DNA from: a virus
Lineage: Duplodnaviria; Caudoviricetes
Strand: one strand, 5' to 3'
DNA length: 53,806 nt
Virus record (IMG/VR): IMGVR_UViG_3300018933_000006
Span: 1-53,806 of that record
Shown: in pieces, positions 1-53,806 of the stretch
Position numbering within the stretch: position 1 is the first letter of the stretch
Layout of the letters: each line of letters begins with the position of its first letter
Notes under the pieces: model-generated
What the model was told of the DNA's origin: nothing
The model's input: only the letters and a program-made list of their open reading frames with translations
Database searches by the model: none
Program-made: the position numbers and the translations under genes

Positions 1-2
1 AG

Positions 3-188
3 GTCACCCCCGGTGTCCTCGGCTTCATCGTCTTCGCCGTGATGGGCCTGGCCGTCTGGGCCCTGATGAAGTCGATGAACCGGCACATGGGCAAGGTCGA
101 CTTTGAGGAACGCGAAAACAGCGAGGCCGCTGCGGTGACCAGTGGGAACGGTCCAGGGGAGGCTGACGCCTCAACTGCTGGAAAGTAG
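3..188 (+). CDS. 3' part of small host membrane protein (integration target) with phage-supplied C-terminus; 5' end outside window
   Basis: Open frame VTPGVLGFIVFAVMGLAVWALMKSMNRHMGKVDFEE-RENSEAAAVTSGNGPGEADASTAGK*; hydrophobic helix precedes the att core. Confidence 0.8.
   Translation, partial: VTPGVLGFIVFAVMGLAVWALMKSMNRHMGKVDFEERENSEAAAVTSGNGPGEADASTAGK
64..103 (+). repeat. Left attachment core (40 bp; homology extends to 109 with one mismatch)
   Basis: TGATGAAGTCGATGAACCGGCACATGGGCAAGGTCGACTT identical to 53709-53748. Confidence 0.95.
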
Positions 189-195
189 CGGCTAC

Positions 196-221
196 CTAGA
201 GATTATTAGAGATTTCTAGAG
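196..221 (+). promoter_or_regulatory. 10-bp-period TAGAGATT direct repeats next to left att (candidate Xis/Cro sites)
   Basis: TAGAGATT at 197 and 207, TAGAG at 217; AT-rich for this genome. Confidence 0.55.
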
Positions 222-248
222 GGTGGTCAGGGCTACTCCGCAAGATCA

Positions 249-273
249 TCTCCCATGATTCTCCCATGGGAGA
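249..273. promoter_or_regulatory. Candidate integrase arm-type sites (left arm)
   Basis: TCTCCCA at 249 and 260, inverted copy at 267; same motif near the right att (53592, 53631, 53642). Confidence 0.55.
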
Positions 274-371
274 TGGTGGCGCGTCCGCTCCTGCCGGCCG
301 GATCGCCGGTCGGCGGGGGCTGGCGCTACCGTCCCGGGAGCCTGGACACTGGCCATCCCGGCAGCGGAAGC

Positions 372-384
372 TGTGACGGTCACA
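372..384. promoter_or_regulatory. Palindrome TGTGAC-G-GTCACA, candidate operator upstream of XRE gene
   Basis: Perfect inverted repeat ending 15 nt before the ATG at 400. Confidence 0.3.
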
Positions 385-399
385 CGCGTAGAGGTGAGG

Positions 400-810
400 A
401 TGATGACTGCCGAGGCTGCGGGAGCGCCGCGCACAGATCTGTCCGACCTCGTACGTCAGCGCATGCAGGAACTCGGGCTGAGCTTCCGCACCCTCGCGGA
501 CGCGTGCATCGACCCTGAGAACCCTGAAGACGGCCCGTTGTGGAGGCGTAGCACCATCGACGCCCTCTCCAAGGGGCAGCGCATCAAGGCCCCGGACTTT
601 CCCCAGCTGCGGGCCCTCGCTGCCGGCCTACGGGTCCCCATATGGCAGGTCCAGGAGGCTGCTGGCTCGCAGTTCCTCCATATCGACACCGTGTGGTCGG
701 CCGACGGTCGAGTCCGGGCACTGGTCGAGGGCTTCCGGGAGATGAGCCGTGAGGACCAGGACAAGGTGATGGCCCTCATGGAGTCTCGCCGCCAAGTTCG
801 GCAGCGGTGA
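400..810 (+). CDS. XRE-family HTH transcriptional regulator
   Basis: LSDLVRQRMQELGLSFRTLA...LRALAAGLRV HTH pattern; RBS GAGGTGAGG before ATG 400/403. Confidence 0.8.
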   Translation: MMTAEAAGAPRTDLSDLVRQRMQELGLSFRTLADACIDPENPEDGPLWRRSTIDALSKGQRIKAPDFPQLRALAAGLRVPIWQVQEAAGSQFLHIDTVWSADGRVRALVEGFREMSREDQDKVMALMESRRQVRQR

Positions 811-995
811 TTGTTTTTGGTCAACTGACGCCCCGTTGAACCTAGTTGAGCTGCGGTAGTTACAGAGGGTTCCAGAGGTATTGGCTGAAAGTCACCGGCG
901 GTGCATGATGGTCGTCCGCCTGGGGGCGAATTGAACGGCATCTGCGCTGCCTGCCTTGCGAGCAGGGGCGGGCGGCGCGGGCAAACGGAGGCGAT

Positions 996-1502
996 ATGTC
1001 GCATCAGTACTCGTCAGCCGTCTACCACCTGGACTTTTCAGGTCGCATCCCTTCGGGTCAGCTCATCCACGTGGAGGACCATCCCGGCGAAGTGGCCGAG
1101 ATCTACCTTCATCGGCTCCACGTGCGGAGCCCCCTCCTCTGGCAGATCAACTGGCTCACCCGTCAGCAGGTGGGGTACGGCCTGTGGCGTCAGCGATGGA
1201 CCGAGGACGGGCGGATGTGCGCGCCCGCCGAGGGTCTCGGCGTCGCCGTCTCCCGGTGGGACATCGTGCCTGCCTCGGAGATGCCGAGCGACTGCTACGT
1301 CTTCCCGGTCGAGGACGACGGCAGCTGCGTATGGCTCATCCGGGTCGGCTACTGCACAGTCGAACTCCAGTCCGAGATGAATCGGATGCTTGAGCGCATA
1401 GCGGGCGACGGGTTGTGGCTTCAGGATTGGTATGGAGACGTCCGGACCACCGCGCTGACGCTCCCGGCGCCCTCCGGGCTGGCACCCGTGCTGACCCCAT
1501 AG
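996..1502 (+). CDS. Hypothetical protein built of two tandem similar domains, partner of XRE gene
   Basis: RBS GGAGG; halves end GYGLWRQRW and GDGLWLQDW. Confidence 0.75.
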   Translation: MSHQYSSAVYHLDFSGRIPSGQLIHVEDHPGEVAEIYLHRLHVRSPLLWQINWLTRQQVGYGLWRQRWTEDGRMCAPAEGLGVAVSRWDIVPASEMPSDCYVFPVEDDGSCVWLIRVGYCTVELQSEMNRMLERIAGDGLWLQDWYGDVRTTALTLPAPSGLAPVLTP

Positions 1503-1518
1503 GAGGTGCTGAAAGTGA

Positions 1519-1547
1519 CGGCGCCCCCGCAGGTAGCGGGGGCGCCG
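1519..1547. terminator. GC-rich hairpin downstream of 996-1502
   Basis: 12-bp perfect stem CGGCGCCCCCGC/GCGGGGGCGCCG, 5-nt loop. Confidence 0.6.
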
Positions 1548-1705
1548 CGGTCCCTCCCGCTCCGCCTGGGGGGCTGATGTGGGAGGGCCGTAACGAGAGG
1601 GGGGTGGCTGATCATCTACACCGGAACTTCCCGGTCCCTCGCTAGATCAAACAATGTAGGCCTACGCCTACTGACAGAGGATCTTGAACCGGCGACGGTG
1701 GGCGG

Positions 1706-1942
1706 GTGCCGTCTGCCTCGCCCCCGCCGGATTGGGTGCTCGCCCGCCGCCGGGCTGTAGGTGACCGCATCCGCGCCGTGCGCCTCAATGCCAACCTCAC
1801 CCAAGAGGCGGTCGCCCTCGCCGCCGGCGTCGACCGGCCGTCTGTCGTGCGTATCGAGCAGGGACAGCAGTCGCCCACCCTGGACACCCTGATCCGTCTC
1901 GCCGACGCGATCGGCGTGCCGCTCGCGGACCTCGTCCGCTGA
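1706..1942 (+). CDS. Small XRE-family HTH regulator
   Basis: VGDRIRAVRLNANLTQEAVALAAGVDRPSVVRIEQGQQSPTLDTLIRLADAIGV. Confidence 0.9.
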   Translation: MPSASPPPDWVLARRRAVGDRIRAVRLNANLTQEAVALAAGVDRPSVVRIEQGQQSPTLDTLIRLADAIGVPLADLVR

Positions 1943-1958
1943 CACCCGGGCAGCGAGA

Positions 1959-2000
1959 GGCCCCGCCCATCCGCCACGGGGGGAGCAGACGAGCGGGGCC
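1959..2000 (-). terminator. Hairpin between convergent genes, loop UCCCCCCGUG
   Basis: 16-bp stem complete only on the minus-strand RNA through G-U pairs. Confidence 0.7.
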
Positions 2001-2008
2001 TGGTCCGG

Positions 2009-2134
2009 TCACGGCTTGCTGATCACGAAGGCTCGCACCGGACGCTCTTCCTTCGGGTCACGCGACGTCGGCTGCTGCGTGCGCTTCCACGCCGCAACCA
2101 GTTCCGCGTAGCGCGGGTCGATCCACTCGGACAT
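2009..2134 (-). CDS. 41-aa peptide MSEWIDPRYAELVAAWKRTQQ... (below ORF-track cutoff)
   Basis: RBS AGGAGG 5 nt before ATG; fills the gap between 2156 and the hairpin. Confidence 0.65.
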   Translation of the reverse strand: MSEWIDPRYAELVAAWKRTQQPTSRDPKEERPVRAFVISKP

Positions 2135-2155
2135 GACCACCTCCTGGCGGGCAGG

Positions 2156-2674
2156 CTATGCCACGCCAGGCTTCTTCGGCTTCGGCGTGATGACGATCGT
2201 GCAGTCCGGGGCGTGCTGGCACTTCGCCGCCACCGACACAAGCGTCTCGTCGGACGGCGGCCCCCACAGCTCCGGGTCCGCTTCCCAGCCGAGGCTTGCG
2301 ATGGTCTCTCGGGTCCGGTCGATGATCGGCGGGTCGTAGTTGGTGGGGTCGTAGCCCGGGTAGTGGTGGACGAAGCTCCCGCCCAGGCTCTCGCACAGCT
2401 CGGCGTACATGGCGGTGTGCAGGATCAGAGCGTGCCAGCCCTCATCCACGATTCGCGATGGGGCCAGACTGACGCCGGGGTTCTTGGCGCAGGCCGCGAC
2501 GAACTTCATCGCCTCCTCGACGATGTGGCCAGCCAGTGCCTCGCTCATGTCGGGGTTGGCGTCCATCACCGTGCTGCGGACGCTGGCGAACTGGTCGTCG
2601 GTGATGAGCATGCGCGCGAGTGCGGGCACAGCGGGGTTGTCCGGCGGGTCCATGGGGCCCGGAGGTATGGTCAC
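2156..2674 (-). CDS. Glycine-rich-domain-protein-like (GRDP/DUF1399-like) protein
   Basis: Motif LAPSRIVDEGWHALILHTAMYAELC...FVHHYP; RBS AAGGAG. Confidence 0.75.
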   Translation of the reverse strand: MTIPPGPMDPPDNPAVPALARMLITDDQFASVRSTVMDANPDMSEALAGHIVEEAMKFVAACAKNPGVSLAPSRIVDEGWHALILHTAMYAELCESLGGSFVHHYPGYDPTNYDPPIIDRTRETIASLGWEADPELWGPPSDETLVSVAAKCQHAPDCTIVITPKPKKPGVA

Positions 2675-2802
2675 GGGGTCTCCTTCGCTTGGTGCGGATG
2701 GGGATGGCCCGCCCGGGTCGGGGCACCTTGCCGGGTCTGCCCGGCCTGGGCGGGAGTGGGATCCGCTGTCCGGCGCGGTCGGCGGGCGCCGGGAGCGGGG
2801 GT

Positions 2803-3129
2803 CTACATGAGCCGGGCTATGGCCTCAGGGAGAAACAGGCCGCGGGCCCGGTGCTCACGCCAGAGGCTACTGTCGTCGTGCTGGTCGTAGTGGGCGCACA
2901 GCTCGCAGCCGTCCGCGTGCGGCGACGGGACGACCTCGGGGTGCTCGGCGGCGATATGCCGGGCTACGAGGATCTGCGCGAGGAATCCGGTGTCCGACTC
3001 GTCGTGCAGCAGGGCGATCATCAGATCGTCCATCAGGTCGCGGCAGGCGTCACAGCTCGTCAGGGGCGGGCGCAGGATGGGCCAGTGGATGGGCTGGGGC
3101 AGCGGCGGCCGGTTCGCGGTCTGCGTCAT
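2803..3129 (-). CDS. Hypothetical Cys/His metal-binding protein
   Basis: CDAC, CELC and conserved-looking His residues; RBS GGAGG; ATGA overlap. Confidence 0.7.
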   Translation of the reverse strand: MTQTANRPPLPQPIHWPILRPPLTSCDACRDLMDDLMIALLHDESDTGFLAQILVARHIAAEHPEVVPSPHADGCELCAHYDQHDDSSLWREHRARGLFLPEAIARLM

Positions 3130-3311
3130 CGAGTCCTCCGTGCCCGGTGGTGGTTGCGGATCTCCACGTTGCAGTCGCTGACCCGCGACCAGTCGCCGAC
3201 GGCGCGTGCCTGCTCGCGCTGTTTCACCAGGGCCTGGCAGACGTCGCAGTCCTTCAGCGGCTCGGGAGGGTCCGGCAGACCGAGGTCGAGGGGCTTCTCC
3301 TGAACGCTCAC
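3126..3311 (-). CDS. Small CxxC...H protein
   Basis: PEPLKDCDVCQALVKQREQARAVGDWSRVSDCNVEIRNH; GTGA overlap. Confidence 0.7.
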   Translation of the reverse strand: MSVQEKPLDLGLPDPPEPLKDCDVCQALVKQREQARAVGDWSRVSDCNVEIRNHHRARRTR

Positions 3312-3673
3312 GATTCGACCTCGCGCAGGTTCTCGTAGTGGTCGCAGAGGGCGTTGACCGAGCGGGCGAGCCGTTGCGCGTGTGCGATCCGCGCGGGAAG
3401 GGCCTGCCGTGGCTCCAGGCCGAGGCGCATGCGGGCCTCTCCGATGCCGGCGTGGGCGCACGCGCGGGGCACGTCGTCCTCCGGGAGGCGGGCGGCCAGG
3501 GCCTCAACGACGGGGATGGCGAGCATGAGGTGGCCGCGCAGCTGGAGCGTCAGCGTGTCCAGCTCGTCGTCGGACGGCAGTTCGGCGTCCTCAACGAGCA
3601 GACGGCGTGCGGCGGTACGCATCGCCTCGACGTCCAGCGGCGTCGCGTCCAGCACGTCTTTCGTGAGGATCAC
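3308..3673 (-). CDS. DUF6415-like protein
   Basis: LTLQLRGHLMLAIPVVE...GEARMRL...RLARSVNALCDHYE pattern. Confidence 0.7.
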   Translation of the reverse strand: MILTKDVLDATPLDVEAMRTAARRLLVEDAELPSDDELDTLTLQLRGHLMLAIPVVEALAARLPEDDVPRACAHAGIGEARMRLGLEPRQALPARIAHAQRLARSVNALCDHYENLREVES

Positions 3674-3903
3674 CGGACTGCCTCCAGGCCGCGAGGTGCC
3701 GGAACGGAGTGGACCAGGCCCAGGGCCTCGGCCAGCTGTGTGAAGAGGCGGTGTGCCTCTGTGCGGGACAGGACCAGGTCCACGTCGCCGCGGCGCTCGT
3801 CGACCGCGTACAGGGCGAGGGGCACCCGGACCTCGCCGGTGACGTGGACGGTGGTCAGCGGTTCGCCGCGGCGCGTGGACGCGTGCAGTCGTGCGGGGAG
3901 CAT
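3670..3903 (-). CDS. Hypothetical protein, first gene of DUF6415 operon
   Basis: Coupled overlap with the next gene. Confidence 0.6.
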   Translation of the reverse strand: MLPARLHASTRRGEPLTTVHVTGEVRVPLALYAVDERRGDVDLVLSRTEAHRLFTQLAEALGLVHSVPAPRGLEAVR

Positions 3904-3968
3904 GCCGTACCCCGTTCAGTAGGCGACTGAGTGCGGAGCGTCACCGTACTGATGCGGGCAAGAGAGAA

Positions 3969-4005
3969 GGGGGACAGATTGTCCCCCTGTCCCACTCTGT
4001 CCCCC
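3969..4005. promoter_or_regulatory. Operator-like array upstream of DUF6415 operon
   Basis: GGGGGACA-GAT-TGTCCCCC inverted repeat plus TGTCCC at 3980, 3988, 3998. Confidence 0.6.
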
Positions 4006-4008
4006 TGG

Positions 4009-5238
4009 TCAGCCGGTCGCGATGCCGACCTTCTCGGCGAGCGCGCCTGCCTCCCTGCGCATGGCCCGGGGAGCGTTCCGCCACAGGTCGGCGGCCACGG
4101 TCCGGGCGGACGGCGTGTAAGCGACGGTCTCGGCGCCGATCCTGTGGGCCATCTGCATGACGTGCAGGGCGGCGGTCCGGTCGCCTCGCTGGAGGTGCCC
4201 GCGGGCGACCTCGACCCACAGGCGGGCCTGCCGCTCGACCGAGGGCATGGTGTCGGGGTCGATGTCGTCGGCCAGGCCGATCGCCTTCTGCGATTTACGC
4301 AGGTCGGTGGCGACACTCACGGCGTGGAAGTCCACGTTGGCGCGCCCGAACACCGTGCTCGGGTGCACGTAGCTGGCGGGTAGGGACTTGGCGACCTGGT
4401 CGCCCTTGTCCCAGTACCGCCAGGCGTCGCCCTCGCGGCCCTCGCGCGCGGTGGTGACTGCGGCGTGCAGCTGGAGCGCGCCGTAGATGCCGCGCCAGTC
4501 GTCGGGTGCGGAGTCCAGGTGCGGCCGGATGAGGTCGGCCGCCTCCAGAACGACGCGCAGCGCCTCCTCGGGGTAGCTCGTTTCGCGCAGGATGTTGCCC
4601 ATGTTCCAGGCCGCGGCCGCGATCGCTGCGGGCTGATCGGCGTCCTGCGCGGCCGCCAGCGCGCGGTCCGCGACGACCCAAGCGAGTTCGGCCGGCGCGA
4701 CGTAGGCGGTGGCCTGCCCGGTCAGGCGGTAGACATCGGACAGGGCGACCAGCGCGGTGCGTCGCTGCTCGCCGTCGAGGGTGCGCACGGCTGCCTCGAT
4801 GTCGCGGATCAACTCGGGGAGAACGGCGCCCACTTCGGTGCGGTTGTGCTGGGAGGTGTGCCACAAGCGCCATGTCTGGTCGACGCGGCCCTGGAGGATT
4901 GCCGGTTCTATCGGTGTGTCAGAGCGTCGGGCGGTCAGTGTGCGCTGCATGACAGCGGCCCAGATGCCGGGCATGGCCGGGTGGGGCAGCCTGCCAAGTG
5001 GTACCGAAGCGGCTGGCCCGTCGGTGCCGGTGATGACGGCCAGGTCGTGGACCTGGAGGGCGGCGGCCAGACGCAGCAGCAGCGTATGAGAGCGCAGTTC
5101 GCGTTCGCCCGTTTCGATCTTCTTCAACCAGTCGCTACTACGACCGCAAAGCTGTGCGAGTGCGGCCCGAGACATGCCGCGGGACTCCCGCAGGACCCTG
5201 ATCCGTTCGCCGACGCTGAGTTCCGCTGAGAGATCCAA
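4009..5238 (-). CDS. XRE-HTH regulator with long helical (TPR-like) C-terminal domain
   Basis: VGERIRVLRESRGMSRAALAQLCGRSSDWLKKIETGER, then Ala-rich helical repeats; TTG start with AAGGGGG RBS. Confidence 0.85.
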   Translation of the reverse strand: MDLSAELSVGERIRVLRESRGMSRAALAQLCGRSSDWLKKIETGERELRSHTLLLRLAAALQVHDLAVITGTDGPAASVPLGRLPHPAMPGIWAAVMQRTLTARRSDTPIEPAILQGRVDQTWRLWHTSQHNRTEVGAVLPELIRDIEAAVRTLDGEQRRTALVALSDVYRLTGQATAYVAPAELAWVVADRALAAAQDADQPAAIAAAAWNMGNILRETSYPEEALRVVLEAADLIRPHLDSAPDDWRGIYGALQLHAAVTTAREGREGDAWRYWDKGDQVAKSLPASYVHPSTVFGRANVDFHAVSVATDLRKSQKAIGLADDIDPDTMPSVERQARLWVEVARGHLQRGDRTAALHVMQMAHRIGAETVAYTPSARTVAADLWRNAPRAMRREAGALAEKVGIATG

Positions 5239-5315
5239 TGGTGCCCCCTTGGGTGCCGGTGCCGGTGCCGTTGTCGTCAGGGTAAGGCGGCCGTCAATGT
5301 CGAACATGACGAATG

Positions 5316-5345
5316 GCCCCCTCCCGCCCGAAGGCGAGAGGGGGC
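5316..5345 (-). terminator. Terminator of the lysis operon with cUUCGg tetraloop
   Basis: Minus-strand stem closing C-TTCG-G, 6 nt after the collagen gene stop. Confidence 0.7.
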
Positions 5346-5351
5346 ATGAGG

Positions 5352-6050
5352 TCATGGGTACTGTCGTCGCTGCGGGTCGAGGCCTGCGGACAGCAGGTTC
5401 CCGCCGCCGCTCGGCTCCGGGTTGGGTGCGCCATCGCGGCGGCAGACGAGGGCGTCGGGGTCCCAGCTCGGGGCCTGGAGGCTGTACCCGTCGGGGCAGG
5501 AAGGTCCGGCGGGCCCGGGTTCCCCGCGCTCGCCTTGCGGTCCCTGCTCACCTTGAGGCCCCGGCGGGCCGACCGGTCCGGCCGGGCCCGGTTCCCCTTG
5601 CGGTCCTGGCGGTCCTGCCGCGCCTGCCGCTCCGGGCTCCCCTGCGGCACCCGGTTCACCTGCGGCGCCCGGCTCGCCGGCCTCCCCGGCGGCTCCGTCT
5701 CCTCCGCGTGCCCCCGTCTTCCCCGGCGCGCCGGAGGGCCCAGCGGGTCCGGGCGGGCCCGGCTCACCCTGTGGCCCTGGCGGGCCGGACGGTCCTGGCG
5801 GGCCGGTCACCGACGGGCCGGGCTCGCCGCGGCTCCCCGGGGGCCCGGCCACAGGCTGCGCCCCAAGAGCTTCCACCTGCCTGGCCAGTGCGTCCCGCGC
5901 TGCGTTGGCGGTGTGCAGATCGTGGCTGAGAGCCTGGACGCTGAGGACAATCCATGCGACCGCGGCCCCGAGGCCGACAGCGGCGACGACGGTCCACGCG
6001 TTGCCGCGCCGCCACCGGCGCTCCTCGGTCCGCATCTGCGACTGCGTCAC
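5352..6050 (-). CDS. Membrane-anchored collagen-like protein (lysis cassette)
   Basis: N-terminal TM, coiled coil, long Gly-X-Y tract, C-terminal Cys pair. Confidence 0.9.
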
Positions 6051-6052
6051 GG

Positions 6053-6343
6053 TCAGGCCCCCCGAGTCAGCAGGATGATGACGGGCAAGAGGATTCCGAT
6101 CAGCGGCACGATCACAGCGCCGATCAGCCAGCGCCTGGTGGTGACGAGCCGCTCGGCGTCCTTCTCCCGCAGCGTCTCCAGCGTGGTGACCCGCGCGCCG
6201 AGTGCCTCGTGGCGCAGGTCGTAGATGCGCTGGTCGACCTTCTCGTCCATGCGCCGGCCGAGCTGCTGGATGTCGTCGCGGAGGTCGACGAACCGGTCCT
6301 CGAACCGCCTGACGACCTCGCCGAGGGTCGGCTCATCGGTCAC
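6053..6343 (-). CDS. Coiled-coil protein with C-terminal TM (lysis accessory)
   Basis: Single C-terminal hydrophobic helix; position in lysis cassette. Confidence 0.8.
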
Positions 6344-6355
6344 GTGCTGCTCCGA

Positions 6356-6721
6356 TCAGAGAGCGGTCGGCCTGGCGTGCTGCGAGGCGGGCGCGGTGGG
6401 GGAGGCCGGGGAGACCTGGCCTCGGGTGATGAACATCAGGACGGAGAGGACCAGTCCGTTGATGGCTGCGGTGGTGGTGGGCTGTACTTCATAGCCGAAG
6501 GCGGCGATGGCCGAGGCCAGGGTGGCGACAAGGGTCGTGAAGGCCTGCACGGCGATCGGCCGGGTGAGGGCGGCGGCGATGGCGCCGAGGATCGCGGAGA
6601 CGCCGGCCACGGTCCAGCCAGCTTGCTCCTCGGTGAGGCCGACGTTGAAGGTGACGACCAGGCCGAGGATCGCGCTGAGGCTGTTCAGCCAGAGCGCGGG
6701 TTCGCGTCCGAAGATCTTCAT
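6356..6721 (-). CDS. Putative holin
   Basis: MKIFGREPALW start, ~4 hydrophobic segments, near the endolysin. Confidence 0.75.
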   Translation of the reverse strand: MKIFGREPALWLNSLSAILGLVVTFNVGLTEEQAGWTVAGVSAILGAIAAALTRPIAVQAFTTLVATLASAIAAFGYEVQPTTTAAINGLVLSVLMFITRGQVSPASPTAPASQHARPTAL

Positions 6722-6733
6722 GGTGGTCTCTTC

Positions 6734-7087
6734 CTAGACGGGCTGCGCCAGCTGGCGGCAGCCGATGACGGTGCCCGCGCTGTCGCGGACTTCGCGGTAG
6801 GGGACGAGCAGATCCGACCGGCGCGGCGCCAGGGCCAGCGCGACGGGCAGTGACACGACGTAGGAGACGCCTGCGTGGCGGCGGGGCAGGCCCTGGGCGT
6901 GCCCGTACTGCACCACCTCGACCGGGACGCCATCGCGGTACTCGCGGGACAGCGGCACCACGCCGAGCCGGGCCGGGCGCTCCCCGGGTTCGATGACGTG
7001 CAGGAGGCCGGGCACCAGGTCGTCGATGCCGTCGGGCCGGTCGTCCGCGTAGAGCCTGATGGGGTGCGGGGTGAGGTTGACGATCAC
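6734..7087 (-). CDS. Uncharacterised phage protein with NLTPH...VRD.G.IGC motifs
   Basis: MIVNLTPHPI...YVVSLPVA...EVRDSAGTVIGCRQL; GTGA overlap with endolysin stop. Confidence 0.8.
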   Translation of the reverse strand: MIVNLTPHPIRLYADDRPDGIDDLVPGLLHVIEPGERPARLGVVPLSREYRDGVPVEVVQYGHAQGLPRRHAGVSYVVSLPVALALAPRRSDLLVPYREVRDSAGTVIGCRQLAQPV

Positions 7088-7950
7088 GCCACCACCCGGA
7101 ACCCGTACTTCTGGCCGAGGCGGGTCAGGGAGTCCCGGCCGAAGTAGCCGTCCGCAGGCTCGCCCGGCTTCCGGCCGCGGTAGCCGCACCGCTCCTGCCA
7201 CTCCGAGACGGCCGGCCGCGTCCGACTGCCGAGGGAGCCGTCGACCCACCGCAGCGCCAGGAATCCGGCCTTGTACAGGGCGGTCTCGACGATCAGGCCC
7301 TCCGCCCGGTAGGTGGTGCCACCCTGCGGCAGGCCCGGGTCGCGGCGCTGCGCGGCCTGGATGTGCGCCAGGCTCACCGTCGGTGGCTTCGATGGGGTCG
7401 ACGGGGTCGGCGGGGCCGTCGGCTTCCCGGCCCGGGCGATGATGGCGGGCAGCAGCTCGGCGTGGAACTGGGCCGCCCGCCTGTCGCCGGGGCACTTGGT
7501 GCCGGAGGGGGACCACTCGGGGTGCATCCGGTGGATGCCGAACCCGGGGTCGTCCCAGTCGCGGCAGGCCCGCAGCGGGATGCCGTGCGTGCGGTGCGCC
7601 CACACGCCGAGATCGGCTAGCGCGTCGAGCTGGTCGTCCGTCCACGAGTCCGAGGCCTTCGTGTTGGAGGCGGTCTCGACGCTGACGGCGCCGGTGCCAT
7701 CCGACCTGAGGTTGGCCCTGTAGTTGGCGTCGGCGCGGGTGGTGGTGGAGAGGTACTGACCGAGGCTGCCGTCGAAGTCGCAGCCAAAGTGCGATTCGAG
7801 GCTGGTGCTGTTCTTCCAGTAGGCGTACAGGCGCTGCTCGTCCCACGGGGCGACGATGCTGTGGAAGATCAGCTGTGTGGGTCTGATCGTGGGCTGCTCG
7901 CGTGCTTCCGGCTGCAACTCCAGCCGGACCGCGTCCGTGTACCAGGCCAT
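7084..7950 (-). CDS. Endolysin: N-acetylmuramoyl-L-alanine amidase with C-terminal peptidoglycan-binding domain
   Basis: IFHS, SHF, SVET, HRM...TKCPG amidase-2 motifs; P/T linker; DGSLGSRT/DGYFGRDS repeats. Confidence 0.9.
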   Translation of the reverse strand: MAWYTDAVRLELQPEAREQPTIRPTQLIFHSIVAPWDEQRLYAYWKNSTSLESHFGCDFDGSLGQYLSTTTRADANYRANLRSDGTGAVSVETASNTKASDSWTDDQLDALADLGVWAHRTHGIPLRACRDWDDPGFGIHRMHPEWSPSGTKCPGDRRAAQFHAELLPAIIARAGKPTAPPTPSTPSKPPTVSLAHIQAAQRRDPGLPQGGTTYRAEGLIVETALYKAGFLALRWVDGSLGSRTRPAVSEWQERCGYRGRKPGEPADGYFGRDSLTRLGQKYGFRVVA

Positions 7951-7965
7951 GGGGCCTCCAGACAT

Positions 7966-7997
7966 GAGAAAGGCCCCGGCCAACTGGGCGCGGGGCG
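7966..7997 (-). terminator. Hairpin plus short U tract between tail and lysis genes
   Basis: GCCCCG...CGGGGC followed by CTTTCTC. Confidence 0.45.
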
Positions 7998-8012
7998 GGC
8001 GGTAGAGGGTGG

Positions 8013-8465
8013 TCAGGTGGCGGGCTCGACGATCAGCTCGCGGGACGCGAACGACGCGGTATCGGTGCCCACGGACGACCTCATCAGCAGGCGGGTGTTG
8101 TAGGTCTCTCCCGGTGTGAGCCCGGTCAGCAGATGGACCACGCCGCTCCGGGCGAACGTGTTGCCGTAGTGGCTGGCGCCGATCGCGTCGACCGGGGTCT
8201 CCACGACGGTGCCGGCGCCGACGGTCCCACCGAGGCGGGTCTCCGGTGCGAGCAAACTGCCCGACGTCGCGGATGAGTTGACCATGCGGGCCGCCGCGTG
8301 GATCTTCACCCGGCCCGTGGTCGGCGCGACCCACACGACCGAGCAGTCCGCGCCGGACGTGGTGTACGCGGTCGACGTGGTCGTCACCGTACTGGACTGC
8401 GTGTCGGCCACCGTCGGCGGCGTGTCCGCCGCTTTGATGATGCTGCCGGGCGGCAGGTCAGGCAT
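8013..8465 (-). CDS. Minor tail protein
   Basis: Thr/Ser-rich beta protein, last gene of tail operon. Confidence 0.75.
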   Translation of the reverse strand: MPDLPPGSIIKAADTPPTVADTQSSTVTTTSTAYTTSGADCSVVWVAPTTGRVKIHAAARMVNSSATSGSLLAPETRLGGTVGAGTVVETPVDAIGASHYGNTFARSGVVHLLTGLTPGETYNTRLLMRSSVGTDTASFASRELIVEPAT

Positions 8466-8477
8466 GCGCCCTCCTCC

Positions 8478-11400
8478 TCAGAGTGCTCGGACGGCGGGCC
8501 GTGCGAGCGTCACGGCCTGACCGGCCGTCTGCGGTTTGATGACCCCGTTCACGGACCGCGCCACCGTCATGATCTGCGGGTTGATGACCTCGAAGTTGTC
8601 GTACCTGATCTCGACCGTGGCCGCGTTGGTGTTCGTCGCGGGCCGACTCGACCGAGTGCCGATCTGATAGGCCGACGCGAGTGAGGTGTCGGTGCCCTCC
8701 ACATGCCAGACGCTGGGCTCAGGAGCAGAAGCGAGCCAGGCCTTGGCCCTCAGCTGGCTGCCGCGGCCCTGGAACCGCACCCGGACGAACTGCCCGGGGG
8801 TGTGCGAGAAGGGCAGCGTGTAGACGCTGCCGACCGCCGTGTTCGCCCCGGCGAGCAACTTGCGGATGGACAGGACGACCGAGTTGCCCACGTTGAACCC
8901 AACTCTGGCCTGGTACATGTTGCTGGCGTCCTGCATACGCGCTGTCGGTCCCCCGAACAGGGCGTCGCCGGCCGCCGTGGCGCTGGTCGTGACGTCGCAG
9001 TACAGGTCGAAATCGGCGTGCACGGCGTTCACGGCGGTGCGGCGGGAGACGTCCACGGTGGTGAGGACTTGCACCCCGTACCCGGACTGGACGGCATAGT
9101 CCGACGCGGCCCCGCCGCCGACGACGGCCCACGGCGTGCCGGTGTCCGGCGAGCCCCAGCCGCCCGCGACGGTCCGGGAGAAGGTGTCCCGCAGCCACGA
9201 TCTGACCACGCTGGCTGCGACCTCCTCGCCGCCGACCGTCAGCGCCAGCGGCATGTCCGCGGGCGCAGTGGTCCACGGCAGCCCGGCCGTGGTCAGGACG
9301 TGCAGAGTGGTAGCGTCCGCCGTCGCCGCGGCGGCCAGCTGGCTCCCCGAGGACTCCCGCCGGGCCAGTGAGAAATCGTTCCGGACCGCCACCCTCCACG
9401 GGGTGGCCGGGGCGCACACGAGATCGATCTCCCACGTGCGGACACCGATCCGCTCCGTGTAGCCCTGCACGAGCAGGTCGACGGGGCCGGGCGGCAGCCA
9501 GTCCGGCAAGTCCGTGATCCGGATCAGGTCGCCCTCGACGAGATCGAGGACGGAACCGATCAGCTCCGGTGCCTTGTGCAGGCGGATGGTGATGACCGGG
9601 TAGCGTGCCTCGTCGACGGTGCCGAGGTGCATACGCCAGTACGCGATGGGCTCCGTCTGCGAGTCGGAGTACAGGTTGAGGGTGACTGTGTCGTCGTAGC
9701 GGCCGACCCCGGCGGGCGGCGGGCTCACCGAGAGGGGGCCTGAGGTCAGCTCCGCCCGGCCCGACGAGCCGCCGATGCGTTCCACGGTGACGTCGTTGCG
9801 GACGGTCGAGTCGTCATCGATCGGCTCCAGCCGCCCCAGCGCCTTCGACCCGTAGGACAGGATCAGCACGGGCGCCTGGTTGTACTGCGACGTCCGCGAG
9901 CGGTACCTGAGCCCCAGCCGCTCGCGGCCCTCGACGAGGATCCCGCCGTCCGCCTGTTCGCACTGGAACAGCTGCTCCAGCAGTGTGGCCGGACGCTGAG
10001 GGCCCATCCGCGTAGTCTCGCTCTGCGCGCCGGTGACGAGGATCGGTAGGCCCTCTTCGCGCCCCAGCCTTAGCAGACGGGCAGCGGCGGTCTCGCCGAG
10101 GTAGCCGTCATCGGCTCCGTCGAAGATCTTCGTGTCCGTGGCCTGGAACACGGCGACATGGCCGATGACGGTGCCGTCCATGCCTACGCCGAAGGAGCTG
10201 CGGATCTGGCGGACAGTGCCGACCTGCCCGGGGAATGAGCGGGAGTGAAAAACCCCGGACGCGCTGACGTTGAGCCAGGCGATATCGACATCGACGTTCG
10301 CCCCGTTCTGCCGCGCGAAGATGCGCAACCGGTTGTTGCTGCCGAAGAAGTTCGGGGTCGTGCCCGCCGTGCTGCTGACGGACAGCAGCTGGGTGCCGTT
10401 GGCGTCGAAGGCCCTGAAGCGCACATTGTCGGTCTGAACCTCCACGGTCCAGCGGGTGGCTGTGCCGGTAGTCGCCAGCTCGAAGAACGTAGCCAGCGCG
10501 GTCGGCGCCGTGGGGATGCGGTAGACCATCTCGACCTGCCACGGCCCGGTGCCGGACGCGGGCGGCGGGACGTCAGCCGACCAGGCTGCTCCAGCTTCCA
10601 CGACCGGCAGGGGAGCCGACCCGAAGAACGAGTCATCGCTGGCCATCGCGAAGTTGGTCAGCTTCGCGGGCTTCACGCCCCGGATAGGGCTGGAGGCCCG
10701 GTTGGCCTCCCTGTCGTCCTCCATCGGCCAATACGCGATCAGCGTGGGATCCGACGGAATACGGCGGCGCAACGTGGAGGCGAGGAGCTTCTCACCCGTG
10801 TTCAGGCGGCGCAGGATGCCGGCGCCCTCGCCCTCCACCGTGATCAGATGTCCGCCTCGGCTCCACTCGGCCGGCCAGTCGGAGTACTCGCCGACGAACC
10901 GAATCTGCCGGTTGGTGATCTCCGCGCCGCCGGACGGTGTCCACGTACGGCCCACAGCATCCACGAAGGAGACCGCGCCCGCCGCGGGCTGTGAGAAGTT
11001 CGGGTTGGCGACGATGGTGCCGTTGATGCCGGAGCGCAGCTCGAAGGCGTGGATCCGGCCGGATGGCCGCTCGAAGCCAAGGTCCGGACTGTCACCCACG
11101 ACGACAGGCGCTGTCGAGGAGAACACCGAGGTGATCCCCGTGTTGACGACCGGGGCACCAAGCTGCGTCCAGGGCCCGGCGATGGTGGGGGCGGTGTAGA
11201 AGGTCACCACGTGGCCACCCGACCCGTTATCCACGTCGAGTGTCGCCCGCACGGCGAGGCGCCCTGAGGGAGGCACGGCGATCGGCGAGGTCGAGGTGTA
11301 CTGCGAGACGGTGGAGCCGTCGGCCGTCCAGCGCCAGATGAGACAGCCGTTGGTCCACACGAAGAGCGCCCACGACCGTTGGTTGCCCGGCACTCCGTAC

Positions 11401-11816
11401 TTCGAGGCCAGCTCCCGGGAGTTGCTGGCGGCGAACCACGTGTCCAGGGTGGCATCCACCCTGACGTCGAGGTCGCCTGTGATGCCGAGACTCGGGTGGT
11501 CGGGTGTAGAGGCTCCGTTGCCCGCCGTATCCGGGAGCCACAGGTACCGCTCTCCGGCATGGAAGCTGACCCGCATCGGAGTGTTACGGCCGATCTTCCC
11601 GTAGTACGGGCTGCGCGGGTTGCGCGGCGAGAAGAGGCCGTTCGGCGACTTGAGGGTGAGGGAGCAGGAGGCCGGGTCGACCGTTGCTCCCTCACCCGTG
11701 CGCCCGCGGGTGTGCGTGATGATGTCGCGCAGCTGCGCGTACTGCGTGACGTCCGTCCATACGCCCCCGATCTGGAACTCCACCGTTGTGCCAAGCGGGT
11801 CCTCCGGGAACGCCAT
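8478..11816 (-). CDS. Large multidomain tail tip protein (hub/receptor-binding, LamG/ConA-like inserts)
   Basis: 1112 aa directly after tape measure; WTDVTQY N-terminus, IAYWPMED lectin-like motif. Confidence 0.85.
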
Positions 11817-14800
11817 CAGCGGCTCCTCCTTCCAGCCAGCACCAGGTCGACGTCGCCGCCGCCCTTCTTCCGGATGCCGCGCCGCATCCGCTCCACCAGG
11901 TAGTCGTCCTCACCGCGGCCGGACGAGTGCATCTCCAGCACGATCCGCTGCGACGCGGAGGCGCGCGCCCGCGCGCTCGCCATGTCCCACGAGCCCGGCG
12001 CCGGCGTCTCCACCAGGGAGGCCATGGACCGGTTGACGGCCCGACGGCCGCCCTCGATGCCCTGCCGCAGGCCCTCCGCCGTGTATGCGCCGACCTGCGC
12101 CATCACCCGCGACGGGCTCTTGATGCCCAAGGCCTTCTTGATCGCCTTGGACATGCTCTGCGCGATCCGCATCATCTGCGTCTCGATCGCCTTCTGCTGC
12201 GCCTTCAGCCCGCGCACCAGGCCCTGCCCGGCCCGGATGCCCGCGCCGTACATGGCGTTCCCGGCCGTCGCCCCGGCCTGCCCAGCGGCAGTGACGAGCG
12301 CGCCCTGTTCCTTGTTGATCGCCTTGATCTGCCCGCCGGTCGCGTTCGCCAGCGCCGCAGCGGCAGACGAGCCCTGCTCCACCCCGGCCTGCGCGATCTG
12401 CGCGATCAGGTCTGACCTGACGCCCTTCTTCCGCAGGGTCGCCAAGTTCTTGGCGAACTGCTCGGCGGCCTTACGGTCGGCCTGGAGCCCGGCAAGGATC
12501 GTGTCCGCGGTCTGCGGCCAGCCGCCGGTGTCCTGGCCGGTGATGTTCGCGCCCTCCAGGACGCCCTTGCGCACGTCTGCCGCCAACTTGTCGCGGGCCT
12601 TGATCTGGTTGGCGAGCATCTTGGTCGCGGACTTCATCCGGCCGGCGAGCCGGGCCTCTCTGTTGGCGAGCGTGAGCAGCTGCTTCGTGCCCGTGGCAAT
12701 TCGGCCGAGGGCTTTGGACCGTTTCTTGCCCGGCGACAGGGCATCCCGGACGATGTCCGCCAGCTTGGTCGACGCGGCGCGGACCTGCTTCGACGAGCCG
12801 GTCAGCCCCTGCACGAGACCGCGCGCGATCCACTGGCCCTGCTTGGCGGTCACCTTGGACGGCGACGCGATGCCCAGGGCCTTCGCGATCGGGCCGGGGA
12901 TCACGCTCTTGGCCCATCCGATCAGCGTGTCCTTCAGCCAGCCGCCCATCGATTTGATGCCGGACCACAGGCCCCGGACGATGTCCGCGCCCTTGGACAC
13001 GAGCAGACCACCGAGCGAGCCGACAGCCCGCGAGATCGAGGCGGGCCAGTTCCTCATCCACGTGACCAGCTCCCCGGCCTTCCGGACCGCGGCGTCCTTC
13101 ATCCGGGAGAAGTAGCCGAGCACCAGCCCGGGCACCTGGGCGAGCATCATCACCGCGGTGACGACGCCGCGGACGGCACCCTTCACCTTGTCCCACACCC
13201 ACCGCCAGGCGGCGGACGTGTACTTCTTGACGCTGTCCCAGTTCGCGATGATCAGCGCAGTTAGGCCGACGATCGTCGCGATCACCCAGCCCACCGGGCC
13301 CATCGCCACCAGCCACTGCGCGGCCATCACAGCCGCCCACGCGACCGCCCGCGCCGCCATCAGAGCGAACTGCCCGACGGTCACCGCAGCGACCCGCAGC
13401 ACGGTGGCCAGGAAGGTCACCGTCATCCGCACGCCGGCGGCCACCCAGGCGGCAGCCACCCGCAGCGCGTTGGCCGTAGCCGACGCCGCCATCGCCAGGA
13501 ACGCCCCGACCGCGCGCAGCTGCATCGCCACCCACGCGCCGGCCGTACGCAGAGCCGCGCCCACCTGGATCGCGGCGCCCTTCACGGCCGCCGCACCCGC
13601 GGTCACCCAACCCCACATCACCCGCCCGGCCGCGGTCATCGCGGTCACGCCCATGAGGACGAGCGCGGGCACCAGCACAGCCGTGATCGCCAACCCGGCG
13701 ACCTTGAAGGCGGTCGAGTGCTCCTCGACAAAGCGGAAGAGCTTCATGAGAGCCGGGATGGCCTGGTTGCCGAGGAAGTCGACCAGTTCCTGCATTGCGC
13801 GCCGCTTGAAGGCCTCGACGTTCGCTCCCGCGTTGTCGCGCAGGGAGTCGCCCATCTTGTCGGCGGCACCGCCGACCTCGCCCAGTGCGCTCGTCGCCTT
13901 AGACGGGTCCAGCGCGAACAGTGCGCGCTGGGTGTCCTCGGCCTTCGTGCCGAACAAGGCCAGCGCGATGGCCTGCCGGTCGCTCTCGCTGCCGACACCG
14001 CGCAGGCCGTCGAAGACCTTGTCCAGGGCTGCGCGAGCCTCCGGGCCGCCCTCTGAGAACGCCGTCTGCATCTCCTTGCCGGAGAGGCCGATCTTCTTGA
14101 ATGCGTCGTCGACTGCCTCGCCGCCGCCCTGGGTGATCAACACGAACTCTTTGAGGCTGTCGGCGATGACGTCGGTGTCGCGAGCGCCCGCCTGCATGCC
14201 CTGGCTGAGCAAGCCCGTCGCCGTCTTGGCGTCGATGCCTGTCTGCCGAAAGATCGTGGAGTACTCGTTGAACGTGTCCATCAAGTCATCGGCCCTGGGG
14301 CCCATGACCTGGAGGCCCCGGGTGAAGATGTTCAGGGCTTCCGTGCCGTCCTTCGCCAAGCCGGTCTTGATGGCCTGGCCGACAGCGTTCGCCGTCTGGC
14401 CCAAGTCCAGCTCGAACGTGGTCGCCAGGTCAGAGACCTTGGTCGCGAGGGACTGGAGTTGAGCCTCGGTGGCCTGCGGCGGGGCGATGCCCGCCCGCAT
14501 CGTGGCCGAGATCGCGTCCGCCGCGCTCTGGAAGTCCTGCGTGACGGCGTCGGCGTACATGCGTCCGGCGATACGCCCGTACCGCTGTGCCTCCGCCGGC
14601 GTCGCTCCGAGCTGAGCGCCCAGCCGCCCCGTGATCTGCGACTGCTCCATCGCCTGCGCGAACGCATTCATCATCACTGCGCCGGCCGCCAGCCCTGCGG
14701 CAGCAGCGACCATCTGGAGGCGGCCGAGGCGGGACTCGGTCTCCTGCACTGCCTCGTCGGCCCCGTCGGCGGCGCTGTCGGTGAGCCCGTCACCGACGGC

Positions 14801-15040
14801 GTCCCCCGCGCGGCGGCCGGCGGCGACGAACTGCCCGCGCGCGTTGCGCAGGCGGCCGTCGGTGCCGCGGACGATGCCGTCACCGAGCTGCTCGCCGACC
14901 TCGTCGCCGGTTCGCTGAGCGTCGTCGCCCATGCGCTGCCCGGAGGCGCGGATGGCGTCCTCGGTGCGGCGCAGGGCGGGGTCCACGGCGCGGTCGTCTA
15001 CGGACAGAATCGCGTTCAGCTCGCCGACGGTCAGCGCCAC
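11816..15040 (-). CDS. Tape measure protein
   Basis: Ala/Gly-rich helical ~1074 aa; [30 protein letters not shown] motifs; RBS AAGGAGG before GTG. Confidence 0.95.
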
Positions 15041-15042
15041 GG

Positions 15043-15432
15043 CTACCTCCTTCGGGGTGTGCGGGGGTGGTGATCCTCGGGAGGCGGCGCGAAGTGGCGG
15101 TGAAGGCGCGTCTCGGCGGAGAGGAGGCCGAGGATGCGGACCTTCAGCCACCGCCAGGTGCGGCGCTGGAGGATGCTGTTGCCCTCGGCGCGGCCGTCCT
15201 CGACGTCAATGCCGTACTCGCTGTGAAGGTCGGCTTCGATGAGCGGCCACTGCTCCAGCAGCCTGTCCCAGGTCAGGTCCGGGGCGCCTTGCCCCGTCCG
15301 CCCCTGCTTCGGCGCTGGGATCCCGCCCTCGTACCACTCGTAGAGGCCGGTGACGGGGTCCCGTTCGCCGCGGCCGACTCCGAGGAGCCGCGCGACGCCT
15401 GCCGACGCTCCGCCCTGTTCCTCGCTTTTCCC
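15043..15432 (-). CDS. Tail assembly chaperone, -1 frameshift extension (gpT-like)
   Basis: -1 frame open from the slippery site; WPLIEADLHSEYGIDV...TWRWLKVRILGLL. Confidence 0.85.
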   Translation of the reverse strand, partial: GKSEEQGGASAGVARLLGVGRGERDPVTGLYEWYEGGIPAPKQGRTGQGAPDLTWDRLLEQWPLIEADLHSEYGIDVEDGRAEGNSILQRRTWRWLKVRILGLLSAETRLHRHFAPPPEDHHPRTPRRR

Positions 15433-15806
15433 GGTTGCTGGCCCGTTCGCCAGAACTGCTCGGCGGTCTCCTTGTCGGTGGTCACCCAGAACATGGCCGT
15501 GAGCGCGACGTGCTTGAACGCGCCCCACTTCAACTCCGTACGGAGACGGTCGTAGGCGTCGCCGAGGCACATCCGGTACAGGTCCAGCTCCTCCTCGTCG
15601 TCGAGGACAGGGCTGTCCGGGGCCTTCCCGCCGGCGGCGAGCCGGGCCGCCAGCGAGGTGATCCGCTCGATACGGATGCCGTCCTCGGCGGACGGCTCCT
15701 CGATGCGGTACACGCGGGTCTGCCCGTCGCGGCCCTTCACGGGGAGGTCGAGGTAGTCGTCCAGGAACGCGTCGAGCGCCTCGAACGTGGTGCCGCCGCC
15801 GGCCAT
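15273..15806 (-). CDS. Tail assembly chaperone (gpG-like)
   Basis: Between tail tube and tape measure genes; contains G GGA AAA. Confidence 0.88.
   Translation of the reverse strand: MAGGGTTFEALDAFLDDYLDLPVKGRDGQTRVYRIEEPSAEDGIRIERITSLAARLAAGGKAPDSPVLDDEEELDLYRMCLGDAYDRLRTELKWGAFKHVALTAMFWVTTDKETAEQFWRTGQQPGKARNRAERRQASRGSSESAAANGTPSPASTSGTRAGSQRRSRGGRGKAPRT
15426..15432 (-). other. Programmed -1 ribosomal frameshift heptamer GGGAAAA
   Basis: CCG GGA AAA GCG in frame 0; GGG AAA AGC in the open -1 frame. Confidence 0.88.
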
Positions 15807-16279
15807 CAGGCGACCGGGTTCGTGATCGGGAGCAGCGGGCCGGTGCCGGTGAGGGTCATCTCGACCTGGTCCAGGGCGGTGTACTCGCCGCCGGACGGCG
15901 CCCAGGTGACCAGGGCGGTGCCCTCGTAGGCCTCGGGCAGGCCGTTGCGGTCGAAGTAGCGGACGTGGACCTCGGAGGCGGAGCCGAAGGCCAGGCTGGC
16001 GAGCCGGAAGGCCTCGTGGGTGGGGTGATAGACCTTCACCGTGTCGTTGATCTTCCGGTTGATGGTCACCCCCAGCTCCCAGGCCTGGCCGGTCTTCGTG
16101 TTCTCGGCCCAGCCCTCGCTGTCGTAGCTGGAGCTGTCCTCGATGTTCGGCTCGGCGGAGGGGTTGAACTCGGTGATGCCCGGCACCATCTGCCAGTCCG
16201 AGCCGTCCTTCGCGGCCGACATGTCGATCTCCAGCCGCCACCGTCGGGCGAGTGCGGTCACCGGGGTGGGTGTGGCCAT
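15806..16279 (-). CDS. Major tail (tube) protein
   Basis: 157 aa; EDSSSYDSEGW, VRYFDRNG, TLTGTG; synteny. Confidence 0.9.
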   Translation of the reverse strand: MATPTPVTALARRWRLEIDMSAAKDGSDWQMVPGITEFNPSAEPNIEDSSSYDSEGWAENTKTGQAWELGVTINRKINDTVKVYHPTHEAFRLASLAFGSASEVHVRYFDRNGLPEAYEGTALVTWAPSGGEYTALDQVEMTLTGTGPLLPITNPVA

Positions 16280-16289
16280 TGCGGTCCTC

Positions 16290-16721
16290 CTAGTCGATCA
16301 AGTGAGACCCGGACCGCGCGGTCCGGAAGTAGAAGTTCGAGGTCAGTTCCATGCGCCCGTGGGCGTCCTGACCGATCCACGCCTGCGACTGCCGCCACGA
16401 CAGGGCCACGTGGATGCCGCCGCAGGCGTAGTGCTGCCGGTTGTGCAGCGCGTCGAACACCGCGTCGGCGAGGTCGTCGATCACGTCCGGGTCGCGGCCC
16501 GCGCGGATGCGGAACTGCACTCCAGTGATCGCGTTCGTGGTGTCGTCGTCCGCGACCGGGTAGGCGGTCATGCCGATCGCCCGGTCCGGCTGGTCAGGCA
16601 TCACGGCGCGGAAGATGCCGGTCTCGTGCTCCTCAACCACGCCGTCGGGTCTGAAGACGCCGACGCCGGCCTCAGCGAGGAGGCCGGCGATCCCGTCGAG
16701 GAGGCTGCTGGTGTAGCTCAC
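16290..16721 (-). CDS. Tail terminator ('minor capsid' family)
   Basis: MPDQPDRAI, VQFRIRA, IGQDAHGRMELTSNF; synteny. Confidence 0.8.
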   Translation of the reverse strand: MSYTSSLLDGIAGLLAEAGVGVFRPDGVVEEHETGIFRAVMPDQPDRAIGMTAYPVADDDTTNAITGVQFRIRAGRDPDVIDDLADAVFDALHNRQHYACGGIHVALSWRQSQAWIGQDAHGRMELTSNFYFRTARSGSHLID

Positions 16722-17068
16722 CGCATCGCCCGCCTCAGCTCGGCGGCGATGAGCGCGGCGACCTCCTGGCGGCTGGCGTTGAGGCTGTTCTCCAGATACT
16801 TCGCCGTCCGACCAGGGGCATGACGCCAGGTCAGCTCCTCGTGCTGGCGCACCGCGTACGGCCCGTCGAAGCTCACCATCCCGGTCAGCGACGGCACGTC
16901 CACGCTCGCTGTCCCGGTGGACTGGAGGTACCCCTCGTCGAGCGGCACCCGGTCCGTGGCCAGGCCAAGGACGTGTTCGGTGCCGAAATACAGGCCGCGG
17001 GCGGCAGCTGCGCGTAGCTCGCGTGCCGCTGCTGCCGCCTCGAAGCGCATCCGGAAGTTCTGCGGCAC
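16718..17068 (-). CDS. Neck/tail completion protein (HK97 gp10-like)
   Basis: VPLDEGYLQST, PYAVRQHE, AKYLE motifs. Confidence 0.8.
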   Translation of the reverse strand: MPQNFRMRFEAAAAARELRAAAARGLYFGTEHVLGLATDRVPLDEGYLQSTGTASVDVPSLTGMVSFDGPYAVRQHEELTWRHAPGRTAKYLENSLNASRQEVAALIAAELRRAMR

Positions 17069-17080
17069 GGCGGCCTCCCA

Positions 17081-17108
17081 CTATTCGAGTTGGACTATTC
17101 GAGTTGGA
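17081..17108. repeat. Perfect 14-bp tandem duplication CTATTCGAGTTGGA x2
   Basis: Copies at 17081-17094 and 17095-17108. Confidence 0.95.
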
Positions 17109-17415
17109 TCTCCACGTGGTTCGGGGTGCCGAGCCCGCGGCCGTCGCGCCGCGCGGTCTGGATCACCTTCGTGACCCGGCCCGAGGGGAGCGTCACCCGC
17201 GACAGTGGCGGCACCTCCTGCTCCTCCGGGCCCGCATACGCGGTGGAGGTAGAGGTGACCTGCTCGCCGCCCGGGTTGCGGACGGCTCGTGTCGTCTCGT
17301 CGACCAGGCAGCGCACCGTGCGCGCGGGCCCGTACTTCGGTCCCTTGCTGGTGTTGCCGAGGTAGGCCTCGATCGTGATCGTGTGCACCAGGAAGCGGCG
17401 CGGCAGACCGGGCAT
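17095..17415 (-). CDS. Head-to-tail stopper
   Basis: 106 aa beta protein; synteny; TGATG overlap. Confidence 0.8.
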   Translation of the reverse strand: MPGLPRRFLVHTITIEAYLGNTSKGPKYGPARTVRCLVDETTRAVRNPGGEQVTSTSTAYAGPEEQEVPPLSRVTLPSGRVTKVIQTARRDGRGLGTPNHVEIQLE

Positions 17416-18077
17416 CAGACCGTCCAGGCGACGAGACGGAACCGGTCGCCCGGCAGGGACCGCAGCGCGCGAAGCATCTTCGGCGCGTAGTACGACGGCC
17501 CAGAGCGGTTCTCGCCGGCGCCGTACTGGATCTGCACCGAGCCGATGCTCACGCCCTGGAGTGGGCCGCTGATGTCGTTCTCCACGCCGACCTCCATCCA
17601 GAACTCGGCCTGCGCACACACGGCTTCGGCCAGCGCGGAGGCGACGACCGGGTCTGACGGCAGACCGTCATCGGTGGTGTCGTAGACGGCCGGGACGAGG
17701 AAGTCCCGCTCCAGCATTCGCGACGCCTCCAGCAGCAGGCGAGCCGAGTCGAGCGGCGGCGCCGCACCGAGGTACTCGGCCAGCTGCGTCGTCGTCGCAT
17801 ACACCCGGCCCGTCACGCCCACGGCCGGTGCCGGGGCTACGGAGACGACTTCGTGCTGCACGCTCGCGCCGGTCCCGGTGACCGTCCACGACAGCCGCCA
17901 CAGCCCCGCCGCGGTGTAGGTGAGCGTGGCCGTCCACGTCTTCCCGCCGTCGGCGGTGCCGGTGGTCGGTGTGGTGACCGCGCCGCTGGGCGAGGTCACG
18001 GCGAGGACGGCGCTGGTGGTGGCGTCGTGCGGGTCGACGGTGAGGGAGGCGGTGACGGTGTCGCCGACGTCGGGCAT
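17415..18077 (-). CDS. Head-to-tail adaptor with extra N-terminal Ig-like domain
   Basis: C-terminal YATTTQLAEYLG...EAVCAQAEFW...VSIGSVQIQY; N-terminal ~85 aa Thr-rich beta domain. Confidence 0.8.
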   Translation of the reverse strand: MPDVGDTVTASLTVDPHDATTSAVLAVTSPSGAVTTPTTGTADGGKTWTATLTYTAAGLWRLSWTVTGTGASVQHEVVSVAPAPAVGVTGRVYATTTQLAEYLGAAPPLDSARLLLEASRMLERDFLVPAVYDTTDDGLPSDPVVASALAEAVCAQAEFWMEVGVENDISGPLQGVSIGSVQIQYGAGENRSGPSYYAPKMLRALRSLPGDRFRLVAWTV

Positions 18078-18079
18078 GG

Positions 18080-18928
18080 TCAGCCTCCTGTCGTCGTGGT
18101 CGGGGTCAGGGTCGGCCTGCTGGTGGAAGGCGTGAGCGTCGGCCCGGTCGTGCTCGGGGTGAGGCGGCGGGCCGGCCGGGGCAGGCGCGCAATTGTGCCC
18201 GCGCGGGCGCGGGTGCGCGCGGCGCCGAGCTGGACAACATGGGCCGCGCTGATCGGCCGCGCGGTGACGGCGGCTTGGGCGGCGCCCAGGGTGTGGGTCT
18301 TCTGCCCTGCCAGCGGCCGAGCGGCGACCGCGGTGCGAGCCGCGCCGAGGAGGGCCAGGCTGGTAGGCAAGTTGACGTTGTCGACCTCGGCGAAGTTGTT
18401 CGCGCCGTCGGTGCGGGTCGACTCGATCAGCAGCGACAGATCCGCGTCCGCCACCCACGCCGGGGACGGCGAGGACCGCAGCACGGTCCAGCTGGTGCTG
18501 TCCGGGGAGACCTCCCACAGCAGCGTCCCGCCGGTCTCCCGCAGCCGCAGCCACGCGTGCGCGACCGGATCGTACGGCGGGAAGAGCGCGCCGCCGTCCG
18601 CGTAGCCGGTCCGGGAGTACAGGCCCATCGCGCCCTGGGCCGTGTCGATGATGAAACCGGCGTCCGTGCCGCCGGCCGAGCTGAGCACCAGCAGCGACAG
18701 GGCAGCCGTGGACGTCGCGCCGTTTGCTGGGGGCGGGTAGGCCCGCAGCAGAAAGTGGCTGTCCGCGAGGGTGTAGATCGTGGCCGAGCGGAGCCCGGAG
18801 AACCCCCCGACTGTGCAGGGGATCCGGGCTCTACCGCCGCTGGTGCCCGGGTCGCCGTAGGAGTTGGGCCACTTCGTGGTGTCAAGTGCGCCGGTGAAGC
18901 TGTCCTCCAGCGTCTCCAGGACCGGCAT
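18080..18928 (-). CDS. Virion accessory protein (lectin-like domain + repeats), candidate neck fibre
   Basis: Beta-rich domain (WLRLRETGGTLLWEVSPD), 3x LGAA repeats, 3x LTP(S/T)T. Confidence 0.65.
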   Translation of the reverse strand: MPVLETLEDSFTGALDTTKWPNSYGDPGTSGGRARIPCTVGGFSGLRSATIYTLADSHFLLRAYPPPANGATSTAALSLLVLSSAGGTDAGFIIDTAQGAMGLYSRTGYADGGALFPPYDPVAHAWLRLRETGGTLLWEVSPDSTSWTVLRSSPSPAWVADADLSLLIESTRTDGANNFAEVDNVNLPTSLALLGAARTAVAARPLAGQKTHTLGAAQAAVTARPISAAHVVQLGAARTRARAGTIARLPRPARRLTPSTTGPTLTPSTSRPTLTPTTTTGG

Positions 18929-18950
18929 GCCAGCCCTCCTCCCGGGCGGG

Positions 18951-19400
18951 TCAGGCGTTGGACTCGACCATCACGCCGTCGGCGTGGACGCGGGCGACGA
19001 TGTCTGTGCCGTCCGGGGTGACCGCGAAGTCGTGGTAGGTGAGCGGCACGAGCTGGGCGTCCGTTCCGCTGGTGGTGTCGGGGTCGTAGGCGATGACGAG
19101 CTTCCCCGTCGGCGCGCCGGTCGCGAGCGGCCAGCTGATGTCGTTCGCGTCGACCGAGGCGGTGTTCGCGACGTCGTTGACCGACACCACCACCCCGGTC
19201 AGCGCCACCCGCCCCATCGACGTCTGCTCCGTAGCCGGGCCCGCCAGCAGGTCGGCCACCGTGTCGTAGTCCTGGAGCAGATCGTCCGAGGGCAGTCCGG
19301 CTGCCTCCAGCGGGATCGCCACCAGGCCGTCGGCGGCCAGCGGGAGCCCGGCATAGTGCAGGATCCGGCCCTTCGCGATGTTGGCCACCACGTCCGCCAT
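18951..19400 (-). CDS. Virion accessory protein (collar-like)
   Basis: VANIAKG...DANDISW...PLTYHDFAVTPDGTDI; RBS GAGGAGG. Confidence 0.7.
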   Translation of the reverse strand: MADVVANIAKGRILHYAGLPLAADGLVAIPLEAAGLPSDDLLQDYDTVADLLAGPATEQTSMGRVALTGVVVSVNDVANTASVDANDISWPLATGAPTGKLVIAYDPDTTSGTDAQLVPLTYHDFAVTPDGTDIVARVHADGVMVESNA

Positions 19401-19473
19401 CGGCGGCCTCCTCTCTCAGGCGCGCGCGAGGGGGGCCCACCGCCAGGGCCTCCCTCGTCGCGGATCGGGTCGG

Positions 19474-19983
19474 CTACGCGGAGGTGCCGACGATGCAGAT
19501 GTCGTACGTCACCGTGGACCCGCCGGCGCTGTTGGCGACCTTGAGGATGTCGCCGGTCGAGGCGGTCACGGCGTACGTCGTGGGGTCTGCCGCGCCCGCG
19601 ACCACGCCGAGTGCAGCGCCGGGCCGCAGTGTGATCGTTCCGGTGGCGTTGAGCAGCGTGGCCCAGGCGTTGCTGGTCGCGTTGCCGATGATCACGTTGT
19701 TCGTGTTCGCTGACGACGCGGCGATGAACAGGCCCTTGACCTTGGCGAATGTGATGCTCGCGCCGAAGGCATCGGTGAGCACACCGGCCAGGTCGAGGTC
19801 TTCCGACCCGGACGCGGCGATCGTGCGGCGGGCGGAGTAGACCTTGTCGGCCCTGCCCGCGCCCGTGCCGGAGGCCAGCGTCACCGACCGGGACAGGCCA
19901 GCCGGGACCCGGCCAGTGCCGAGACCCGACGCCTGGGACAGCTCGGCGAACGCAGCGACCGCGAGCGTGCTGGAGAGCGCCAT
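19474..19983 (-). CDS. Putative capsid decoration/structural protein
   Basis: A/T/G/S-rich beta protein near capsid gene. Confidence 0.65.
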   Translation of the reverse strand: MALSSTLAVAAFAELSQASGLGTGRVPAGLSRSVTLASGTGAGRADKVYSARRTIAASGSEDLDLAGVLTDAFGASITFAKVKGLFIAASSANTNNVIIGNATSNAWATLLNATGTITLRPGAALGVVAGAADPTTYAVTASTGDILKVANSAGGSTVTYDICIVGTSA

Positions 19984-19986
19984 GCT

Positions 19987-20361
19987 CTACGCCCCCTCGC
20001 CGTACTTCGCGATCAACATGTCCTTCGTCAGGCCCGGGATCTCCTGCCGCTCCTCGTCGGACACCGCCCGCTTCAGCGCGTACTCGATCCACGTGTCCTT
20101 CGAAGCGGAGCGGGCCGGCGGGTCGCCGGCCTCCTCCTGCTGTTCCTTGAACTCCTCCTCGACGGCCGCGCGCGGGCCCTCGGTGTCCGTGAGCGCGGTT
20201 CCCGGGGCGGTCTGCGGGCGCTTGAGGACGCTGTCCGGGGCGGTCGGCTCGGGCGTTTCGTCGCCTTCCAGCCGCTGCCAGTTGTCCAGTGCTTCCAGCC
20301 GCGCGTCTTCGGTCTCGCGTTCGACGACCTGGCCCGTGTTGTGGTTGTGGTAGCGGATCAT
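19987..20361 (-). CDS. Capsid-adjacent protein with C-terminal small helical domain
   Basis: PARSASKDTWIEYA...LTKDMLI; ATGA overlap with capsid gene. Confidence 0.75.
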   Translation of the reverse strand: MIRYHNHNTGQVVERETEDARLEALDNWQRLEGDETPEPTAPDSVLKRPQTAPGTALTDTEGPRAAVEEEFKEQQEEAGDPPARSASKDTWIEYALKRAVSDEERQEIPGLTKDMLIAKYGEGA

Positions 20362-21308
20362 GCGGCGTCAGCTCCCTTGATCAGCACGGCACGGTCGGGG
20401 TCGAGTGTCTTGGTGCCGTACAGGCAGTCGACGCTGACGACGGTCTGCTTGTACTTGATGTCGTAGTCGTATACGACGCGCAGGGCGAAGCCCTTGTAGT
20501 TCATGATCGTGGCGTCCTGCGCGCCGGGCGGGACCTCCAGCGTGCGGGTCACCAGCGCGAATGCCGTCTTGTGAAAGGCGACGTCGACCTCGGTGGTCGG
20601 CTGGCCGGTCGCGGGGGTCGCGGCGGGGCCAGCGATGTTCTGCGTCATGAACGGGTCGAACCCGCTGACCCTGGAACCGAACTGCGCCTCCGTCAGACCC
20701 ACGGTGGAGCCGCGGTGGTCGGCGTACCGCCACGCCTTCTCCGCCACCCAGCGGGCCTTCGTGCGCGGGCCGACCACGACGTACCGGTCCGCCTGCGGCA
20801 CGTTCTTCGTGTCGAGGATCGCGCCGGCCTCGATGAGGACGCGAGAGTCGGACCACGGGTACTCGCCGTCGGCGTAGTTGTGGTCCTCGCCGTCCGCGTT
20901 CTCGGTGACCGCGCCGACTTCCTGCGTGATGTCGTCGCGCAGGGCGAGGATGTCCCGGTCGATCTTCTGGGCCATGGCCTCCATCGCCGGGTCCAGGAGC
21001 TGCTCGCCGAAGTCGTTGATCTCCAGGGTGAGCTGCTCGGTCGTGACGGTGAAGCTGACGTCCGGCATGTGGTTCAGCACCACCGGGAAGCCGGACTCGG
21101 TCGCGTTCTGCGGCACGATGCCGGTCGCCCGGTTGAACTCGTTCGCCGTGAACACTGCGGGCTTACGCACGGTGATCGTGTCGCCCACGCGGCCCGCGAA
21201 GTCGGCCTCGTAGTCACGGTGCACGAGCTGCGCCATGTGCGTGGCCTCGTAGAGCGTGGCCAGGGCCCGGCGGGCGATGGTGTCGGGGGTGAGGAACGTG
21301 TTGGCCAT
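20358..21308 (-). CDS. Major capsid protein (P22 coat-like family)
   Basis: MANTFLTP, GDTITVRKP, AFHKTAFALVTR, DCLYGTKTL. Confidence 0.93.
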   Translation of the reverse strand: MANTFLTPDTIARRALATLYEATHMAQLVHRDYEADFAGRVGDTITVRKPAVFTANEFNRATGIVPQNATESGFPVVLNHMPDVSFTVTTEQLTLEINDFGEQLLDPAMEAMAQKIDRDILALRDDITQEVGAVTENADGEDHNYADGEYPWSDSRVLIEAGAILDTKNVPQADRYVVVGPRTKARWVAEKAWRYADHRGSTVGLTEAQFGSRVSGFDPFMTQNIAGPAATPATGQPTTEVDVAFHKTAFALVTRTLEVPPGAQDATIMNYKGFALRVVYDYDIKYKQTVVSVDCLYGTKTLDPDRAVLIKGADAA

Positions 21309-21325
21309 GGGGCCCTCTCTCTAGG

Positions 21326-22123
21326 TCACCCGGTGCGCGCCTTCCGGCGCGCCTCGCGGTGGGCTTCGATGGAGTCGTTGTCCTTGGGGCGTCCTCCGGT
21401 GCCTCCGGAGAAGTCGCCGCTTGTGCGCGCGGGCGCCTGGCTCGCGGCCTTGAGCTTGGGGTTGGCCTCGACGGCCTTCTTGATGGCGTCGGCGACCTTC
21501 TTCGCGAACCCCTCCTCCGAGGGGTCGAGGCCCTTGATGGAGTTCAGGAAGGTGCGGGAGTCGGTCAGGGCGTCGGGGTCGGCGCCGTGGCGGCCCGCGC
21601 TGCGGTACACGGCCAGCTCGATCGCGGTCTCGCGGTGCGCCGCGGTGGCGCGCTCGATCTCCGCGGTCAGCTTCGCCGGGTCCGGCGCCTCGTCCTTGTC
21701 GTCCTTGATCAGGCCGAGAGCGCGGCCCATCTGCTGGACGAGTTCGGCCTTGGCCTCCTCGGCGGCGTTCTTCTTCGCCGTGGTGCGGGCCTTCGCGGCA
21801 TCGGCGTTGGCCTGCTTCAGCTCCTTGCGGAGCCGCTCCAGCTCGGCGGCCGGGTCCTCGTTCCTCTTGGCGGGCGGCTTCGGCTTGGGCTTGTCGTCCG
21901 TCGCCGTACCGTCGCCAGAGGAGTCGTCGCCGGTCCCGCCGGCGCCGTCGTCCTCGGACTCGTCTGCCCCGTCGTCACCGTTGTCGCCGCTGTCGGATCC
22001 GGAGTCGTCTCCGTCCCCGCCGTCGGCGTACAGGTACGGGTCGAAAGGGCCCGTGGCGTAGGGGTGTGCCCAGCCGACGTCTTCGCCGTTCCGGCGCTGG
22101 CGGGCGAGGGTTCGCTTGTTCAT
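21326..22123 (-). CDS. Capsid scaffolding protein
   Basis: Acidic linker, coiled coil, DALTDSRTF; directly upstream of capsid; RBS AGGAG. Confidence 0.85.
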   Translation of the reverse strand: MNKRTLARQRRNGEDVGWAHPYATGPFDPYLYADGGDGDDSGSDSGDNGDDGADESEDDGAGGTGDDSSGDGTATDDKPKPKPPAKRNEDPAAELERLRKELKQANADAAKARTTAKKNAAEEAKAELVQQMGRALGLIKDDKDEAPDPAKLTAEIERATAAHRETAIELAVYRSAGRHGADPDALTDSRTFLNSIKGLDPSEEGFAKKVADAIKKAVEANPKLKAASQAPARTSGDFSGGTGGRPKDNDSIEAHREARRKARTG

Positions 22124-22281
22124 GCGTGCACTCCTGGTGCGCGTCGTGGTGGAGAGGCCCCGCGCCTGGCGGGGGTCATGCCATCCGGCCCGCACCGGGC
22201 GGGCGGAAGCTTCTGGCCCCGTGACCTGGGGCGAAAGGGAGCAGGGGGAACAACTGAGACGGGCGGGCTTACCGTGTGCTC

Positions 22282-22494
22282 ATGACTGATAACCAGAGCG
22301 AGTCTCAACTCGCAGACCAGGCCCGCGCCGCACTGCTCGATGCCATCACCAAGGCTGCGCAGAGCGGCCGAGGGGAGAACGCACGTCACCTCGCCGAGGC
22401 GTACGGCATCGTCACCAAGTCCGCACCCCGGAACGCGGAAACAGCCATAGGAACCGCCCAGTACGACGACAGGCGCCTGGAGGGGCGCCGGTAG
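22282..22494 (+). CDS. 70-aa antisense-oriented moron inside head operon
   Basis: Fills intergenic gap; TACCGT -10 box 6 nt before ATG (leaderless pattern). Confidence 0.7.
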   Translation: MTDNQSESQLADQARAALLDAITKAAQSGRGENARHLAEAYGIVTKSAPRNAETAIGTAQYDDRRLEGRR

Positions 22495-23598
22495 TCACCG
22501 GGCTGTCGTGAGCTGCTCGCGGTGCGACTTGCGCGGCAGGCCCGTCTCCGCGACCAGCTCACGCACCCGCCCCTGATACGCACGCACCCGTGCCCGCGCG
22601 GCCGTACGCGCGGCATCGGTCATCGCCGCAGCCTCCAGCCGCTTCCACTTCCGGATCTGCCGCTCCAGATACCGCTGCTGCTGCGACTGCTCATACGTCG
22701 CCCGCGCCGGATGAGGCTCCGGCCGCCTTGTCAGCCCTGGCAGGAAGGCGCTCACGGTGTGCCGGCAGTTCGGATGCTGCAGCCCAGCCGCCCGCGCCTC
22801 ATCCAGCGACCCAGCCACCTGCACCGTGACCAGACGGCCGTCGTCGGTCGCATGCTCCACCCGCACTTCACGCGCGCCCGGCGCCCCTGTACGCACCAAC
22901 ACCTTCCGCTCCCAGGGCTTGCACAGAGGGCACTCCTCCGGCGCCTGGGACACGATCACCAGATCCACCCCGGCCGCGCCGAGCCGCTCGGTGTGCGCCT
23001 GGATCGCGGCCCGGCCGACCGCGCTGCGGGTGGCCATCTCGATGTACGACCGCATGTCCCAAGATCGGCCGCGACTGTCGACGAACCCCTTGACGCCGCG
23101 GCCGGCGAACTCGTTGAGGGCAGTCTGCGCGGCCTGCCGCCGGGTCTGCGCTCCGAGCAGCGGCGCCGCCGCGGCCCGCCCGATCACGTCCCGGTACACG
23201 TCGACCGCCTGCCGCAGGATCCGCACGTACACCGGGCGGGTGTCCTCGATGAGGGCCTGCGCGAGCCGGTCCACCGCCTGCGTCCCGGGAGGGATCGCCG
23301 CGACGGTGGGGGCGAGCGCCCCCAGTTCGGCCACGGCAGCGTGCGCCCCTCGCTCGTAAGCGTCGGCGACGGCCCGCTGGATTGCGCCGGAGGCGTCGCC
23401 CTGAAGCGCGGCGATGATCTCCTCGATGGCCGTCTGGAGGTGGCCGACCGCGGTGAGCTTCATCTGCACCCACGCTGGGCTGTCGATGCCCTGGGCGAGC
23501 GCCTGACGGATCCGCTCGATGAGCGTGCCTTCGGCGGCCTCGTACAGGTCCGCCACCGCGGCGGCGAGGTCTTCGGCCATGGCCGGGGAGACGGGCAC
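22495..23598 (-). CDS. Phage minor capsid (MuF-like/min_cap2) protein
   Basis: FVDSRGRSW, ECPLCKPWE, GLQHPNCRH, QRYLERQIRKWKR. Confidence 0.9.
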   Translation of the reverse strand: MPVSPAMAEDLAAAVADLYEAAEGTLIERIRQALAQGIDSPAWVQMKLTAVGHLQTAIEEIIAALQGDASGAIQRAVADAYERGAHAAVAELGALAPTVAAIPPGTQAVDRLAQALIEDTRPVYVRILRQAVDVYRDVIGRAAAAPLLGAQTRRQAAQTALNEFAGRGVKGFVDSRGRSWDMRSYIEMATRSAVGRAAIQAHTERLGAAGVDLVIVSQAPEECPLCKPWERKVLVRTGAPGAREVRVEHATDDGRLVTVQVAGSLDEARAAGLQHPNCRHTVSAFLPGLTRRPEPHPARATYEQSQQQRYLERQIRKWKRLEAAAMTDAARTAARARVRAYQGRVRELVAETGLPRKSHREQLTTAR

Positions 23599-23612
23599 GG
23601 CCGATCACCCCC

Positions 23613-25127
23613 CTACGGCAGGTCTCCGAGCTGCATCGGGTCGGGCACCGCGGTGCCGGTCTCCTGCTGGATCCGCGCCACCTCGGCCTGCACCTGGTCC
23701 TCGTCCCACTCCGGGTGCGCCATCCGCACCAGGGTGTCCGTCGAAGCCGCCTGCGCCCGCCGCAGCACGTCAGCCGTGTTCGCCAGCGCCAGCGGGTCCT
23801 CCTGCACCGAGTCCTCGAACTCGACCGTGGGCCGCTGCGGCACGAGGGCGCCGCCGTAGACGTACTGGTCGACTGCGAGGAGCGCTTCCACCAGATGCGC
23901 GAGCGCCGGCCGCCAACGCAGAATCTTCCGGCCGCGGGTCGTCATCGAGCGGCGCTCGCGGGCGGTGACCTCCGTGGCGGTTACGGCGACGTCGCCTCCG
24001 ATGCCGAACGTCTGGCCGCTGTATCCGGCGGAGCGAAGGATCTGGTTGACAAGATCCTCTGCTGTTTCCTTGTGCTCCCGCACGCGGATCGCGAACTGGG
24101 CCACGGTCAGCTGGCTGCTGGCGTCGCCGCGAGCCAGCATCTCCAGCCCGGCGAACGCTTCCTGGTCCGGGTCCCACGACGCGCCGCGTCCTGGCCCGGC
24201 CGACTGAAGGTAGGCGTTCGGGACGATGATGCGGCCCTTGCCGAGGCGGATGTCCCGCATCCAGCTGGAGTAGGTCTCGTCGAGGGCGTCCATCAGCGGC
24301 TCGACGCCGTCCAGGTCGCTGCGGCCGAGGTCTTTCAGCTTCGGCTGGCTACGCCAGCGGCGGCTGCTCTGGTTGGGGATGTGGACGACGTCCAACTTGT
24401 TGTACCCGGTGGGGATGCTGCCGTCCTCGCCGACCAGGGCGGCAAAGCCTGCGGTCTCCTCGCTGTCCTCCAGCGGGACCGGCTGGCCGAGTTTCTCCGC
24501 GGTGCCCTGGTACAGACCGTGCAGGATCACCCCGGGTTCGTGTCGCTGAAGCCACCGCCAGACCTGTCCGTCCTGCTCGCGGACGACCTTCCAGAACGTG
24601 ACCGCGCTGAGCCTGCCCCAGGTGAACTCGGGGACAGCCCGGTCGGCGTGCTCCGCTGTGATCCACGACCGGTCCGCGATGTCCTTGTCGTACACCGGGC
24701 GGAGGTACACCCCGCCGAGCGCGGCGCCGACCTCGGCGGCGGTCTGGAGAGTGGCGAGCATGCCGTCGTCGGTGAGGTCATCGAGGCGGGCCTGGGTGGT
24801 GTCGTCGTCAACGGTGAACCGCGGCGGCTCGGAGAACAGGAGGTCGGCGGAGCCGCCGCACAGGTCGCCAGCGATGGGCACGTGCAATTTCGTGCGCCGC
24901 TCGCCGGGTGCGGTGGGGGTGCCCCACCACCAGCGGGCCAGCCTACCGACGACGCCACCGGCGAACTGGTAGCGCTTCGGGTCGGGGCCGATGCCCGTTC
25001 CGCCGCCGTAGAGGCGTTCGAGGCGGTCGATGTCGCCGCTCCACCAGGTGTCCCAGGTGTTCATCGCGTCGAGGGCGGGGCCAAGATGCGGCGGGGGCCA
25101 GGGAGCGTCACCTGCGGGCAGCGACAT
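23613..25127 (-). CDS. Portal protein (SPP1/A118-like)
   Basis: 504 aa after terminase; GRSDL, LDETYSSWMRDIRLGK, TATEV. Confidence 0.92.
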   Translation of the reverse strand: MSLPAGDAPWPPPHLGPALDAMNTWDTWWSGDIDRLERLYGGGTGIGPDPKRYQFAGGVVGRLARWWWGTPTAPGERRTKLHVPIAGDLCGGSADLLFSEPPRFTVDDDTTQARLDDLTDDGMLATLQTAAEVGAALGGVYLRPVYDKDIADRSWITAEHADRAVPEFTWGRLSAVTFWKVVREQDGQVWRWLQRHEPGVILHGLYQGTAEKLGQPVPLEDSEETAGFAALVGEDGSIPTGYNKLDVVHIPNQSSRRWRSQPKLKDLGRSDLDGVEPLMDALDETYSSWMRDIRLGKGRIIVPNAYLQSAGPGRGASWDPDQEAFAGLEMLARGDASSQLTVAQFAIRVREHKETAEDLVNQILRSAGYSGQTFGIGGDVAVTATEVTARERRSMTTRGRKILRWRPALAHLVEALLAVDQYVYGGALVPQRPTVEFEDSVQEDPLALANTADVLRRAQAASTDTLVRMAHPEWDEDQVQAEVARIQQETGTAVPDPMQLGDLP

Positions 25128-25300
25128 CAGACGCCCTCCCGTTCCATCAGCAGGTGCGCCAGTCCCAGCCAGGACGTGGCGAGTTCGTCGAGCCGCTCCA
25201 TTAGAGCGAGGTTCGTCTCCAGCTCGGCCGCGCGCAGCAGCCGTGCCGCGTTTTCAATCGCAGCGTCGGGGGTGATCCGCTCCTCGGGGCTGCTGGACAT
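25127..25300 (-). CDS. 57-aa helical protein between terminase and portal
   Basis: TGATG overlaps at both ends; RBS GGAGG. Confidence 0.7.
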   Translation of the reverse strand: MSSSPEERITPDAAIENAARLLRAAELETNLALMERLDELATSWLGLAHLLMEREGV

Positions 25301-26571
25301 CAGGCGGCCACCTCCAGTCGAGTCGGCAGGTACGGCCGCCACAGGGCCTCGGTCGTGCGCACCCCGTACCGCAGCGCGTCGCAGCTGTGGTCGTTCTCCT
25401 TGATCGGCCGGTCCTCGCCCCGCTCGGCCGCGCCGTCGTCCCAGCTGTAGCCCGGGAGTTCGTCGATCAGGCCCTGCGCGGACTCGTGCACCAGCAGGTC
25501 GCCGGTTGAGAAAAGACTGCTGACCGTGCGGATGCCGTCGAGGACCGAGTTGTCCGCCGCCGTCACACCGCTGACGCCGTCGCGGTGCAGCTGCTCGATG
25601 TACGACGACGCGGATGGGTCCACGATCGTCCATTCCGGCTGCACGCCCATCACGTTGGTCTGAGGCTGCGGCACTCGCGCGAGCCACTGACGGCGGGCAC
25701 GGGAGTACTCGGAGTCCGTCATCTGCCGACGCGCGGTGCGGGAGTCGTGCCGGTACTCCGAAACCACGTACAGGCGCCGGTCCGTGCCGACGCCGATCAG
25801 GACATCGGCGTACGGGTTGACGGTGCCGTAGTCGATCGAGTCGCACAGCCACCGCTCGATCTGCGGCAGCGTCCGAACGACGTGCCGGTGCGCGTCGAAC
25901 ATCTCGTAGATCGCGCCCTCGGACTGCACCCAGTGCCCGGCGATGAAGCGCCGGTACCACAGGCCGACGTACTCGGCCTTCAACGAGGCCACGTAGGCCG
26001 GGTCGAGGGCGGGGTTGTCGTCGAGGGTGAAGTGCCACTGGCGGAGGTCGAGGTCTCCCTGACGGTCGAGGAACTCCTTCTTCAACCAGTGGCCGGGGTT
26101 GTCCGGGTTGGTCGTGGCCATCAGCCGCGCACCAGGTACCGACAGGCGGCCCAAGAGCTGGTTCCAGAAGCCGCGCGGGATCAGCGTCGCCTCGTCCACG
26201 TAGGCGAGGCAGGCGGTCAGGCCGCGGAGGCGGCCCTCGGCACGGGAGTCTGCTGCGCCGATCAGGTGGATCGTGCGACCGAGGACGGTCGCGGTGGTGG
26301 CGCCCCGGGTGTGCTGCACCAGCCGGGCTACCGGTCCGAACAGCGTCTCGTCTTGCAGTGGGTCGAGGACGTTGCGCTCGATGGTCTGGAGGGATCGGCC
26401 GACGATGACGATCAGTCCGGACGCCGGCGCGGCGGCGACCGCGATGAGGAAGGCGATCAGCGAGGAGATCGTCTTGCCCGACCGGATCGCCCCGTGCCAC
26501 ACGTTGATGCGGGCCGTGGCGTCGGCGATCGAGCGGATCTGCTTGCGGGACAGGGGCAGCGAGTCGAGCAT
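25300..26571 (-). CDS. Terminase large subunit (PBSX-like)
   Basis: GAIRSGKT Walker A, YVDE Walker B, TTNP, DYG, NDHSCDALRY. Confidence 0.97.
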   Translation of the reverse strand: MLDSLPLSRKQIRSIADATARINVWHGAIRSGKTISSLIAFLIAVAAAPASGLIVIVGRSLQTIERNVLDPLQDETLFGPVARLVQHTRGATTATVLGRTIHLIGAADSRAEGRLRGLTACLAYVDEATLIPRGFWNQLLGRLSVPGARLMATTNPDNPGHWLKKEFLDRQGDLDLRQWHFTLDDNPALDPAYVASLKAEYVGLWYRRFIAGHWVQSEGAIYEMFDAHRHVVRTLPQIERWLCDSIDYGTVNPYADVLIGVGTDRRLYVVSEYRHDSRTARRQMTDSEYSRARRQWLARVPQPQTNVMGVQPEWTIVDPSASSYIEQLHRDGVSGVTAADNSVLDGIRTVSSLFSTGDLLVHESAQGLIDELPGYSWDDGAAERGEDRPIKENDHSCDALRYGVRTTEALWRPYLPTRLEVAA

Positions 26572-27113
26572 CAGCCCTCCTCGCGATCGTCCTCCCCAGT
26601 GTCCAGACCGGCCAGCCTGTTCAGGCCCTCGGCGAGGGAGCCCAGCATCGAGCGGGCGGCCTCCACTCCGGGGTCGCCGTCGAGCTGTTCGAGCTTGACG
26701 GCCTGGTTGAGGTACTGGGTGATGGCGCCGGCGAGTGCCTTCTCCTCCTGGCCCGGCACGTGGTCGAGGTGCTCGGTCTCGATGCCGTTGACGGTGCTGG
26801 CCGTGAACTGGAAGCCGCCGTGCTCGGCGGCGTCGAGGCGGTCAAGCAGCTTCTCGACTCGCGCGTATGCCCGGTCGACGATGGCTGCGCGGCGCGCTTT
26901 GGCGTCGGTCTTGCGGGCCTCGGTGGCGACCGCGGTGGCCGTACGGTCGAAGGTGAGGTCCATCTCGGCGGCGTACACGCTGATCGTGCGGGGTGAGCGC
27001 TGCATGAGGGTGGCGATCTCGTTGCGGCCCTTGCCTTCGGCGTGCAGCCGTCGCAGTGTCTCGCGTTCCTCGTCGCTGAACTCGCCGCCCTTGCTGGTCT
27101 TGGGCGCGACCAC
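26571..27113 (-). CDS. Terminase small subunit (HTH)
   Basis: N-terminal HTH (GKGRNEIATLMQRSPRTIS); coupled to large subunit; RBS GAGGAGG. Confidence 0.8.
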   Translation of the reverse strand: MVAPKTSKGGEFSDEERETLRRLHAEGKGRNEIATLMQRSPRTISVYAAEMDLTFDRTATAVATEARKTDAKARRAAIVDRAYARVEKLLDRLDAAEHGGFQFTASTVNGIETEHLDHVPGQEEKALAGAITQYLNQAVKLEQLDGDPGVEAARSMLGSLAEGLNRLAGLDTGEDDREEG

Positions 27114-27137
27114 GTGCACCTCCTCGGGGCATGCGAA

Positions 27138-27168
27138 GGCCCGGCCACCGTGTGGGAATGGCCGGGCC
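27138..27168 (-). terminator. Hairpin after lipoprotein gene
   Basis: GGCCCGGCCA/TGGCCGGGCC 10-bp stem. Confidence 0.55.
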
Positions 27169-27182
27169 GAGTCAGCGGGACA

Positions 27183-27578
27183 TCAGACCTCGCAGAACTT
27201 GAGGCCCTTCAGCGCCTCGTTGATCTGCTTGCCCTGCGCCTCGGTCGTCGTGACGTCCTCGAACGTGAACCGCTGCGAGGCGAAGTAGTCGAGGTTCTGG
27301 GCGCCGCCGTTGATCGCCATGCACTGGTTGCGGGCGGCGTCGATCGCCTTGTCCTCGTGCTTCCCGAGGTCCGGGTTGGCGGCGCGTAGCGCCCGGAGCA
27401 GCTCCTCGCGGTCGGCGCCGGTGGGCTCGGGCGGGAGGCCGGCGGCCTTCGCCGGGTCATCCTGCTGGCTGGCCGAGGCGGAGGCGCTGGGCTTGGTGTC
27501 GTCACTGCTGTCGTTGCTGGAGCAGGCGGCGAGTGTGAGCGCGGTGATGGCGACGGCTATGACGGTGCGGAGTCGCAT
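27183..27578 (-). CDS. Lipoprotein moron (DUF732-like)
   Basis: Signal peptide with lipobox LAAC, Ser-rich linker, two further Cys. Confidence 0.85.
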   Translation of the reverse strand: MRLRTVIAVAITALTLAACSSNDSSDDTKPSASASASQQDDPAKAAGLPPEPTGADREELLRALRAANPDLGKHEDKAIDAARNQCMAINGGAQNLDYFASQRFTFEDVTTTEAQGKQINEALKGLKFCEV

Positions 27579-27731
27579 GGTCCCCCCCTGGAGCGGTGTG
27601 GATGAGGGGGCATCATGCCGTACCCGGTGTGATCGTTTCCGGGCATGCCAGATCTGCGGCTCAGTGTGAGGCATGATCGCGCGGAACGCAACTACGGCCG
27701 TAGTGCTGATTGCCTCAGATGGAACGCACGA

Positions 27732-27765
27732 GGCCCCGCCGTCCACGGGGGGAGACGGCGGGGCC
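27732..27765 (-). terminator. Hairpin ending the membrane module, loop UCCCCCCGUG
   Basis: 12-bp perfect stem; loop identical to that at 1975-1984. Confidence 0.75.
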
Positions 27766-27813
27766 GGTTGTCGGGCGCTACTCGACGCGAGCCACCAGTG
27801 TGGCAGGACGGCG

Positions 27814-27984
27814 TCAGGTCAGCTCATCGACGTCGGCCACACCGTTCTGCTCGCGCATCGCCCGATCGGACTGGATGGTGAACCGCCGGCGCTGCTCCGG
27901 CGTCCACGCGGCCGGGTTCTTGGGCAGCCCGGCGACCGTGTCCCGCAGCTGCTCGGTCTCGCTCTTGCGGTTGAAGAGGGCCAT
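27814..27984 (-). CDS. 56-aa protein MALFNRKSETEQL... (below ORF-track cutoff)
   Basis: RBS AGGAG; GC-rich third positions. Confidence 0.7.
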   Translation of the reverse strand: MALFNRKSETEQLRDTVAGLPKNPAAWTPEQRRRFTIQSDRAMREQNGVADVDELT

Positions 27985-28117
27985 GATGGCGGTCTCCTGT
28001 CTCGTGATCGGGATGGGAACCGGGGCGGCCGGTAGCTGGCAGGCGCAGGCCGCCCCGGTGTTCAGCGAGTGGGCTACTTGCCGTCGCTCTTGGTCATCTC
28101 GGCGAGGTTCTCCTTGG

Positions 28118-28204
28118 GGTAGACCGGCGGTAGATTCGCCGGTAGATCGGGGTAGATCGGCCGGTAGACGTGCAGGTCAGGCGGCGGTAGACGGCGCGGT
28201 AGAC
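28118..28204. repeat. Array of 7 GGTAGAY direct repeats (clt-like)
   Basis: Copies at 28118, 28129, 28141, 28151, 28163, 28186, 28198. Confidence 0.9.
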
Positions 28205-28782
28205 ATCTCGCCGGCTACAGCCGGGGAAGGGGCCAGATCGGCCCGCCGCACACCCCTCGTCGGGCTCTTGGAGCCGGGCACCTTCACTTTGGGCTGGACG
28301 GGGATGTGAAGGGCCTCCAAACGGGCCCTCAGGTCGGCCACCTTCCAGCCCTTTCCGTGGCCCTGCTCCTGGAGGTGGGCGAGGACGGTGCGGAGGTGCA
28401 CCGCGTCGGCGGTCCCCATGGCCTCCAGCAGGAGGGCGCGCACGGCGTCCAAGTCGGGCTCCGCGGAGGCCTCGTCGTCGGCCGCGGGGGCGGCCGTCGT
28501 CCCGGCCTTCCAGGCGGCGCGGATCCACCACCCGACGAGGAGCCACATCAGCCACGGCAGGGCGCGGACGACTGCCCACAGGGCGTAGGCCGCGGCGCCG
28601 AGCACGGCCAGGCGCAGCAGCGGACCGAGGGCGGCGCGCCACCCGTCGAGGTCGTCGCGGCGGCCGGCGCGCACCCACGCGGTGAGGGCGTCGGTGCGGC
28701 GCTGCCAGACGAGGGCGCTGCCGCGGCACAGCCGGTCGGCGGCGGTGGTGCGGGCGGCCCACAGAGCGAGTTGGCGGCGCAT
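28177..28782 (-). CDS. Membrane-anchored winged-helix protein resembling TraB C-terminal domain, no ATPase
   Basis: TM hairpin then LLLEAMGTADAVHLRTVLAHL...WKVADLRARL...RGVRRADL; no Walker motifs. Confidence 0.65.
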   Translation of the reverse strand: MRRQLALWAARTTAADRLCRGSALVWQRRTDALTAWVRAGRRDDLDGWRAALGPLLRLAVLGAAAYALWAVVRALPWLMWLLVGWWIRAAWKAGTTAAPAADDEASAEPDLDAVRALLLEAMGTADAVHLRTVLAHLQEQGHGKGWKVADLRARLEALHIPVQPKVKVPGSKSPTRGVRRADLAPSPAVAGEMSTAPSTAA

Positions 28783-29282
28783 CACAGACCGTTCTCCAGG
28801 ATGGTGCGGCCCTCGGCGCCGATGGCGTTGACGAGGTCGGGCCACCAGCCGAGGAGCTCGGCGACGCCGGGCAGGAACCCGAGGACGGCGAACGAGCAGA
28901 TGCCGCCGACGATCCGCCGCTTGTCCTGCTTCCCCGAGCCCTTGAACAGCAGGATCACGCCGAGCAGGATCAGGCAGACCACGATGGCGCCCTCGTAGGT
29001 GAGGGTGCCCATGCGGCCGGTCGGCATCGGCGCCGCCCCGGACGTGCCGGTCACCTTGGACACGCCGGCGTCGCCGCTGCCGGTGAAGATGCCGGCGATA
29101 CCGGCTGCTCCCCAGCCGAGCGCGCCGCCGATGCAGATGGTGGCGAGGGAGCCGAGGCCGGCGCCGCTGGCGTAGGGCACGAGGGCCTTGGGGTCTCGGC
29201 CTCCCTTCCACCAGGGGCGCAAGTTGGCGTAGAGGATGCCGAGGGCGACGGCGGCGCCGGCGAGGGATAGGCCTACGTTCAT
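28782..29282 (-). CDS. Gly-rich multi-pass membrane protein
   Basis: ~4 hydrophobic segments; coupled overlaps on both sides. Confidence 0.8.
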   Translation of the reverse strand: MNVGLSLAGAAVALGILYANLRPWWKGGRDPKALVPYASGAGLGSLATICIGGALGWGAAGIAGIFTGSGDAGVSKVTGTSGAAPMPTGRMGTLTYEGAIVVCLILLGVILLFKGSGKQDKRRIVGGICSFAVLGFLPGVAELLGWWPDLVNAIGAEGRTILENGL

Positions 29283-29947
29283 CGGGGGACTCCGGTGAGG
29301 AACTGGATTGGGTCGTACCAGGAGAGGGCGCCGAACGCGCCGATGAAGGTGACGGCGAGCGCGAACAGGCGTAAGGGGCTGCCTCCCTTGCGGACGATGG
29401 CGGTGATCGCGAGGGTGAGGGGGATGAGGCCGAGGGCGTAGCCCCAACCCACTCCCCAGTCCTCACGGGCGAGGCTGACGGTGAAGTGCCACGTGGTGGC
29501 GACTGAGTAGCCGGTGTGTGGGATCGGTGTGACGGCCAGCGTCAGCCCGGTGACGGCGTGCCAGGGGCGGACGTACCGGCCGAGCCAGGCTGTAATCCGT
29601 TCCCAGCGGGACGGTTCCGGATCGGGTTCCGCCCACGCCAGCACGACCTCGTGGACGTGACGGATCTCTACGGGGCGCGGCTGCGGATCGGGTGGAACGG
29701 GCGTCGGATCTGGCACTGCGGGTGGGGGCGGAGGGGGCGGCGGTGTCCGCCAGGGCGGGGCTTCACCGGGCTCCGGCGGCCGGGCGGGGAGCGGGGCGCC
29801 GGCGGGGATGATCCGGGTGGGGGTGACGGGGCGGGGCTCGGGGTCGTGCATGGGTGGCTCCTGGTGGCCGAGGGGGCGGGCGCCGAGGCGGCGGAGGTGG
29901 TGGCGGGCGCGCAGCTCGTCGCCGCCGGGCGACGGCCGCGCGCCCAT
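29279..29947 (-). CDS. Proline-rich membrane protein containing a TTA codon (alternative start 29851)
   Basis: Poly-Pro N-terminus, ~3 C-terminal TM; CCC TTA CGC at 29372-29374. Confidence 0.8.
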   Translation of the reverse strand: MGARPSPGGDELRARHHLRRLGARPLGHQEPPMHDPEPRPVTPTRIIPAGAPLPARPPEPGEAPPWRTPPPPPPPPAVPDPTPVPPDPQPRPVEIRHVHEVVLAWAEPDPEPSRWERITAWLGRYVRPWHAVTGLTLAVTPIPHTGYSVATTWHFTVSLAREDWGVGWGYALGLIPLTLAITAIVRKGGSPLRLFALAVTFIGAFGALSWYDPIQFLTGVPR

Positions 29948-30819
29948 CAGGCGCCGACCCGGAGGGCGCGGAGGTAGCGGTCGACGCTGCTCTGCGGGAC
30001 CTGCTTGCCGGTGGCGTTCCGGACGGTCCGGAGGACGGCTTCCGGGTCGCGGATTCCGGAGTCCCAGGCGTTCCGGACTGCTTCCTGCGTGGTCACGCGG
30101 CCCGAGCGGATCGGGCTGACCTTGGGATCCGGATCTTCCGAAGTGGGCTCCGGAGTTCCGGGTGCCTCCGGAATTGCGGATCCGTTCTCCTCGGGGGTTC
30201 CGCCGAGGCTGCGCCGCTCGGCGTCTACGAGGGCCTGGCCGCGCTGGAGTTCCCGCCGGATCGGGATCATGGCGAGCTGGCCGTCGACCTTCGCGCGACG
30301 GGCGGTCACCCACTGCTGGGTGCGTGGGTCGAGCGGCCGGGCGTGCACGCGCATCGCCATCGACCAGCCGCCCTTGGCGAGCGCGGACACGACCGCGCCG
30401 ACCGCACCGATCACCCACGTGTCGGCGATGAGGTAGCCGTGCGCGAAGACCGCGCCCATGGACACGGCGAGCGCCCACCGGCCGGCCCGCCGCGCGACCT
30501 GCGCCCGTTCGGGGTCGTAGCGCAGCAGCCACTCCACGCCCATGCACATGATCCAGCTCGCGTCGAAGGCGACCGCGGCGGCGTAGGCGACGGCGGCGAT
30601 GGTGACGGCGGACAGGAGGTCGCCGATGCTGGCGGTCGTCCAGGCAAGGGACGCAGTGACGAGGATGATGGCGCCGATGGTGACGGCGGTGCGGACGATG
30701 TGGTCCCAGTCGCGGGGCGGTGCGGGGACCTCGATCTGTTCGCGGTCGAGGACCATCTCGGTGACGCCGTCGACGGTGTGAGGGACGAGCCGGGTCCGCT
30801 CGATGGTGCGGGTCTTCAC
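29947..30819 (-). CDS. SpdB2/DUF2637-like 4-TM, coiled-coil, C-terminal HTH protein
   Basis: 4 hydrophobic helices, coiled coil, linker, QEAVRNAWDSGIRDPEAV...SSVDRYLR. Confidence 0.65.
   Translation of the reverse strand: MKTRTIERTRLVPHTVDGVTEMVLDREQIEVPAPPRDWDHIVRTAVTIGAIILVTASLAWTTASIGDLLSAVTIAAVAYAAAVAFDASWIMCMGVEWLLRYDPERAQVARRAGRWALAVSMGAVFAHGYLIADTWVIGAVGAVVSALAKGGWSMAMRVHARPLDPRTQQWVTARRAKVDGQLAMIPIRRELQRGQALVDAERRSLGGTPEENGSAIPEAPGTPEPTSEDPDPKVSPIRSGRVTTQEAVRNAWDSGIRDPEAVLRTVRNATGKQVPQSSVDRYLRALRVGA
30018..30172. repeat. Cluster of 7 TCCGGA palindromes in 3' end of SpdB-like gene
   Basis: 30018, 30027, 30055, 30072, 30128, 30149, 30167 plus single-mismatch variants. Confidence 0.8.
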
Positions 30820-30837
30820 GGTGCAGCTCCAAGAGGT

Positions 30838-30875
30838 GGCCGCCCCGCGCCGGGGGAATGTCGCGCGGGGCGGCC
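30838..30875 (-). terminator. Intra-operon hairpin (possible attenuator), C-rich loop
   Basis: 13-bp perfect stem. Confidence 0.55.
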
Positions 30876-30885
30876 GGTCTGGTGG

Positions 30886-31059
30886 TCAGCTGTGGTCGTC
30901 GGTCCAGCCGAGGCGGGTGCGGATGTCGGCGCCGGCGGCGTAGTCGGCCTGGCAGGCGGCGACGGTGGCGGGCTGGGTGGCGACGCTGCCGAGCTGGGGC
31001 TCGTAGTGCTCCGGGCTGTGCTGCTCGGGCTGCTGGTCGGTACCGTGGGGCATGGTCAT
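30886..31059 (-). CDS. 57-aa protein, first gene of membrane module
   Basis: RBS AGGAG; MTMPHGTDQQ...CQADYAAGADIR. Confidence 0.65.
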   Translation of the reverse strand: MTMPHGTDQQPEQHSPEHYEPQLGSVATQPATVAACQADYAAGADIRTRLGWTDDHS

Positions 31060-31165
31060 CTCTCCTGTTCACGGCAGGTGGATGGCTGGCCCCGACCCAT
31101 GTGGAGCTGCAACTCCGGGCCGGGGCCTTGTTGCTGAGCGGAGACCAGGGCGGCCTCGCCCGACC

Positions 31166-31210
31166 AAGCTAAACCCCGGGGTTGTGGTAGCGCAACCCCG
31201 GGGTTAGGGT
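31166..31210. promoter_or_regulatory. Overlapping divergent promoters with two perfect operators AACCCCGGGGTT
   Basis: Palindromes 31172-31183 and 31194-31205; plus TTGTGG-N17-TAGGGT; minus TTGCGC-N18-TAGCTT. Confidence 0.8.
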
Positions 31211-31243
31211 CGTGTTGGCCGCACCGCAGAGAGGAGCGCGGTA

Positions 31244-31558
31244 GTGGCAGACCAGCCCGAGGAGGTGACACGCCTGGTGGAAGCCATCAAGGCGTTCGAG
31301 GCGATCGAAGACGACGAGGCGTGCGCCGTCGCCGTGTCGCAGGCGTTGAAGGACTGGACCGGCCACCAGACGAGGCTGCGCCAGCTGCGGCAGCAGCGTG
31401 TCCAGGCGCTCAAGGCGCAGGGGAGGACGTGGGAGGAGATCGGCCGGCTCCTCGGTGGGATCAGTGCGGCGCGGGCGCAGCAGATCGCGGCTGGGGTGAG
31501 CGGGGCGTCGCGGCGGAAGGCGGAGACAGCGAAGCGGGCGGAGGCGTCCGATGGATGA
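31244..31558 (+). CDS. Small HTH regulator divergent from membrane module (Kor-like)
   Basis: GRTWEEIGRLLGGISAARAQQIA HTH; RBS GAGGAG. Confidence 0.85.
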   Translation: MADQPEEVTRLVEAIKAFEAIEDDEACAVAVSQALKDWTGHQTRLRQLRQQRVQALKAQGRTWEEIGRLLGGISAARAQQIAAGVSGASRRKAETAKRAEASDG

Positions 31559-31979
31559 GTTCGTGGAGTGGCTGCGTGCCCAGCTCGACGAGGACGAGCG
31601 GATCGCGTTCTCCGCCGGGCACACGCTGGGCGGTCAGCTCGCGCTCGACTGGGAGGTGGCTGGCGCCGGCGTAGGCGTATGGACCGTGGAGCGGCCAGTG
31701 AACGAGCCGCCCGTGGTGCCCGAGACGCTGATGGAGGACATGCCTGGTTACGAGGCGGCCCGGGCGAGGGCTCTGCATATCGCGAGCCACGGTCCGGCGC
31801 GGGTGCTGCGCGAGATCGACGCCAAGCGTCGGATCCTCGTCGAGCACGCGCTCAACGGCTGGGTTTGCACCACCTGCGATACCGGGGAAGTCGAACAGGT
31901 CTTTCCCTGCCCGACGCTGCGCATCCTCGCCCTGCCCTACGCGGACCGGTCGGGCTACCGCGACGAGTGGCGGCCGTAG
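31551..31979 (+). CDS. DUF6221-like protein
   Basis: WLRAQLDEDER...HIASHGPARVLREIDAKRRI...LALPYADRSGYRDEWRP. Confidence 0.85.
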   Translation: MDEFVEWLRAQLDEDERIAFSAGHTLGGQLALDWEVAGAGVGVWTVERPVNEPPVVPETLMEDMPGYEAARARALHIASHGPARVLREIDAKRRILVEHALNGWVCTTCDTGEVEQVFPCPTLRILALPYADRSGYRDEWRP

Positions 31980-31994
31980 CCACGCCGCATCGCA

Positions 31995-32022
31995 GCCCCC
32001 GTCTCGCGGTCGAGGCGGGGGC
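31995..32022 (+). terminator. Hairpin after DUF6221 gene
   Basis: GCCCCCGTCTCG/CGAGGCGGGGGC stem. Confidence 0.55.
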
Positions 32023-32091
32023 AACCTGGGCCTCCGGCTCGAAGTGTGATCATGCGCGTCATGTACCAAATTAGATTACAGGGGGTATGGC

Positions 32092-32514
32092 TTGGGGGCT
32101 GGCCATTCGGAGCATCCAATGTACGAACCCAAATATCACTCCCCAGGACTGTTCACCCACGGACTGCATGTATATGACGACCGGATCGAATTCACCTTCG
32201 ATCTCTATGTCTCAGTGCCGCCACTGGGGAATCCAACCGCTATAAGGCGCTTTCTATTCCGCAGTTACAACCCTGGCGGCCTGCGTACCTATCAGGCGAA
32301 GCAAGGCGTCGAATCGTCTCACGGACTGATGGGCGGACCAGCCATCCACGTGCCGCCTTTCACGGACGCGCGGCTATTGACGATACCCGATTCGGCTCCC
32401 GTATCGCTGACTCAGAGGCTGCTGCTGTACGTGAATGTGTTTCGTACGGAGATGTGGGACGTTACCTTCGAAGCCGGTGTGAGCGGCTTCGACCTGCACG
32501 GACATTGGAGCTGA
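32092..32514 (+). CDS. Low-GC hypothetical moron (alternative start 32119)
   Basis: Many A/T-ending codons; AT-rich upstream with TAGATT. Confidence 0.6.
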   Translation: MGAGHSEHPMYEPKYHSPGLFTHGLHVYDDRIEFTFDLYVSVPPLGNPTAIRRFLFRSYNPGGLRTYQAKQGVESSHGLMGGPAIHVPPFTDARLLTIPDSAPVSLTQRLLLYVNVFRTEMWDVTFEAGVSGFDLHGHWS

Positions 32515-32562
32515 GCGGCAGGTCGACACGGGGGCGTCCTGCGCCCGCCGTACGATCCGCAG

Positions 32563-32835
32563 GTGGCACACACCTTCGAAGAACTCGTCGAGATGCAGCG
32601 CGCCGCGGACGAGGCGCACGCCCAGGTGCTCCAGCTGCGTGACGAGTACGGGCCGCCCGCCCACACCGAGTGGACCCAGCAGCAGACTCAGACGTACGAG
32701 ACCGCCTGGCGGGCCTGGCGCGACCTCGCCCGCGACATCCAGGCCGCCGTCACCGAGCACGCGCGCGATGAGGGGCGATCCCGCTACGAGGTCGAGGCGG
32801 ACGTGAAGAAGGCCGTCCGGCACCCGGAGAGCTAA
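32563..32835 (+). CDS. Small helical protein
   Basis: TACGAT 6 nt before GTG; typical codon usage. Confidence 0.8.
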   Translation: MAHTFEELVEMQRAADEAHAQVLQLRDEYGPPAHTEWTQQQTQTYETAWRAWRDLARDIQAAVTEHARDEGRSRYEVEADVKKAVRHPES

Positions 32836-33005
32836 CTACCGGCGCGCGTCGACAGCCGGTACTCGCCGACCCACAGCGGATCGGTGGCTGCCTCGTCCAC
32901 CGGCTGTGGAGGCTGCGGGCGAGCCGCAGCCCAGGGTTCGACGGGGCCCCAGTGGCGGTCGATCTGCCGACGGGCGCGCTCGATGGAGGGGTACGGGCGG
33001 TGCAT
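32832..33005 (-). CDS. 57-aa protein MHRPYPSIERARRQI...
   Basis: Fills gap; divergent from 33073. Confidence 0.5.
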   Translation of the reverse strand: MHRPYPSIERARRQIDRHWGPVEPWAAARPQPPQPVDEAATDPLWVGEYRLSTRAGS

Positions 33006-33072
33006 GGTCGTCAGGATGGCAGACGGAGCAGCCGCGGGTGCGTCCCGCGTCAACTCTGCGCATTCTGGACGC

Positions 33073-33288
33073 ATGGCCAGCGACCGCCCCGTGATCGTGT
33101 ATCCGCCCGACGAGACGGGCGGCCGGCGGGTACGCGCGGACGGCACGATCTTGGGGCTGGCGTACTCGGTGCAGGACGTCGCCCGGTTCATGCAGGAGGC
33201 CGGGCTTCAGGACTGGGACGAGATGGATGTGGTGCGGTCCTCGCTGATCGAGTGGCGCGGCGGCGGGCCCGACGTCTGGGGCCGGTGA
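33073..33288 (+). CDS. Small streptomycete-type protein (GGRRV...ILGLAYS...IEWRGGGPDVW)
   Basis: Recognisable motif; CATTCT 6 nt before ATG. Confidence 0.8.
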   Translation: MASDRPVIVYPPDETGGRRVRADGTILGLAYSVQDVARFMQEAGLQDWDEMDVVRSSLIEWRGGGPDVWGR

Positions 33289-33320
33289 GCGATGTCAGTG
33301 ATCGCCGCTATCGTCCCGCC

Positions 33321-33773
33321 ATGGATTTCGGAGACATACCCGCGTGGCTGGCACTCGCCTTCTCGGCCGGCGCTCTGTGGGTCAGCATCAAGACCAGCAG
33401 CGACGGAAAGAAGTCGGCTGACGCTTCAGCGCGCTCCGCGGCCGCCGCTGAGGCGGCACTCGCACTCCAGCGGCAGGAGGCCGAGGAGCGCCGGGCCGCT
33501 GAGGAGGAGGCCGCGCGCCCGCGCGTTGACCTGCGTGTCGAGTGGGTGCGGAAGAGCAAATACCGGATCGTCAATCACGGTGACGCGGTCGCGTCGAACA
33601 TCACGTGCCTCAATGTCCCAGGGATTTCGCGCGCCCTGGACGAGCCGTTCACCCTGGAACGGCACGGCGCGCACGAGTTCATCATGAGCGGCTCGATGCA
33701 GGAGCCGATGCCTGCCTTCCTGCGCGTGGTGTGGGACGGCCAGGAAGAACCGGTGAACCTGCTGATGCCATGA
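33321..33773 (+). CDS. Single-pass membrane protein with coiled coil and Ig-like domain
   Basis: N-terminal TM; YRIVNHGDAVASNI; TATCGT 6 nt before ATG. Confidence 0.8.
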   Translation: MDFGDIPAWLALAFSAGALWVSIKTSSDGKKSADASARSAAAAEAALALQRQEAEERRAAEEEAARPRVDLRVEWVRKSKYRIVNHGDAVASNITCLNVPGISRALDEPFTLERHGAHEFIMSGSMQEPMPAFLRVVWDGQEEPVNLLMP

Positions 33774-33784
33774 CCGACCAGGGA

Positions 33785-33818
33785 GCGGCCCCCCCACCGC
33801 GCTTTAAGGGAGGGCCGC
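33785..33818. terminator. Hairpin between convergent genes
   Basis: GCGGCCC...GGGCCGC stem. Confidence 0.5.
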
Positions 33819-33824
33819 ACTGGA

Positions 33825-34049
33825 TCAGGGCTGGGGCGCAGGCTCAGTGCGCAGGTACACGTAGACCCACAGCGGGCCGTCATCTGCACCCGTCCGAGGA
33901 CGGGGCGTATAGACGTCCTGCATGCCGTTGCCGTCCTGGTGGATCAGTTGGTCGGGCGGGCTGAGCGGGTCGCCAAACAGCGGGAACGTTCGACCGTCGA
34001 GGGGACCGCCCTGGGCGAGGATGCCGTCGGGGATGCGCGTGGTGTCCAC
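33825..34049 (-). CDS. Small protein with GGPLDG motif
   Basis: RBS AGGAG before GTG. Confidence 0.65.
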   Translation of the reverse strand: MDTTRIPDGILAQGGPLDGRTFPLFGDPLSPPDQLIHQDGNGMQDVYTPRPRTGADDGPLWVYVYLRTEPAPQP

Positions 34050-34136
34050 TACCACTCCTAGTTGTTGAGGCCCCGCGCCTGCACACCATTCTGCGGCACG
34101 CCACTGACAGTTGCCCCAGCCCGGCCGTTAACCGCC

Positions 34137-34286
34137 TCAGGATGTCGCGGCCACCCATGCCACGACAGCGAGTGCAGCGAGCAACAGTGCCCACCCGGTG
34201 AGCCGGATTGCGAGCCGCCGCCGATCCCAGGCCTCCTGGCGGCGCAACTGCTGCTCCATCTCCCGGCGGTAGTCCTCCGGCTTCAT
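34137..34286 (-). CDS. 49-aa membrane peptide
   Basis: ATGA overlap; C-terminal TM. Confidence 0.55.
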   Translation of the reverse strand: MKPEDYRREMEQQLRRQEAWDRRRLAIRLTGWALLLAALAVVAWVAATS

Positions 34287-35038
34287 GCCGCGATCACCCC
34301 GCCCTCCGTCCAGATCCGTCCGCACCCGGTGCAGTGCGCGACCGGCACCCGGCCCTCACCGCCGTGCACGTCGATCGTCCCGCCGCACACGCACGGCTGC
34401 TCCAGCGTCCGCCGCTGCGCCGCGATGTCCAGCGCGCGCTCGACCCGGGCCGCGGCGCCGGCAGCGACGTTCCCGATGCGCTGCTCCTCGACATCGGTGA
34501 GGCGGCGGCACGGGCCGGGCGCGCGCTCGATCCGGGCCAGCAGCCACAGCGCGGCGTGCGGGGCGGTTCGCCGGCCGGTGTACTTCCAGCGGCGCGGGTC
34601 GACGAGGTCCGCGTGGGCCAGCTGCTGGCGGCGGCGCCGGTCGGCGGCGGCAGTGTCCGCCTCGCGCTGGGTGGCGTATGGGGCCACGGCGGTCCGGCGG
34701 GCGGTCGGCATGGGGATGGGTGCGCGCTGGGCGGCGTGGGCGATGTCGTCGGCGCAGTGGACGAGGGCGGCCTCGACAACACGCATGGTGTCGAGGATGT
34801 GGAGGCGGATGGGGACGGGCCGGTCGCCGAGCTGGATCGGGTCGCGCTCCAGGGAGCGGAGGTAGGCGGCGTGGTGGCGCTCGTACTCGATCTGTTCGGC
34901 GTCGGCTTGGTCGAGGCGGGCGAGGTAGCCGCGGAGGCCGAGGCCGAAGGCGCCGAGTTGGGCGGGGGTGCCGGCGGCTTCGCGGAGGTCGGTCCAGTGG
35001 AGGGCGATGGTGCGGAGGTGGGTGGCGGTGGTGGTCAT
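34283..35038 (-). CDS. Zn-ribbon protein at end of early operon (possible late-gene regulator)
   Basis: CVCGG...CTGCG; position before packaging genes. Confidence 0.65.
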   Translation of the reverse strand: MTTTATHLRTIALHWTDLREAAGTPAQLGAFGLGLRGYLARLDQADAEQIEYERHHAAYLRSLERDPIQLGDRPVPIRLHILDTMRVVEAALVHCADDIAHAAQRAPIPMPTARRTAVAPYATQREADTAAADRRRRQQLAHADLVDPRRWKYTGRRTAPHAALWLLARIERAPGPCRRLTDVEEQRIGNVAAGAAARVERALDIAAQRRTLEQPCVCGGTIDVHGGEGRVPVAHCTGCGRIWTEGGVIAA

Positions 35039-35133
35039 CGTGCGCTCCGTGGGGCTGTTGGGCGGTACGGTGGGGCCACCGGATGGGGCGTGCCTGGCCT
35101 GGCAGGGTCGGAGGGCGCGCCCCTTCGTCGTAC

Positions 35134-35358
35134 TCAGATGCTTGGCGGCAGGGTGATCCGGCTCGGGGACCGCGAGGCGCGGCGCACCGCGCGCCGGAGG
35201 TCGGCTTGGATCGCCCGCTGCATGGACTCGCTGAGCCGCTGCATCGTGCCGTTGTCGGGCGGAACGGCGGGCTGCTCCTGGTGCAGCTCGACGGAGGTGA
35301 TGCCGGGCACCTCGTGCCACTCGCCGTCGTCGCCGAGGATCTCCAGTCGTACGGTCAT
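35134..35358 (-). CDS. 74-aa early protein whose N-terminus resembles the phage tail tube N-terminus
   Basis: RLEI..DG.W..VPGIT shared with 15806-16279; RBS GAGGA, ATGA overlap. Confidence 0.7.
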   Translation of the reverse strand: MTVRLEILGDDGEWHEVPGITSVELHQEQPAVPPDNGTMQRLSESMQRAIQADLRRAVRRASRSPSRITLPPSI

Positions 35359-35984
35359 CGGTTCCTCGCGATCTCGCAGCGCCCGGTCTCGGTGTGCTGC
35401 TCGGCGCAGGCCGGGCCGCAGCGCTGCGCCAGCTCGGCCGCGGTCGCGGCGATGTGCTGGTACTTCTCGGCGGTGGTGTGGCCGTCCCACAGCGCGCGCA
35501 GGTCCAGGGCGCCGACGCGCTCGACGTGCTGGAAGAGGTCGGCGTCCCGCGGGGCGATGTGCCAGCTGCACTGGCGTCCGCCGATGGTGAGGTAGACGAT
35601 CTGCCAGCCGGGCTCCTCGACGTCGGGGGCGTAGGTGATGACGGCGTCGTCGGTCATGGCGGCGAGGAGGGCGACGAGGTGGGCGCGCTCGCGGTAGGCG
35701 GTGTCCCGCTCGGCCTCGGCCTTCTCTGCGCGGGTCCGCAGCGTCTTGGTGCGGCGGGCCATCAGTTCCTTGGTGTGCGCGGTGACGTCGTCGGCGATGT
35801 CGGCGCGCTTGCAGCACTGGCTGTCGCAGCCAGGCACGGCACTGCACGGTGGTCCTTCGGGTTCGGTCGCTTCGGTCGCTGCCGGGCCGGATGGCTTCAC
35901 CATGTCGGTCGGGTACTGGGTGCAGCCGCCGCACAGGCCGTCGAAGGTCGGGGCGGCTGGGTGCTGCTCGCAGGGCTGGGTCAC
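35355..35984 (-). CDS. WDGH-motif phage protein with Cys-rich N-terminus
   Basis: YRERAHLVALL...GWQIVYL...QCSWH...WDGHT. Confidence 0.75.
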   Translation of the reverse strand: MTQPCEQHPAAPTFDGLCGGCTQYPTDMVKPSGPAATEATEPEGPPCSAVPGCDSQCCKRADIADDVTAHTKELMARRTKTLRTRAEKAEAERDTAYRERAHLVALLAAMTDDAVITYAPDVEEPGWQIVYLTIGGRQCSWHIAPRDADLFQHVERVGALDLRALWDGHTTAEKYQHIAATAAELAQRCGPACAEQHTETGRCEIARNR

Positions 35985-36154
35985 TTCTTCCTCCGTGCTG
36001 CGCGCGCGAGTGCGCGGCGGGTCTGCCGGTTCGGCGGGGTGGGGTCGGGGGCGTCGTCGTCGACGAGCTGTTCGACGCGGACGAGGTGCTGCTCCCAGGT
36101 GACGCCCGGGGCGGGCGCGTGCTCGCCCCGGGGAGTCGACGACGGGCCGGTCAT
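35981..36154 (-). CDS. 57-aa hypothetical protein
   Basis: Coupled overlaps; PNRQTRRA basic tail. Confidence 0.65.
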   Translation of the reverse strand: MTGPSSTPRGEHAPAPGVTWEQHLVRVEQLVDDDAPDPTPPNRQTRRALARAARRKK

Positions 36155-36471
36155 GACTCGGCCCTCGCCTGCTGCGCCGCAGTGTCTTCCGTCGTCGCCG
36201 GAACGCACCGCGACGGCTCAGCAACCAGCCACCCCGTCCCCGGCATGTCGCACGAGATGGCCGCCGGGTGCCGATCGACGTACACCAGCGTCCGCTGGAC
36301 GGCGGCCATGTGTTCGTCGCAGACCAGCGAAAAGTCGGCCTTCGGAGTGAGCCACCAAGCGATGTGCCAGGTCGCCGGTGTCCCGCAGGCGGGGCCGCCG
36401 GGCGTAGGGGTGCTCAGACAGAGCAGGCGTCCGAGCCGGGGCGTCGGACCATTGAGGTGGGGGAAGGTCAT
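36151..36471 (-). CDS. Cys/His-rich hypothetical protein
   Basis: CGTPATWH...CDEH; ATGA overlaps. Confidence 0.7.
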   Translation of the reverse strand: MTFPHLNGPTPRLGRLLCLSTPTPGGPACGTPATWHIAWWLTPKADFSLVCDEHMAAVQRTLVYVDRHPAAISCDMPGTGWLVAEPSRCVPATTEDTAAQQARAES

Positions 36472-36806
36472 GCCGCGCTCCGGCGAGCGATCGTCCGGCA
36501 CGTCCTGTCGTGCTCGGCGCCGGCGGATGTCCACCAGCGGTCGCAGCATCCGTCGTCCAGTTGGCGGCGGGCGTCGGCGGGCGGGAGCTGCTCGTCGGCG
36601 AGGGCTGCGAGCAGGGCCTGTTCGTGCCGGGCCCGGATCCGGCGGTCCTCGATGCGGTAGCAGTCGGCGACGCTGAGGAACACGGTCGCGGCAGTGACCG
36701 CGGGGAGGGCGTACAGCCAGTGGTGGGTGGCGAGGTAGGCGGCGCTCACGCTGAGGGCGGCGGCGAGGGCGTAGCAGGTGTGGGTGGTGCGGCGGGCTGG
36801 GGTCAC
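36468..36806 (-). CDS. 2-TM protein with CC...H..C tail
   Basis: GTGA overlap; hydrophobic hairpin. Confidence 0.65.
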   Translation of the reverse strand: MTPARRTTHTCYALAAALSVSAAYLATHHWLYALPAVTAATVFLSVADCYRIEDRRIRARHEQALLAALADEQLPPADARRQLDDGCCDRWWTSAGAEHDRTCRTIARRSAA

Positions 36807-36964
36807 AGGTAGCTCCCGGTGAGCGTGATGGTCTCCATGTCGCGGACTTGGTAGCGGGTGAGCTGGTGGCGGAGGTCGCGGTCGTGGGGGTCGAAGTCGT
36901 CGTCCTGGTCCTCGTCGTCCCAGTCGGGGTCGTAGTCGTCGAGGGCGAGCTGGTCGACTGTCAC
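36803..36964 (-). CDS. 53-aa very acidic protein
   Basis: DDYDPDWDDEDQDDDFDPHD; GTGA overlaps. Confidence 0.65.
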   Translation of the reverse strand: MTVDQLALDDYDPDWDDEDQDDDFDPHDRDLRHQLTRYQVRDMETITLTGSYL

Positions 36965-37389
36965 GGCTGCTCGACTCGGGTGAGCCGGGCCCGAATCCAC
37001 TCGGCGTCGGACTCGGCGACGTGCGCACCAGCGGCCCGCTCGACGTACAGGCGGATCGGCTGGCCGTCGCCGTCCCGCTCGGGGGCGACGTGGACGTGCC
37101 AGGGCTGGGAGCCGCTGTCGGCCGGGGTGTGCCCGTCGGGGCAGTGCGGGCAGTCGCCGCGCGGGGCGGGCTCGGGGTCGTCCCAGACGATGCGGGTGTG
37201 GCCGCCGTGCCCGTGGACGTGCTCAGCGTGGGCGAGGTTGTCCCAGAAGACGGTGGAGGGGCGCTCGCCGAGCCAGCGGACGGACACGGTGCCGTCAGTC
37301 CAGAGGATGCCGTCGGCGACGCGGCCGGTGCCGGAGACGCCGGTGATGTCGGTGGTGCGCTGGAGGTGGAAGCGGCGGGGTTGGGTCAT
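36961..37389 (-). CDS. Actinophage-type protein (GVSGTG...HGHGG) with second small domain
   Basis: RBS AAGGAG; recognisable motif. Confidence 0.8.
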   Translation of the reverse strand: MTQPRRFHLQRTTDITGVSGTGRVADGILWTDGTVSVRWLGERPSTVFWDNLAHAEHVHGHGGHTRIVWDDPEPAPRGDCPHCPDGHTPADSGSQPWHVHVAPERDGDGQPIRLYVERAAGAHVAESDAEWIRARLTRVEQP

Positions 37390-37505
37390 CGGGTGCTCCT
37401 TCGGGTGAGGTTGCGGAGGGTGCGCCCGGCCCGGCCGAGGCCGAGCAGGGCAGCGGAGATGAACGGGCCGAGAACGACCGCGACGCCGAGCGCGCGGCCG
37501 ATCAC
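37386..37505 (-). CDS. 39-aa membrane peptide
   Basis: Exactly fills gap with GTGA/ATGA overlaps. Confidence 0.55.
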   Translation of the reverse strand: MIGRALGVAVVLGPFISAALLGLGRAGRTLRNLTRRSTR

Positions 37506-37729
37506 GCGGCTTCCTCGTAGTCGGGTCGGGTGCGGCGGGCGAGTCGTCGGGCTTCGCGCCGGCCGCGGGCCCAGGCGGGGCGGGCGGTACGCCAGGCGAG
37601 GCGTGCGGTCCAGGCGCCGGTCGCGGCGGCGGCGAGGATGAGGATGCTGGCGACGGTGGCGAGGAGGGTGAGCCAGGCGAGGGCGGCCCAGCCGAGGGTG
37701 ATGAGGGTGTCGATGGCTTCGGCGATCAC
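37502..37729 (-). CDS. 75-aa membrane protein
   Basis: Hydrophobic N-half, basic tail, GTGA overlaps. Confidence 0.65.
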   Translation of the reverse strand: MIAEAIDTLITLGWAALAWLTLLATVASILILAAAATGAWTARLAWRTARPAWARGRREARRLARRTRPDYEEAA

Positions 37730-38463
37730 GACGGCGCTCCGTCCTGTCGCGCCTCGACGGTGGGGCCCATGGCGGACTCCAGCAGGAGCCTGGCCGTGAT
37801 GTGGTTGCCCGCTCTCAACGCGTCCAGCGCGCGGTCCACGGTGGCCCGGTCGACGGCCGGGCCCTGGGCGGCCGGTGTCTCGTCGGCCATGCGGCGCAGC
37901 TCGTCCTCTGCCTGGTCTGCGCGCAGGATCTCTGCACCCAGTTGGCGGCGCACGCCGTCGATCTCCCGCTCCAGAGCCCGGATCTTCTCGCTGTACTCCA
38001 GGACGGTCTTGCCGCGCCGCCGGGACTCCTCGCCTACTTCGTCGCGGCGCCGCTGTACGGCAGCCAGCTGCTTCTCGGTCTTGTTCAGCTCGCAGCGCGG
38101 GCACACGGGCTGCCCGTCTCGCATGGGGATGTCCATGCCGTCGTGGCCGTGCCAGCGGAAACCGCACTCGGGGTGCTCGTAGTACGGCGACAGCGGAGGC
38201 TCGGCGGCCTGGTCGACGGGCGGCGGCAGCACGGCCAGCACCGCGTCGGCCGACTCTCGGTACGCGGGTTCCATGCCCGTCTCGTGCAGCGGTACAAGGT
38301 GGCTGGGGTGATCGTGGCCGTACAGCGCCTCGGCGATGCGGTCGCGGAGCGCGGCCCGCTCAGCGAGGTAGGCCTGGAACGCCTCGACGGCCTGGCGGTC
38401 GCCGTCGCTCATCCGGTAGTTCGGGTTGTTGCCGCAAGCGGGGCCGGTCGGGCGGTCGGTCAT
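37726..38463 (-). CDS. Mosaic hypothetical protein (Zn motif + coiled coil)
   Basis: HPECG...CPRC; heptad region. Confidence 0.75.
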   Translation of the reverse strand: MTDRPTGPACGNNPNYRMSDGDRQAVEAFQAYLAERAALRDRIAEALYGHDHPSHLVPLHETGMEPAYRESADAVLAVLPPPVDQAAEPPLSPYYEHPECGFRWHGHDGMDIPMRDGQPVCPRCELNKTEKQLAAVQRRRDEVGEESRRRGKTVLEYSEKIRALEREIDGVRRQLGAEILRADQAEDELRRMADETPAAQGPAVDRATVDRALDALRAGNHITARLLLESAMGPTVEARQDGAPS

Positions 38464-38651
38464 CGGGTGGCTCCCGTCGGGGCGCAGCTGGGGCAGTAGT
38501 CGCGGCCCTCGACGTCGCTCCAGCCCTCCGCGGCGAGCTGGGCGCGGTGGGCGGAGGCGAGCAGCTGGCGGGTGATCGGCTGCAGGCTGGACGTGATGGA
38601 CCACTCGGGGCAGTCCTCGCCGGCGCAGGTGACTTGGTGGGTGTGGGGCAT
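38460..38651 (-). CDS. 63-aa Zn-finger-like protein
   Basis: C.GEDC...GW...DYCPSC; RBS AGGAG. Confidence 0.7.
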   Translation of the reverse strand: MPHTHQVTCAGEDCPEWSITSSLQPITRQLLASAHRAQLAAEGWSDVEGRDYCPSCAPTGATR

Positions 38652-38689
38652 GGTGTGGCTCCTGTCGGATGTGGTGTGATCGGTGGGGT

Positions 38690-38718
38690 GGCCGCCCCTG
38701 CTTGCTTCAGGGGCGGCC
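38690..38718 (-). terminator. Intergenic hairpin in early operon
   Basis: 11-bp perfect stem. Confidence 0.5.
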
Positions 38719-38728
38719 GTCCTGCTGC

Positions 38729-39121
38729 TCACTGCTCGCTGGTCCTGTTCGCCAGCTCCAGGAGCACGTCGGCGTGGCACGGCTGGTCGGGCGGGCACCA
38801 GCACATGAGGTCCCGGCCGGCCAGCTGACGGCGTGCAGCCGCGGCCAGGCCGGACTGCGAGGCGGCCCAGCTCCCGTACCAGTCGACGGCGACGCGCCGG
38901 GCCTCATGCTCGTGGCGGCCGCCGTAGACGACGCCCTGGGTTCGGGAGTCGATGACGGCGTAGGTCGGGCCGCACTGCTGGACGAGGTACGGGTTGCCCC
39001 ATCGGGTGCCGCGGCCGACGTAGCGGGCCCCGGCGGGTGCGCGCCAGCCCTTGGTGCGGCGGCGCTGGATGCGGCGGGGCTGGGTGTCGAGGGCGATCTG
39101 ACGCACGGTCATGGCGGTCAC
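38729..39121 (-). CDS. DUF4326 family protein
   Basis: YVGRGTRWGNPY...LAGRDLMCWC...PCHADVL. Confidence 0.9.
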   Translation of the reverse strand: MTAMTVRQIALDTQPRRIQRRRTKGWRAPAGARYVGRGTRWGNPYLVQQCGPTYAVIDSRTQGVVYGGRHEHEARRVAVDWYGSWAASQSGLAAAARRQLAGRDLMCWCPPDQPCHADVLLELANRTSEQ

Positions 39122-39492
39122 TCACCCGTCTCGGCGGCGGCCGGCGCCGCGTGCGTCGGGCAGAAGTCGTCGCCGTCCTCGGTGTGCTCCCAGCCCTTGC
39201 TCTTCACCAGGTGCTGGCGGGCGACGGCGAGACGTTGGGTGCTGGTCATGCCCTCGTGGACCATGTAGTCGGCGGTCTCCTCGGCGCCGCAGTGGTCGCA
39301 GAAGACGGTGATCTGCGTCGGGTAGTACGGGCTGTCGGGGTCCCGGACGATCGCGTTGACGATCTCGGGGGTGAGGGTCTGGGGCTCGTCGGGCTGGCAG
39401 GGGACGAGGTTCGAGTGGGCGTCCTTGCCGCATCCGCAGGGGATGCCGGTGCGGCCGTAGGTGAGCGGGTCGGGGGTCGGCTGGGTGGTCAT
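39118..39492 (-). CDS. Zn-finger-like hypothetical protein
   Basis: CGCG, CDHC, GW...DFCPTH. Confidence 0.7.
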   Translation of the reverse strand: MTTQPTPDPLTYGRTGIPCGCGKDAHSNLVPCQPDEPQTLTPEIVNAIVRDPDSPYYPTQITVFCDHCGAEETADYMVHEGMTSTQRLAVARQHLVKSKGWEHTEDGDDFCPTHAAPAAAETGE

Positions 39493-39577
39493 CGGGGTCC
39501 CTTCGTGGGTGGCTGGATTACGCGCGGGGCTGGCTGTAACCGGATGCGCGCGGGCGGGTGGTTGGTCGGCGTGCTGG

Positions 39578-39892
39578 TCAGGCGGTGGGCGGCTGCGTCT
39601 CGCGCGGGTCGTAGGGCCACGCCATGTCGCGCGTCCCCCACGGGGCCTTGTGCGAGCCTCGGTGGCCCTTGGCCTGGGTGCAGCGGGTGTCGGTGTGGTG
39701 GGGGTAGAAGGCGCCGCAGGCGGGGATGCGGGCGCCGGTGGCGATCCAGTCGGCGACGTTGGCCCAGTCGCCGTCTCGACCCTTGATGACGACCTCGCCG
39801 AAGAGGGCGCGGAAGGCATCGGCGAGGACGGCGGGGGTGCTGGGGCTCTCCGCGGCGGGCTCGTAGCGGGCTTCGTAGTCCTGCTCGGTCAT
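39578..39892 (-). CDS. Hypothetical protein with C..C..H..H motif
   Basis: ATGA overlap with helicase stop. Confidence 0.65.
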   Translation of the reverse strand: MTEQDYEARYEPAAESPSTPAVLADAFRALFGEVVIKGRDGDWANVADWIATGARIPACGAFYPHHTDTRCTQAKGHRGSHKAPWGTRDMAWPYDPRETQPPTA

Positions 39893-41709
39893 GCGCTGTG
39901 CCTTTCGTGGTCGGTGGTGGGGTGCTGGGGGCGGTCGGGGTGGCTGCCGGTGGCGGGGTCGCATCCGAGGTGGGTGTCGTATCCGCGGTTGGCCCAGTCG
40001 GGGTTCATGGGGAGGGCGCAGATGGTGCAGATCGGGCGTTCGTCGTCCCGGGTCCCGGGGTCCCCCTCCGTACCTCCCCCCGCCTTAGAGGCGGGGCGGG
40101 GGGAGGGAGGTCGGGGAGGGACGTCCCCCGGGGCTCCCCCGGGATTCGGGGGGAGGTTTGACCTGCGGGTTTGCGTGTTCTCCTCGGAACTCCCCCCTTG
40201 ATCGTGGGGGAGTTCGCTTTCAAGATCGCGGGGGAGGTTCGGGGGGAGGTCATTTCGGGCATCCCGAACCTCGTCGAAGGAGTCCCTCCGCTTGCGGATC
40301 CGGACGGCCTCCTCGACCTTCTCCTTGCGCATCGAGATGCCGTACTCGGCGCACCACTTGATGACCCGGGGGCTGCCCCACTTCAGCGGGACCGCGGCCT
40401 TGTCGAGCACGCTGACGAGCCACTCCGGGGTGCCCTTGACCAGCTCGGCGGGCCGGTGGTCGAGGGACTCCAGCACGACCGATGTGACCGGCCGGCCGTC
40501 GGGCTTTGCTTCGCCGTCGAGGGTGATGACGCGCAGCCCGAATTGGAGGTCGGCGCCTTCCTCGTCGTCCTTCTGCTTGCCGACCTTGACGGTGACGATG
40601 ATGTTCTTGGCGTTGTCGCCCTTCTTCGACACGTGCAGCTCGGACTGGAGGGCGCCCTTGGCGGAGGAGGCTCCGCGGCCGTGTTCGCCGACGTGGCCGG
40701 TGTGGTGGACGACGAGGACGCAGGCGCCGGTGGCGCGGCGGAGGTCTTCCATCCGCTCGATGACGACGCCGACTTCGGTGTTGGAGTTCTCCTCGACGCC
40801 GACGGAGACGCGGGCCTGGGTGTCGATGACGATCATCTCGGGTGCGAGGCGGCGCATCGCCTCGATGAGGGTGTCCCACTCCGGGCCCATCGCCTGCACG
40901 GGGCGCGGGAGGAAGAGGACGTTGTCCATGCGGACGCCGTAGTGCTTCTCCCAGGCGCGGACGCGCTTGCGGATGCCGCGGGCGCCCTCGGCGACGAGGT
41001 AGACGACGGTGCCCTGGCGGACGTAGTGGCCGTGCCACTGCATGCCGGTGCCGACGTGTCCGGCGAGGTCGATCGTGACGAAGCTCTTCATGTGGCCGGA
41101 CGGGCCGATGATGCGGGCGAGGGAGTCCAGGTGCAGGAGGTCGCCGACGAGCGGCTCCAGCGTCGGCATGTTGTCGAGACTGGAGGCATCGAGGAGTTCC
41201 GCCAGCAGCGCGTCGGCGGGGTCGCCGGAGCGGCCGGCGGCGCGTTCCTTCTGCCGCTTCAGGTAGTCGTCGATGAAGGTGACGGCCTGGCCTGGCTCGG
41301 CCTCTGGTGAGGTGGCCTGCTGGACGATCAGGCGCCCCAGTTCGGCCTCGGCGCGCAGTTCGGCGCGGCGGCGGACCTCGCGGGCGTAGTACTCGGGGTT
41401 GCCGCCGTAGTCGCCGAGGCGAGCGACGTAGACGAGGCCGCCCGCGCGGCGCAGCTCCTGGCGCTTCTCCAGCTCGATACGCAGGGACATCGGGTTGACG
41501 GGCTCACCCTTGTCGTACAGCTCGCCGAGGACGTCCCAGATCAGTTCGTGGGCGGGCAGGGCGAAATCGCTGCGGGTGAGGATGCCGCGGATGGCGGGGA
41601 TCTGCTTGGGCTGGTGGATGCAGCCGCCGAGGACGTACCGCTCAGCCTCATGTTGGTCGGGGCCGTCGTGGTCCGCCTGCTGGTGCGGGATATGGCGGAC
41701 GTTGCTCAC
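39889..41709 (-). CDS. Replication protein: DnaB N-terminal-like domain fused to AAA_25/RepA-type helicase
   Basis: EAERYVLG...DFALPAHELIW; GPSGHMKS Walker A; IVIDT Walker B; VHHTG. Confidence 0.9.
   Translation of the reverse strand: MSNVRHIPHQQADHDGPDQHEAERYVLGGCIHQPKQIPAIRGILTRSDFALPAHELIWDVLGELYDKGEPVNPMSLRIELEKRQELRRAGGLVYVARLGDYGGNPEYYAREVRRRAELRAEAELGRLIVQQATSPEAEPGQAVTFIDDYLKRQKERAAGRSGDPADALLAELLDASSLDNMPTLEPLVGDLLHLDSLARIIGPSGHMKSFVTIDLAGHVGTGMQWHGHYVRQGTVVYLVAEGARGIRKRVRAWEKHYGVRMDNVLFLPRPVQAMGPEWDTLIEAMRRLAPEMIVIDTQARVSVGVEENSNTEVGVVIERMEDLRRATGACVLVVHHTGHVGEHGRGASSAKGALQSELHVSKKGDNAKNIIVTVKVGKQKDDEEGADLQFGLRVITLDGEAKPDGRPVTSVVLESLDHRPAELVKGTPEWLVSVLDKAAVPLKWGSPRVIKWCAEYGISMRKEKVEEAVRIRKRRDSFDEVRDARNDLPPNLPRDLESELPHDQGGSSEENTQTRRSNLPPNPGGAPGDVPPRPPSPRPASKAGGGTEGDPGTRDDERPICTICALPMNPDWANRGYDTHLGCDPATGSHPDRPQHPTTDHERHSA
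40061..40251. repeat. Iteron-like GGGGGAG repeats, candidate replication origin inside helicase gene
   Basis: GGGG(G)AG near 40099, 40113, 40149, 40206, 40230, 40242 plus inverted copies; Pro-rich linker in protein. Confidence 0.65.
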
Positions 41710-41719
41710 GGGCGGTCTC

Positions 41720-42016
41720 CTAGAAGAGCGTGGTCGGCGGGCACTGGTGGGTCAGGAGGTGCTGGTGGGGGCAGTCCGGCGGGTGCCGTCCGGTGGTCCA
41801 GCGCAGGCGGAGGGGGCCGTGTGCGCGGCGGGGCAGGCACCAGACGAGGTCGTGCGGGGTGCTGGCTGCTGCGGCGGGCCCGTAGGGGCGGGGTTCGTCC
41901 GGTGGGGGGAGGTCGACGCGTGCTTGGAGGGCTGCGCGGTCGCCGACCCACTGGACGAGGAGGGGCTGGCCGCAGGCGGGGCAGCGGGTGTCGTCGCCCC
42001 GCCTGCGGCCGGCCAT
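41720..42016 (-). CDS. Zn-binding hypothetical protein
   Basis: CPAC...H.C; TGATG overlap. Confidence 0.65.
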   Translation of the reverse strand: MAGRRRGDDTRCPACGQPLLVQWVGDRAALQARVDLPPPDEPRPYGPAAAASTPHDLVWCLPRRAHGPLRLRWTTGRHPPDCPHQHLLTHQCPPTTLF

Positions 42017-42849
42017 CAGGCCGCGCTCCCGTTCATGACCGGCACGTCGATCTGCTCGCCGATCGCGGTGACGACGTCCGTGAACGCGGTGCGCAGGATC
42101 TCCGTAGGCCGCTCCAGCTTGTAGCCGAGGCGGAGGCCGTCCAGGGTGATGCGTGGGCGGAGACGGGCGGTGAGCCGGTAACCCTCGCTGCCCTCGAACG
42201 GCACCAGGCCGATCTTGAACACCTCAGGGATGGTCAACTGCCCCTTCTGCCCCGCCTTGGCCTGGGTGGTCTCGACGTACTGGAACTGCCGCTGCCCGCT
42301 GCTGAGACGGGTGGCGGACTGGAAATCGACCTTCGTGGCAGCCTGGAAACTCTGGGCGATCTCCAGCATCTCCGCGGCGGCCGGCTCCAGGAGTTCGGAG
42401 ACGTGGTCCTCCAGGAACTCGGCGAACGTTTCCTGCCCGAGCAGCTGACCGTCGTTGCGGATCCACTGCTCCCAGGCGTCGGTCTTGCGCAGGGCGAGGT
42501 GGAGGCGGTGTGCGGCCCAGCGGGCCCCGTCGGGGGTGTGGGCGTCGAGGACGGCGGTGACGGTGAGGCGGTCGCTGTCGGCGTAGACCTCGCTGTAGTC
42601 GTCGTGGTGCTTGTCCCAGTACGCCAGGAAGGACTGGGCGTCGCGGACGGTGGTGGTGCCCGCCTTGCGGGTGGGGTTGTCCTTGTACTGGTCGCCGGTG
42701 AGGTCGATGCGTTCGACGCCGCGCGGGGTGGTGACGACGTAGTAGCCGCCGGTCTCCAGGCGTTCAGGCTTGGCGGCCTGCTGGGCGATGTCGATGACGG
42801 ACTGGGTGCCGTCGAGGTCGGCGGCCATGCCGCTGGTGTAGGTCGTCAC
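42016..42849 (-). CDS. DUF2303 (YfdQ-like) protein
   Basis: QETFAEFLEDH, FQSATRLSSG, IPEVFKIGLVPFEG. Confidence 0.88.
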   Translation of the reverse strand: MTTYTSGMAADLDGTQSVIDIAQQAAKPERLETGGYYVVTTPRGVERIDLTGDQYKDNPTRKAGTTTVRDAQSFLAYWDKHHDDYSEVYADSDRLTVTAVLDAHTPDGARWAAHRLHLALRKTDAWEQWIRNDGQLLGQETFAEFLEDHVSELLEPAAAEMLEIAQSFQAATKVDFQSATRLSSGQRQFQYVETTQAKAGQKGQLTIPEVFKIGLVPFEGSEGYRLTARLRPRITLDGLRLGYKLERPTEILRTAFTDVVTAIGEQIDVPVMNGSAA

Positions 42850-42853
42850 GGTT

Positions 42854-43225
42854 TCAGGCGTCCTTGTACTCGGTGGTGGTTGGGGCGGTGCGGAAGTCGA
42901 GCGCGATCTGGCGCGGGTCGTTGCGGGTGGGATTGCCGTCGTCGTCGACGAAGTAGATGGCGGCCGGCGGGGTGCTCTTCGGCGCCTTGAGGTCGGACTC
43001 GACGCTGATGGCGAGGGGGTCGCCCTCGACGTGCCCCTTGGACGGCTCGACGAGGACCTTGATGACGAGCTGGCCCTTCTTGCCGTGGGTGGAGACGGCC
43101 TGGAGGAGTTCGTGCAGCTCCTCGCTGAGGGCGTGGTGGACGCGGCCGTTGAGGTGGCCGACGAGGAACGCGGCGAACTCGGCGGGCTGCGTGCCGGTCT
43201 CCGTCTCGGGCTGGTGGATGGTCAT
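42854..43225 (-). CDS. DUF2303 partner protein (YfdP-like)
   Basis: V..HGKKGQL...YFVDDDGNPTRNDPRQ; RBS AAAGG. Confidence 0.8.
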   Translation of the reverse strand: MTIHQPETETGTQPAEFAAFLVGHLNGRVHHALSEELHELLQAVSTHGKKGQLVIKVLVEPSKGHVEGDPLAISVESDLKAPKSTPPAAIYFVDDDGNPTRNDPRQIALDFRTAPTTTEYKDA

Positions 43226-43263
43226 GTGGAGGTGGTGCCTTTCTCTGGTGTGGTGCTGGCGGG

Positions 43264-43551
43264 TCAGGTGGTCTGGTGGCTGATCGCGGCCTGGGCAGCG
43301 CGGTAGGCCTGCGGGGTGGAGCGGCGCTTGCCGGAGGCGATGGCGCGGGCGTCGTGGACGCGGCTGTCGGACAGCGGGGACGGAGTGGTCCAGGCGCCGG
43401 CGGGGAGGCCGGGCCCGGGCTTGATCTCGTCCAGGCCTTGGAGGGCTCGCGGGGTGTGAGCTGGGCAGCACGGTCCCGTGAGGTACGGGCGTACGTCCCG
43501 GGTGGCCCCGCAGTGGCGGTGCTCGGCGCCGATCCAGTGGCGGCACCTCAT
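43264..43551 (-). CDS. Cys/His hypothetical protein
   Basis: ATGA overlap with WhiB gene. Confidence 0.7.
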   Translation of the reverse strand: MRCRHWIGAEHRHCGATRDVRPYLTGPCCPAHTPRALQGLDEIKPGPGLPAGAWTTPSPLSDSRVHDARAIASGKRRSTPQAYRAAQAAISHQTT

Positions 43552-43823
43552 GCCGCCGCCTGCTGCTGGGCCTTGCGCTGCCGGTCGTAGAGGTAGCGGC
43601 GGGCCCGGGGTGCCAGGCCTCCACGGACGCCGTGCCTGCTCTCGTGTCCGCAGCCGCCCTCCTGGCGGAGTGCATCGTCGAGGCAGGCCTGGCGGACCGG
43701 GCAGGCGGCGCAGACCTGCTTGGCGAATTCGAGCTTGGCGCGCTCGCCCGGGCGGGGAAACCAGACGTCGCGGAGCTTGCGGAACTCGGGCTGTGCGCAG
43801 AGGGCTTGGGTGTACCAGCTCAT
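43548..43823 (-). CDS. WhiB-family (Wbl) regulator
   Basis: ALC...WFP...AKQVCAACPVRQAC...HGVRGG. Confidence 0.9.
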   Translation of the reverse strand: MSWYTQALCAQPEFRKLRDVWFPRPGERAKLEFAKQVCAACPVRQACLDDALRQEGGCGHESRHGVRGGLAPRARRYLYDRQRKAQQQAAA

Positions 43824-44413
43824 CGGGTGATCACCGCCGCTCGCTCCGGCCACTGGCAGCCCGCCAGAGCCTCACGCTGCCCCGGCGAGACCTCGGCGAG
43901 GGGGAAGCCGAGCCACTCGTAGCCGATCGCAGCGAGCGCGAAGCCGTCGCACTCGTCGTTCGCGGCGGGCCCTTGGAAGGTGCGGCCGAAGATCTGCTCG
44001 GCAGCCGCGCGCATCTGCGCCTTCGATGCCTTGCCGTATCCGGCGAAAAACAGCTTCAGCGAGGACGGCGGGATGATGGCGTACGGGATCTCGCGGCGCC
44101 ACAGCCAGTGCTGCACCATGACCCGGAGCCCGGCCAGTTCCTCGTGCCCGCCCTGACCGGCGTGTCCGAAGGACGGGCCTTCGAGGACGACCAGGTCGGC
44201 GGCCTTGAGGAAGCTGCCGATCTCCTGCATGAGGTAGGCGAGGCGGGGGTGGCCGCGGAGCGCCGTCTTAGGTTTGACGTAGTCGGTCCACTCGGCGGAG
44301 CCGATGCCGGTGCAGCGCAGGGAAAGGTCGCCGCCGATAACGAGGGGTCGCCGGGGCCCGGCCGCCGCGGGGGCGGCCGGGGCATCGGTGGTGAGATCGA
44401 AGAGCGTGGTCAC
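43820..44413 (-). CDS. RuvC-like Holliday junction resolvase
   Basis: IGGDLSLRCTG, VVLEG, LKLFFAGYGKASK, NDECDG. Confidence 0.88.
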   Translation of the reverse strand: MTTLFDLTTDAPAAPAAAGPRRPLVIGGDLSLRCTGIGSAEWTDYVKPKTALRGHPRLAYLMQEIGSFLKAADLVVLEGPSFGHAGQGGHEELAGLRVMVQHWLWRREIPYAIIPPSSLKLFFAGYGKASKAQMRAAAEQIFGRTFQGPAANDECDGFALAAIGYEWLGFPLAEVSPGQREALAGCQWPERAAVITR

Positions 44414-44676
44414 TGGGCACCACCGTTCTGGCGGCCCTGCCACTGCTCCTCGGTCAGGTAGCCCTCTGCTTTCTTCCGCTCGGCGTACCGCTCCTTGGTG
44501 TAGGCGTTCTCCGCCAAGCGGCAGGGCTCGCACAGCGGCTCCTTGCGGTACCGGTGCTGCCGGGCGCCCCGGTAGGTGCCGTGGGCGATGGGCTTGCGCT
44601 GGCTGCCGCCGCGGGGGCGCTTGAGGCCGATGTCCTTGATGAGCTGGTCGAGTTCGGCGTCGGTGAGTTCAGGCAC
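44410..44676 (-). CDS. Small HGT...CxxC protein
   Basis: [12 protein letters not shown]...LCEPCR. Confidence 0.75.
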
Positions 44677-44959
44677 CGTCGGCCTCCTCTCGGGCGGTGA
44701 TCGGGGTGGGTGCGTCAGGACTGGGGTTGCGGCAGTCGAGGCAGATCAGCTGCCGCGTGACCCGCAGGCGGGCGTGGACCGTGACCCGGCCCTCCGTCGC
44801 GCACAGGGCGGCGACCTTCTCCAGGGCCTCGACGGGCGGCGGGAGCGGGGTGCCAGCGCGGCGGCGGCCGGTCGGCTTCGGCCAGCTGCGGGCGACGGTG
44901 ACAGCACCGACGCCTACGGCGGTGATGGCACCGGCGAGGGCGGTGGCGAACTGGCTCAC
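44669..44959 (-). CDS. Small protein, N-terminal TM and Zn ribbon
   Basis: C...H...CLDC; overlaps. Confidence 0.7.
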
Positions 44960-45693
44960 GGGGCCTCACCACCCGCGCGCTGCGCCGGGATGAACGGCCA
45001 CTCGGTGCGCACGCCGTCCGCCCACGACTCCTTGCCGGGCGTGCGGGCGAAGTACTCCCGAAGGCTTTCGGCCTGCTTCCGGGCCCACGAGACCTGCCAC
45101 AGGTGCAGAGCACTGATCGGCGCCCCACCGATCCGGGGATCTTTCGTGGCGATCCGCCACGCCACCCGGCACGCGGCGATCGCGTCTGCGTCCGCCGAGT
45201 GCGCGCCGTCGAGCGCGACCTCGTAGTGGCGGCACAGGTCTTCGAGCTTGCGCCCGCCGCGCCGGTACGGGTCGATCTGCTTGTCCAGCACCCGCGGGTC
45301 GACCACAAGGAGGTCGTCGCCGACGATGTCCACCAGGGGCTGCACGCCGTGGCGGCGGGCTTCCCTGTCCAGGATGGTCAGGTCGAACGAGGCGTTCATC
45401 GCGACGACCGGCAGCCCGGCGAGCACCGACTCGGCGAGCGCGGCCACCAGCTGCTCGACGACCTCGGCCGCCGGCCGCCCCTCGGCGCGGGCCCGCTCGG
45501 TGGTGATGCCGTGGACCTTCGCGGCCTCCTCCGGGATGTCGATCCCGGGGTCGGCGAGCCAGGTGAAGGACTGGGTGGGGGTGCCGCCGCCGCACTGGAC
45601 GACGCAGGCGGTGACGATGCGGTCGGTCTCGACGTCGACTCCGGTGGTCTCCAGGTCGAATCCGGCGAGGCGGCCCTCGAACCAGGCGGCCAT
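44956..45693 (-). CDS. DnaQ-like DEDDh 3'-5' exonuclease
   Basis: FDLETTG, NASFD, AHSADAD. Confidence 0.95.
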
Positions 45694-46850
45694 CAGAGGT
45701 CACCGCCCTTGAGCGCGGTGAGGAAGGTCTCCAGCTGCGCGACGGTGGCGGAGGAGGGGTGGAGGCCGCCATGGCGCTGGGCGAACGCGGTCTCCAACTG
45801 GGCGGTGGTCATGCCGCGCGGTCCGGCGGCGGCCATGATCTGGAACCACATGGCCTCGGCGGCGGCCGGGTCGGGGGCGTCCACGACCTCGGCCTCGTAC
45901 ACGCCCTCGTCGTCCGGCGTCGGCTCAGGGAAAGCGTCGCCGTAGTCGGCCGGGTTGAGCTGCCGTTCGACGTCGTCCGGGTGCGGGCCCTCCTGCTCCG
46001 GCTGCTTCACCGTGGCGCCGAGCGCCGCGGCCCGCGCCGTGAGCGTCTTGGCCAACTCCTCGTCCATCTCACGGCGCTCGACGGCCTGCTCGTACAGCGC
46101 GCGCACCTCGGCCGGGGTCTTCGCCGCTGCGGCGAGCGCCGCGTAGTCCGGACGGCCCGAGGTGATTGCCACCCGCTCGGGGCCCGATGCCACGGCCTGT
46201 GCGCCGCCGCCGGTGATCTGCCCGGCCATCAGCGCGGCCGGGGTGATCTCCACGTCCAGCGTCGGCACCATGAACCGGGCCGGGCCCTCGTTGCGCTGGA
46301 CGAGCTTCTCCTCCATCCCGAGCCACCCGGCGACGTACCCGCCGGCCTGCGCAAGCAGCTCGGCGGCCGGGGGCAGGGTGATCGCGGCGTAGTAGCCCTT
46401 GGAGATCAGCAGCCACTGGCCGAGCGCGGGGACGTCGCGGAGCATGACGTTCACGCGGGTGGTGATGGCGCACTGCCGCTTCTCGGGGTTGCACAGGCAG
46501 GGGCGGTCGCTCTTGTGCTCGGTGACGCCGTCGCAGCGGCGCTGGCACTTCGATCCGGCGTACAGCTCGTACCACTGGGAGACGGCGTCGCGCGGGGGGA
46601 TGAGGACGGGGAGCCGGTCGGCCTTCGAGTAGACCTCGAACTCGCTGGGGCCGCCGTTTGCCGGCGTCCAGGGCTTCACCTCGCCGCCGTAGAGGTTGGC
46701 GACCTCGGTGAGGATCTCCCGGGAGGGTGACGTGAAGCGGAACTTGTTGAGCTTGGCCGGGCGGGTCTTGCCGCTGGCGGTCGGGACGACGTGGCCGAGG
46801 CGGATTTCGCCGAGCTGCCGCATGCGGCGCTGGAGGTCGATGATGGGCAT
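45693..46850 (-). CDS. Gp3/recombination-directionality-factor-like protein (probable recombination protein)
   Basis: LGEIRLG...RPAKLNKFRFTS, RRCDG, CLC..C; coupled to exonuclease. Confidence 0.7.
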   Translation of the reverse strand: MPIIDLQRRMRQLGEIRLGHVVPTASGKTRPAKLNKFRFTSPSREILTEVANLYGGEVKPWTPANGGPSEFEVYSKADRLPVLIPPRDAVSQWYELYAGSKCQRRCDGVTEHKSDRPCLCNPEKRQCAITTRVNVMLRDVPALGQWLLISKGYYAAITLPPAAELLAQAGGYVAGWLGMEEKLVQRNEGPARFMVPTLDVEITPAALMAGQITGGGAQAVASGPERVAITSGRPDYAALAAAAKTPAEVRALYEQAVERREMDEELAKTLTARAAALGATVKQPEQEGPHPDDVERQLNPADYGDAFPEPTPDDEGVYEAEVVDAPDPAAAEAMWFQIMAAAGPRGMTTAQLETAFAQRHGGLHPSSATVAQLETFLTALKGGDL

Positions 46851-47788
46851 CAGGCAGCCCTCTCTTCGCTGATGGTGGGGAGGGTGAGGGCGGGGCGGAT
46901 GACCGTCTTGGACAGGCCCGAGGTCCACTCGGCGTTCCGCTTGACGGTGAGGAAGGCGTCGAACACGGCGTCGTCGGCGACGGCAGGGATGAGCCGGTAG
47001 CCCTCCGGCCGCAGGTGCAGCACCACACCGGCCCAGAACGTGCGCGGCATCGGGATCTTCGTGCCGTCCCGTAGCCACGCGACGCGGGCCTTGCGGTAGG
47101 CGGCCATCTGGAGCGAGGCCTCGGGGTACACGCCCTTGAGGTCCAGCTCGCCGCCGGTCTTGGTGTCACCGCAGAAGACGGTGTCCGCTGGGATGTCCAC
47201 CTCGAAGTACGCGGCGAGCGCGGCAGCGATGAGCGGGGAGCGGAGCAGGTAGTCGAGGGTGCCCGCGTAGCCCTCCTCCTCGTTGCCCACGACCATCTCG
47301 GAGGCCTCGAAGGTGACCTGCCACTCCTCGACGAAGCGGAGGAAGTGGTCTAGGAACGGGGCCAGCTCCTCGTCAGTGAGCAGCTCGGCGGGCATCGGCG
47401 TGCCCAGAACGTGGGCTTCGATGAGCCGGTGGACGGCGGAGCCGACGTCCTTGCGCTCGTCCTTCTTGCGGGTGTGGGCGCGGCGGAGCCAGTCGTACGC
47501 CTCGGTACGGCGCTCCGGGTGGAGGGAGGAACTCACCAGGTACGGGAGGTTGTTCATCGCCGTCTCGGCGGTGATGTTCCCGGCCCAGAAGGTGAGGGCG
47601 TCGCCCTTGGAGCAACCCTGTTCCAGGATGGTGGTGACGCGGCGGAGCTTTAGGTCGGTGCCCTTGACGCGGTACCAGCCCTGGCTGGGCTTGGGGATTC
47701 GGTCGGTGCCGGTCGGCTCCTGCTTGGTGCGGGAGCGGCGGCCGGCGGCCGGGGCCTGGCGGGCCCCGGCGCGCGCGGTGGTCGTCAT
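46850..47788 (-). CDS. PD-(D/E)XK (RecB/Cas4-like) exonuclease
   Basis: VTTIL, GSAVH, E...YAGTLD, DTKTG, QMAAY. Confidence 0.88.
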   Translation of the reverse strand: MTTTARAGARQAPAAGRRSRTKQEPTGTDRIPKPSQGWYRVKGTDLKLRRVTTILEQGCSKGDALTFWAGNITAETAMNNLPYLVSSSLHPERRTEAYDWLRRAHTRKKDERKDVGSAVHRLIEAHVLGTPMPAELLTDEELAPFLDHFLRFVEEWQVTFEASEMVVGNEEEGYAGTLDYLLRSPLIAAALAAYFEVDIPADTVFCGDTKTGGELDLKGVYPEASLQMAAYRKARVAWLRDGTKIPMPRTFWAGVVLHLRPEGYRLIPAVADDAVFDAFLTVKRNAEWTSGLSKTVIRPALTLPTISEERAA

Positions 47789-48261
47789 CAGGCGGCGTCC
47801 TTGAGGTTGAGAGAGGCCAGGGCGGCGGCCCACAGCTGGCGGCGCAGGGCCTCGGCGGGCGTGCCATCGAAGGCGTCGCCGTACGCCTCTTGCTGGCGGG
47901 CGGCGATCTCCCGCGCAGCGTCCGGGCCCACCCAGACCTCACCGCGCTCGATCTGTCCCAGGACCCGCTCGGTGTCGGGCGACATGTGGACGCGACGCTG
48001 GTCGTCGCGGGCGATCCGGCTCACGGGCGGCCGTCCTTCCGGGTTGTGCGTGGGGTGGTAGATGCGGCGGCCGTCGAGGTCGACCACGGTGAGGAGCCCG
48101 TGCCGGGCCAGGCCGCGCAAGTCCTTCCGGGTCGTGTTCCGGCCGGTCGTGGGCCACGGCGAGCCGGTCATCAGCTGCTCCGCGAGCTGGGTGGTGACCG
48201 GGCGGCCGTGCGCTCTTATGGCGGCGAGCAGGTAGCCGCGCCGGGTGGACTGCTCAGGCAC
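47788..48261 (-). CDS. Winged-helix protein, apparently in-frame fusion with a second small gene (internal start 48024)
   Basis: RNTTRKDLRGLARHGLL wHTH; internal GAAGGA + GTG. Confidence 0.65.
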   Translation of the reverse strand: MPEQSTRRGYLLAAIRAHGRPVTTQLAEQLMTGSPWPTTGRNTTRKDLRGLARHGLLTVVDLDGRRIYHPTHNPEGRPPVSRIARDDQRRVHMSPDTERVLGQIERGEVWVGPDAAREIAARQQEAYGDAFDGTPAEALRRQLWAAALASLNLKDAA

Positions 48262-48775
48262 GGTTGCTCTCCCTCTGGGCGGGCTCGTACCAGCGCACGC
48301 CCTTCTCCTCGAACCGGATCAGGTGGCCGCCCGCAGCGAGGGCGGCAAGGTCGTGCGACGCGGTGCTCTGGCCGATCGACGTGAAGCCGAGCTGGTGCAG
48401 GGCGCGGAGGGCGCGGCCGGACTTCCACCCGCCGCCCTCGGCGAGGACCACGTTGAGGAGCGCGGCTTGGCGGGCGGTGTCGGCGGGCCGGTCAGCGATG
48501 GTCCGGAACGAGGCGAGTGCGGCCCCCTCGTCCGCGGAGTGCTGGTGCAGAAGGCGACGCACCTCCCGCACGTCCACGTCGTCGGGGCGGACCACGACCC
48601 GCAGCGTGCGGACCAGGCCGCGCAGCATGGCCAGCTCACCCGGGTACGCCTGCGCGTCCAGCTCGAACTCGCGGACCGCGGCCTTGATGAGGTCGTCGGC
48701 GGTCAGGTCGTCGAGCACTACGCCGGTGCCGTACGCCTCGGTTAGGGCGCGGCGGATGTCGTCGAGGGCGCTCAT
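48254..48775 (-). CDS. Protein with C-terminal winged helix
   Basis: STASHDLAALAAGGHL...RWY. Confidence 0.75.
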   Translation of the reverse strand: MSALDDIRRALTEAYGTGVVLDDLTADDLIKAAVREFELDAQAYPGELAMLRGLVRTLRVVVRPDDVDVREVRRLLHQHSADEGAALASFRTIADRPADTARQAALLNVVLAEGGGWKSGRALRALHQLGFTSIGQSTASHDLAALAAGGHLIRFEEKGVRWYEPAQRESNRA

Positions 48776-49161
48776 GCGGCAGCACCACCCTCGCGGCGCT
48801 GACCGTGGATTGGCGCGACCGCCGGCCGCTCCGGCGCCAGCGCCCGCAGCCGATCCGCGAGCGCCGTCACCTCGCCGCCGTACACCGGCAGCTCGTAGCC
48901 GACCGCGTCCGCGATCTGCTCCAGCAGCAGCTGCTCCGGGGCGTGCCCGTCGTGCCCGCGCTGGACGCCGCGTTCGTCGGCGAACTCCAGCAGCAGGGCG
49001 AGGAGTTCCTCGTCGTCGGCGATGGTGGTGAGGACGTGGGTGAGGTAGTGCTCCACGTCCAGCAGGGCCCCGGTGGGGATGCGGCGGACGTAGAGGCGGT
49101 ACGGGCCGGTGATGGCCGGGCGGCGGAGCAGGCGGTGCCAGTAGAGGCGGAGGCGGTTCAC
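48772..49161 (-). CDS. Hypothetical protein
   Basis: RBS GAGGAGG; GTGA/ATGA overlaps. Confidence 0.7.
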   Translation of the reverse strand: MNRLRLYWHRLLRRPAITGPYRLYVRRIPTGALLDVEHYLTHVLTTIADDEELLALLLEFADERGVQRGHDGHAPEQLLLEQIADAVGYELPVYGGEVTALADRLRALAPERPAVAPIHGQRREGGAAA

Positions 49162-50246
49162 TCGTCGGCCTCCTCGTCGTACGCGGAGGCGACGTCCAGC
49201 GCGGTGACGGCGTAACCGGTGACGGACTCCTCGTTCTGACCGGCGACCACCGTCAGCTCGGCGACGCCGTCCTCCTCGTCCTCGATCCAGTCGAAGGTGA
49301 GGTCGGTCCCCGTCGGCCACGAGCGGCGCTCTTCCGCCTCGCAGTGCGCGCGGGCCTCGGCGGCCGTGGTGTACAGGCCCATCTCGATCGAGTCGTGCGA
49401 CGCCCGGTGCACCTTCGGGGTGGTCTCGCCCGGCTGCATCGGCGTTCCGACCGTCGCTTGCTGGAGCAGGTACAGGGCGCCGAGCGCGGCCGTGCCAGGG
49501 TCTTCGAGGTCGTGGCAGAAGGACGCCAGGGCTGCCCGCCCTTCTACGGCGGCCTTCTCCAACCTGGCGATGCGGTCCCGGTCTACGCGCAGCTGCTCGG
49601 CCGCGTCGGACAGGGCCTCGTTCGTGGTGTGCCGCTCCGTCTCCAGCTCCGCGACGCGGTTGATCAGCCAGTCCACGGCCGGGGCCAGCGTCTCGCCGAG
49701 CGGGAACGGAACCTTGCGGTCCTCGCCGTTCGGCGCCAGCGACCCGCGCATGTTCAGCGCGTCGTTCTGGAGCGCGACCAGCCGGGCGCGGCGTCGGTCG
49801 CGCTGTTCCTCCAGTTCGATGACTCGGAGTCGGGCTGCGTTTCGCTGGTCCCGAGTTTCCTCCAGCGTGCTTTGCAGGGCGCACGCGATTTCGTGCAACG
49901 CCTTCTCCGTACCGGAGTCGTAGGTCGCGGTCGACCAGGCCTTCGTGCGCTCGCCGTATTGCGCGAGCCGGACTTCGGCCGGGGTCAGGTTGTCCTGCGG
50001 GATGCGGTGCACGTCCGTCAGTCGGGCCCGGAGTCGCTCCAGCTCGGCGGCGGTCTCGGGGGCCTGGAGCAACTGCGCCGACTCCAGGGCCTCGGCGAGC
50101 ATCGCGGGCGCCGTGTGACCCTGCCGCATCGCGGCGGCGATCACAGTCTCGGCCACGCCTCGCAAGGTCGGCCTCGATCGGGCGGGCATCGGCAGGGCGC
50201 CGTACTCGCGGACAGCGGTCTCCAGGTCGCGAATCGGCTCGGTCAT
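49158..50246 (-). CDS. Mosaic coiled-coil protein
   Basis: Heptad repeats; GLYTTAAEARAHCE C-terminal domain. Confidence 0.75.
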   Translation of the reverse strand: MTEPIRDLETAVREYGALPMPARSRPTLRGVAETVIAAAMRQGHTAPAMLAEALESAQLLQAPETAAELERLRARLTDVHRIPQDNLTPAEVRLAQYGERTKAWSTATYDSGTEKALHEIACALQSTLEETRDQRNAARLRVIELEEQRDRRRARLVALQNDALNMRGSLAPNGEDRKVPFPLGETLAPAVDWLINRVAELETERHTTNEALSDAAEQLRVDRDRIARLEKAAVEGRAALASFCHDLEDPGTAALGALYLLQQATVGTPMQPGETTPKVHRASHDSIEMGLYTTAAEARAHCEAEERRSWPTGTDLTFDWIEDEEDGVAELTVVAGQNEESVTGYAVTALDVASAYDEEADE

Positions 50247-50593
50247 GCCGCCACCGCCTCGGTGGCCAGGTCCAGCCCGAACCCGGTCAGGTCCACGGTC
50301 ACCCCGTGGAACACGCCGACGGCCGCCAGCCACGCGTCTCCGCGGAACGCCTTCAGGACCACGTCGCCCGGGCCGATCTGAAGGGCGGCCCGCCACGCCT
50401 CGAAGGCGCTCGGGGAGTCCGCCTGGAGGTGGAGGACGTGCGTGCCGGACGGGAAGGTGATGTAGGGCTTCGGCAGGTGGCCGAACATCCGCACCAGCTC
50501 GACCAGTGCCTCGGCGACCGGCGCCGTGTCGACGAACGGGGCGGTCACAGGCACGCTGACCTGCGGGGCGGGGGAGGTAATCTCAATGGTCAC
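50243..50593 (-). CDS. Hypothetical protein
   Basis: AFEAWRAAL motif; coupled to next gene. Confidence 0.75.
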   Translation of the reverse strand: MTIEITSPAPQVSVPVTAPFVDTAPVAEALVELVRMFGHLPKPYITFPSGTHVLHLQADSPSAFEAWRAALQIGPGDVVLKAFRGDAWLAAVGVFHGVTVDLTGFGLDLATEAVAA

Positions 50594-50687
50594 GGGGACC
50601 TCTCTTCGATGGTTGATGGGGTCGCCGAGTCGGGGGTCGCTCGGGCCGGGAAGCTGTGAGCGGCCCTTCGGCGCGTTCAGGGCTGGA

Positions 50688-51014
50688 TCAGCCGGTGATG
50701 ACGGCGGCGGCCGGGCGCCGGCGGCGCCGCGGCTTGCTGCGGCCGTCGACCTTGTTGCGCATCAGCGCGGCGATCTCGGCGAGGTCTGTGTCGCTGAACA
50801 TCAGCTGGCCGGCCATGCGGTGGCAGGGGAACCGAGGACCGTCCTTCGGCTTTCGGTTCACGCCCCGGCGGAGCCAGTCCTGGCCGCGCTTGTCCTCGGG
50901 GTCCTCGGTGGCGAGGCCGAGTCGAACGGTGGCCTGCTTGAGGTTGTAGAAGTTCTCCAGGACGGGCTCAGGCTTCTTCGGGGTGCGGGCGGGCGGCGCC
51001 GTCGTGGCTGCCAT
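50688..51014 (-). CDS. Excisionase-like (MerR/HTH_17-type) DNA-binding protein
   Basis: FYNLKQATVRLG...WLRR...FPCHRMAGQLMFSDTDL; second gene of lytic operon; RBS AAAGGA. Confidence 0.7.
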   Translation of the reverse strand: MAATTAPPARTPKKPEPVLENFYNLKQATVRLGLATEDPEDKRGQDWLRRGVNRKPKDGPRFPCHRMAGQLMFSDTDLAEIAALMRNKVDGRSKPRRRRRPAAAVITG

Positions 51015-51267
51015 GGCTGTCCTTTCCGTGCTGCTCCTCGGGCGAAGCGAGGAGCGACTCGTCGTCGGGCTGGATTCGCAGGGCGGTGCGCAGGCGCTGG
51101 TACGTGGGGGGCCGCATGTCACGTCGGTCGCCGTTCTCCAGCTGGCTGAGGTAAGGGCCGGTGATGCCGGCCTTCCTGGCGCACTGGTTGCGGGTGAGCC
51201 CGAGTTCTTTGCGGCGGGTGCGGATGGCCGCCCCGTCCACCTGGTAGGTGGGGAGGGGTCTGTGCAT
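50968..51267 (-). CDS. Cro-like XRE regulator
   Basis: IRTRRKELGLTRNQCARKAGITGPYLSQLENG; divergent from repressor; TAGCTT 7 nt before ATG. Confidence 0.88.
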   Translation of the reverse strand: MHRPLPTYQVDGAAIRTRRKELGLTRNQCARKAGITGPYLSQLENGDRRDMRPPTYQRLRTALRIQPDDESLLASPEEQHGKDSHGSHDGAARPHPEEA

Positions 51268-51435
51268 GTAGAGAAAGCTAGCGACTATGAATAGCGATTG
51301 CTAGTGATACTCGCTAGTAATCTCTAGAAATCTCCAACTGTGCTCAGCGGCAGCCCTTTGGGGTTCGCCAAAGAAGGGCCAAGATCTGGCCAGGAAGGTG
51401 GAGATTTCTGGCGGTAGCTAGAGGTAGCTGCCATC
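51268..51435. promoter_or_regulatory. Lysis/lysogeny switch region
   Basis: AT-rich, five CTAG sites, T(A/G)GAGATT motif at 51319, 51329 (minus) and 51399 (plus). Confidence 0.8.
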
Positions 51436-51900
51436 ATGTGCGGCATGGCGCTCACCAGCGATGACACCAGCCGTCACCGGCGGAGACTCGGATCCCTCGT
51501 GACCCAGCGACGCGCTGCGCTCGGCATCACGGACAAGCGCGTCGCCGCGAAGCGCTGCAACATGTCGGTGACGACCTACACCAAGATCGAGAACGGCGAC
51601 CCAGTCAACCCTCTGAGCTACGCGAAGCTGGAGCAGGGTTTCGGCATGGTCGCGGGTTCGTGCGGGGCGGTGCTCGACGGCGCGGAGTCGATCATGCTGC
51701 TGGATGGTGGCGAGCTGTTCGTCGCCGGCCGCTCGGTGGCCGTCGATCGCAGCCAGCTTGAGCCGACGCTCCGGGAGGCCATCACGAAATGGACGAGGCT
51801 TGTCCGACCCGACATCACGCTCGGTGAGGATCAGGCCATGACTGACGGCATCCTGGAGGAGCTGCGGAGGCGCGGACTCCTTCCGGATTCCGAGAAATAG
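51436..51900 (+). CDS. CI-like immunity repressor (alternative start 51445)
   Basis: XRE HTH (MSVTTYTKIENG); upstream of integrase, divergent from cro. Confidence 0.8.
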   Translation: MCGMALTSDDTSRHRRRLGSLVTQRRAALGITDKRVAAKRCNMSVTTYTKIENGDPVNPLSYAKLEQGFGMVAGSCGAVLDGAESIMLLDGGELFVAGRSVAVDRSQLEPTLREAITKWTRLVRPDITLGEDQAMTDGILEELRRRGLLPDSEK

Positions 51901-52052
51901 TGAGCGCTGACGTACAACCTTTTGGTGTGATCAGATCGTGACCATTGTTGACCGAAAATTCGGTCAACACCCCTGTCGTCACCCTCCGCCACATGCGAGT
52001 CTGGCGTCTCGCCTGCCTGGGGGGCTTCCGAAACCTCGACGAGGGGGGACAC

Positions 52053-52289
52053 ATGCCGACAGCGAAGGCCATCACGTACGACCGGGAGCCCGGCTTCATC
52101 GCCGACGTGCTGGAGATCGACGGCGCGAGCGTCTGCGTAGTGAACCCCGCAGCACTCAAGGACGCCGGCACCCGGTCTCTGGTGCGGCAAGTGGCACAGG
52201 GGCGCGGACTCGACTGCGGGACATGCCGCGGATGCCTGGTCGGTACAACCGTGCAGGACGGTGGCGGCGGAACCGTGACGGCGGAATGA
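52053..52289 (+). CDS. 78-aa protein with CxxCxxC between repressor and integrase
   Basis: GAGGGGGG RBS; DCGTCRGCL. Confidence 0.65.
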   Translation: MPTAKAITYDREPGFIADVLEIDGASVCVVNPAALKDAGTRSLVRQVAQGRGLDCGTCRGCLVGTTVQDGGGGTVTAE

Positions 52290-52334
52290 ACCACTGACGG
52301 TCCGCTCCCGCCAGAGACCTCTGAGGGAGGGCGC

Positions 52335-53711
52335 ATGCCCTACGTGGAGCGACGCGGCAACAGCATCCGCGTCAAGTGGTGGGGCGGCGAGTACAAGCCA
52401 GGCCCGGACGGCAAGCCCACCAAGACCAAGAAGTACGAGTCCGCCTCCGGGCCAGAGCCCGGCGTTCCGTTCAGGGATGAGGAGGAGGCGTACAACTACG
52501 GCCTCGACCGGGAGCACGACGTCCGCCACGGCAAGCACATCCCGCGCGCGGACGCGAGGACGCCGATGGAGGAGTACTGCTGGACCTGGTTCGAGGCGGC
52601 GGAACTCCGCCCGAATTCCGTCGACACCTACAAGTCCATGCTCAACGCGGTGATCATCCCAGACTGGCAGGGGCGTGCTGTCGGTGCCATCACGCCCCCT
52701 GAGTACGACCTGTGGAAGAAGAGCATCGAACGCAGGTACTCCGCGAACTACGCCAGCCAGCTGCGCGGGGTGTTCCGCATGCTGATGGAGGACGCCGTCC
52801 TCAAGTACAAGCTGCGCACGGACTCGCCGATCGTCGAGCAGCACCGACGCGGCCGGTACACCAAGAAGCAGACGCGCCGGAAGAAGCGGCAGCTGCCCAT
52901 CGAGGCCGTGCACAAGCTCGCCGTCAACGCCTACCACGTCTGGGGCTTCACCGGCTGGACGTACATCTGGACCGTCGCCTTCACCGGCATGAGGCCGCCC
53001 GGCGAGATGTACGGTCTCCAGCGCGGCTACACCTCGGCGCACTGGCCGGCCTCCGACCCGGATCCGGAGAGGCGCAAGGAGGCCCTGGAGCGGTACCAGG
53101 GCAAGCTGCACGCGCTGCGTGTGCAGCACCAGCTCTACCGAGCGGACGGCCTACCGACACTCGCCGGTCCGAAGTATGAGTCCTACCGGACGCAGGTGAT
53201 CCCCCCGTTCCTGCACGAGATGCACGCCGCGCTGCTGGCCTCTCATGACAAGCCGTTCGTGTTCCTATCGCTGACCGGCAAGCCGCTGCTGGGAGCGCAG
53301 TTCGAGCGGGACTACTGGCATCCGATCCGGGACGGCGCCAAGGAGCGGAAGGCGCGCAAGGGCTACGAACGGTTCACCCGGCCCAAGCTGCCGGCCGTGG
53401 AAGAGATGGCAGGGCAAGATCTCTACCGATTGCGGCACTGGCACCGGGAGCTGCTGGACGAGCCGGGCGCCGACATCGCGCGCGTCGCGAAGGAGGCCCG
53501 GATGGGTCACGAGCTGCCGGGCGTTGAGGGCGTCTACAGCATGGTGACCTTGGCGATGGAGGAGCGCATCGTCGAGTACCTCCAGGAGGTCTGGGAAAAG
53601 TTTCTGAGCACGGGCCCGTGGCTTCCGCCTTTTCCCAACGCTCTCCCAGATGATCAAGGAAACGCTCCGTCCGCGCTGTTCAGCGACTTCCGCATCCTTG
53701 AAGGAGAGTGA
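52335..53711 (+). CDS. int: Tyrosine integrase
   Basis: TGMRPPGE, PK, YRLRH, MGH, GVYS catalytic motifs; abuts att core. Confidence 0.95.
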   Translation: MPYVERRGNSIRVKWWGGEYKPGPDGKPTKTKKYESASGPEPGVPFRDEEEAYNYGLDREHDVRHGKHIPRADARTPMEEYCWTWFEAAELRPNSVDTYKSMLNAVIIPDWQGRAVGAITPPEYDLWKKSIERRYSANYASQLRGVFRMLMEDAVLKYKLRTDSPIVEQHRRGRYTKKQTRRKKRQLPIEAVHKLAVNAYHVWGFTGWTYIWTVAFTGMRPPGEMYGLQRGYTSAHWPASDPDPERRKEALERYQGKLHALRVQHQLYRADGLPTLAGPKYESYRTQVIPPFLHEMHAALLASHDKPFVFLSLTGKPLLGAQFERDYWHPIRDGAKERKARKGYERFTRPKLPAVEEMAGQDLYRLRHWHRELLDEPGADIARVAKEARMGHELPGVEGVYSMVTLAMEERIVEYLQEVWEKFLSTGPWLPPFPNALPDDQGNAPSALFSDFRILEGE

Positions 53712-53748
53712 TGAAGTCGATGAACCGGCACATGGGCAAGGTCGACTT
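53709..53748 (+). repeat. Right attachment core; begins with the integrase stop codon
   Basis: Identical to 64-103; TGA 53709-53711 ends the integrase. Confidence 0.95.
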
Positions 53749-53806
53749 CGAGGAGGCCCCGGCGGCCGACGCCGAGACCCCGGCGGCCGGAGCCAAGGCC
53801 GACAAG
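53711..53806 (+). pseudogene. Displaced native 3' end of the host target gene
   Basis: MKSMNRHMGKVDFEEAPAADAETPAAGAKADK open to window edge, same frame as the left copy. Confidence 0.75.

Follow-up and report, generated by a model that had tools for sequence, protein, structure and literature searches.

A temperate Streptomyces phage carries a gene for a 201-residue predicted membrane protein, P0001, whose end runs into a phased array of short direct repeats. Protein and array probably form a cognate reader and site of TraB/clt ancestry, tethered to a membrane complex. By profile comparison, the C-terminal winged helix of P0001 is homologous to the domain at the C-terminus of TraB-like FtsK translocases from one clade and occurs here without the ATPase motor. 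The sequence evidence supports reading the two elements as a motorless TraB-type reader and a clt-like site in a phage, a putative pair.

Conjugation in Streptomyces is unusual: a single FtsK-like protein, TraB, reads the short repeats of clt and pumps the DNA in double-stranded form, after which it is spread through the mycelium by Spd proteins. The clt regions contain direct repeats that are read by the C-terminus of the cognate TraB (PMC4447253, available part). In pWTY27, clt is described as 16 bp within traA together with the adjacent 159 bp, including four 7-bp repeats bound by TraA (PMC3583192, available part).

A Phased Repeat Array Straddles the P0001 Stop Codon

The window (the whole stretch of DNA analyzed, 53,806 nucleotides) is a VWB/Kromp-like Streptomyces prophage with phage terminase, portal, and tail genes and an integrase at 52335–53711. 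The gene and array comprise the following features.

28177..28782, minus strand: P0001 gene (201 aa; stop included), from the open reading frame and its translation
28179-28177, minus strand: TGA stop of P0001, falling in the 23-bp gap of the array
28118..28204, minus strand: phased array R1–R7 plus core, with R1 and R2 (RTCTACC) in the coding end, then the core, then R3–R7 downstream
28170..28180, minus strand: core CTGACCTGCAC, containing the TGA stop and sitting where a repeat is "missing" between R2 and R3
28172-28179, minus strand: octamer TGACCTGC, overlapping the P0001 stop
40159-40166, plus strand: second copy of octamer TGACCTGC, in a G-rich repeat region inside a helicase ORF

A preliminary description of this DNA reported seven GGTAGAY repeats straddling the stop codon of a 201-aa gene, and direct reading reproduced both the repeats and their spacings. 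The GGTAGAC/T heptamers start on the plus strand at 28118, 28129, 28141, 28151, 28163, 28186, and 28198; the spacings are 11, 12, 10, 12, 23, and 12 bp, with a mean period of ~11.4 bp. Because the P0001 TGA sits in the 23-bp gap, two repeats lie inside the coding end and five lie downstream, and the layout on the gene strand is two repeats, the CTGACCTGC core with the stop, and five repeats. The heptamer occurs 14 times in the whole window, compared with 4.8 ± 2.2 (largest 10) in 100 shuffles, and seven of these copies fall within 87 bp. The in-gene repeats R1 and R2 encode ..ST..STAA. The array has eight slots of ~11.4 bp, of which seven hold RTCTACC and one a degenerate CTGACC that supplies the stop codon. 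The octamer overlaps the stop and recurs at 40159, as previously described; the recurrence by itself carries little weight because the window contains seven copies of TGACCTGC (2.0 expected) and the other five are in coding sequence. A second run of TCTACC in the genome (C35) was considered as a related array and rejected, being an unrelated coding 9-bp tandem.

P0001 matches phrog_5650 (E 4.7e-50), a family of unknown function, and its start codon shares the tetranucleotide ATGA with the stop of the gene before it. Scoring of 8000 candidates yielded at least 340 relatives at E ≤ 0.001, all annotated "hypothetical" and none with a Pfam domain; the family ranges from 154 to 256 aa in length.

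The Array Is Conserved with the Winged-Helix Domain

Homologues lacking a downstream array had been named in the preliminary description as evidence that would speak against a reader/site pair. Arrays were counted as copies of TCT[AC]CC within 190 bp around the stop. Gene and array (at least five copies) occurred together in 66 of 73 loci, and six of the other seven had variants of the repeat in this position: ACTACR in L068, L075, and L069; CCTACC in L013; CTACC in L061; and three TCTACC with degenerate copies in L064. The background mean, from 17,633 other 190-bp windows of the same loci, was 0.071 copies per window; only two of these had three or more, and both were the true array of L010. 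The P0001-type array is therefore present across relatives far beyond chance. Gene and array are also paired in Kromp and VWB, as well as in all eight IMG/VR loci.

The arrangement is conserved in addition to the repeats. The array is in register, anchored on the core, in 70 of the 73 loci, and the spacings over all loci are 10 (56 times), 11 (51), 12 (169), and 23 bp (63), with a mean of 11.41. The core CTGACCTGCAC is kept in 70 of 73 loci, even where the stop codon is elsewhere (L068, L075), and in six loci it is swapped for a true repeat plus TGCRC. Most phage loci have the repeats in a single orientation; some are inverted in VWB-type phages and traB loci. The next gene beyond the array varies between loci, and three proteins (from L071, L074, and L013) have unrelated membrane N-termini and retain both winged helix and array. 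These data show that the array goes with the winged-helix domain and not with its neighbors. Two distant relatives of the domain, L082 and L084, have no array near the stop. When the A/C variant of the repeat was compared with protein columns, the strongest columns were in the tail that the repeats themselves encode; within the fold, R179 (η2 0.35) and R115 (η2 0.32) gave weak associations that are confounded by descent.

P0001 Is Predicted to Join a Membrane Hairpin to a Winged Helix

AlphaFold2 models P0001 with a long helix at the N-terminus, a helix hairpin read as membrane-spanning, and a winged helix at the C-terminus. Two segments of the gene are relevant here.

28501..28641, minus strand: residues ~48–94, long hydrophobic helix (AlphaFold2 helix 48–94, pLDDT ~93; conserved hydrophobic columns)
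28234..28452, minus strand: residues 111–183, winged helix in the order helix-strand-helix-helix-strand-strand (AlphaFold2 full-length model, pLDDT ≥90; domain model)

In the predicted topology, helix 48–94 would form a two-span membrane hairpin kinked at a conserved RALP. Model and alignment both give a hairpin loop of ~4 residues and no extracytoplasmic domain. P0001 would sit in the cytoplasmic membrane by means of this hairpin, and both of its ends would therefore face the cytoplasm. TraB is membrane-associated through N-terminal hydrophobic helices, a property that helix 48–94 is predicted to share.

The C-terminal 75 residues adopt a canonical winged helix in AlphaFold2 models, in agreement with the fold assigned beforehand, and the C-terminal peptide quoted with that assignment (...WKVADLRARL...RGVRRADL) is correct in the translation. 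Fold searches with the domain returned winged-helix domains only (best Z 6.5); the matches from Foldseek and VIA-align (Z ≤ 6.5) were generic and did not single out FtsK γ. Neither a sequence search of the PDB nor Foldseek assigned P0001 to a named family. One winged-helix relative, in another protein, is fused to a T5orf172/MUG113 domain, which was taken as a DNA-binding role elsewhere. In the set of 32 P0001-domain sequences, SAP and HeH gave weak matches in 10 and 3 sequences, respectively, under the cut-offs (best E 0.0024).

The proposal that the protein has no motor was borne out by a Pfam search of the 201 residues at E ≤ 1, which found no family and hence no match to the FtsK/SpoIIIE motor domain PF01580. 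PF01580 was also absent from the eight longer proteins (319–516 aa) scanned among the best 150 of 476 relatives of the domain. No longer, fused relatives turned up when they were sought for P0001 itself, which is weak evidence.

The Domain and the Array Have Counterparts in One TraB Clade

A search with the profile of the P0001 winged helix recovered TraB-like FtsK/SpoIIIE translocases of integrative conjugative elements, matched at their C-termini (E 8.4e-6 and 8.5e-4), and alignment of the domain with a TraB-like C-terminus by hhalign gave a Prob of 93.8% (E 1.7e-7). Among the 30 best traB loci from 301 genomes, nine were matched by the domain profile (E 2e-9 to 8e-5). The matched proteins belong to one TraB-like clade, from integrative conjugative elements and plasmids. 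The C-terminus of pSVH1 TraB shows no detectable likeness to the P0001 domain profile, so the resemblance to TraB C-termini claimed in the preliminary description holds for this clade and not for pSVH1. As a lead only, the nearest models in an ESM Atlas structure search include actinobacterial FtsK/SpoIIIE proteins (~700–750 aa) and a DUF3631 cluster. TraB-like C-termini match PF12307 (DUF3631; E 3.8e-5 and 1.7e-3), whereas none of the 32 P0001-domain sequences does at E ≤ 1; any relation between P0001 and DUF3631 is therefore at most indirect.

The DNA just 3′ of the traB stops in this clade contains GTCTACC/GGTAGA (CTACC/GGTAG) repeats and CTGACCTGCR, the same CTGACCTGC core. An inverted GGTAGA-N7-TGACCTGC spacing is common to VWB-type phages and those traB loci. 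Downstream of traB, TGACCTGC is found in 9 of 29 loci, against 0.038 expected per window; the looser pattern CTGAYCWGS, which was defined after seeing the data, is found in 25 of 29. The clt region of pSVH1 also contains TGACCTGC. The earlier suggestion that the array is clt-like gains from these observations: the same repeats and core follow traB stops, and short direct, sometimes inverted, repeats begin around the 3′ end of the reader gene or directly beyond it, the position described in the available part of the pWTY27 report (PMC3583192).

The similarity to TraB/clt systems is thus one of arrangement, homology, and sequence. A C-terminal winged helix is encoded right before short direct repeats that begin in or at the gene end, as in the systems covered by the available parts of PMC3583192 and PMC4447253 and in the pSVH1 sequence. 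P0001 is, like TraB, membrane-associated by prediction, its domain is homologous to that of one TraB clade, and it has with that clade the same repeat letters and the same CTGACCTGC core. The repeats are 8 bp for pSVH1 TraB and 7 bp (TGACACC) for pWTY27 TraA; those of the phages are more regular than in TraB/clt systems, with 8 slots at ~11.4 bp. Unlike TraB, P0001 lacks the FtsK/SpoIIIE motor, is 201 aa long rather than about 600–770, and is borne by a phage.

Shared repeats and core also allow another explanation, in which the key partner is a foreign TraB. The array would then be a true clt mobilized by the TraB of a resident element, or P0001 would be a motorless competitor that blocks transfer (exclusion). 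One TraB clade uses the same repeats with the core, the core is common to the clt regions of several TraB clades and pSVH1, and many genomes of the genus (133 of 301) carry TraB-like genes. The close clade is rare, however, with nine full-length loci (74–100% identity to the query, own locus included) and one truncated among the 30 best. The genome of the window has no TraB of the conjugative-element type at E ≤ 1e-20, and its FtsK-family matches look like FtsK and EccC types. Hitch-hiking would need no more than a bare clt, yet ~70 loci retain the protein and three membrane genes alongside it. In the tree, the domains from TraB proteins and those from phages fall into two distinct clades (support 0.99), and therefore there is no sign of recent exchange. 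Dependence on a foreign TraB is accordingly considered unlikely.

P0001 Is Encoded with Three Membrane Proteins

Three genes precede P0001 on the same strand, and a hairpin follows the array.

28782..29282, minus strand: P0002, polytopic membrane protein (phrog_16379, E 2.7e-46), with an ATGA overlap and translationally coupled to P0001
29279..29851, minus strand: gp83-like protein with a proline-rich N-terminus and a membrane domain, with an ATGA overlap, coupled to P0002; start with AGGAG
29947..30819, minus strand: P0003, divergent membrane protein of the DUF2637 type whose C-terminal tail is helix-turn-helix-like (phrog_35187, E 1.6e-145)
28020..28058, minus strand: G+C-rich hairpin with arms CCGGGGCGGCC / GGCCGCCCCGG, from sequence reading and fold

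P0002 was present in 74 of the 78 loci searched and the gp83-like protein in 69, and Kromp gp83 is in the same position. Comparison of the P0003 family with DUF2637 proteins (from VWB, Kromp, and two conjugative elements) by hhalign gave a Prob of 96.2% and E 2e-9 over 86 membrane columns. The proteins in the position of P0003 in VWB (gp24) and Kromp (gp82) are DUF2637, and a DUF2637 gene adjoins traB in the two conjugative elements read.

A small, translationally coupled membrane-protein operon beside a DNA reader is also a feature of Spd systems. In sequence, the membrane proteins of the window have no likeness to pSVH1 SpdB3, Spd79, SpdB2, Orf108, Spd198, or Orf140. BLAST comparison of the Spd proteins of pSVH1 with the window, VWB, and Kromp gave no match at E ≤ 0.05, BLAST comparison of the window membrane proteins with conjugative-element and plasmid loci gave none at E ≤ 0.01, and comparison of pSVH1 SpdB2 with DUF2637 gave no link. 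The connection to Spd is thus by position and by DUF2637, the traB neighbor.

The hairpin at 28020..28058 is likely the end of the operon transcript. A comparable hairpin directly abuts the last repeat in ~22 related loci, and in the window a 7-codon ORF lies between the array and the hairpin. A scan for T-tract terminators did not call it.

These surroundings bear on a further explanation: the array could be an operator or activator site for downstream genes, in the run-up to the late/packaging operon, read by membrane-tethered P0001 or by another phage regulator. Activator sites typically contain phased direct repeats, and ToxR-type proteins act as membrane-tethered regulators on tandem repeats. 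In many loci, moreover, a few bases separate the last repeat from the following gene's ribosome-binding site, and the array is at the end of the early region, 1–5 kb upstream of terS/terL. Several observations argue in the other direction. The following gene is not conserved, the strong hairpin intervenes as described, and a scan of 27700–28900 found no sigma-70-like promoter (other promoter types being outside the scan). These repeats and the core are also found after traB genes, in a region known as a transfer locus (PMC3583192, available part), and P0001, with its hairpin loop of ~4 residues, has no extracytoplasmic sensor. An operator role is thus rated improbable. Activators of the ToxR type combine an N-terminal OmpR-type winged helix with one membrane span and an extracytoplasmic sensor. 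Assignment of P0001 itself to this type was rejected: its winged helix is C-terminal rather than N-terminal, it has no outside domain, and no OmpR-family Pfam match was found.

A packaging site (pac/cos accessory) or a replication origin is a far weaker candidate for the array. Both terminase-binding sites and origins can contain phased short repeats, and the array is upstream of terS in the window. Against these roles, the distance to terS/terL is not fixed, varying from about 1.3 to 5.5 kb, and in the linear Kromp record (terS 200-754) the array is ~4.2 kb from the right end. Helicase and replication genes with a separate G-rich repeat region are ~12 kb away, and the same array type follows traB in elements without terminase. 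We regard either role as very unlikely.

Action of the repeats in the transcript, as an RNA platform in a 3′ untranslated or intercistronic region, is hardly credible: the array would be transcribed with the operon if the hairpin is a terminator, and the repeats are in one orientation in most phage loci, but an Rfam search of the array region gave a chance row only, the repeats alone do not form a stable structure (the hairpin accounts for the z-score of -2.7), the inverted repeats of VWB-type phages and traB loci would preserve a site in duplex DNA and not an RNA motif, and the array is linked to a DNA-binding fold.

Proposed Role of the Reader/Site Pair

In the favored model of a cognate P0001/array pair, the array would correspond to the clt located after traB in conjugative elements, and P0001 would bind it. 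Several copies of P0001 may be arranged along the array head to tail, presumably with cooperative binding. The phage genome would in this way be fastened to a membrane complex of P0001 and the three upstream membrane proteins, one of them DUF2637-type. Of the possible functions, tethering phage DNA to the membrane or spreading it is the likeliest, and this is the least certain step of the model: phage DNA would be held or passed at the membrane or the cross-walls of the mycelium, in a Spd-like spreading, possibly with a motor borrowed from the host or an element. Having no motor, the P0001 module offers no evident energy source for DNA movement, a point against the model.

A more far-reaching possibility, offered tentatively, is that phages move or hold naked double-stranded DNA in the mycelium, with a P0001 reader on a Spd-like complex loading the array and passing the DNA to a borrowed FtsK-family motor. 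This motor might belong to the host or to a resident conjugative element whose repeat specificity is the same. The DNA of the phage could then cross hyphal cross-walls, and even pass between mycelia, without virions, and the CTGACCTGC core would be a common loading or start signal for DNA pumping.

Parts of this arrangement have precedents elsewhere. In pIJ101, binding sites (sps) inside the coding sequence of spdA2 dictate a conserved peptide motif of SpdA2 (PMC4170104, available part), much as the in-gene repeats of P0001 dictate ..ST..STAA. Unlike the P0001 repeats, sps is palindromic, 12 bp long, and has an effect on segregational stability; the domain that reads it is N-terminal and contains a zinc-finger motif (PMC4170104, available part). 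SpdA2 has no homology to P0001.

The plasmid centromere systems parC/ParR (R1) and tubC/TubR (pBtoxis) have phased direct repeats with a 10–12-bp period in two blocks, coated by many small adaptors, and TubR is a winged helix. The phased array in two blocks is their likeness to the P0001 module, which differs in having no ParM/TubZ filament gene and a membrane-anchored adaptor, in a phage that integrates. The p16.7 protein of phi29 is a small, membrane-anchored phage protein whose cytoplasmic C-terminal DNA-binding domain holds replicating DNA at the membrane. It has in common with P0001 the small size, the anchor, and the C-terminal domain, and has a different fold. It binds DNA without sequence preference and is not known to have a dedicated repeat array.

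Significance

The results place the putative reading half of a TraB system, with its candidate site, in a large family of temperate phages (at least 340 relatives) that includes the laboratory phage VWB. They yield a candidate recognition heptamer for one uncharacterized TraB clade and a CTGACCTGC core motif common to the clt regions of several clades, which was not found in the literature searched. P0001 and its array could also serve as a compact membrane-tethering tool in Streptomyces. Homologues of SpdB2 in the actinophages phiC31 and VWB have been suggested to help spread phage DNA (PMC4447253, available part). The pair offers a concrete and cheap route to test this old, passing suggestion of plasmid-like DNA spreading by actinophages, and it hints that these phages may handle their DNA in the mycelium as conjugative plasmids do.

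A repeat array at the stop codon of P0001

The window is a Streptomyces prophage with a G+C content of ~70%, and its minus strand carries nearly all genes. The early region ends with the gene for P0001, a 201-aa predicted membrane-anchored winged-helix protein, and its array.

Features of the window
52335-53711, integrase-like gene
39889-41709, DnaB-like helicase gene
28782 to 28177, minus strand, P0001 gene (201 aa), start codon in an ATGA overlap with the stop of the preceding gene
28020-28058, G+C-rich hairpin, 3' of the array with a 7-codon ORF between
26571-27119, small terminase gene with helix-turn-helix
25300-26571, large terminase gene
23613-25127, portal gene, with head, tail, and lysis genes next

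Seven exact copies of GGTAGAY (RTCTACC on the gene strand, along which they are numbered R1 to R7) start at 28118, 28129, 28141, 28151, 28163, 28186, and 28198. The P0001 stop codon falls inside CTGACCTGCAC, in the sole 23-bp gap of the array. Direct reading of the window thus bore out, as written, the preliminary description of seven repeats straddling the stop with an octamer in the gap. GGTAGAY occurs 14 times in the whole window (4.8 expected), and 7 of the 14 are within these 87 bp. The array is unique within the window's own genome (G000). One further triple TCTACC exists there, (GGGTCTACC) x4 at C35:97905-97937 (L129), an opposite-strand coding tandem (PVDPVDPVDPVD) at the C terminus of a hydrolase-like protein; it was considered as a second array and rejected as unrelated to the first.

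The 7-codon ORF (MTKSDGK, then stop; 28074-28097, minus strand) has a strong ribosome-binding site, AAGGAG, at 28110-28115. Phage Kromp and the majority of related loci lack it and have the hairpin or the next gene directly past the array. Elsewhere in the window, G-rich repeats (GGGGGAGG(T), ~7 copies) occupy 40080-40260, within the 3'-terminal third of the ORF for the DnaB-like helicase, whose 606-residue product has Pfam domains spanning residues 17-341 only; this region is a candidate origin. It contains TTGACCTGCGGG at 40158-40169, oriented opposite to the genes. Because coding sequence accounts for the five remaining TGACCTGC copies of the window, a connection between this copy and the array is unproven.

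Conservation of the array with the C-terminal domain

Kromp and VWB, the closest sequenced phages, share the gene order of the window and have the array spanning the stop of the P0001 homologue, with GGGAGAY instead of GGTAGAY in VWB. Among 50,697 phage records, these were the only two phages (three records) with both gene and array. A wider set of 78 loci comprised 8 from IMG/VR, 67 from species-representative genomes, Kromp, one plasmid locus, and the window, and tblastn detected the C-terminal domain in 73. At least five TCT[AC]CC copies lie within 190 bp around the stop in 66 of these 73 loci (six copies in L010), against a background mean of 0.071 per 190-bp window in the same loci; none of the 17,633 background windows held three or more, the L010 array aside. 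Six other loci have variant repeats in the same place: ACTACR (L068, L075, and L069), CCTACC (L013), CTACC (L061), and three TCTACC with degenerate copies (L064).

Anchored on the core, CTGACCTGC, an ungapped alignment keeps 70 loci in register, in the order R1, 12 bp, R2, 11 bp, core, 12 bp, R3, and then R4 to R7. Start-to-start spacings over the loci are 10 (56 times), 11 (51), 12 (169), and 23 bp (63), averaging 11.41 bp, and the core occupies the one slot that lacks a repeat. Six loci whose stop comes earlier have a true GTCTACC followed by TGCRC in that slot, and L068 and L075 keep CTGACCTGC despite a stop 20 bp upstream; the octamer of the preliminary description therefore belongs to the site and is more than stop-codon context. 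In VWB (L003), TGACCTGCG occurs six times (~1 expected); apart from the array, copies at 17664, 20783, 21899, and 49212 occupy the gp24/gp25 junction, two intergenic stretches on the opposite strand, downstream of the array, and a position just past the terminator hairpin beside attP.

The gene preceding the array and the two membrane-protein genes before it are constant: P0002 was found in 74 of the 78 searched loci and the gp83-like gene in 69, while P0003, the fourth gene, is recognizable in 21. The gene 3' of the array varies from locus to locus, and a G+C-rich hairpin touches the last repeat in ~22 loci. Both observations, and the parallels 3' of traB described below, weaken the proposal that the array is an operator for downstream genes. 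Varying distances between the array and the terminase genes, together with the genome ends of Kromp, likewise weaken a packaging site or origin. In three loci (L071, L074, and L013), the same C-terminal domain is joined to unrelated membrane N termini and the array is still present, indicating that the array follows the C-terminal domain. No arrays were found for two distant domain relatives (L082 and L084), which counts against a cognate protein/site pair. The L013 protein (395 aa) is encoded at 5107-6360 of Streptomyces scopuliridis plasmid NZ_CP109092.1. Its N-terminal half is rich in acidic residues and lysine, and it also has a membrane segment and the shared winged helix, at 43% identity over 65 residues. 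CCTACC repeats and CTCTGACCAGGCATAAC lie 3' of its gene, and the latter string is also found 3' of a traB in L103.

The 201-aa protein and its neighbors

P0001 matched no Pfam family, and the PHROG families of P0001, P0002, and P0003 are of unknown function throughout. At least 340 relatives of P0001 exist (154-256 aa), all annotated as hypothetical, and every named one is from Streptomyces. The AlphaFold2 model (41 sequences; mean pLDDT 83) contains a helix (residues 2-39), a hydrophobic helix (48-94) with a conserved RALP mid-helix, which is read as a membrane hairpin in the model, and a disordered linker. Residues 111-183 follow in the order helix-strand-helix-helix-strand-strand (pLDDT ≥90), and the domain modeled alone gave the same order. 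Foldseek returned nothing at E ≤ 0.001 for P0001, its weak rows being winged-helix DNA binders, and VIA-align against 48,161 chains found winged-helix domains only (best Z 6.5). The predicted structure is thus clear as to winged-helix fold class, with no single solved relative prominent. The domain profile retrieved 476 cluster representatives at E ≤ 0.001; nearly all of the best 150 are 180-260 aa with the domain C-terminal. In one relative, P0269 (262 aa), an N-terminal winged helix is fused to a T5orf172/MUG113 (GIY-YIG-like) domain, so the domain occurs in soluble, nonmembrane contexts too.

At the P0003 position, VWB gp24 (E 1.2e-35) and Kromp gp82 (E 1.4e-6) are DUF2637 proteins. The P0003 family matched the DUF2637 set with 96.2% probability (E 2e-9, 86 membrane columns), a figure that membrane composition may inflate. 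DUF2637 genes also adjoin traB in both conjugative elements (L087 and L088). The label "Spd-like" is used on the basis of position, membrane character, translational coupling, and DUF2637; named Spd proteins of pSVH1 and the conjugative-element loci showed no sequence likeness to the phage membrane proteins.

Relationship to TraB and its downstream DNA

TraB is the FtsK-like conjugative DNA translocase of Streptomyces, and clt is a short-repeat transfer locus near traB. Direct repeats in clt regions are recognized by the C terminus of the cognate TraB, and SpdB2 homologues of phages have been suggested to help phage DNA to spread (PMC4447253). Wang et al. [quoted passage not shown] A Streptomyces plasmid protein with sites inside its own gene is also described (Thoma et al. 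2014, PMC4170104).

The domain profile, run against 401 genomes of the class, gave, in addition to distant membrane-anchored relatives, two long open frames that match at their C-terminal ends. The L087 element encodes an integrase, excisionase, replication proteins, a GntR regulator, and a DUF2637 protein; the L088 protein (605 aa, another genus) has the same two Pfam matches as the L087 protein and is encoded directly 3' of a DUF2637 gene. By hhalign, the phage domain profile aligned with the C-terminal 119 residues of the L087 protein (93.8% probability, E 1.7e-7, 77 columns). Among the best 30 traB loci of 301 Streptomyces genomes, nine close to L087 (74-100% identity) matched the phage profile (E 2e-9 to 8e-5) and the other 21 did not. 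A domain tree placed eight TraB-borne domains in one clade (support 0.99), apart from 73 membrane-anchored ones. The nearest models in an ESM Atlas structure search included one cluster of DUF3631 and two of actinobacterial FtsK/SpoIIIE proteins (~700-750 aa; TM by query 0.66-0.68), an independent structural lead. The likeness to TraB C termini proposed in the preliminary description was thereby supported for one clade; no likeness to the phage domain was detectable in the pSVH1 TraB C terminus. This confinement to one clade counts against a cognate pair.

The proposed likeness of the array to clt was also supported, since CTACC/GGTAG-type repeats and the core lie 3' of traB in that clade. The L088 traB stop is followed by four direct repeats spaced 11 bp apart (GTCTACC, CCTACC, GTCTACC, and GTCTACC) and by an inverted one, GGTAGAC. 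L087-type genes are followed by CTACCC, GTCTACCC, CACTACCCCGGTAGA, GGTAGAG, CCCTGACCTGCG, and further GTAG sites, and in relatives GGTAAG or GGTCA variants flank the same CTCTGACCTGCAAGGT core. VWB-type phages have R2 inverted (GGTAGAC-N6-TGACCTGC), with identical spacing in these traB loci. Such inverted copies, the lack of an Rfam match, and the absence of a fold in the repeat region itself weaken the idea that the repeats act as RNA. On the coding strand within 270 nt past the stop, TGACCTGC occurs in 9 of 29 traB loci (0.038 expected per window), and the looser CTGAYCWGS, defined post hoc, in 25 of 29. In pSVH1, GACCCGGA repeats lie directly 3' of traB, with CTCTGACCTGCGCAAAC ~140 bp past the stop. 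Other TraB clades have different, GCTAGC-type repeats and a fixed CTGATCAGG ... ACCTGCG layout. In these loci (L102-L120), inverted and direct repeats past the stop accompany CTGATCAGG at +75 and (C/G)ACCTGCG(G/A)AAAC at ~+104, followed by a small membrane-protein gene. This layout suggests that different TraB clades have a core signal in common in their clt regions, beside clade-specific repeats.

A proposed motorless reader and its site

The best-supported reading of these comparisons is that P0001 and the array form a putative cognate reader/site pair. P0001 is not a TraB, because it failed the test for the FtsK/SpoIIIE motor domain (no Pfam match); it represents a TraB-reader variant that lacks the motor, resides in a phage, and comes with a clt-like site. 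The earlier interpretation of a pair without a motor is thus supported by that test, the traB homology, and the shared repeats. Counting against the pair are the lack of a motor in the module and a negative search of the window's own genome for TraB of the conjugative-element type (E ≤ 1e-20). Co-variation of the A/C repeat variant with residues of the fold was weak and confounded by descent, and it too counts against the pair. A literature search that covered few subscription journals found no phage-borne TraB-type reader, phage clt-like array, or CTGACCTGC core.

In plasmid centromeres, DNA is wound around a protein filament. By analogy, many membrane-anchored winged-helix copies would coat the eight-slot array, and its period of ~11.4 bp, which exceeds the helical repeat, would let the DNA wind round a protein filament at the membrane. 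The P0001-array pair is conserved in a large prophage family as well as in the laboratory phages VWB and Kromp. Its purpose may be to tether or hand over phage DNA for spread via cross-walls, to secure stable inheritance, or to interplay with resident TraB motors.
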